From a virus (lineage: Duplodnaviria > Caudoviricetes): a stretch of 35,664 bases of DNA. The stretch lies in IMG/VR virus record IMGVR_UViG_3300020727_000045, positions 1 through 35,664 of that record. One strand, given 5' to 3'. Under the pieces are notes generated by a model, which ran no database searches, was not told the DNA's origin, and saw nothing but the letters and a program-made list of their open reading frames with translations. How positions within the stretch are numbered: position 1 is the first letter of the stretch; every line of letters starts with the position of its first letter. Made by a program: the position numbers and the translations under genes. This document shows positions 1 through 35,664 of the stretch, piece by piece.

Positions 1-26
1 GCACAAAACAAAATTGAGGGGGTTAA

Positions 27-332
27 ATGAAACAAGAATTAGATGATGCGCTATGCAAGAAGTATCCGCTTATATTTGCACAACGTAATTGGGACAAAAT
101 GGACACGTGTATGTGTTGGGGGTTTGAGTGTGGTGATGGGTGGTACGATTTAATAGACACCCTATGCCGTGCCTTACAAGACTACGCAAATACATATCCA
201 GAGCACCAAGTTGTAGCTACGCAAGTTAAATCAAAGTTTGGCGAGTTGCGGTTCTACGTAGATGGCGGTAGTGATGTAACAGACTGGATGATTTCTTTCG
301 CCGAAAGATTGTCCTCAACGATAAAGGAGTGA
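27..332 (+). CDS. hypothetical phage protein (CGDGW...QVKSKFGELRFY family)
   Basis: 101-aa ORF with GAGGGG RBS; motif pattern typical of a widespread uncharacterised phage family. Confidence 0.8.
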   Translation: MKQELDDALCKKYPLIFAQRNWDKMDTCMCWGFECGDGWYDLIDTLCRALQDYANTYPEHQVVATQVKSKFGELRFYVDGGSDVTDWMISFAERLSSTIKE

Positions 333-335
333 GAA

Positions 336-569
336 ATGAGTAAAGATTATGATGATAACGAAGACAATGATATTTTTCGCAAAGAGCAAATAGAAAAATT
401 TTATGCGGAAGCAAGACCGTTAAGTGAAAAATATAAACTTCGTGAATTAACTGAAGAGGAAATAGCAAATATTTGGGATGAAACAAAAGATATTTTTAGA
501 AAGCCAAGTATGGCAAGCATACAACAATTTGCAAGAGCAATTATTAAAGCAAGTCGAGGTGAGAAATGA
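336..569 (+). CDS. hypothetical protein, paralog of 33976-34335
   Basis: 77-aa ORF; shares FRKEQ.EKFYAEARPL.EKYK.RELTEEEI with the ORF at 33976. Confidence 0.75.
   Translation: MSKDYDDNEDNDIFRKEQIEKFYAEARPLSEKYKLRELTEEEIANIWDETKDIFRKPSMASIQQFARAIIKASRGEK
354..465 (+). repeat. diverged direct repeat, partner at 34105-34216
   Basis: 112-nt colinear similarity read directly. Confidence 0.85.
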
Positions 570-700
570 CTTTAAGGCTTAAACCATCTTATATGAAATG
601 GACACCAGACGAATTAGCAGATGCTTTAAAAAACTGGTTAGGCAACAGAGAACAACTTTTGGCGGCAGCAAATATGCTACGACAACAAGCACAAGAAATT
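546..700 (+). repeat. 155-nt direct repeat, partner at 34549-34703
   Basis: 4 mismatches by manual comparison. Confidence 0.9.
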
Positions 701-820
701 GAACGCTATCACAATATGTTGCATGATAAAGATGTAGAAATAACAACACTAAAACAAATCATTGATGCAAACAATTTAATGTCAGATATTGGACAGTTTA
801 AGAAAGCGAGTAAGAAATGA
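566..820 (+). CDS. hypothetical protein (chimeric ANMLRQQAQEI family)
   Basis: 84-aa ORF; N-half matches ORF 34569, C-half matches ORF 35466. Confidence 0.8.
   Translation: MTLRLKPSYMKWTPDELADALKNWLGNREQLLAAANMLRQQAQEIERYHNMLHDKDVEITTLKQIIDANNLMSDIGQFKKASKK
671..797 (+). repeat. exact 127-nt repeat of the window end (35538-35664)
   Basis: identical sequence AATATGCTACG...GGACAGT; preceding base differs (A vs C). Confidence 0.95.
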
Positions 821-903
821 AATTAACAGATTTGTATTTATCACTTTTATTGGCAGTAGCCTGGGGACTTTGGCTCGGTTATTTAATCTGGGGGTATAAA
901 TGA
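817..903 (+). CDS. small membrane peptide (28 aa)
   Basis: MKLTDLYLSLLLAVAWGLWLGYLIWGYK; ATGA overlaps at both ends. Confidence 0.6.
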   Translation: MKLTDLYLSLLLAVAWGLWLGYLIWGYK

Positions 904-1070
904 AAAAAAAATATCGTGTTATATATAATCCAAAAGTTGACTGGTTTGAAATAGAAAAAAAATTATTATTTAGATGGGTATTTGTGCAAGGAAAAGTAAT
1001 AAAAGAAGATGCTATTAAATTGGCAAAACAATATTGTCAAGGTTTAATAGTTTGGGAGAGTGACAAATGA
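900..1070 (+). CDS. hypothetical protein (56 aa)
   Basis: manually translated MKKKYRVIYNPKVDWFEIEKK...; ATGA-coupled on both sides. Confidence 0.65.
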   Translation: MKKKYRVIYNPKVDWFEIEKKLLFRWVFVQGKVIKEDAIKLAKQYCQGLIVWESDK

Positions 1071-1159
1071 AAATAATATTCTTTTGCTTTTTAGTTGCTT
1101 TATTCATTTGCAGTTTAACTATTTTTTTAGTCGAAAACATAAGGGGAAATGTATGTTAA
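1067..1159 (+). CDS. small hydrophobic peptide (30 aa)
   Basis: MKIIFFCFLVALFICSLTIFLVENIRGNVC; coupled to neighbours. Confidence 0.5.
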   Translation: MKIIFFCFLVALFICSLTIFLVENIRGNVC

Positions 1160-1464
1160 CACCGGATCAGAAAGAACTATTACAAATGGCCTCGAGCAAA
1201 ATGTCACCAGAAGACTTTGCTAGTTTAGAAAAAGAAGAAAAAGAATTTTATGTAAAACGAGTTGAGGCAGCCATTGCCACCATTCATGCAGTATCGCCAC
1301 AGAATTTTTTATTCAAATATGTTAAAGGTGAAAAGCAAGATATTGGTGCATTGATGTTGGAACGTAACTTCTACCATGCACCCATTGGCACAAACCAATT
1401 TAATTCAGCCAAGTCGCATCAAATAGTTTATCAAAATCATTTAAAGATTAAGGTGGGAGTATGA
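1153..1464 (+). CDS. hypothetical protein (103 aa)
   Basis: start moved to MLTPDQ at 1153 after AAGGGG RBS. Confidence 0.7.
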   Translation: MLTPDQKELLQMASSKMSPEDFASLEKEEKEFYVKRVEAAIATIHAVSPQNFLFKYVKGEKQDIGALMLERNFYHAPIGTNQFNSAKSHQIVYQNHLKIKVGV

Positions 1465-1580
1465 ACAATCATCAGCCAGGTTGGAAGAATCCTAATTGGA
1501 AATACACTCCAGCCAAATATACCGACATCGTTAAACGATTTAAAGCACTTGGCTGGATTCCTCCAACACAAAAGAATTAA
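1461..1580 (+). CDS. small hypothetical protein (39 aa)
   Basis: MNNHQPGWKNPNWKYTPAKYTDIVKRFKALGWIPPTQKN; GGGAG RBS and ATGA overlap; last gene of the plus-strand block. Confidence 0.6.
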   Translation: MNNHQPGWKNPNWKYTPAKYTDIVKRFKALGWIPPTQKN

Positions 1581-1768
1581 GGTTTACGCATATTCGGCAG
1601 CGGATGGCTTTCTTGGCCATGAGCCTTCTCTGCCGGTAAAGACATATGCTTGTCTAGTTTCTTTTCAAGTCTGACCAATTCATTGTGTTCTTTCTTTTCA
1701 TGCTCACGCTCAACAATGTAATGGCCCTTTTTACTTTCGTGGTGCTTACCTTCAATTTTGAATTTCAT
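1577..1768 (-). CDS. His/Lys/Glu-rich hypothetical protein
   Basis: 63-aa ORF with AAGGA RBS; last gene of the late operon. Confidence 0.7.
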   Translation of the reverse strand: MKFKIEGKHHESKKGHYIVEREHEKKEHNELVRLEKKLDKHMSLPAEKAHGQESHPLPNMRKP

Positions 1769-1780
1769 ATTGTTCCTTTA

Positions 1781-2212
1781 TTAAGAATATAACCTTGTGC
1801 CTGCTTTATCGATAATGAGTGCCTGTTTCCTTGGAATCCCATTCGGCTCATTAGGAATGGAGATATGAGTCCAAGAATCAAATTCCCTAATAATCTGATC
1901 ATAATCTATATTGGATGCCATGATGGTCTGGATGACTTCATTTGGTGTCATGCCTGGCACCCTAATGTCGGCTGCACAACCTAGTCGATGTTGGCTAGTG
2001 TCTTTAGAACCCACAGAATCATTAACCAACTTGCTACGGTAAGCACTGTTAACCATGATTGGTTTATTACCCAATATCTCTTTAACCTTCTCAAGAAATG
2101 CTGCCAATCGTTTAAGGTTTTCAATTTCAGCCTCGTTCGGTGTGTTGTCAAATTCTCGGTGACTAGTAACAGTTAATTCTTCTAAAGTAAAGTGTTCAGT
2201 TAGTTGAGTCAT
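1781..2212 (-). CDS. endolysin, peptidase M15A family
   Basis: NSAYRS, SQHRLGCAADI (SxHxxGxAxD) and WTHIS zinc-ligand motifs; beside holin. Confidence 0.9.
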   Translation of the reverse strand: MTQLTEHFTLEELTVTSHREFDNTPNEAEIENLKRLAAFLEKVKEILGNKPIMVNSAYRSKLVNDSVGSKDTSQHRLGCAADIRVPGMTPNEVIQTIMASNIDYDQIIREFDSWTHISIPNEPNGIPRKQALIIDKAGTRLYS

Positions 2213-2415
2213 TATTTTTCTCCAATTTTAATGCCGGTTATTAAACCAATAAATCCGCCAATGACAGTTTGAAAACTTGGCCCAATAATTTTAAATACTT
2301 CAGTATCATCGACTGCCGGATCTAAAATGGCATAAATAAACATGAGTAACATGGCCACAATGACACAAACCAATGACCAGGCACAAATTAATAAAACATG
2401 ATCTTTTACATTCAT
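2212..2415 (-). CDS. two-TM membrane protein of the lysis cassette
   Basis: two hydrophobic segments; lies between holin and endolysin. Confidence 0.7.
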   Translation of the reverse strand: MNVKDHVLLICAWSLVCVIVAMLLMFIYAILDPAVDDTEVFKIIGPSFQTVIGGFIGLITGIKIGEK

Positions 2416-2819
2416 TTTGAAGCCACTCCTTGAACTTTTTCAAAAGTTCTGAGTCCACCCATACCAAGCATTCCCATCATTAATTGCCATAGATTATCAT
2501 CTAAGCCTGGCAATGGTGGAATTACAATTCCGAATATACCGGCAATAGTGCCTGATAGTGGCCTCAATAAATATTGGTAGGCTAACGCTAAAGCACTTAC
2601 CCAACCAATTGCTGGTCTCCATCCTGATACAAATAAAGATGGATTTGAAGCCTCTGCTTTATTGATGTCAGTCTGTGCAATCATCGATGCAAGTTCACCA
2701 GACTGTTGTAATTTGATTAATTCCAACTTTGCATTGGCTGCTTGAGCTGGATCTGGAAAGATTCGAGTAATTAAAGTATTACCTAAATCTAATGCTGCTG
2801 AAATTGGGTCTAAACTCAT
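2412..2819 (-). CDS. holin (3TM, GTA-holin-like)
   Basis: FVSGWRPAIGW and MLGMGGLRTFEK motifs. Confidence 0.88.
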   Translation of the reverse strand: MSLDPISAALDLGNTLITRIFPDPAQAANAKLELIKLQQSGELASMIAQTDINKAEASNPSLFVSGWRPAIGWVSALALAYQYLLRPLSGTIAGIFGIVIPPLPGLDDNLWQLMMGMLGMGGLRTFEKVQGVASK

Positions 2820-3055
2820 TTATCCACCTTGTTATCTAATTTATCAAACAGTTTATCCAAAATGGCTTCCAACTTGTCAAATCGTGCATCGATGTCGGTT
2901 TTACGAACATAGTTTGTTGGCAAATCAATTTCTAATTTTTTTAAATCATCTTTAAGTTTTTGAGTAGCTTCCCACAATTGACGTGCAAACCATCCTAAAC
3001 AAGCCAACGCTGCACCAATTCCAAAGTTTAATAAGTTTTGAATATCCATAATCAA
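2816..3055 (-). CDS. membrane-anchored coiled-coil protein of the lysis region
   Basis: N-terminal TM helix, then LPTNYVRK.D...LDNKVDK. Confidence 0.75.
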   Translation of the reverse strand: MIMDIQNLLNFGIGAALACLGWFARQLWEATQKLKDDLKKLEIDLPTNYVRKTDIDARFDKLEAILDKLFDKLDNKVDK

Positions 3056-3774
3056 CTCTTCATAATAAACGCCAAAGCGTAGTATGGCGGCAAGTTGGCA
3101 TTAGTGCCACTTACACCAGTTGTGCTATTAGCTACAGTAACGCCTGTAGTTGCTGTGCTTGTTGGGGTTACTGTTTGTGTGTATGGTGTTCCACCATTAG
3201 ACCCTGCTCTTACTAAAGCAGTTTGATAATCATTGTAATTATGGAAGTGACCTGGGTCAGTTACTGTTGCTGTATGTGTATGGCTTACAACAATCGCATC
3301 AGCAGAACCACCAGTTGTACCGACTGCATACGTTGAGCCAGCACCTAAAATAAAAGAATTTCTTAAATCTGGTGTGCCATTTTGACCATTACATAATACC
3401 CAACCACTAGGAATTGAGCCTAATGAGCCTGACCAAATAGCAATTAATCCACTTGGCACTGTATTTGATACTGTTGGTGCAGTCTGCAAGATACCATAAA
3501 GATTATCATAAGTCTGAATCACATTACCATTGCTATCGCACAATACAAATTTATAACTATAGCCATACGTTACCCAAATCTCTGTGGCCGGTCTACCATC
3601 GACTCCCAAGACAATTGGATTCGCATTGGCTACATTACCGGCATTATCAGAATAGGTGGTTAAAGGAGTGCTTGATCCTGCTTGATAGGTATAAATTAGA
3701 CCACCATTTAAAGGTAGCCCTGTGGTGGTTAGGAATTGGAATCCGTTTCCAATCGGTGAAAGTAAAACGCTCAT
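3052..3774 (-). CDS. short tail fibre/tailspike adaptor with tail-collar domain
   Basis: N-terminal PLNGGLIYTYQAGSSTP...ANPIVL virion-attachment-like domain; C-terminal IPSGWVLCNGQNGTPDLR...NLPPYYALAFIMK collar signature. Confidence 0.8.
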   Translation of the reverse strand: MSVLLSPIGNGFQFLTTTGLPLNGGLIYTYQAGSSTPLTTYSDNAGNVANANPIVLGVDGRPATEIWVTYGYSYKFVLCDSNGNVIQTYDNLYGILQTAPTVSNTVPSGLIAIWSGSLGSIPSGWVLCNGQNGTPDLRNSFILGAGSTYAVGTTGGSADAIVVSHTHTATVTDPGHFHNYNDYQTALVRAGSNGGTPYTQTVTPTSTATTGVTVANSTTGVSGTNANLPPYYALAFIMKS

Positions 3775-6228
3775 TTATTCTTTTCCTATATTTTTAAGTT
3801 GAATACCAGCACTTGGTGAGACCCTTTTTTCTGCATTTAATTGAGCTTCTAATTCGGCAGCTTCTTTAGCTGATTTGCCTTTTTTAATTTCATATACTTT
3901 TCTTGCAACAGTTCCCAATATTCCTGTTTTAGCATTAACTGCACCTTCAGCTAAATCTAAAGCTAAATTTTCGGCTAATTGTTTTTTTTGTAATCTTTCA
4001 GTTTCTAAAGCACTATTAGAAGTATTGACAGAATGACCACCTTTGACGTGTTCTGTCATATTGGCAACATCTGCTAAATCTTTTAAATCTATTAAATGCT
4101 CTTGTTTAAACATTGTTGGCAAATTATTGGCATAAATTTTATTTAATTGATCAGATAATTGAGCTTGAGATATTTTTCCTGTTTCATTACCTAATTCGCC
4201 CTTAACTCCAGAAGCTCTTTTAATTTTATCAATAGTTGCAGCATTTAAACTTTGATGTTCTACACCATTATGTCCAATTTCATTTAGCAGTCGATTAATT
4301 TCTACTTGAGGTGTTTGTGGCCCGTAAAATTTATCTAAAAATGTATTTGAAGCTGGGTGAAGATTGCCTGCATTTATTTCAGCTTCTGTTCTTATATCAT
4401 TAATTGCGGCTTTATATGCAGGTAAATCTTTTTGTAATTGTTTATGTTCTTTAAACGCATTTCTTGCAGCATCATCTAATGGTCGTAAATAAGCTAAGTT
4501 TTCAGGCAATGGCATTTCATGTAATTTATCATATATAATTCCTAATCCATGAGTAATATTTCCATCTTTTGATGATCTCATTCCTGCAGCCAATCTAGTT
4601 CTAAAATGAATCATGTCATCATAAGTCATTGTGCCTAATGCCATTTGATCTTCTAATTCTTTATATATTGGATTTTCTATTGTTGCACGATACGATTTTT
4701 CTTTTTTTAATTGACTATCTATTGTATTTTTTAAATCACTAATATTAAAAGGTAAATTTCCACCATTTGCGTCAGCTAATTTTTTATATAAAAATTCTTC
4801 ATTAGCATTTCTTGCTATAAAATTTTGCTTCATTTTTTCTAAAGCAGTATTTGCTAATTTGGCAGGATTTGCTTCATATACATCAGGAGCTACAGTCTCA
4901 CGAATTTTGTTAAACCCTGCAATTAATTTTGGGTCTCTTTCTTCTAATCTTTGACGTATTAAATCATCTTTAGTTCTTTCATTTGTTTCAATCGACATTT
5001 TTTTAATATCTTGCAATGCTTCGCCTTCAGTTGGAGTCATGTCAAATTTTGCAAATTTATTATGTCTATCAATAACCTCTAAAGGCAATTCATCAAAAGG
5101 TAATTCATCAAAAGATTTAACACCTGTTTGTTTTATTAAATCAGCAATTAATTCAGGTTTTGCTTGATATAAAGCATTTTTAACAGCTTCGCCATTAGCT
5201 GTTAAAGCAGCACCGCCACCAATCATTGGTTTTGATAATTCTAAAGGTTCAATAGATACTGTAGGATTAACTGCTTTCTTTGCATTAGCAAATGATTCTT
5301 GTAGTGTGCCAAAACCTTCAGCAGCTGGAGTTAATACTTTGCCGGCAACAGAGATAACTGGTTTTGCCACTGCGCTTGCTGCGGTCATTACCGGCTTAGC
5401 TGATGGCCCTAATGGCAAATCATATAAACCATGTTTTACCATTTGACCTAATAACTCACCAGGTTCTGCTTGTGAAATTGCTTCATAGGTTTGAGATGGA
5501 TTTAATAAAGCATTAATTGCCGTTTTGCCGGACTCAATTAATTTATTTTTTCCTTCTTGATGGAAACCTTGATCACCAACAATTGGCATTTCACCAACGC
5601 CATATTTCAACATATTGGCTAAAGTGGATTCTTTTTTCCAATCCTCTAAAGACATTGATTTTAAAGCATTAGTAACACCTTCAACGATTGGTTGTAAATT
5701 GCCACCACCAGCCTCCCTTGCTCGCTCTCCTTGTGCTACTAAATTGGGGTTATAAAAGCCTGGTTTCCATTCTTCTTGTTCTGGCTCAGAAGTATTTTCA
5801 ATTCTATCTAATTGCTCTTCTGATGGGATTCTTGATAAATAAGAAGATGGGGTTTCGACTGCTTGAAAATTAGGATCTAAAACAGCATGAACAGGATCCT
5901 TCTTTCCTAGTGGTCGATGTATGCCAAATTTATTTAAAAATGACTCTGGAACATTTGATCCAATATCTACTGCGTCAGTATGAAAATATTCTTTATCTGG
6001 ATAATCATCGGGATTTAAAGGCATATAAATGCCTTTTTCACCCTTTCTATTATATAAATCTTTTTGTTCTTTTCGCGTGCTTACTCTACGAGTGACAGGT
6101 AATTCTTTACCAAATTGCTCTTTGTATGCAAGTTGAGCTTGCTCTAATCTTTTTGCTAATTCCGGATTAGTTTCTGGCGCTTCATCAACTTTTGGTATTC
6201 TAGAAAGAAAAGAATCATAGGCTCCCAT
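3775..6228 (-). CDS. large DNA ejection (internal virion) protein with N-terminal M15-like domain
   Basis: 817 aa, mostly helical; third gene of the ejection trio by P22-like synteny. Confidence 0.65.
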   Translation of the reverse strand: MGAYDSFLSRIPKVDEAPETNPELAKRLEQAQLAYKEQFGKELPVTRRVSTRKEQKDLYNRKGEKGIYMPLNPDDYPDKEYFHTDAVDIGSNVPESFLNKFGIHRPLGKKDPVHAVLDPNFQAVETPSSYLSRIPSEEQLDRIENTSEPEQEEWKPGFYNPNLVAQGERAREAGGGNLQPIVEGVTNALKSMSLEDWKKESTLANMLKYGVGEMPIVGDQGFHQEGKNKLIESGKTAINALLNPSQTYEAISQAEPGELLGQMVKHGLYDLPLGPSAKPVMTAASAVAKPVISVAGKVLTPAAEGFGTLQESFANAKKAVNPTVSIEPLELSKPMIGGGAALTANGEAVKNALYQAKPELIADLIKQTGVKSFDELPFDELPLEVIDRHNKFAKFDMTPTEGEALQDIKKMSIETNERTKDDLIRQRLEERDPKLIAGFNKIRETVAPDVYEANPAKLANTALEKMKQNFIARNANEEFLYKKLADANGGNLPFNISDLKNTIDSQLKKEKSYRATIENPIYKELEDQMALGTMTYDDMIHFRTRLAAGMRSSKDGNITHGLGIIYDKLHEMPLPENLAYLRPLDDAARNAFKEHKQLQKDLPAYKAAINDIRTEAEINAGNLHPASNTFLDKFYGPQTPQVEINRLLNEIGHNGVEHQSLNAATIDKIKRASGVKGELGNETGKISQAQLSDQLNKIYANNLPTMFKQEHLIDLKDLADVANMTEHVKGGHSVNTSNSALETERLQKKQLAENLALDLAEGAVNAKTGILGTVARKVYEIKKGKSAKEAAELEAQLNAEKRVSPSAGIQLKNIGKE

Positions 6229-7721
6229 TATTGGTATTCTCCGCTCATTAATGCTTCAATATTATGAGCTTTTTCTGTAAATTTCTTAATATTCTCCTTT
6301 GACATTCCTTTAAACAATTTATTTACTTCCAATTGTTTTTCAGCCTCTGATTTATTGGAATCGTGAATATTTTGCAAAATAAAAATATTAGGATCGTAAT
6401 TGGATGCCCATGCGTTTTTAAATTGCGTATGATTGGCGTTCGCATTGTCAATACCACGCTTTGCTTCATACTTTTCATTTGCTTTTAAAAATGCTTTATA
6501 AGCAGTATTGGTGGCTTTAGAGCGCTCAAGAATGGACTTTAAACCACCTTCTGTGATGTTTACATTAGGAGATGCGGCAGCATTAGCATCTCTAGCTGCA
6601 TCAGTTCCAGCGCCCATAATTCTTGCTTGACGATTAGTAACATCGGCTAAAGACTTAGTTAAAATGTCCAAATCTTCATTGCCTGCAATCCACTTACCAC
6701 CTGATCTTAATAATCTTTTTGGTGCAGAACCGGCAGTTGCAGATAATTTCTTTTCGGCAGTGTCGATTGTTTTATTTAATTCTTCGGTTTCTTGCCCTAA
6801 TGAACTATATTGAGATTTTTCTTCTCTTGCTTGTTTGGCATTATCTCTTTGTTGTTCATTAAACAATGGGACACCATTTGCCATTCTGACAGGTGTTTCA
6901 GCAGTAATTAATGATGGCTTATTGAAACTTACTTGACCAGTAGGCTGAGTAGCAGGCTGACCAGTAGGTTGATTTACTGGAGGTTGATTGCCTTGATTGG
7001 TTGAACCAAATGGGACATATTCATTAGTAGCTTTATTGAATGTGCCTGGCACTCCACCAGCGCTTACCACTTCAGATAATGGTCCTTTGTATTCTTGAGC
7101 TGCTTTGGCTGCTACTTGCAATACTTGTGGTCCCGGCTTTGCATATCCCAAAGTTCCAATATAAGACTTTGCCAATTGTTGTGCATTAGGATCTGTTGGA
7201 AATTGATTGGCCCAATTCTGAACCTTCTCAATATAAACCTTTGGATCTTGCTCTCCGGATGCACTTAAGCCTGCCAAAACAGTTCCCAATGAACTTCTTT
7301 GAGTATCGGTTAACTTTGTTTTTGCTTCATTGGCTGAGGCTTGATTTGTCTTTAAATCAGTGTATTTCTTAATTGTTTCTGCGCCAGTATAGGGAGCCAA
7401 AGAATTGACAGAATGAGTGATTTTTTGTAAATCAATTTCACCATTTTGATCTAAATAATTTGTTGGATCACTTGCCCAATTTTGTAAAATTTTGCGTTCA
7501 TTATTTGCTTGAGTGGCTTTTTCTAAATCAATACCTTTAATTTGGGATTCTATTTCGGCAGACTTAGAGCGAGATTGTTCACCAGCAATCATTGCCGGAT
7601 ACAGTTCTTTAATTTTACTTAATTCATAAGATGATTTCTGAATATTCAGCATATCCGCTAAAGACATTCCCTTAGCCGGTTCTACTTTTATTGCGCTTGT
7701 GTCAGTTCTAAAATCAGCCAT
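6228..7721 (-). CDS. DNA ejection protein (P22 gp20-like position)
   Basis: 497 aa, A/Q/K-rich helical with QP linker; synteny. Confidence 0.65.
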   Translation of the reverse strand: MADFRTDTSAIKVEPAKGMSLADMLNIQKSSYELSKIKELYPAMIAGEQSRSKSAEIESQIKGIDLEKATQANNERKILQNWASDPTNYLDQNGEIDLQKITHSVNSLAPYTGAETIKKYTDLKTNQASANEAKTKLTDTQRSSLGTVLAGLSASGEQDPKVYIEKVQNWANQFPTDPNAQQLAKSYIGTLGYAKPGPQVLQVAAKAAQEYKGPLSEVVSAGGVPGTFNKATNEYVPFGSTNQGNQPPVNQPTGQPATQPTGQVSFNKPSLITAETPVRMANGVPLFNEQQRDNAKQAREEKSQYSSLGQETEELNKTIDTAEKKLSATAGSAPKRLLRSGGKWIAGNEDLDILTKSLADVTNRQARIMGAGTDAARDANAAASPNVNITEGGLKSILERSKATNTAYKAFLKANEKYEAKRGIDNANANHTQFKNAWASNYDPNIFILQNIHDSNKSEAEKQLEVNKLFKGMSKENIKKFTEKAHNIEALMSGEYQ

Positions 7722-7730
7722 ATTTTATCC

Positions 7731-8483
7731 TTAAGGTACTGGGCCAACAAAATTAGGGTTAGCCATGCCATTAATGTATTGCACTCCAGATTGGCCAAAA
7801 CCACCTGGTTGACTTAATCCAGTTCCACCACCTTGCCCAATACCAGATAAATACGCATAATTGCCCACGTTACTTAATCCTCCGGCATAGGCATTAGCTT
7901 GACCTACTTGGCCGGCTGCTTGTGCTTGTCCGATGCCTTGCGTAAGTTGAGCCACATTAGTGCCTGTACCAAGCTGTGCATTGGCAGTACCAGCTGCACC
8001 TTGATAACCAAGTCCAGCAATACCGGCTAATCGATTATAAATATTAGTTTGGTTTGCGCTGTAATTATTAAATGCGTTTTGATAAGCACCTTGAGCATAA
8101 TTTTGTGTATAGTCTTGTAAGCCTTTTAAAGCATTACCACCCATCATGCCACCTGTGGCATTATTGGCTGCGTTGGTTGCACCTTGCCCTTGTTGTAACT
8201 GAAAAGCATAATTAGGTGCTAAATTGGCATTTAAATCTTGATTATTAAACTGATTTTGGAAAAAAGGTAAGTTTGCATTTAATGCATTGACACCTGATTG
8301 ACCTAGTTGCGTATAAGGTGCAAATTGCTGACTGGCTTGTTGGCCAGTCTGTAATAATTGATCTTGCGCTCTAGCATTGGCATCAGCTTGGGTTTGTGCA
8401 GCTTTTTGAGCGGCATTGCCTTGAATCACAGCACCTGCTAAAGATGCACCCCCCATAATTACTGCCGCAGTTGCAAATGTCAT
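7731..8483 (-). CDS. DNA ejection/pilot protein (P22 gp7-like)
   Basis: G/A/Q/N-rich, hydrophobic N-terminus, PNYAFQLQQG and GNALKGLQDY motifs. Confidence 0.75.
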   Translation of the reverse strand: MTFATAAVIMGGASLAGAVIQGNAAQKAAQTQADANARAQDQLLQTGQQASQQFAPYTQLGQSGVNALNANLPFFQNQFNNQDLNANLAPNYAFQLQQGQGATNAANNATGGMMGGNALKGLQDYTQNYAQGAYQNAFNNYSANQTNIYNRLAGIAGLGYQGAAGTANAQLGTGTNVAQLTQGIGQAQAAGQVGQANAYAGGLSNVGNYAYLSGIGQGGGTGLSQPGGFGQSGVQYINGMANPNFVGPVP

Positions 8484-8935
8484 AATACATTCTCCTTACT
8501 CTCTATTTTAAACTTTTTAAGTTCATTTGCAAAATTAAAAAGTGCAGTATCATCTGGTTCTATTAATTGTTGTTCGATTTTTTCTAAATCTGTTTCATTT
8601 GTTTTATGAATAGTAATGCCAATTGCATCCGTTAAAGCCAAAGTAACTCGTTTAGTGCCAGCTTTGGATTCAACAATATCCCCTGCGTTTAATGTTTTCA
8701 TGCCTAATTCTGTCCATGCCATAATTTGGCCACTTGCACATAAGAAAATATGATCTTCTTTATGAATTTTGCCAACAATCAATGTGCCTGCTAGTCTAAA
8801 TACCTTTCGGCAATACATCCCACCACTAAAATAATGCTCAGTTTTTAACTCAGCCTGTGGCATTTTGACCATTTCAGATTGCAAAGTATTAATTTGCTCT
8901 CGACTAGGGATAAAATGTTCAATAATTTCAGACAT
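8480..8935 (-). CDS. cupin-like protein
   Basis: HYFSGGMYCR...GKIHKEDH...G.KRV pattern; start taken at MSEII (8935). Confidence 0.7.
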   Translation of the reverse strand: MSEIIEHFIPSREQINTLQSEMVKMPQAELKTEHYFSGGMYCRKVFRLAGTLIVGKIHKEDHIFLCASGQIMAWTELGMKTLNAGDIVESKAGTKRVTLALTDAIGITIHKTNETDLEKIEQQLIEPDDTALFNFANELKKFKIESKENVL

Positions 8936-9155
8936 TGTAATAAGGCACTTTATAAGGTTTACCGTTGACCACCACATTAATATAACCCTGTGGATTACTT
9001 GGAAGGTTTGCATTTCCTTTGGTCGCTGAGGTTGAGCTAGTGAAATTAAGGATATTTAAAAAGAATTGTTGCCATGCCCTAGTTGGTCTTTTAGTCTGTT
9101 CATCAATCAATTCAACTTGAGGATATGGACTATTAGTTAAATTAATATTATTCAA
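8928..9155 (-). CDS. small tail-associated protein
   Basis: 75 aa, TTG start overlapping the upstream stop; TRAWQQFF and LPSNPQGY...KVPYY motifs. Confidence 0.7.
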   Translation of the reverse strand: MNNINLTNSPYPQVELIDEQTKRPTRAWQQFFLNILNFTSSTSATKGNANLPSNPQGYINVVVNGKPYKVPYYNV

Positions 9156-11287
9156 TTTTCACCTACACTTGATTTAAGGTTAGCAGCCACAATGACCGCA
9201 TTAATTGGATCAGTTACCACTAATTCAAATACTCGATCTCTAGTCATGCCTAATCTTCGCCAAATAGCACGATTCTTATATTTACCAATCTTACCAATAC
9301 TTTTCCAATGCTCATTTGACCAAGTAGAGCCACCATCGTCTGACCATCTCATCATTGCTTGAGGATCAGCACCCACAGTTTCAACATTTAATGGAGTAGT
9401 AATGCCAGTTAAACCAACACCAGGCTGAAAGTACACTTGTAATTCATCAAAGTATTCACGCTGATAATCGCTGACTAAATGCGTTGTTCTTCTTAATCTG
9501 CGTATTGGTTGGCCATTATCTGTAAAATTAGTAGGGTCTAACTCGTAAATATTACCATTTTGCCAATCACCTATTAGCATCATATTTTGAAAGTTGATGC
9601 AACAATTGCCTCTGTGCCGGTGATATTGGTTCATGTCATCGCAGTAAAGCCACTTGTGCCACATTGAGGTTGCTACGTCATAGCACCATGTAATATCTAG
9701 GCTTGGAAAGGATAAAACATAAACCTCATGCCCACCTTGTTGATAAGTCCAAGCAATTGCATCACTTACATCCTGATTAATGAATGTGTTTTCGACTGCG
9801 TGAGTCGATATTCTTGTAGGAAAATATCCATTCATCATTACTACTTCAGCTTGACCACGAATATTCTTACTTAAATAAGCAAATGAATTACCTAGTCTTG
9901 CAATACTGAACTTGGCAGCAATACCATGTTGTGAGCTTGAGCCTGGTATTCTTTGAAATGGAAATGGAAATGAGCCTACATCTGCCCATACTTCGCTTGT
10001 AGTTTCACCTAATAAATAAACTTGCCCATGATCTGCAATAACAGTTACTAAATTGTCTGGTCCTGTAAACTTACTAGCAAAACTTAATGGTGGTGTAATT
10101 GGACTGAGGATATTGGACGCTGCCCATTGTTGAGTATTAGGATTATTGTAAATAAAGTAATTGTCGACAACATCCACAGAGCTTGCACCACTAAATGCAC
10201 CATCAGTGGATGGCATCACTGAGAAATTGAGTGCATACATGGTCTCGGATGCTACGGTCTGGCTATTATTAATTACATAATTGCCTGTGCCACCAGCACC
10301 AGTTCCAAAAGATAAAGTTAAGGTTAAACCTGTGCCACTTCCTGTGGTTGAAGTAGATACGTTATTTGTTGGGTTAGAAGTATAAGCACCCACATTTTGC
10401 ACAGATAAGCCTGTAACTGCACCAGAGCCACCAATTGAAGTTACTGTATAAGTCTGTGGTGTATTGCCATAAACACCCCCTAAAACTGTAATCGTGTCAT
10501 TGACTGCATAACCTGTTCCTGCTGTTGCAATACTTTGGCTCAATACTGTGCCTGATCCATAAGTAGTAATAATCGTGTTTGCAGTTACTCCAGCACCTTG
10601 AATGGTTTGTCCATTGTATAAAGTGCCACTTGTTGCAGTAACAGTTAAAGTTGTGCCTGACATCGATGCAGTAAGAGTTGATGCTACTGCTGCCGAGTTC
10701 ATTTGTTCTGTGGCAATGGTCAATGAAGTATTGATTGTGTAAGTTCCAACTCCACCTGATCCTGAGCCTAATGCAGTGATTACCACTTCATTGCCGATAC
10801 CTAAGCCGAATAAAGATTGACCTACTGCAATTGTGCCAGACTGCATTAAAGACACAGTCAATGTTGTTCCGGAGATTGAACCTCTAAATATAGCTGACGC
10901 AGGATTACTAATACGCCAAGTATAACGATAAGAACCATCAACAATATAGACGTTTTGACCATTGTCTGTAATTCCTACAATACCACTACTGGTATTTAAT
11001 TGACCTACTAATGTTGGGGTTAGATTAGACGTTAAAACATAAACATAAGGCCCACAAACTGCAACAGCATATTGCCCACCACTAACAGTTCTCATTCCTC
11101 GCACTTCAGCCATTGCTGACAAAACTGCTTTAGCAGATAAACCTGGCGTTGGATATAAGGCCACTACACCATTTTGACCGGCTTGTTTGGTGATATCTAT
11201 TTCTGTACGAAAATTGATGCAATCTTCGCCATTGACATAAATCGATGGTGCAACATAGGAAGGGCCAACAAAGCCAAAATCTGCCAT
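9152..11287 (-). CDS. packaged-DNA stabilisation / tail hub protein (P22 gp10-like)
   Basis: LYPTPGL, RISTHAVE, WSDDGGSTWS, WRRLGMTRDRVFE motifs. Confidence 0.88.
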   Translation of the reverse strand: MADFGFVGPSYVAPSIYVNGEDCINFRTEIDITKQAGQNGVVALYPTPGLSAKAVLSAMAEVRGMRTVSGGQYAVAVCGPYVYVLTSNLTPTLVGQLNTSSGIVGITDNGQNVYIVDGSYRYTWRISNPASAIFRGSISGTTLTVSLMQSGTIAVGQSLFGLGIGNEVVITALGSGSGGVGTYTINTSLTIATEQMNSAAVASTLTASMSGTTLTVTATSGTLYNGQTIQGAGVTANTIITTYGSGTVLSQSIATAGTGYAVNDTITVLGGVYGNTPQTYTVTSIGGSGAVTGLSVQNVGAYTSNPTNNVSTSTTGSGTGLTLTLSFGTGAGGTGNYVINNSQTVASETMYALNFSVMPSTDGAFSGASSVDVVDNYFIYNNPNTQQWAASNILSPITPPLSFASKFTGPDNLVTVIADHGQVYLLGETTSEVWADVGSFPFPFQRIPGSSSQHGIAAKFSIARLGNSFAYLSKNIRGQAEVVMMNGYFPTRISTHAVENTFINQDVSDAIAWTYQQGGHEVYVLSFPSLDITWCYDVATSMWHKWLYCDDMNQYHRHRGNCCINFQNMMLIGDWQNGNIYELDPTNFTDNGQPIRRLRRTTHLVSDYQREYFDELQVYFQPGVGLTGITTPLNVETVGADPQAMMRWSDDGGSTWSNEHWKSIGKIGKYKNRAIWRRLGMTRDRVFELVVTDPINAVIVAANLKSSVGEN

Positions 11288-11862
11288 TACTTAGATTCCT
11301 TATAAGAATCGCCACGCAATAAAGTTTTCATGCTTGCTAGGCTTATTTCAAATTTAATAGCCAATTCTCTTGCACTCATACCATTCTTCCTAAGTAATCT
11401 GGCTTCCCTTGCCTGTAACATTGAAAGTTTGCAACGAGGTCCTTTGTCTTGCGAAAAATCAGCGCTTCTACCTTTTGCAACTTTATCAAGCATATTGTCA
11501 CGATGAGTGCCAACAAATAAATGTTTTGGATTGCAACAAGAAGGGTTATCGCAAGTATGTAAGAGAAAACCACTTTCATCAGTTGATTTAGGTGCGTTAA
11601 GGCTAATCGTGTTTGGATAAGCCAACGAGTAAATAACTCGATGAGCATAATATCCTTTATCGTTAATCCACGTTCTGCCATAACCATCATCGTTTTTAAA
11701 ACCTTTCCATTCCCAACATTCTTCATCACTTTTTTTATCCACTTTACTCCAAAGTGTTTCAGGAGTATTTGCTAATCTGCCAGGGTTATTTGCTTTAATT
11801 CCTAATTTTTTTCTGTTGTAATAATTTCTTTGATATTCTGCGTTTTTTGCTTTCTTGTCCAT
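11287..11862 (-). CDS. free-standing HNH homing endonuclease
   Basis: CWEWKG...GYG...AHRV...HTCDNPSCCNPKHL...THRDN plus C-terminal HTH; start MDKK after AGGAG. Confidence 0.9.
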   Translation of the reverse strand: MDKKAKNAEYQRNYYNRKKLGIKANNPGRLANTPETLWSKVDKKSDEECWEWKGFKNDDGYGRTWINDKGYYAHRVIYSLAYPNTISLNAPKSTDESGFLLHTCDNPSCCNPKHLFVGTHRDNMLDKVAKGRSADFSQDKGPRCKLSMLQAREARLLRKNGMSARELAIKFEISLASMKTLLRGDSYKESK

Positions 11863-11901
11863 AATTGGTTCTCCTATTAAATAACCAATTACAGTATAAC
11901 A
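11859..11901 (-). promoter_or_regulatory. extended -10 promoter plus start-codon-sequestering hairpin of the HNH gene
   Basis: TGtTATACT (-10 at 11898-11893); arms CTGTAATTGGTT (11894-11883) and AACCAATTATGG (11870-11859). Confidence 0.6.
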
Positions 11902-11912
11902 TAATAAAACCT

Positions 11913-12884
11913 CTAACGAAAGAAACCCCCCGAAAGTATCCAACCGCTATCTTTCTGTCTACTACTTAATAACGCATCAGCAAACCTTGCATTCTGTACC
12001 GGCTTCATATTGGTACGTTTAATAGTGCTTTTAGACTGTGCTGCGTAATTCTGAATTAAACCAATTTGCGTTGGTGAGGCTTTGCCATACATCGGCATTA
12101 ATCGTTCTGCTAAACACCATCTTAGGCACATATTGTAGCCTTGAGGTAAATTGATTACATCATTCTGATTAACGAATCTTGCTAGAATAGTATTCGCGAA
12201 TAAGTGCATTTCACCCTGTGATGGATTAGGCCACACAAAGATATTACCGAGTGTTTCTGTTGGCTGATAATAGATTGCTTTAGGCCAAGGACCAGATAAA
12301 GTCTTTAAACCAATCATTTCATAATTTTCAACGCTCAATACTGCACAAGGGTAATCTAAGCCACCATTTAATATTGGCTGACCATTACTGTTTGTATTGA
12401 CTCGAACAAATGCAGTATCAATTACTAATGGTCTTTGGTAATAAGAATTGATTGTTGTAGAAGATGCAGTTTGACTAATATTAACTGTATATGTGCCTGC
12501 TTCATTAATATTGCCACCAGCACCAGTACCAAAGCCTACGATAGTTGTGCCATTACTGATGCCTAAACCTGATAAGGTTTGGCCTAGAGCAATTGCACCA
12601 CTCTGAATTGCAGTAATGGTTAAGGTTGTGCCAGAGATTGAGCCTGTAAAGACTGCACCAATCTGCCCACCTGGTCCAATTGTGTATTGCGTTTGCCCTG
12701 GTGTTACTGGAAAGATAATTTCAGTCTTATAGTAAATCATCATGGATTCATTAGACCATTGATCTAACATATCATTGAGCATATCAAAGGCATCTTGTGC
12801 ATCTTCAGGAGCAGGAGTTTCTCCGGCAGCCAAAGCACCAATGTCCTTTAATGCTCTGCTGATAATGTCAATTGGCTGTGTCAT
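11913..12884 (-). CDS. head-tail adaptor (P22 gp4-like)
   Basis: [19 protein letters not shown]...LNDMLDQW and LPQGY...[10 protein letters not shown] motifs; just upstream of the gp10-like gene. Confidence 0.8.
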
Positions 12885-13201
12885 ATCTTTATCCTAAAAA
12901 TATTAGGCTTCCAAGGAAGTCCTGTTTCTTTGTGTTCTAAAGCCTCAAACTGTCTTTCGATTCCACTCTTTACATGGCTTTGACCATCTCGTTCTGTTTC
13001 TTTTTCAAGCCAATCAATGCAGTTTAGCTCTGTTACATCTTCTAAAGGAATACCCATTTCTGGATCAGTAAAGAACATTGTTCCTTCAGAATCTATGCTC
13101 ATTTTCCCATTAAATCCTGTGCAAAGATACTTTATGCCAGTAATTAACTCGCCTTTAGTATATAAATTTAAAATCTTCCAAGTATATGAAATCATGCCCA
13201 C
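12881..13201 (-). CDS. hypothetical tail-fibre-associated protein
   Basis: 106 aa, YTWKI...IPLEDVTE...W...GLPW pattern. Confidence 0.7.
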
Positions 13202-13521
13202 ACCCTAATAGGATCTGTTAGATAAACAATATATGGCTTTAATGGTTCAATATCCTCATCATCCAATAACCGAATATTAACCCCATAGTTAGGTGGTGGA
13301 TAAGGAATTGGCACATAATCCTCAGGTGTTGGAATTGGTGGTCGCTGATAGACTGTTCCAATAACCGAGATGTTCTGATAGTTTGGTGTCATGTATGATT
13401 CAGTTTTAACAACCTCTGTTGGGTTGCCATTTTCATCGAGTTCATATTCTGTTGGCACAATGGTATAAAGAATCGGTAAGGATTCGGCTTCGTCTGTAAA
13501 GGATAAGTAAATATCTTGCAT
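13192..13521 (-). CDS. hypothetical protein, possible fibre chaperone
   Basis: 109 aa directly after the fibre gene; DIYLSF...P.RVWA pattern. Confidence 0.65.
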   Translation of the reverse strand: MQDIYLSFTDEAESLPILYTIVPTEYELDENGNPTEVVKTESYMTPNYQNISVIGTVYQRPPIPTPEDYVPIPYPPPNYGVNIRLLDDEDIEPLKPYIVYLTDPIRVWA

Positions 13522-13523
13522 AA

Positions 13524-15386
13524 TTATGTCGTGAGTGCCTGAATTTGAGCGTTGGTTAATGCGGTTGGGTAATATGAAATCTTTTTAATGCGACCATTTA
13601 AATACAAACCAGAACTATCCCCTCCAATATTCATTTGTGATAACGATGAAGGTAATATTGCACTTGCAGTTACAACAGTTCCACCATTAACAACTGCTGC
13701 GTAACTATTTACCGCATAGCTACCCGCTTCTTTTGCTCCAGTAGCCCATGTCCCGCCCGATGGAGTTAAAGATACTACTTGAGATCCACTTGCAAAAACT
13801 CTAAAATACCCATTCCCCGCTTGAGATAATCTAATAAAGTTACTTGTTGAACCACTATTAATATCTATTGCAGTAGAATTTGAAGATGATGAACTAAATT
13901 CACTATATAAAGTGCCTTGACTTGCATTAAACCAACTAGAGAAATTCGTTCCTGTCATTTGTGCTACATCCGCAGCCCTTGTTACTTGTGCTGAAGTAGT
14001 GGCTATATACGAGGTAGGAAATGCGAGGGCTTCTAGTTGTGCTCCCCAAATGTAGATGCCTGAATAGCCATTACCTGTGTAAGAATCTACACCATTTGAA
14101 GCACCTGTCGCAGGCACAGAACCAATATAAACTCCTGGCTTAGCATTTCCTGAAGCACTAGCTGTTGCAGTTATTGAAAAACGCCACCATCCATTGCCTA
14201 AATTGGTAGAAGTTGTTACCAATGCACTTGAATTTTTTTGAACAGTTCCATCAATTAAAGAAAATTGAACTCCATTGCCTAACCATCCATTTCCAATATC
14301 ACCTGACAAAGTTATATAATTTCTAGTCCACGCTTTTGCTTCTACCGACCATGTGTATTGTTGTCCTGATGTAATAGTTTGTGAGCCATAATTACCGCAC
14401 CCATGACTATTGGTTACAGTTGTATCTTCTATTAATAATTGTGCAGTCTGTGTACCATCAGGTGCTATACCAGCAGTTTGTGTTATTGAACTTCTTATTT
14501 TAACCCAAGTTGAATCGCTAAATAGTTGTGAATAAGTCAGTAAATTCGTACTACTCTGCTCAATCAATAAACCTAAACTTTCCCCTGTTGTAGGATTAAA
14601 ATCAAATCTAGGTGCGTTAATTGGTGCTGTTAGTAGTTGAGGGATGTAGTTCGTTATTGCTGTGGTAGTTGTAGCGTTGTAGGCAGTTACGGATGTGCGT
14701 TGTTCTAACTGAGCACCCCAAATGTAAATTGATTCTGTTCCAACAGCAGTCCAAGTGTAGTTTCCATAAGGTCCAATACTAGGAGTTCCTGTGTTAGATA
14801 ATTGAATAAAACCGCCACCCCCAGTTGTTGATGAACCACCACTTTGAGTGACGGTAATACTTACTCTGTAAAATCCATTTGCTTGAGCAACAATAGAGGT
14901 TGCGTTAACAGTTGCAGAACTACCATTTTGAGTTGATGTTATTGTTCCACCAATTAAATCTACTACTACAGCACCCCATGAACCTACTCCTGAATTGCCA
15001 TAAATTTTTAAATATGCATATTGATTGGTTAAATATTTTAAAGATGCACTAAAAGTATATGTAATAGCATTTGTTACAGGTGTATACTCACCAATGTAAG
15101 GATTAACTGCTACACCTGCTGGAGTTAAAAAAGTTGATGCTGTTGTTGTTCCGTCAGGTGCAGTTGTAGTGTTTCCTGTAATAGTTGAATTAGTTTGCCA
15201 AATCCCATTAGTAAATGTTTGCGAATAAGTAAGTAAATTTTGCTCTGCCAATACACTCGTTTTACCATCATAATATGGTGCAGTCGTTGACCTAGAAAAA
15301 GTAACACGAGGATCAAGTTGTTGACTGTTAGCAAAATCAAGTAAAATTGATGGTTTTATAGCGGGAAAGTTAGCAGTTATTGACAT
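13524..15386 (-). CDS. fibre/spike protein with tandem carbohydrate-binding-like modules
   Basis: 620 aa, T/S/G-rich; two NLLTYSQ...APDGT...IYIWGAQLE modules; TSYIATT...VTRAAD. Confidence 0.8.
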   Translation of the reverse strand: MSITANFPAIKPSILLDFANSQQLDPRVTFSRSTTAPYYDGKTSVLAEQNLLTYSQTFTNGIWQTNSTITGNTTTAPDGTTTASTFLTPAGVAVNPYIGEYTPVTNAITYTFSASLKYLTNQYAYLKIYGNSGVGSWGAVVVDLIGGTITSTQNGSSATVNATSIVAQANGFYRVSITVTQSGGSSTTGGGGFIQLSNTGTPSIGPYGNYTWTAVGTESIYIWGAQLEQRTSVTAYNATTTTAITNYIPQLLTAPINAPRFDFNPTTGESLGLLIEQSSTNLLTYSQLFSDSTWVKIRSSITQTAGIAPDGTQTAQLLIEDTTVTNSHGCGNYGSQTITSGQQYTWSVEAKAWTRNYITLSGDIGNGWLGNGVQFSLIDGTVQKNSSALVTTSTNLGNGWWRFSITATASASGNAKPGVYIGSVPATGASNGVDSYTGNGYSGIYIWGAQLEALAFPTSYIATTSAQVTRAADVAQMTGTNFSSWFNASQGTLYSEFSSSSSNSTAIDINSGSTSNFIRLSQAGNGYFRVFASGSQVVSLTPSGGTWATGAKEAGSYAVNSYAAVVNGGTVVTASAILPSSLSQMNIGGDSSGLYLNGRIKKISYYPTALTNAQIQALTT

Positions 15387-16192
15387 TGTTGTTGCTCCTT
15401 CAATCTAACAAAATAACGCTTTCTTGATTCACTCATTTTCTTTTTGCTTTCTTCAGTATATCTAAAACCTATTTTTGCTTCAGATATTTTTTTGCGTGTT
15501 TCAGGCGAATTAACTTTGCCTAAATGATTTAATCTTTGTTTTTCTTTTACTTCTGGTCTGTTTAACGCAATTTTTAAAGACGCACTTAATTTTGCTTTAG
15601 TTTCATCACTTGCTTTTCTTCCCTTGCCAGCTTCTGATATTTTTCTTTTTGTTTCATCTGTATGTTTTTTTCCAAAAGACGGATTGTCTGCACCTACATT
15701 TTTACCTTTACGATTTTCAGATATTTTTTTCTTTGTTTCTTCCGTATGTGATTTTCCGTAAAAAGGATGTAATTCACCTGTCATTTTTGCTACTCTTTTA
15801 GCAATTGTTTCAACCGATTGTTTTTTACCATAATTAGGATTATTTGCACCAATTCTTGTAGCAACATACTGCCCTATTTTTTCTTTGGATTCCTTTGTAT
15901 GGCGATACCCACTAATCCCATCACCACCATTTGTTGCATTGGTTAATTTATATCCTAATTTTTTTAATTGATTAATTCTTTCCATTTCGCAAAGCAAAGA
16001 TAATTCTTCATCAATATCTTTTGCAACATAATTTACAGTAAAGCCATTTGCTTTATTTACTACATTTTTCCAATACGCATTTCTTTTATATGGATGGTTT
16101 GCTCTATTGCCATGTCCTTTACCAACATAGAAAATCGCACCAGTATCTTTTCTGATGTGTTCATATACATAGAAATTAGTATTTATCGCCAT
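15377..16192 (-). CDS. free-standing GIY-YIG-like homing endonuclease with NUMOD3 repeats
   Basis: FYVY...FYVGKG..R, E..RI, LTN...GG, then repeated H(T/S)EETKKKIS-type motifs; start could also be 16204. Confidence 0.88.
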   Translation of the reverse strand: MAINTNFYVYEHIRKDTGAIFYVGKGHGNRANHPYKRNAYWKNVVNKANGFTVNYVAKDIDEELSLLCEMERINQLKKLGYKLTNATNGGDGISGYRHTKESKEKIGQYVATRIGANNPNYGKKQSVETIAKRVAKMTGELHPFYGKSHTEETKKKISENRKGKNVGADNPSFGKKHTDETKRKISEAGKGRKASDETKAKLSASLKIALNRPEVKEKQRLNHLGKVNSPETRKKISEAKIGFRYTEESKKKMSESRKRYFVRLKEQQQCQ

Positions 16193-16455
16193 AAAGACTT
16201 CCAATTATGAAATACGACTGCAATATAAACAATGATTAAAACAACTAATAAAAGAGGATATTCAAGCCCAATGTAATAGCCTAAAACGCCCAACAGAGCC
16301 GACTTGATTGCTAAAGCCACATCAACATTGACATATTTAAAGACAAATGCCATGACAGGATTTTGCTCATAGCCACCTTGTTTTAAGATAGTGCGAGTGG
16401 TATACCAATCAAGTAATTGGAGAATAAAAAAGGTTAGGGAGAGAATGTATATCAT
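16183..16455 (-). CDS. small membrane protein
   Basis: 90 aa hydrophobic, LD..TT...GG.E.NP motif. Confidence 0.75.
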   Translation of the reverse strand: MIYILSLTFFILQLLDWYTTRTILKQGGYEQNPVMAFVFKYVNVDVALAIKSALLGVLGYYIGLEYPLLLVVLIIVYIAVVFHNWKSLWR

Positions 16456-18071
16456 GCGATTCGATAAGTAACAAATGTGTTAGTAGCAGTTTTAACGGTC
16501 TGGAACTGTGCTGAGGTGTTGATTGCGACTGTGGCATTACCGACATAAGTATGCCCTGTTCCAGCAGTCATTGTGATTGCACCACTTGATGAGCCTGTAT
16601 TGATGACAATCCACAAGAATGAGTTATTGACCACGCTAAGACCATTTAACACTCCAGCGTCTGTTAGTGTGCCTGTGGGTAAAGTTAAAGCCACCGCACT
16701 AGCAGAGGTTACTTGCACAATGTAAGTAAGCAATTGAGCAATTGTAAGCGTTGTTGTAGCAGTTAATGCAGTAATAGTTGGTTGAATCTGATAACCACTC
16801 GTGCCAACTAAGTTTGTAGTTGAGCCACCACCAATCTGAACTGCTTTAGCATCTTGATAGGCCATTGTGCCTAAGTATTGATTCAAAGGAATTTGATTCG
16901 CACCAGTTCCCACATCTTTTTGACTAACAATGTTGTAGCCATTTTCGATAAAAGATGTAACACTTAATGCACCTGTTGATGGATTAAATGTGTAGTTTGG
17001 ATTGGTGTACTCAGTAGTTGCAGTACCTGTTTGAGCAGTAAAATAAGTAGGGTAGTAAGTGGCATTTGTCGAGTTTGTAGAGATACCAATCGTTGATGCC
17101 GATGTGCTAATTGCTGACCATACAGGAGCTCCTGCACCATTGGATTGCAAGAAGTTACCTGCTGTACCTACCGTAGAAAAAGCGTATGCAGTTCCTGTGC
17201 CATAACCCACACCACCTGCTGTTGGTGTTGCTGATGAGTTTGTACCACCATTGGCAATCGGTAATATGCCTGTTACCCCTGTTGTTAAGGGTAAGCCTGT
17301 TGAACTTGCTAAACTACCCACCAAGTTTGTGCCTGTTACAGTAGTTGCGTTTAATGATACTAATCCTGCAATAGTACCTGTAATGCCACCTAGTGCTATA
17401 GAAGTGCTACCTATTGTTACCGAGTTATTCGTTAAAGCACTATTCGGTATGTTGGTTAAAGACGCACCTGAGCCACTAAATAAGGTTGCAGTAAACTTTC
17501 CTGTTGATGGCTGATATTGTAGTTTAGTAGAGGAAGTTTCAACAATATTGGTCGAGCCAGATGTTGCACTATAAAATAAAGGGTAATAAGTCGCAGTATC
17601 AGTAGTTTGATCAGAAATTGTTACTGAAGTTGCAACAGTTGACCAAGATGGTGCTGATGTGCCATTACTTAATAAGAATTGCCCAGTAGATCCTGCTGCT
17701 AAATAGGCAGTTGAGCCAATAGCATTTTGGTAAACAATCTGCCCAGCACCACCACCACTTAAATTATTAGCAGTATTAGCAGTTCCATTAAGTGTGCCAA
17801 AGAATGTAGGAGCAGAAAATACCCCTGTGCCTGGATTCCATGTCAAACTTGGTGAGGCAATGGCTAGACCTGTTACTTGCCCACTTGTTGCACTTGTAAA
17901 CGTAGGATAAAGCGTTGCATTAACATTTGTGTTAACAATTCCAATCGATTCAGTCGCAGTAATTACAAATGGTTGACCTTGGCCGATAAAGGTATTAAAC
18001 GTGCCATCAAGGTTAAAGTATGCTTGAACTGGCAGTATATTTTGATCTACTGTTAAAGCCGGGCCGGGCAT
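16452..18071 (-). CDS. tail fibre-like structural protein
   Basis: 539 aa, T/G/S-rich, three (N/T)AT(L/Y)YP repeats and GQFLLSNG..APSW-type motifs. Confidence 0.78.
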   Translation of the reverse strand: MPGPALTVDQNILPVQAYFNLDGTFNTFIGQGQPFVITATESIGIVNTNVNATLYPTFTSATSGQVTGLAIASPSLTWNPGTGVFSAPTFFGTLNGTANTANNLSGGGAGQIVYQNAIGSTAYLAAGSTGQFLLSNGTSAPSWSTVATSVTISDQTTDTATYYPLFYSATSGSTNIVETSSTKLQYQPSTGKFTATLFSGSGASLTNIPNSALTNNSVTIGSTSIALGGITGTIAGLVSLNATTVTGTNLVGSLASSTGLPLTTGVTGILPIANGGTNSSATPTAGGVGYGTGTAYAFSTVGTAGNFLQSNGAGAPVWSAISTSASTIGISTNSTNATYYPTYFTAQTGTATTEYTNPNYTFNPSTGALSVTSFIENGYNIVSQKDVGTGANQIPLNQYLGTMAYQDAKAVQIGGGSTTNLVGTSGYQIQPTITALTATTTLTIAQLLTYIVQVTSASAVALTLPTGTLTDAGVLNGLSVVNNSFLWIVINTGSSSGAITMTAGTGHTYVGNATVAINTSAQFQTVKTATNTFVTYRIA

Positions 18072-18080
18072 AAAAACTCC

Positions 18081-18437
18081 TTAGTTTTGGTCTACCATTG
18101 GCATTACATAAAGCGTTGTTCCTGATGTACCAATAGCAGTAATTGCAAAACTTGGTGGAACTGCAATAACTGTTGGCTGACTCATGCTGACACCTAATAC
18201 AAAACTCTGGCTTGAATTGCCACCAGTCGGTAATACCGCAGGATTAGCAGTTGTGGTTGTGCCTGCGATGGCCGGAGCAATTGTAATTGCTACAGGATTA
18301 GCTGAAGTATTCAAGAAACCACAAAAGTTGACTTGATCATTACCATTTGGAGTGATCGTTACTGATGTGGAAGAAGTGCCTGTAACTGCAATCGCAGTTG
18401 TAGGTCCTACAAAACGATATGCTGATACGTTAGCCAT
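18081..18437 (-). CDS. putative virion structural protein
   Basis: 118 aa, beta-rich, between capsid and fibre genes. Confidence 0.7.
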   Translation of the reverse strand: MANVSAYRFVGPTTAIAVTGTSSTSVTITPNGNDQVNFCGFLNTSANPVAITIAPAIAGTTTTANPAVLPTGGNSSQSFVLGVSMSQPTVIAVPPSFAITAIGTSGTTLYVMPMVDQN

Positions 18438-18440
18438 AAT

Positions 18441-18767
18441 TTAAACCATATTTAGAGGTAAAGGTCCATCAGTTCTTGTTACTGAGAAAACATAAGTTCC
18501 CGCAGCAGGTGTAACTGAAGCATTTGTTGTATTAGCGAATTGAACTGTCAAAACGCCATTTGTTAATACATCGCACTCAGCAATAATAATACCTGCTGTT
18601 TGATTACCATTTAAACCAACTGCGCTAACTTGGTCAGTAATTTGTAAGCCTGCGATATTAAAATTTTGTGCTGCTGAAGTATAAGACGCTACTGCAACAG
18701 GTGTTAAAGATGGTCCAATAAAAGTCGTGGATAAAACATTACCACGAGTGATTGTTGTAGATGGCAT
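18441..18767 (-). CDS. putative virion structural protein
   Basis: 108 aa, beta-rich, AAGGA RBS. Confidence 0.7.
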   Translation of the reverse strand: MPSTTITRGNVLSTTFIGPSLTPVAVASYTSAAQNFNIAGLQITDQVSAVGLNGNQTAGIIIAECDVLTNGVLTVQFANTTNASVTPAAGTYVFSVTRTDGPLPLNMV

Positions 18768-18812
18768 GATTATTCCTTTATAAGAAGTAACTTTAATTAT
18801 AAAACAAGTAAT

Positions 18813-18840
18813 AAAAAACCCCTAATTAAAGGGGTTTTTT
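18813..18840. terminator. bidirectional intrinsic terminator after the capsid/decoration genes
   Basis: AAAAAACCCC-TAATTAAA-GGGGTTTTTT. Confidence 0.8.
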
Positions 18841-18848
18841 ATGCTCAA

Positions 18849-19274
18849 TTAAGAGTAAGTGCTGAAATCATAGCCATAAACGTATACGTCCATTGTAGCC
18901 GCTGCACCTTGTGCAGTTCCTACGTTGAGGTATAAATTTTGACCTGATAATGTTGCTGTTGATGCAACAGTTCTCTGGCTTACTACTGTTGAGCCTGTTA
19001 ATGCGGATAAAGCAGCATTAGCAACAACACCAGTCCCACCGGCAGATGGAGCAGTAAATAGACCTGCTGCGGCTGTTGTGAGGGAAGTTGATGCGTTGGT
19101 AAATACTACGTTAGAAACAGAGTAGTTAATAGAGTTGATGATAGGCAATACTGCTTGATCACCTGTTGCGTTGACGTTTACACCTGTTGCGACTGCTAAC
19201 AAACGAATTGCTTGGTTTGATAGTACGCCTTGTGGATGAATCGTTTGTACTGATGCTGGTCCTGGATTAGACAT
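18849..19274 (-). CDS. putative capsid decoration protein
   Basis: 141 aa, strong AAGGAG RBS, co-transcribed with coat before the terminator. Confidence 0.65.
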   Translation of the reverse strand: MSNPGPASVQTIHPQGVLSNQAIRLLAVATGVNVNATGDQAVLPIINSINYSVSNVVFTNASTSLTTAAAGLFTAPSAGGTGVVANAALSALTGSTVVSQRTVASTATLSGQNLYLNVGTAQGAAATMDVYVYGYDFSTYS

Positions 19275-19292
19275 TTTATTTTCTCCTTAAAA

Positions 19293-20817
19293 TTAAGCTG
19301 CGATACGGCAAGCGAGTTCAGGATAGAGCGGGGCCCATCCGTACAATACATCTAAACGAGTAGGAATACTGTCGTTGTTAATTGTGTATTGACGAACAAT
19401 ACGCATACTTAAACCGATTTCCTTATCAGAGGCACGACCTGCGAAATGAACACCTTCAGGGAGCTCTAAATCTGCTACTGCGAGCGAAAAAGAATTTCTA
19501 TGCATGATTATATTCTGTGGAGATACTGCACCAGTTGAATTGAACTGAGTTACCGCAGCAGAAGATGATGGTGAAGGAATCGATACGTTTTGGAACTGGC
19601 CAGCAGTAATAACCGCAGGAGATACCACAACAGAAACGCTTGAACCTGAAGCAATCGTAACAGCAGACTTAACCACAAAGTTACGGAGCTTGTTTGAACC
19701 ATACGCTTGACGATTCTGTGGGTTAACTGCGTAAACACCAGCGATCGTGAATGTATCACCGGCATTTAATACTAAGTTACCAGTATTGGCAGCAGTCAAA
19801 GTGATTGTTGAGCTTGATGCCCAGCCACTTGTTAAGAAACCAGTTGCAGTTGTAGTTGCTACAGATGCAGTCACAGTAGTTGTGCTGTTATTACCGAATA
19901 CTTGAGCCTGAACGTTTTGGTCTAATTTCCAGTTCATCCCCGCGGAATCGCGACCCATAAGTCCTTTGCGATACTGTTCGCCAATTGCTTCTTGAGGTAC
20001 GAATAAACCTTTTAAAGAATCAACAATCGTTGCAGATGTGAATGGCTCAACGATGCATGATCTGCGACCATCTCTAGGAGCACCTTCAGAATCAAGGTAA
20101 GCACCAGCAGTTAGATAAGTAATCAAACCAGTTGGAGGAGTACCAGCAACACCTACAATGTTTGCAGTATTGAGGGTAGCCATTGCCAATCCATCTCTGT
20201 CAATTTTGTTTGCAATCGCAGCGACTGCAGGCTTCAAAACTCTATCGCTGAACATATCTAAAGATAATGCTAAGTCGGTCGTTGTAAACTGTGTGTCAAC
20301 GTGGAACTGCGTTGACAAAGTAATAGGTACAGATGATTCGTTAAAATCTTCTACGTTCAGGGCTGGCCCTGTTGATCCAATAAAGCGTCCAGGTCTCATT
20401 CTGTTACTTTCAGTCTTACGACCTACTGACCATTTCTGGCGGTGCAATTTCTTCGAATCGCACTCTAAGGCTTCTTTAGTTATACCTTAGTTCAGACTAT
20501 CGCATCTACTTTCGTAGGCTTCTCACTTAGTCGTTCAGGCTGCTTTCGCTTGCCCCTTGTTACCCACTTCTGGGACTCCAAGTCAATCAGAGAAACTTTT
20601 TCGTCCGCACACCTAGTTCTTTTTACGGACGTTTACTGTGTTACCAATCTTACCACCTCAAATGCAAGATTCACAGTAAAAACTGAGGCAGGCTTTATAC
20701 CACAGCGAATTGATCGTCATAATTACGATCTACTTCAGAAGTGAATGTTAATTCGTTCTCCAAGACCATCAACGCTTCGTTGGTGATCTTAGAAATGGTT
20801 AGCAAGTTATTTGCCAT
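19293..20817 (-). CDS. major capsid protein (P22 coat-like), spliced: join(20817-20699, 20658-20625, 20396-19293), 418 aa
   Basis: AAGGAAA RBS and MANNLLTISKITNEALMVLENELTFTSEVDRNYDDQFAVV + GGKIGNTVNVR + RPGRFIG...RLDVLYGW; the joined N-terminus reads as a typical P22-coat sequence. Confidence 0.92.
20397..20624 (-). mobile_element. group I intron, 228 nt, no ORF
   Basis: 5' exon ends in U; P1 CGUCCGU/GCGGACG; P10 CUAGGUGU/AGACCUGG; P7 GACUA (20532-20528)/UAGUC (20499-20495); P3, P5, P6, P8, P9 stems, several with GNRA loops; terminal G. Confidence 0.92.
20659..20698 (-). other. 40-nt core-less group I-like mini-intron (putative)
   Basis: ATAAAGCCTGCCTCAGTTTTTACTGTGAATCTTGCATTTG; follows U, ends in G, introduces a stop and frameshift; exact removal restores V-G-G-K-I-G. 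Confidence 0.75.
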
Positions 20818-20847
20818 GATATTTCCTTTATAAAATAAATTAAGTTT

Positions 20848-21699
20848 TTACCTAATCCTTTTAGCTTGTCTCATTGCTTTGTACTGCGAGTAAGTCATCT
20901 TATCTGTATCAGTAATAATGGCTTGCTCACTTGTACCAGCTTTGATTGGACTAATCGGGGCAGGTGCTTTGGACTTCTGGGCAACAGATTTAACAGGTTC
21001 AGTCTTTTCAAACTTTGCCTCCAATTTACCTATTTCTCTTAAAGCAGAACTTAGACTTGATTTAGATATTTTCTCTGCTAGTTCTTGGTTTTCAGCCAAA
21101 TGATAAAGAATTCTAGGACCAACATCTGATTCTAAAATTGCATCTCTCACTTGATCGCTTACCACAACATCAGAGGAAGCTACCATATCATCAAAATCAG
21201 GCAATTCAGATTTAGTTGCTTCAAGTTTCTTGTTCCAAGTATCAATAACTTTGGCACGTTCCGCTTGTTTCATTTTTTCTACATCTTCTTGCCTTGCTCT
21301 CATTACAGCGTTTTCAGCACTCCAATCAGCCAATGCTTCAGCGTATTCAAACGCATCAACAAATTGATCTGGTCTTGGTTTCTCATCTCTGCTCTGCTCT
21401 TTAGGAACAGCCTGTGACTTGATTGCCTTTAACTCTTGCTCTAATTCTTGTGTTCTGATTCTTGCTTGTTCAGCTTCCTGTTTAGCAAGGTCACGTTGCT
21501 TTGTGACTTCATCAAAACGCATCTTTACTTTAGGTTTTGGTTCTTCTGTTGCTTTTTCCTCGTTCTCGACAACTGGTTCACTCTGTTCAATTTCAGCAAC
21601 TGGCTCTGTTTCTACAGCCTCAGTCGGAGAATCTTCAGCTAAACCTAATTTATTTGCGTAAAACTCGGCACTATTTTCACTTGTTAAAACATTGGCCAT
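20848..21699 (-). CDS. capsid scaffolding protein
   Basis: acidic coiled-coil, between portal and coat; GPRILYHLA and KAPAPISPI motifs, basic C-terminus. Confidence 0.85.
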   Translation of the reverse strand: MANVLTSENSAEFYANKLGLAEDSPTEAVETEPVAEIEQSEPVVENEEKATEEPKPKVKMRFDEVTKQRDLAKQEAEQARIRTQELEQELKAIKSQAVPKEQSRDEKPRPDQFVDAFEYAEALADWSAENAVMRARQEDVEKMKQAERAKVIDTWNKKLEATKSELPDFDDMVASSDVVVSDQVRDAILESDVGPRILYHLAENQELAEKISKSSLSSALREIGKLEAKFEKTEPVKSVAQKSKAPAPISPIKAGTSEQAIITDTDKMTYSQYKAMRQAKRIR

Positions 21700-21748
21700 C
21701 TTTCGAAGCTCCTCAGTAATTTCCTGTTAAACGAACAGGCACGTTTGA

Positions 21749-21777
21749 ATCTTATTACTTTAAATAATTATTGACAA
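21749..21777 (-). promoter_or_regulatory. sigma70-like promoter for the scaffold-coat operon
   Basis: TTGTCA-17 nt-TAAGAT, about 50 nt upstream of the scaffold ATG. Confidence 0.6.
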
Positions 21778-21779
21778 TA

Positions 21780-21932
21780 TTAAATTTCACATAAAGAAAA
21801 CTTATACTTATTTAATAAATAAATGCGAATTCCTTGCTTATGCCAACATTCAGCTGTTTCAGGAATTGCATATATTTTTCCTATACAAATATAAATTTGA
21901 ATTAAATATTTAATTTGAAAATTAAAATACAT
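21780..21932 (-). CDS. hypothetical protein (50 aa)
   Basis: manually translated MYFNFQIKYL...; TAATG coupling; very AT-rich. Confidence 0.4.
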   Translation of the reverse strand: MYFNFQIKYLIQIYICIGKIYAIPETAECWHKQGIRIYLLNKYKFSLCEI

Positions 21933-22111
21933 TACTTTTTATTTTGTTTTTCATTTAAATCATGCAATGCTGTGTCTACAGCTTGTTTTTTTCCCATTAT
22001 AGATTTTAAACGCTCAAATTCAGGATGGGTTTTAGCTCTTTCATGCTGTTCTTTATTGTATTTTTTTGCTAATTCTTTAGATATATAATCTGCGTGATTT
22101 AATTCTTTCAT
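21932..22111 (-). CDS. hypothetical protein (59 aa)
   Basis: MKELNHADYISKELAKKYN...; ATGA overlap with the portal stop. Confidence 0.6.
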   Translation of the reverse strand: MKELNHADYISKELAKKYNKEQHERAKTHPEFERLKSIMGKKQAVDTALHDLNEKQNKK

Positions 22112-24171
22112 ATGGCCCTTTCTGTAGTTTCTGCTGACGCTAAATGTGCCTGTTGATGATCCATTCTTGCTAATAAAATTGCTATTTCCGCTTTCATACG
22201 TTCAATTTCTTTTTGTGTTTCTGTCTTAACTATGGTGTCATGTGCCATTGTTTCAACACGCATTTGCGTATCGTGTCCCTTAGTTGTCTGACGCATGAGT
22301 TCGCGTTTAGTTTCGTTATCTTGTTTGACTTGCTCAATGTCTTGACGTTGTTGAATCATCATTTGAGCTTGTTGTAACTGTTGAGTTAATTGTTGAACTT
22401 GTGCTTCACCTTGCTTGAGCTTCATTTGAATTGCAGGTGGTATATCTGACATATCATCAATCTGAGCTAATGGGTTATTAATTGCCATACGATCAGCAAT
22501 AACATCAGCACCAGGGAAGTCCATATTTCTGACAAGTAAATCACCAGCAACTTGTACAAGTGATGGCTCTGCTTGGAATAATGCCATCATCGCTTCTACT
22601 GATTCTTGACGCTTCGAGTTATAGCCTGGTCCTGTATCCATCACAATGTCATATTCACCTACGCTCATGTCGTTCAAAATACGCTCAATGCCAGATTCAT
22701 CCATCTTGCGTTCATTAATCGTCATAATCTCAGGCTTACCATCATCGCCAATGATTCGCATGGCTCTTTCGGTGTCATAAATATGAGGGATTAAATCAAG
22801 GATTACTCTACCAACTTGCCTGATACTACGAGTTAAATTGTCGTAATAGTGCATATTGGTCATGTCAGCTTGCATCTGCTGACCTTGGATTGCTTTACCG
22901 GATTGAATGCCTTGCGGTAACTGATTTGGATCGTAAATGCCAATAACTGCTTGTAAATCTAAATTCATTGACTGCATTGCAGCCATTACTCCAGTAGGGG
23001 GTTGTTCTGGTGATTGTCTTACTGGTGGTGGAGCTGGTCTGCCATCAATGTCAGTCTGCTTGTAACGTAAATAAGGCTTACTCGCATTGTTCGCTTCAGC
23101 CCATTCTTGTTCATGGCCTTCATCTTGTCCTTCAGCCAATATCCATTTTGCTTTGGGTGCAAGTGCGACAGTTTCAGTCAGAGCAGTTGACCAATAGTTA
23201 TACATCCTTTGCGGATCTTTGGCCATGCGAACTAAACCAAAACGCTTATGTTTGCCTTGAACTATGGTGCTTTGACCATATACAGGGATAATTGGAATAT
23301 ATCGACCTGCCCATTCGCCCTCTTCAAGGATTTGCATCGCTGTCAATTTGCACCATTTAATCTTTTTACGGACTGTTGTGCGTTGATTAATAACTTCAAC
23401 ACCTAATTTTTCCATTAACTTTTCATTAACTTCATCAGCGTAGATGCTTGAGCCATCTGATAACTGCATTAACTCAACGGATTCTCTGACTGAATACCAA
23501 TACTCAGCAATTCTGATTTCTTCTTTTTGTACCCAATCACCCATCACATCGCCAGTACCACGACTAACAAAACCTTGGTCTATTTCAGCATCAGGATACA
23601 TTGCACTAAATGATTTCTTACTAATAAGCGTTGTAATTAAACAACGCTCTGCATCTGAGCCATCAGCCATAATGGAATTGGGATCAAAATACACAGTAAA
23701 AGGATTTTCAATTGGTCGAATATAAATTTCTTGGTCAAAGCTATCATCCTTCACATAATCGGTATGGACTCGGATATATCCCCAGCCCATGCGAACTGCA
23801 TAATCCACAGCATTAATATAAGCCTGGTCAGCGTCAGACTGCAATTCAATATGTCGGCACATCCCAGTAATGATTTGTGCCTGTTTTTCATCGGTTTGCG
23901 TATTCATGCCATGCGCTTTAATTCTAGGTCTTTGCTCTCGAATCTGATTCACAATCTGCCGGCAATACGCATCGACTTTATTAATGGTCAAGCATGGTCT
24001 GGCTTCAAGTAATCGACTGTTCTGCACATCAACAGGCCATTGATCACCATTGCTAAAACGCACATCATCTAAGGCTTCAGCACGATTATTGGAGTCTACA
24101 TCATTCACTTGACGTAAAAACTCCATTGCTTGATAGATTCTGTCATCTTGCTCAATGATTTCTTCGGCCAT
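22108..24171 (-). CDS. portal protein (P22-like)
   Basis: 687 aa; GDQWP, RPCLTINK, KDPQRMYNYW, SGKAI motifs, Q-rich C-terminal barrel. Confidence 0.93.
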   Translation of the reverse strand: MAEEIIEQDDRIYQAMEFLRQVNDVDSNNRAEALDDVRFSNGDQWPVDVQNSRLLEARPCLTINKVDAYCRQIVNQIREQRPRIKAHGMNTQTDEKQAQIITGMCRHIELQSDADQAYINAVDYAVRMGWGYIRVHTDYVKDDSFDQEIYIRPIENPFTVYFDPNSIMADGSDAERCLITTLISKKSFSAMYPDAEIDQGFVSRGTGDVMGDWVQKEEIRIAEYWYSVRESVELMQLSDGSSIYADEVNEKLMEKLGVEVINQRTTVRKKIKWCKLTAMQILEEGEWAGRYIPIIPVYGQSTIVQGKHKRFGLVRMAKDPQRMYNYWSTALTETVALAPKAKWILAEGQDEGHEQEWAEANNASKPYLRYKQTDIDGRPAPPPVRQSPEQPPTGVMAAMQSMNLDLQAVIGIYDPNQLPQGIQSGKAIQGQQMQADMTNMHYYDNLTRSIRQVGRVILDLIPHIYDTERAMRIIGDDGKPEIMTINERKMDESGIERILNDMSVGEYDIVMDTGPGYNSKRQESVEAMMALFQAEPSLVQVAGDLLVRNMDFPGADVIADRMAINNPLAQIDDMSDIPPAIQMKLKQGEAQVQQLTQQLQQAQMMIQQRQDIEQVKQDNETKRELMRQTTKGHDTQMRVETMAHDTIVKTETQKEIERMKAEIAILLARMDHQQAHLASAETTERAI

Positions 24172-24197
24172 AATTTACCCTTGTAATTTTTGCAATT

Positions 24198-25466
24198 TTA
24201 ACTCATCCATGAGCCACGTTCAATATTAACTGGTCTTTTTACTGTTTTCTTTGGCTCATTTACTAAAAGACCTAGCATCCTAAATGCATCTGCACCATGG
24301 GAATATTGGTCATGGAGTGGCTTTTGTGACCAAGCACCGCTCTCATCCACATCATACCGATAGTGTCTAAGACATTGCAGGCCATCGCCACAGTTCTCAC
24401 GATCAAACACGCATTTATTAAAAATAGTTCTGGCTGCGTTGATGGAGTCAGTCACCGGCACTCTTGGCAATATCTGAACTTTGTACCCAGCACTACGCAC
24501 AATTTCCTCAATCGATCGCCCTGAGCCTAAACTTTTAGCAGCTGCATCATGTGGCAGCCACAGCGTATCAAAGTGATAACCAAACTTTTGCATCTCAGCC
24601 AAATACCAACTAATCGTCTGTTGATTGGCCTGCATATATCGAATTAATCGGATTTCTAAACCAATAAACTGCACAAACCAAATGGCAGTATGATCAGCCC
24701 AGCCAAGGTCAAAGACTGCATGAACTGGCTTAATGGCATCGTATGGCACTCTAGTGATTCGGTTATCCATCTCAGCCTGTTGCATCTCCTTGGCAAAAAT
24801 AGCACCATCAACAGTAACTCGGCACATTCCTTCCCAGACTGTATTGTAGGATTCAGGATCACGATTCTTGAGTGAGATGCGCTCAAGATTCAAAGTTTCC
24901 GGAAACCAAGGATTATCGGACCAATTAATCTTTTGGATAATTGCGTTCTCAGGTGGATGCATCACAAAACGCTGATAAGTTTCATCGGTTTCCAGCTCTG
25001 GATTGAATGAAACCCATATTTCAGAGTTTTCTTTACGAATGGTTGGAATCAATATATTCCATGAGGATTTGGTCACAGACTGTGCTTCCTCTATCCAGCA
25101 ATAGTCCACACCTTCGTAAGATTTGATATTGGCAGTATTGTTTTTCAGGCCTACAAAACTAAACTCTGTACCATTCTTGCCCTTGATATTGGCTTGTAAA
25201 ATTTCATAAAAGGATTCCAATCCCAACAATTCAATCTGATCACTTAGTAATTTATGCACCGAATCACGCATCGATGTCATGTATTCCCTGGCACATAAAA
25301 TGCGAATAGGTGACTTAGCACCTAAAATAAGTAATGCTTTAGCTACTGAATGGGATTTTCCTGCACCACGTCCACCCCAGTAAACCTTATAACGCGATTT
25401 GTCGAACAAGGTCGACATCTTAAATGGGAATTCAGCCTTGGCAATTGCTCCATCAACGTCACTCAT
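24198..25466 (-). CDS. terL: terminase large subunit (PBSX-like)
   Basis: GGRGAGKS Walker A, WIEEA Walker B, SFNP, DLG..D and HGADAFR nuclease motifs. Confidence 0.95.
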   Translation of the reverse strand: MSDVDGAIAKAEFPFKMSTLFDKSRYKVYWGGRGAGKSHSVAKALLILGAKSPIRILCAREYMTSMRDSVHKLLSDQIELLGLESFYEILQANIKGKNGTEFSFVGLKNNTANIKSYEGVDYCWIEEAQSVTKSSWNILIPTIRKENSEIWVSFNPELETDETYQRFVMHPPENAIIQKINWSDNPWFPETLNLERISLKNRDPESYNTVWEGMCRVTVDGAIFAKEMQQAEMDNRITRVPYDAIKPVHAVFDLGWADHTAIWFVQFIGLEIRLIRYMQANQQTISWYLAEMQKFGYHFDTLWLPHDAAAKSLGSGRSIEEIVRSAGYKVQILPRVPVTDSINAARTIFNKCVFDRENCGDGLQCLRHYRYDVDESGAWSQKPLHDQYSHGADAFRMLGLLVNEPKKTVKRPVNIERGSWMS

Positions 25467-25746
25467 TTGGCTTTACGAACATCACTTGAATGCTATTAAC
25501 AGACTCTCCATCGGTGGTAATGTCTGTGGATTGTGTGGCTTTCCCATCTAATCTATCTGCTAAAAAAGATACTGCCCATGGATCTCCTTCTTCAGCTTTA
25601 TCAACAACCTTGTCAGCAGCAGCTCTTAATTTATGCGGGTTTTGTGCAATAGATCGTCTGAGCGCATCTAAAAATGGTTTATTTTTACTCTGGTTTTTAT
25701 TACCAGGTTGGCCACCTTTGGAGTTATTCGTATTTTCGTCTATCAT
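25459..25746 (-). CDS. terS: terminase small subunit (putative)
   Basis: directly upstream of terL; GGQPGN, DRLDGKA.Q motifs. Confidence 0.7.
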   Translation of the reverse strand: MIDENTNNSKGGQPGNKNQSKNKPFLDALRRSIAQNPHKLRAAADKVVDKAEEGDPWAVSFLADRLDGKATQSTDITTDGESVNSIQVMFVKPNE

Positions 25747-25764
25747 TTTGATTTTAAAAAAACT

Positions 25765-25989
25765 TTATGGTTGTTTTTCTTCATCAGCCGGAGCAAATTT
25801 AACTTGAATTTCATCCGTTGTAGACTCTTGTTTTTCCTCAACATTTTGAGGTTGTGGAGGCTTCGGTGTTACTTGTTTATTAACATGAGCTTGAATGTAT
25901 TCAATGAGTCCCCTTGCATATTTGTGTGGCACTTCATCCAAATACTTCATCATTTCATTAATTTGATCGATGTGAAAATTGATAATCAT
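25765..25989 (-). CDS. hypothetical protein
   Basis: 74-aa ORF in the operon. Confidence 0.7.
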   Translation of the reverse strand: MIINFHIDQINEMMKYLDEVPHKYARGLIEYIQAHVNKQVTPKPPQPQNVEEKQESTTDEIQVKFAPADEEKQP

Positions 25990-26126
25990 TTCTTTTTACC
26001 TTTCTTTGCTTCACGTTGTACATTAAGTGCTATTGCTACTGCTTGTTTCTGTGGTTTACCTGCTTCTATCTCTTTTTTGATGTTTTTAGGCACAACTTTT
26101 TCTGATTTAGATTTAATTAATGGCAT
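25986..26126 (-). CDS. small basic protein (46 aa)
   Basis: MPLIKSKSEK...GKPQKQAVAIAL...; AGGAG RBS; below the ORF-track cutoff. Confidence 0.75.
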   Translation of the reverse strand: MPLIKSKSEKVVPKNIKKEIEAGKPQKQAVAIALNVQREAKKGKKK

Positions 26127-26424
26127 TTACATTCTCCTGTTCAAAGCAAATATCAGCCCAACTCATGACCAGATAACGCTCATTGTTTTCAAAGTATTCA
26201 GTATATTTTAAATATTCGTCTTTGCCCATTGTGCCAAATCTGACGAATGATCCGACTAAAACCGGCATTTCTTCACGTCTGCCATTGGGTAATTTCTTGC
26301 CTGGTCCGACTGCGACCACAGTTCCCATATTGTCTTTCTCATCCATAATCACATGAATCAAAGACGATTTAACTCGTTCAATGGGTTTGACTACAATTTT
26401 ATCGTGTAAAGGTTTAAGCAACAT
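26113..26424 (-). CDS. groES: co-chaperonin GroES-like
   Basis: LKPLHDKIVV, GTVVAVGPGK, YLVMS..DI. Confidence 0.9.
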   Translation of the reverse strand: MLLKPLHDKIVVKPIERVKSSLIHVIMDEKDNMGTVVAVGPGKKLPNGRREEMPVLVGSFVRFGTMGKDEYLKYTEYFENNERYLVMSWADICFEQENVNAIN

Positions 26425-26668
26425 TTCTTTTGGGCCTTCCTGCTTTGGGTTTCATTGCAGCCACTTCAGCTTGAATGGATTCTTTGGTTACTTCTTGAAC
26501 AATGTTGTCCAATGCTCCAAATGTTGAACTCTGGGCATATTCGCCACAGAGGTCTGTAGAATGCCTGTTTTGATAAGTAGGGTATCTGCGACATGAACCT
26601 AAAATATTATTGGGTTCGCTAAAATATTTACAGTTTCCGCAGTTACTTTTAAAATGATTCTCAGACAT
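26414..26668 (-). CDS. Cys-rich hypothetical protein
   Basis: CGNCKYF...CRRYP...CGEY; C-terminal GRPK. Confidence 0.75.
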   Translation of the reverse strand: MSENHFKSNCGNCKYFSEPNNILGSCRRYPTYQNRHSTDLCGEYAQSSTFGALDNIVQEVTKESIQAEVAAMKPKAGRPKRNVA

Positions 26669-26694
26669 TAAATAATTATCCTATTTGATGTTAG

Positions 26695-26730
26695 AAACCC
26701 CTAATCACTCTACAAAGTTTTAGGGGTTTT
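26695..26730. terminator. terminator-like hairpin
   Basis: AAACCCCTAA...TTAGGGGTTT directly after the 26737 stop. Confidence 0.6.
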
Positions 26731-26736
26731 GTTTTT

Positions 26737-27078
26737 TTAGTCTTGTGGATAAGCAGCGCGTTTGTGGTCATAAACGACTTTTTCAGAGCTTCCACCCTTC
26801 ATTTCGCCTAACATACCATCGTTTTTACCCATGTGACTAGCATCTCTTGCACCAATGCCATCAGCCTTGCCCATTGCAACGCCACCAACTAGTTTAGCTT
26901 TACGCTCACCAGATGTATCGCTAGACGTTGCACCTTTAGGAATCATTTCGCCTGATTCGCCTTTAGTACCTTTAGTGCTGTTTGGCCCAGACTCTGAACC
27001 TTTTTTCATACCTGATTTATCGCTTGAAACAACACCCTTTGGCATTTTTTCACCACTTGCTGGTTTACCGTAATTCAT
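26737..27078 (-). CDS. G/K/S-rich low-complexity protein (113 aa)
   Basis: start MNYGK after AAGGA; internal repeat GE..PKG..SSD.SG. Confidence 0.75.
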   Translation of the reverse strand: MNYGKPASGEKMPKGVVSSDKSGMKKGSESGPNSTKGTKGESGEMIPKGATSSDTSGERKAKLVGGVAMGKADGIGARDASHMGKNDGMLGEMKGGSSEKVVYDHKRAAYPQD

Positions 27079-27159
27079 TTTTAATTTTCCTTTGCAAAGA
27101 AATCTCAACGCGAGATAACTCATTTTATATCAAAAGTTTTATTTTGTGGGAAACAAAAT

Positions 27160-27342
27160 TTAATCCCAAAATATTTCTTCAACAACAACTTTTTTTTCTT
27201 GATATTTGGTGCATCGATTTTTTAAGTCTGGAGTCCACCAAGGATCACCAGCCTTGCATTGCCCTTTCCAAGTTTTGTATTCACCATTGGCCAATTCATT
27301 CGGCATTGACACACAATTTTTGCAATAAACTCGATCATCCAT
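27160..27342 (-). CDS. small zinc-finger-like protein
   Basis: DDRVYCKNC...C...RC; GGAG RBS. Confidence 0.7.
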   Translation of the reverse strand: MDDRVYCKNCVSMPNELANGEYKTWKGQCKAGDPWWTPDLKNRCTKYQEKKVVVEEIFWD

Positions 27343-27368
27343 TTTCTTCTCCGTTTTAAGTGATTTTT

Positions 27369-27615
27369 AGGTGTGACACACTAGGTACACCACACCTACC
27401 ATTTCCTTATATAGTGCCAAATATGTATATATACCTATAAATACCTATATTTATATAAATAATAATAAATATTAAAAAAGGTATGTCAGGTATGTCAAGG
27501 TATTGATTCATAAAATAATTTTTTTTAAAAAGGTGTGTCATTGAGGTATGTCATTTTTTATTGAGGTGTGTCTTAATTTCGTTTAAAAAAAGACACACCT
27601 TTGATAGGTGTGTCA
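27369..27615. repeat. iteron cluster, candidate replication origin
   Basis: AGGT(G/A)TGTC(A/T) at 27479, 27488, 27531, 27544, 27564, 27606 and inverted at 27591-27600; AT-rich tract 27421-27478. Confidence 0.75.
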
Positions 27616-29670
27616 CTTTTTAGGCTTTTGCCACACCACAGTTCTCGTCGTTCCAATGCGTTTTTTCTCAAATCCAAGATGTTTAAGCATTCTTGCTACT
27701 GTCATTTGCTCTCCTTTTGTCGGTGCATTAAATGGATTACTTTGGATGCCCATGCAGATTTCAGACACTTTATATGACTGCTGATAATTCAATTTAATAT
27801 ACTCTTCAATCTTATCTTGGAGCGATTCATCAATAACTGAGTAGGTGTCGTTTACTTCTTTTTGATACGTTTCTGCATCCCTAAACAGCACTCCAGACTC
27901 TTTAAAAGTATGAATTGCCTCTGCCCAAATCTGTGTTCTATCGGCAATGAGTGCCTCAATATCCGCTTGATTGACTACATCAAGTGGCAGCCACCTACGA
28001 TTATTTTCGCCAACGCTGAGAAATTCATCATCATTGGTTGTGCCAATAAATGCACATCGTCTAGGAATGCGAACATTTAATTTAGCGAATGGGGGCCGAT
28101 ATTCCTCAACTTGCCTTACTACCCATGCCTTAATCATATTCGCTTCTTTGGACCTTAAACCTTGCAATTCTGCCAGTTCGCCAATGAGCTTGCCATTAAG
28201 TAACATTTTGCTATCTTTATTATCAATATCGTGAAAGTTCAACTCTGCATAAGTATCTGGTATCGGAGCTAAAGCATTAACTGCTGAGGATTTCCTCATG
28301 CCTTCTTTGCCAATCAGAACGATAGCCATGTCCACTTTAATGCCAGGCACAAGTAATCTGCCAGCCATTGCAGTCGCAAAATATTGAGAATAAGCCATCT
28401 CTCTGGCTGAGGATTCGACACCAAAATAGGTACTAAATAAATGATCAATACGTTTAATGCCATCCCATTTGAGGGAATTACCCCATTCAATCGCTGAATC
28501 AAATCGCTGATCGTGAGCTACTTTATAGACACAATCCATTAAATTTGACTTAGATGGAGTTGCAAAGCCATGTCGTTCTAATTGCATTGATAGACTAAAA
28601 AAGTCGGTTTCACGAATTGCCCTAAAATCGTTTTTGTCGTAGAGCATAATCTGCTGGGTAAACTCATCGTACTTGAGTTGTAATTGATTTAAGGCAGCAT
28701 AGAGATTATCGTTTGTATTGGTAATCTGCCCTTTTTTCGTTATTTCTAAATTAGTAATATCAAATTGCAGGCAATCAATATCTTGGATTACTTCGCCATC
28801 GCTATTTACTTGAAAATCCTGATTAGGCAGTGAAATCTCTGGAGTAAATTCATAATTACTGACAGTTTTTAAGATGGTAGCCCTAATCTCATGTTCTGTA
28901 AGTGGTGGCTTACATACCCGATTATTCTCCTCCAAGATGGCCTGTAGTAATATGTATTCGCTAGAAATAACATTTCTTGCCTTCGATGCAAACTTAAATA
29001 AATAATTATTTCTGTTCGTATCTACATAAAACTCAACGTCACTATTCGGAGATGGAATAATTGCCACCACCTTTTGAGGACTAATCTGATTGGCCAAACT
29101 ATTAAAGTTCGGCATCTTTTGAATACCCTTGTCCTTGATCACATCGCCAGTAATAGTTAAATATCTGCCGGTTGAATACATCTCCACTTGGAGGGTATTA
29201 AATGAGCCATTGATGCCCTTTGTGAGTGGTTCTGCATATCCTAATGCCCTTAGACCTTTGCGACTTGGAGAATACTCACAGTAACTTGGCTGGAGCTTTT
29301 TAAGAAAGTCGATTGCCTCTGGGGAGATTGTTCCTTTCTCATCTACGCAGTTATCAAGGTCCACACCGACTAGGCCATCATTATTGAGAACAAAGCCAAT
29401 ACCAGCTCGATCGCCTTCCTCAAATGAGGTTAATGCCTTCTCAAAAGATGACCAGGTATCCGGATCATTGGACTTACCATACTGATCTAATAAGTTTGGA
29501 TCATAAAGAACCTTCCGAGGTTTATCGCCATTATTCGCGACTGCCTTCCATGTCACCCACCTTGGAATGTCTTTTAAAACCTGTGGGATTCTATCTGGAT
29601 TAGGTAGGTAATAGGTATATCCATCAACAGTTATCGATGGTTTTTGCTGTAGATTTATGTTATTATTCAT
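27613..29670 (-). CDS. primase-polymerase / PriCT / VapE(VirE)-like helicase fusion
   Basis: AEP motifs GVDLD, EYSPS.KG, EMYSTGRY; PriCT RNN.LF...CKPPL; GKEGMRKSS, ELAEL, YRPPF, GTTN, NRRW. Confidence 0.88.
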   Translation of the reverse strand: MNNNINLQQKPSITVDGYTYYLPNPDRIPQVLKDIPRWVTWKAVANNGDKPRKVLYDPNLLDQYGKSNDPDTWSSFEKALTSFEEGDRAGIGFVLNNDGLVGVDLDNCVDEKGTISPEAIDFLKKLQPSYCEYSPSRKGLRALGYAEPLTKGINGSFNTLQVEMYSTGRYLTITGDVIKDKGIQKMPNFNSLANQISPQKVVAIIPSPNSDVEFYVDTNRNNYLFKFASKARNVISSEYILLQAILEENNRVCKPPLTEHEIRATILKTVSNYEFTPEISLPNQDFQVNSDGEVIQDIDCLQFDITNLEITKKGQITNTNDNLYAALNQLQLKYDEFTQQIMLYDKNDFRAIRETDFFSLSMQLERHGFATPSKSNLMDCVYKVAHDQRFDSAIEWGNSLKWDGIKRIDHLFSTYFGVESSAREMAYSQYFATAMAGRLLVPGIKVDMAIVLIGKEGMRKSSAVNALAPIPDTYAELNFHDIDNKDSKMLLNGKLIGELAELQGLRSKEANMIKAWVVRQVEEYRPPFAKLNVRIPRRCAFIGTTNDDEFLSVGENNRRWLPLDVVNQADIEALIADRTQIWAEAIHTFKESGVLFRDAETYQKEVNDTYSVIDESLQDKIEEYIKLNYQQSYKVSEICMGIQSNPFNAPTKGEQMTVARMLKHLGFEKKRIGTTRTVVWQKPKK

Positions 29671-29698
29671 ATAGGTGAGAAGTAAAGTTTAGGAAAAG

Positions 29699-29725
29699 AA
29701 AGCCATCATTGAGAGTGATGGCTTT
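29699..29725 (-). terminator. intrinsic terminator/attenuator upstream of primase
   Basis: AAAGCCATCA/TGATGGCTTT stem, T-rich tails on both strands. Confidence 0.7.
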
Positions 29726-29787
29726 TTACTTTAAGGATTTAGTTTAGCATTATTTTTATCGTCTATTCTCCCTAAAAATAATATTCA

Positions 29788-30780
29788 TTATTTAGACCTC
29801 TTTAATGATGGAGCTGACAAGGTTTCATCAATCAAATCAGCCGGCACATCAAAGCCAGACTTCTTAAGAGCAGTAATGGATTTCAATTCAAAGATTGCCG
29901 GATTATTATTAAACAGCTCAGCGACTGCATTAGCATCCTTAATCTTCTGCATCTTTCTGCCCTTGGCCATTGACCATCCAGTTACAAATCCACCACCATT
30001 CATTATGTCCTTAGCAGCCTCTCTGACTGCCTCAATCCAACCTTCAAGCATTTCAGCAGTATCAAGTAGTTCCGGTAAATCAGCCAAATGCTCTGATGGC
30101 TTAAATTCATTCTTGGCCACTTCAATTGCTTTATCTTTAATCGATGGACAAGTAACTCGAGCTGGGCAATACTTGCATTGCTCGTAACCTGGTGTCGGAT
30201 CTTGGAATGGATCTTCAGCCTTTTCTGCAAGTGCTTTTAATTCAATTTCAAATGCCACCATGTCATCATAAGAATATTGTGCCGGCAGCTGCTGAGCATA
30301 ATGTGGCTGGAAGATGTGGCAATAAATAGTTACATTTGGCTGACCATGTAAAATCCAAGCACCTAAAGCATAGGTTTTTAGTTGAATAGAATTGGTCTTT
30401 ACAACACCTCTGCCGGTCTTTAGATCAACAATATGTAGTTCATTATCGTTGAAAACAATAGCATCAGCAGTTCCACCCAAAAGAGGATGGACAGTCTTTA
30501 ATGCCTCTGTTAAGTTTGTTTCAAGTTCATAATGTCCACTCACAAAATCACTAATATAATTAAGGTAAGCATTGGCCCATTCTAAACCTTCTTGATCTTC
30601 TGTAATAACTTCTTCGCCTTTTCCAAGTAATTCAGCCATTTCGTGAATCCGAGTGCCTCGTTCAGCTGCTGGATTGGATTTATTGGGGATGCCAATGCTC
30701 ATGCGATATGAGGCTGGGCAGAGTGTAATTCGTGGTAAAGAGCTTGCTGAGAGTGGTGAGTGATAAGTCATTTTATTCAT
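29788..30780 (-). CDS. DUF2800-like Cas4/PD-(D/E)XK nuclease
   Basis: LSAS...CPAS, GT..HE, GTAD, DLKTG, QL..Y, C..C.....C. Confidence 0.88.
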   Translation of the reverse strand: MNKMTYHSPLSASSLPRITLCPASYRMSIGIPNKSNPAAERGTRIHEMAELLGKGEEVITEDQEGLEWANAYLNYISDFVSGHYELETNLTEALKTVHPLLGGTADAIVFNDNELHIVDLKTGRGVVKTNSIQLKTYALGAWILHGQPNVTIYCHIFQPHYAQQLPAQYSYDDMVAFEIELKALAEKAEDPFQDPTPGYEQCKYCPARVTCPSIKDKAIEVAKNEFKPSEHLADLPELLDTAEMLEGWIEAVREAAKDIMNGGGFVTGWSMAKGRKMQKIKDANAVAELFNNNPAIFELKSITALKKSGFDVPADLIDETLSAPSLKRSK

Positions 30781-31039
30781 CTTCCTGTTCGATTTGATTG
30801 ATTGGGTTCATGTAAAGTTTTGGGTTATTAAAGTTTGGTAATGCTAGTTCCGGCCTTAAATCTTCCGGCTTGATTCTGCCTTCCGTTAATTCTTCAATCC
30901 TCTTTAAGTAACGAGTAGGCACTCGGTCCAGCTTGGCCCACATATAGACTGATTGCACCGATACATCCAAATCGATGGCAACAGCTTTGGCAGTTCCAAA
31001 CTCCAACAATAATTTATTAAAATTTCTAGGTTGTTTCAT
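30773..31039 (-). CDS. Cro-like HTH regulator
   Basis: VAIDLDVSVQSVYMW...VP...IEELTEG....DLRPE. Confidence 0.85.
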   Translation of the reverse strand: MKQPRNFNKLLLEFGTAKAVAIDLDVSVQSVYMWAKLDRVPTRYLKRIEELTEGRIKPEDLRPELALPNFNNPKLYMNPINQIEQEDE

Positions 31040-31063
31040 GTAATTCCTTTCTTTAGAAATTAC

Positions 31064-31141
31064 AGTTTAGCATTTAATTTTAAATAATTACAAAATATTT
31101 ATTAAAAAAGTATTGTTTTTATGTAAAAAGTGGTTTAAAGT
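31064..31141. promoter_or_regulatory. divergent promoter pair
   Basis: minus: TTGTAA-18-TAAACT with extended TG (31093-31064); plus: TTGTTT-17-TAAAGT (31113-31141). Confidence 0.55.
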
Positions 31142-31184
31142 TACTTCATGCAGTCAAATTTAATTAGAAAAAAGGAAGAGAAAT

Positions 31185-31343
31185 ATGGAAATTCTAAAAT
31201 CAATTGTTAAGTATATTTTATTAATCATTTTTGTTGTATTTTTAATTGGCTTTTTAGTATTCTCAGCTTTTTTAATTGTCAAATATCCAACGCAAACGAT
31301 TGCATTTACTTTATTGTTTGCACTTTTAGTGAGAGAAAAATGA
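31185..31343 (+). CDS. small two-TM membrane protein (52 aa)
   Basis: manually translated; AAGGAAG RBS; first gene of the plus-strand block. Confidence 0.6.
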   Translation: MEILKSIVKYILLIIFVVFLIGFLVFSAFLIVKYPTQTIAFTLLFALLVREK

Positions 31344-31429
31344 AAACACCATTAATTGATTACTTCATCGTAATAGTTTTCGGAATTGCTTTAGGTTATG
31401 GCCTAGCAGTTTGGTTTACCGGTTATTAA
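31340..31429 (+). CDS. small membrane peptide (29 aa)
   Basis: MKTPLIDYFIVIVFGIALGYGLAVWFTGY; ATGA overlap. Confidence 0.55.
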   Translation: MKTPLIDYFIVIVFGIALGYGLAVWFTGY

Positions 31430-31435
31430 TTAGTA

Positions 31436-31465
31436 CCAGTCCGGAGCATCTGGATAAAATGCTCC
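31436..31465 (+). promoter_or_regulatory. H-type pseudoknot in the SSB leader
   Basis: CCAG/CUGG and GGAGCAU/AUGCUCC interleaved stems. Confidence 0.6.
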
Positions 31466-31487
31466 AATTTTGTGAAAAGAGTGAAAA

Positions 31488-32057
31488 ATGAAAGTAGTTA
31501 CCAATAAAGTAAGAGCCTCCTATTTATCTTGGCATACTCCTCGTGAGGGCCTTGATGGCAAGATGTCTTATAGCGTTGAGTTGTTAATTCCAAAGACTGA
31601 TGTTGATGGCATTACCAAAATCAAAGCAGCCATGAAAGCAGCCTTAGAAAAGAAGTTTGGAGATTTGTCAAAAGTTAAAGGCCTCAAGAATCCATTAAAA
31701 GATGGTGATGGCAACAAGCAAGATGGCACTCCACATTCTGAGGAATATCATGGCCATTTCTATCTGCGTTGTAAATCCACAGAGAAGCCTGGAGTAATTG
31801 ATTTGAAAGGCAAAGAGATAATCAACAGCACAGAATTTGTGTCTGGTGACTATTGCAGAGCCTCCATTATGGCATCAGCCTATGATTCCAATATGGCCAA
31901 GGGAGTTACCTTTTACCTAAATAATCTTCAGAAGGTTCAAGATGGAGAAGCATTAGGCGGTGGTAAAACGACTGCTGCCGAGGACTTTGGGGTCCAAGGT
32001 AGTGCTAATGCTGACTTTGCTGAAACACCGGCTCAAGATGGCGATATCCCATTCTGA
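31488..32057 (+). CDS. ssb: single-stranded DNA-binding protein (DUF2815-like)
   Basis: VRASY, YSVELLIPK, NPLKDGD, SGDYCRA, GVTFYLNNLQKV.DGEALGG; acidic DIPF C-terminus. Confidence 0.9.
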   Translation: MKVVTNKVRASYLSWHTPREGLDGKMSYSVELLIPKTDVDGITKIKAAMKAALEKKFGDLSKVKGLKNPLKDGDGNKQDGTPHSEEYHGHFYLRCKSTEKPGVIDLKGKEIINSTEFVSGDYCRASIMASAYDSNMAKGVTFYLNNLQKVQDGEALGGGKTTAAEDFGVQGSANADFAETPAQDGDIPF

Positions 32058-32271
32058 GGTAACTCTTGATTGGTTGCTGGAGGATTATAAATATAGTCCT
32101 CCAGTATGCCCTTACATTCCACTTGTAGCATTACAAAAAGAATGGACCATTTTTGATATTGATGATTCAGATTTTAAAACTGCCAAGGTAAAAATGGACA
32201 GTAAGGCCGATAAAGAAAAGAAAGCCAAAATGAAAAAACAAATTAAAGCTCTAAAGGAAATGAACAAATGA
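32038..32271 (+). CDS. hypothetical protein (77 aa)
   Basis: start taken at MAISHS; coupled to rusA. Confidence 0.55.
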   Translation: MAISHSEVTLDWLLEDYKYSPPVCPYIPLVALQKEWTIFDIDDSDFKTAKVKMDSKADKEKKAKMKKQIKALKEMNK

Positions 32272-32624
32272 TTTCTTATATGTCATTCCCTCCACCGCCA
32301 AGTAACAACACTTATTATCGCAGATCTGGGCATCATACTCATATCAGCATTAAGGGCAGAGAGTATAAAAAGACAATCTGTGACATCGTTTCTGAGTTTT
32401 ATCCCATAAAGTTCGGCATTCGTCCGGTAAAGGTTCACATTGATTATTGGCCTGCTACACGCAGAAAAGATGATTTAGATAATCGATTCAAAGCTATTTT
32501 GGATTCATTGACTGCAGCCGGTGTTTGGGATGACGATTCACAGATTGATGAGCTGAGCATTTTAAGAAAGCCAGTAATGAAAGGTGGAAAAATTGTCGTA
32601 ACTGTTGAGGCCATTCATGGATGA
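32268..32624 (+). CDS. rusA: RusA-like Holliday junction resolvase
   Basis: PPSNN, DLDNRFKAILDSL, WDDDSQID. Confidence 0.93.
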   Translation: MISYMSFPPPPSNNTYYRRSGHHTHISIKGREYKKTICDIVSEFYPIKFGIRPVKVHIDYWPATRRKDDLDNRFKAILDSLTAAGVWDDDSQIDELSILRKPVMKGGKIVVTVEAIHG

Positions 32625-32769
32625 TTACCAAGTTTCAATCTTTGGTAAAGATTGCCTAGTATCATTTAAGAATGAACCAGACCTAGAATCCATTGATGTA
32701 GTGCGAGAAATATTAAATAATTTAACAGATCAAATAATTAAGGAGCAATTAAATGGTAATCAATCTTAA
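32617..32769 (+). CDS. hypothetical protein (50 aa)
   Basis: manually translated MDDYQVSIFGKD...; GAGG RBS. Confidence 0.55.
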   Translation: MDDYQVSIFGKDCLVSFKNEPDLESIDVVREILNNLTDQIIKEQLNGNQS

Positions 32770-32914
32770 AGTAGTACAAAAAGATTATTTAGGATGGGTA
32801 GTTGAGTTCCCACCCACTTTTGATGCATTAAAACCACAGCAGAAATTGGATTTAATCCAAGATGCGTTATACGACCTTAATGTTAAGTTTAAGGATGTAA
32901 ATGAAAACTATTAA
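32753..32914 (+). CDS. hypothetical protein (53 aa)
   Basis: manually translated MVINLKVVQK...; AAGGAG RBS. Confidence 0.65.
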   Translation: MVINLKVVQKDYLGWVVEFPPTFDALKPQQKLDLIQDALYDLNVKFKDVNENY

Positions 32915-33089
32915 TAAATTGAATTTAGATCCAGTTGCAACATTTCCAATGATTGCACAAGAGCTTGGAGAAAATGAAAGTGCTGTTTTTGAATGCTATA
33001 AAAGAGCCTTAGTTAAATTGCAAGTGGCACTCCGGAGAAAAGGTTATCAGCTGGATGATTTCTTTGGGTATGTAAAAAATGAACATTAA
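32901..33089 (+). CDS. sigma-region-4-like HTH protein
   Basis: TFPMIAQELGENESAV....KRALVKL. Confidence 0.65.
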   Translation: MKTINKLNLDPVATFPMIAQELGENESAVFECYKRALVKLQVALRRKGYQLDDFFGYVKNEH

Positions 33090-33306
33090 TGGAGCAAAAT
33101 ATATGAAAGCATTTCCAGTAACAACTGAAAACCGAGAAGGTGCTTGGGGTCAAGAAGGTATGGATCTAATAGATTACTTTGCTGCTAAAGCAATGCAAGG
33201 ATTATTGGCAACAATTTCTTATGAAAATAGTTGTATTCCTAATTATGAAATTGCAGAACAATCTTATAAAATTGCTGCCGCAATGATGGAGGCTAGAAAA
33301 AAATGA
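33079..33306 (+). CDS. hypothetical phage protein
   Basis: AFP...GMDLIDYFAAKAMQG...A.AMMEAR family pattern. Confidence 0.8.
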   Translation: MNINGAKYMKAFPVTTENREGAWGQEGMDLIDYFAAKAMQGLLATISYENSCIPNYEIAEQSYKIAAAMMEARKK

Positions 33307-33503
33307 TGCAATTAACTTTAAGTGACTGGACTAGCATTGACAATCGGCTGCCTAAAAATGCTGAGGATGTAATTGTTTTCAGTGATGACAAATTCCAAAT
33401 TGATATTGGATTCTTAATGAATGGCAAATGGTTCAGCGACAGAGGTGAGTTACACACTGTTACCCACTGGATGCCTTTACCTAATCCCCCAGAGGAGAAA
33501 TAA
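33303..33503 (+). CDS. DUF551-like protein
   Basis: WTSIDNRLP...VTHWMPLPNPP. Confidence 0.85.
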   Translation: MMQLTLSDWTSIDNRLPKNAEDVIVFSDDKFQIDIGFLMNGKWFSDRGELHTVTHWMPLPNPPEEK

Positions 33504-33504
33504 A

Positions 33505-33693
33505 ATGGATGAAATACTAAAAAAATATCAAGATCAGCTCGACCAGGCAATTAAATTTTCTGAGAAGATAAATCGACAAAAGTCTTATTTGGTGGATTTG
33601 TTGATTAAAGATAAATCACCATCAAGTAGTGTAATTATTGGTAAATACCTTGATTGGTTAGATGAAAATGAGGTGGTTAAAAATGAAGCATAA
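33505..33693 (+). CDS. hypothetical protein (62 aa)
   Basis: start MDEILKK after GAGGAG. Confidence 0.7.
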   Translation: MDEILKKYQDQLDQAIKFSEKINRQKSYLVDLLIKDKSPSSSVIIGKYLDWLDENEVVKNEA

Positions 33694-33979
33694 ACATTAC
33701 GATTTAATTGTGGCATGGGCTGAAGGTAAAAAAATTGAAAAAAGATTATTTAAAAAAGAATGGATTGATTGTCATTATCCTGTTTGGTTTGATAATGACG
33801 AATACAGAATCAAACCAGAGCCAAAGCCAAAAGAATATTACGATGAAGATACTTTTGATGGCGGTTATCTTTACGTCTACAACCATACAATAGATGCAAA
33901 AACTTGTATGTTTCCCACATTAATACATCAGACATATGGCCAATGGAAATACATGGGGAAAGTGAGGTTAGAAAAATGA
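33683..33979 (+). CDS. hypothetical phage protein
   Basis: MKHKHYDLIVAWAEG...EYRIKP family pattern. Confidence 0.75.
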   Translation: MKHKHYDLIVAWAEGKKIEKRLFKKEWIDCHYPVWFDNDEYRIKPEPKPKEYYDEDTFDGGYLYVYNHTIDAKTCMFPTLIHQTYGQWKYMGKVRLEK

Positions 33980-34335
33980 ATGAACCAATAGCATATTGTG
34001 TGAATTTAGACGAAGACGCATTGATTGAAGCATCTAAAATTCTTGGATTAGACCCAACGGATGTAAATTTTTTAGATACACCACTTTATACACATCCAAT
34101 TCGTGATGACGAAGACGAAGATCTTTTTCGCAAAGAACAAGTGGAAAAATTTTATGCGGAAGCAAGACCTTTGCGTGAAAAATATAAACCTCGTGAATTA
34201 ACTGAAGAGGAAATAGTTGATGCATTATGTTTAAACCAAGAAGATTTAATAGTGTATATTGCAACATCGCCACACGCAAAAGAAAAAATGGTTCAACGTG
34301 GCAGAGCGTTGTTAAAGAAAGCGAGTGAGAAATGA
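33976..34335 (+). CDS. hypothetical protein (MNEPIA...PLYTHP...RELTEEEI family)
   Basis: 119 aa, ATGA overlap; paralog of 336-569. Confidence 0.75.
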   Translation: MNEPIAYCVNLDEDALIEASKILGLDPTDVNFLDTPLYTHPIRDDEDEDLFRKEQVEKFYAEARPLREKYKPRELTEEEIVDALCLNQEDLIVYIATSPHAKEKMVQRGRALLKKASEK

Positions 34336-34526
34336 GCACAATAATTACTATAAAAGAAATGATAAAAAGCGTAATGGAATGTCTTGAAGAATCGGTAGCT
34401 GATTTACCTAAAAAAGACCGTGAAGAAGCAAAAGCAGCTATTTTAGGTGCATTTTCTAAAGAAATGTTTTATGGAAAAACAAAAGCGCCAGCAACGGATT
34501 TCTTTAGGGAGAGTAAAGATGAGTGA
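34332..34526 (+). CDS. hypothetical protein
   Basis: 64-aa ORF starting in a junction motif. Confidence 0.7.
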   Translation: MSTIITIKEMIKSVMECLEESVADLPKKDREEAKAAILGAFSKEMFYGKTKAPATDFFRESKDE

Positions 34527-34572
34527 ATTTTTTGCAGAAATACTTTTTAAAGCAAGTAGAGGTGAGAAATGA
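34519..34572 (+). pseudogene. 17-codon remnant ORF
   Basis: MSEFFAEILFKASRGEK resembles the C-terminus of ORF 336-569. Confidence 0.45.
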
Positions 34573-34913
34573 CTTTAAGGCTTAAACCATCTTATATGGA
34601 ATGGACACCAAATGAATTAGCAGATGCTTTAAAAAACTGGTTAGGCAACAGAGAACAACTTTTGGCGGCAGCAAATATGCTACGACAACAAGCACAAGAA
34701 ATTAATAATTTAAAAAAACAAATTACTCAATTATCTGTTTCTCGTGAACCAAAGATAGGAGATCGAGTCATTTTGATAGATGATGAATCTGAAGGGGTTA
34801 TTGAAAGTTTATCTATTGCTGGCGGTCCAAGAATTAGCTTTGATGATGGATGTTATGGAAATTACACCAAAGTTGAATTAATTACCTTGTTTGCCTATAA
34901 AGAAAGCGAGTGA
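34569..34913 (+). CDS. hypothetical protein (ANMLRQQAQEI family, SH3-like C-terminus)
   Basis: N-half nearly identical to ORF 566; C-half KIGDRVIL...EGVIE. Confidence 0.75.
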   Translation: MTLRLKPSYMEWTPNELADALKNWLGNREQLLAAANMLRQQAQEINNLKKQITQLSVSREPKIGDRVILIDDESEGVIESLSIAGGPRISFDDGCYGNYTKVELITLFAYKESE

Positions 34914-34916
34914 GAA

Positions 34917-35090
34917 ATGATTACTTTTGAAAAAGAATACGATGGCGAATCCATCTATGATGTGTATAGAGATGTGTCAGAAGCGTTTGATTCAAAATAT
35001 AATCCAATCTTAGAGACTATACCAACAGATGAACATTACATTCAAACAGGAACATTTAAAGTTCTTATAACATGGAGTCCAAAAGAATGA
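34917..35090 (+). CDS. hypothetical protein (57 aa)
   Basis: manually translated MITFEKEYDGES...; starts in a junction motif. Confidence 0.65.
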   Translation: MITFEKEYDGESIYDVYRDVSEAFDSKYNPILETIPTDEHYIQTGTFKVLITWSPKE

Positions 35091-35479
35091 GTGAAGAAAA
35101 ACTGTGGTGTGAAAAGAAATGGTATGAAAATTACCCATTACATTATTTGTGGGCGAATTCTATGTTTCCATTATGCCCATTATTTGAATATCGTAAATAT
35201 GACGAATACAATGAAAGTAATATTTCGTTTCATTGGTTGTGTTTTCGCTTTTGGACAATGAGTAACTTTGCTTTCGAATTTGATATTGTATTGAATTTCG
35301 ACAGGATTGGATTTGGTTTTGTTCTTCCTTACCTTAGAATTTGGATTGGGTTTACGTCACTTTATACAAGACCAACAATGTTTTTACACAGGCTGTTTAG
35401 TCGTTCGGTTAATTACGGAATATTTGCAAGGACTACAACTCAAAATTTAGAGGAAGAGAATAAAAATGACCGCATATGA
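35087..35479 (+). CDS. aromatic-rich hypothetical protein
   Basis: start MSEEK via ATGA overlap; 130 aa. Confidence 0.7.
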   Translation: MSEEKLWCEKKWYENYPLHYLWANSMFPLCPLFEYRKYDEYNESNISFHWLCFRFWTMSNFAFEFDIVLNFDRIGFGFVLPYLRIWIGFTSLYTRPTMFLHRLFSRSVNYGIFARTTTQNLEEENKNDRI

Positions 35480-35664
35480 ATTAGCAGATGAATTAGACAA
35501 TTGGTATCCAACGGTAAATTTATGCAGACATTCAGCCAATATGCTACGACAACAAGCACAAGAAATTGAACGCTATCACAATATGTTGCATGATAAAGAT
35601 GTAGAAATAACAACACTAAAACAAATCATTGATGCAAACAATTTAATGTCAGATATTGGACAGT
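35466..35664 (+). CDS. hypothetical protein, truncated by the window end (continues at 798-820 if circular)
   Basis: MTAYELADELDNW...SANMLRQQAQEIERYHNML... Confidence 0.75.
   Translation, partial: MTAYELADELDNWYPTVNLCRHSANMLRQQAQEIERYHNMLHDKDVEITTLKQIIDANNLMSDIGQ

Follow-up and report, generated by a model that had tools for sequence, protein, structure and literature searches.

How is a phage coat protein made from a gene whose reading frame, after 40 codons, reads GUA UAA and stops immediately if a 40-nt insert is kept in the message? The gene lies on the minus strand of a 35,664-nt virus record, rated complete, which we analyzed over its whole length (the window). Besides the P22-type coat protein, the window encodes a scaffold protein, a portal and a terminase, and freshwater metagenomes contain DNA near-identical to it. 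The coat gene is split by the 40-nt insert at 20659-20698 and by a 228-nt intron at 20397-20624 (Table 1). When 20698-20659 and 20624-20397 were taken out by a script, the joined exons gave a coat protein of 418 residues, which aligns unbroken across both sites in 79 of its 80 best IMG/VR relatives; the 80th has both inserts. Skipping exon 2 in the scripted joining resulted in a frameshift.

Table 1. The split coat gene and the RNA elements assigned to it (positions in the window).
Feature	Position	Strand	Remarks
Coat exon 1	20699..20817	-	119 nt; last 8 nt are the exon strand of P1a
Core-less mini-intron	20659..20698	-	40 nt; in-frame UAA 20697-20695; final G
Mini-intron P10 guide	20690..20693	-	partner is the exon 2 start, 20658-20655; one pair changes two-sidedly in 7/19 rows
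Mini-intron P1a guide	20682..20689	-	G20689 with the 3′-terminal U of exon 1; cells 100% paired, two two-sided pairs
Mini-intron tether arm P2x	20664..20680	-	antisense to exon 2
Coat exon 2	20625..20658	-	34 nt; P10 partner; P2x partners 20653-20646 and 20640-20632; P1b exon strand 20631-20625
228-nt group I-type intron, no ORF	20397..20624	-	P10b strand 20616-20609; P1b guide 20608-20602
228-nt intron core	P3 20596-20590/20524-20518; P7 20534-20528/20499-20494	-	full group I-type core
Coat exon 3	19293..20396	-	P22 coat protein family; PF11651, phrog_283

The frame stays closed for every removal of 1-37 nt in that phase. Five different 40-nt removals open it and two of these yield conserved residues, but only 20698-20659 both follows a U and ends in G. 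This is the unit that an earlier, sequence-only reading had delimited, together with a P1 of 7 out of 8 pairs carrying a U-G at the cut and a P10 of 4 pairs in register, and both the coordinates and the two helices were borne out when checked against the sequence. Nor is the insert an assembly error, since the 5′ 21 nt of its junction recur in 19 IMG/VR contigs and thus in independent assemblies.

At the level of contigs, the 40-nt insert is removed precisely from RNA. The region was found in 6 RNA and 14 DNA runs, of which 5 RNA and 3 DNA runs were compared; the RNA evidence consists of assembled contigs, not reads. The exact junctions predicted for both inserts are present in contigs of all five lake RNA runs, whereas none of the three DNA runs contains them. 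Four RNA runs (X8, X10, X15 and X17) each have one contig, at a depth of 12.5-15.2, in which the 228 and the 40 nt are absent and the 34-nt exon between them is present. In the fifth (X18) both joints occur at a depth of 71.2, compared with zero for both in the DNA runs X9, X13 and X7. The placement of the joints is ambiguous by one base only, which corresponds to a microhomology of 1 nt at each, and sliding them by that base yields exactly the ends given above. Among the joints listed for X8, X10, X15 and X17 there was none that skips exon 2 and none that fuses the full intron to the mini-intron. The lack of insert-retaining contigs in the RNA runs was not counted as evidence because assemblers discard rare paths.

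Could the same contigs have arisen without any splicing, from an insert-free strain or a jump of the reverse transcriptase, the insert of the window being bypassed in translation or marking dead genomes? RNA libraries can contain DNA, there are 13 differences in exon 3 between the RNA contigs and the window, and insert-free relatives do exist (those with other junction codons occur in the DNA runs X13 and X7). However, the exact joints are missing from three out of three DNA runs, and DNA contigs reach into the 228-nt intron in both X13 (19915-20550) and X9 (19629-20550). The X13 contig has 13 other letters as well, the same count as the RNA contigs over 19915-20395; given this match and a replacement of 21790-22202 common to X9, X13 and X18, RNA and DNA appear to come from the same strain. 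No DNA contig across the 40-nt insert was found among the pieces listed for X9, X13 and X7. On the other side of the joint, across 20698-21300, the contigs of X8, X10, X15 and X17 show zero differences from the window. A reverse-transcriptase jump between the flanking 6-nt repeats would remove 47 nt instead of 40. In translational bypass of the T4 gene 60 type, take-off and landing codons match and the gap is retained in the mRNA; here the landing codon would be UGA in 19 out of 19 inserts, and the gap is missing from the RNA contigs. Insert lengths that cover all three phases and compensatory changes that show selection (both described below) also speak against this explanation, which we consider highly improbable.

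Two local differences between the window and the run contigs are of note. The RNA-run contigs carry 12 substitutions clustered at 20279-20324, just downstream of the full intron, which is possibly a recombined patch. The replaced stretch at 21790-22202, 411 nt that are largely A+T-rich and lie between the end of the portal gene and the scaffold gene, is swapped for 83 other letters in X9, X13 and X18.

The 3′ half of the insert contains an arm that the sequence-only reading had missed. It pairs with exon 2 in two segments, 20680-20672 with 20640-20632 and 20671-20664 with 20653-20646, and 20600-20708 as a whole adopts a fold in which P1a, the arm helix and P1b directly adjoin one another (z = -3.75; 0 of 200 shuffles were as stable). 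A pattern for the full intron at the coat site returned 60 loci, of which 47 have an insert, in 23 distinct contexts; the other 13 are, by eye, 8 coat genes with the full intron alone and 5 other genes. Inserts in the 23 contexts are 32, 33, 34, 40 or 41 nt long, which puts them in all three phases, and each of them introduces a stop if kept. Nineteen contexts were aligned, the other four being repeats of inserts already included. In this alignment 97.9% of the cells in P1a, P10 and the arm are paired, as opposed to 32-46% in slid controls, and six pairs change on both sides, two in P1a, one in P10 and three in the arm (P2x). The covariation score, for rows that are related, was reached by 0 of 500 shuffles. 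Codon changes in exon 2 are followed by the arm. As compensatory changes occur, the pairings of the mini-intron appear to be under selection. The sequence-only reading had proposed a search for covarying P1 and P10 in the inserts of homologous capsid genes, and such covariation is present in the 19 distinct coat rows, all of which have the U-G at the 5′ splice site. P1b does not vary among the aligned coat rows and therefore provides no information on its covariation.

Of the features of a group I intron, the mini-intron has the 5′ splice helix with its U-G, the guide for P10 and the terminal G. The P3-P9 core and the G-binding site in P7 are absent: as had been argued from its length, there is no room for P3-P9, the 32-41 nt being wholly assigned to guides and arm. 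Since it has no such core, we do not file the mini-intron as a self-splicing group I intron. A further proposal, that the end of the mini-intron could form a P9.0-like pairing with the neighboring intron, fared less uniformly. The end (UUG) is invariant in the coat family (19 out of 19 distinct rows), where it can pair with the GA after P7 of the full intron, but it occurs in only 13 of 57 members of the phrog_1357-type family described below, and the pairing was dropped as a general rule.

A complete catalytic core is present in the neighbor. The element that starts 34 nt downstream had been described as a full group I intron, and its P3/P7 pseudoknot, P4, P6 and G-site are all there. In 192 distinct related cores, P3 pairs in 179-192 out of 192, with several pair types, and the first P7 pair is found in 192 out of 192; the bulged base covaries (A-C-U in 177, G-A-C in 11). 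Rfam gave no match to either intron, and its group I model did not match the 228-nt intron at the gathering threshold or at E values of up to 10. Because the core is conserved across 192 relatives, we regard this miss as a limit of the model. By our estimate, the core motif of this intron occurs in about 580 IMG/VR stretches. The 228-nt element would be classified as a group I-type intron; it is missing from the RNA contigs, and protein-free self-splicing is predicted for it.

The two introns go together, in agreement with what the sequence-only reading had expected. Patterns for the mini-intron alone found 37 coat loci on 31 distinct contigs; a full core follows in 28 of these, and the remaining 3 break off within the first part of the full intron. 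The nearest full intron is always downstream and close, and among the loci examined we saw no mini-intron that lacked a downstream intron or frame break. The 23 coat-site cores that accompany a mini-intron form a single clade (100/100), separate from the 5 that do not. Hence, the coat family has one origin, and its counts are not independent.

The arrangement recurs outside the coat family, in capsid and portal-like genes unrelated to it. A structure search upstream of related cores gave 30 matches in 104 contexts, 8 of them outside this family (scores of at least 20 were obtained in 0 of 1030 shuffles and of at least 18 in 2). In metagenomes it gave 8 matches in 85 contexts, namely 6 coat loci, L471 and L399; the score of L399, 16, is within the range of the shuffles, and this locus was dropped. 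Removing the predicted pieces restores the frame of a second capsid type (L471, 37 nt), of a portal-like gene identified by reading its peptide (L181, 35 nt) and of a third capsid-like gene (L167, 38 and 39 nt; L159, 71 nt, the latter by eye). In L167:800-1260 the gene ends in a tandem pair of mini-plus-full modules, with exons of 16, 24 and 30 nt. For L563 no place was found in the capsid family, and a protein search of G001 and G002 gave no match.

A large fourth family weakly matches the phrog_1357 major head protein. It accounts for 74 of 118 pattern loci, 57 of them distinct, with mini-introns of 28-41 nt. P1 of another intron follows after 26, 48, 50 or 86 nt in 56 of the 57, and one is cut off. 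In 48 of the 56, the arm pairs over at least 7 bases and this pairing stops 7-9 nt short of the next 5′ splice site, compared with 3 of 56 when the arm is slid. In the 50- and 86-nt classes, an arm pairs with the site belonging to it and not with nearer ones; fewer than 7 bases are paired in 8 of 37 arms of the 26-nt class. For a count of co-occurrence in this family, 80 loci were chosen by protein alone, the query being one of the 18 with a mini-intron, and 68 of them could be parsed. All 18 loci with a mini-intron have a downstream break, versus 15 of the 50 without, the other 35 having neither (Fisher p = 8e-8, treating related loci as independent). The 12 unparsed loci comprise 2 with a mini-intron followed by a break, 5 that are intact at the site and 5 for which no site was obtained.

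GenBank phages contained no copy of the mini-intron (two records match, in the core only) and the genome collection gave a single match, contig L637 of a Methylococcaceae MAG. Hence, no cultured carrier was found. L637:641-900 contains a mini-intron and the start of a full intron, and P7 is not seen in the stretch inspected; this contig may be a misjoined or broken copy.

Taken together, the most likely explanation, to which we assign a probability of about 0.8, is that the 40-nt mini-intron is excised by the core of the downstream 228-nt intron while tethered to it on the same RNA. Through the pairing of the arm with the final segment of exon 2, P1a, the arm helix and P1b come to abut within a few bases of the core, and the neighbor's core would dock the P1a and P1b helices in turn. 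The same arm, as predicted from the sequences, favors this tethered arrangement over free action in trans, in which a diffusing excised intron, the 228-nt one or another, removes the mini-intron and the arm merely helps local folding. Engineered group I ribozymes do excise internal segments in trans, also in E. coli, according to the accounts in PMC2532722 and PMC4094466. However, free action has no need of an arm whose partner tracks the next full intron over three exon lengths, or of a nearest intron that is always downstream and close, and we regard it as unlikely.

Removal independent of the neighbor appears less likely still. Such removal could be carried out by the mini-intron alone, as claimed for PaSSU, or by a protein enzyme of the host or the phage. 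For PaSSU (67 nt, with P1, P7, P10 and a 3′-exon helix), splicing in vitro is reported in PMC3160393, and the degenerate introns of lichens are removed by unknown factors according to 10.1101/2021.05.01.442275. The present mini-introns differ in that their 28-41 nt are consumed by the loop, guides, arm and a short linker, which leaves no P7, and neither the co-occurrence nor the re-targeting of the arm would be explained. The mini-intron also differs from a substrate of the bulge-helix-bulge type in that its two cuts fall on the same side of the guide.

In which order would one core remove both introns? We think it more likely, at about 55:45, that the full intron goes first. It would splice itself, and the excised ribozyme would remain paired to the joined exon 2-exon 3 via P1b plus P10b. 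P1a would then dock, and the 5′ site would be cut by the ribozyme's own terminal G or by free GTP, whereupon exon 1 would attack behind the final G of the mini-intron. Attack by a terminal G is the mechanism described for engineered trans excision-splicing in PMC2532722. In the phrog_1357-type family the duplex between the guide and the joined exons has a mean energy of -25.2 kcal/mol in introns with a mini-intron (44) and -16.8 kcal/mol in those without (9; p = 0.0007), a comparison that is confounded by site and descent and in which several mini-associated introns are ordinary, at -16 to -18 kcal/mol. The strong duplexes often consist of a long distal clamp on exon 3 and weak pairing beside the junction. 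At the coat site, P10b has 5-7 of 8 pairs with a +2 mismatch and a longer distal pairing in all 14 introns with a mini-intron, versus 4 straight pairs in both introns without one. Such strong distal pairing of the guide suits a ribozyme that holds its product and yet can undock, and this is why we lean toward the full intron being first. The ordinary duplexes of many mini-associated introns, and the lack of a fused-intron joint among those listed for X8, X10, X15 and X17, speak against it.

The opposite order, with the same tethered core, is somewhat less likely: P1a would dock first, free GTP would cut, the mini-intron would leave and the full intron would follow. Before any splicing, the precursor already forms the three abutting helices, and they resemble the P1-P2-P2.1 layout that larger group I introns have; the UUG end of the coat family could, in addition, pair with the GA after P7. 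However, the direct connection of P1b to P3 should make its docking easy. Moreover, exon 1 could in this order be joined to exon 3, whose start pairs with the P10 guide in 3 of 4 positions, so that the 34-nt exon would be lost; no such joint is among those listed. The longer distal pairing to exon 3 is also left unexplained.

As to its origin, a mini-intron could be what is left of a full intron, once situated immediately upstream of a second one, that lost its core. Core loss fits because an ORF-bearing full intron occupies the site of the phrog_1357-type mini-intron in a distant capsid gene (L723:2614-3600) and, as judged by eye, shares P1 and P10 with it. No full-length counterpart was found at codon 41 of the coat gene. 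On balance it seems probable that non-autonomous group I 'satellite' introns form a widespread class, in which one natural core performs two complete splicings per mRNA, is clamped to its product and removes the core-less intron with its own end, and in which the arm re-targets to the next full intron. The class would have arisen several times in phage virion genes, and it would extend down to a possible 11-nt intron with an exon guide. This smallest candidate was seen in L718 and L720 (the same contigs as L153 and L219), where 11 nt are inserted at coat codons 35-36, after a U and ending in G. In these two contigs the coat frame is interrupted by the insert, a full intron follows at codon 48, and the protein is restored once the 11 nt are removed. 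The insert itself contains no guide, but pairing is possible between exon 2 and the last bases of exon 1, with a U-G at the cut.

Group I introns are taught as single-use elements, each with its own catalyst. Phage mRNAs are known to carry self-splicing ones (Bastillevirinae, PMC11878797), and PMC10136302 describes tandem introns with short exons in Twort orf142 and Coxiella 23S. The present system shares with phage group I introns, as they are described in these sources, the 5′ splice helix with U-G, P10 and the terminal G, as well as two introns flanking an exon of 23-34 nt and, in the 228-nt neighbor, a full core. Unlike here, each intron in the Twort and Coxiella tandems is described as having its own core, and exon skipping occurs; in our case one intron is core-less and arm-tethered, and the RNA contigs retain the short exon. 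The PaSSU-type introns of fungal rDNA (63-75 nt; PMC3160393) are similarly tiny and are described with a P1 with G-U, a P10 and a middle helix with the 3′ exon. In the same account they have a putative P7, a terminal U, an rRNA site and reported self-splicing, with no adjacent full intron described, whereas the phage mini-introns have 28-71 nt, no P7, a terminal G, and a location in phage mRNA upstream of a full intron.

Engineered trans excision-splicing ribozymes and spliceozymes, as described in PMC2532722 and PMC4094466, use a core to excise a foreign segment between U and G via P1 and P10, with the terminal G as the nucleophile that we propose here. The engineered ribozymes act in trans and carry the guide themselves, whereas the present system would be natural, its guide being part of the substrate and its core tethered. 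Twintrons and tandem complex introns resemble it in being composite and removed in a coupled manner, and group III introns in being core-reduced relatives, of group II in their case (PMC8393795). The modules of twintrons are presented there as nested or adjacent, with no coding exon between them and with their own cores or protein help; a module that borrows a neighbor's group I core is not described in that account. In the literature that we searched (few subscription journals; supplements, whose intron tables could list such inserts, were outside the scope) we found no natural core-less intron spliced by a neighboring group I core, the only analogues being engineered systems and fungal degenerate introns.

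If the proposed mechanism is correct, one natural RNA enzyme removes two introns, and a catalyst is naturally separated from its intron substrate, for which the group I counterpart has so far been found, within the literature searched, only in engineered RNAs. It would serve as a living model for how self-splicing gives way to assisted splicing. The system is compact, with about 400 nt, and provides a naturally evolved template for ribozymes meant to cut out short segments. Frame breaks of 28-71 nt in phage capsid and portal genes could then be functional, although it is easy to take them for assembly errors or pseudogenes. Rfam misses a large family of small phage introns.

Several observations concern the full introns. 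Related small introns occur in the coat family at further sites, near residues 90, 109, 206, 360 and 386 (L101, L110, L112, L113, L115, L144, L164 and L722). L722 corresponds to 16877-17095 of MW202674.1, a GenBank record in which the intron is unannotated and the coat gene is given as two CDS. The full introns at the 26-nt site (L568, L534, L553, L557 and others) have a P1 loop of 35-50 nt, one part of which is antisense to exon 3 and another a conserved stretch containing UCUUUGA; the idea that this loop is a third intron was ruled out by its being antisense to exon 3. In L534, L541, L584, L560, L553, L557, L545 and L589 the P6 region is enlarged by insertions of several hundred bases, and by eye these insertions look like an endonuclease ORF on the opposite strand. 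Finally, the window contains a free-standing NUMOD3 homing-endonuclease-like gene at 15377-16204 on the minus strand, which might mobilize the ORF-less coat introns; contigs of runs X9 and X18 jump over about 15358-16176, the region of this gene.
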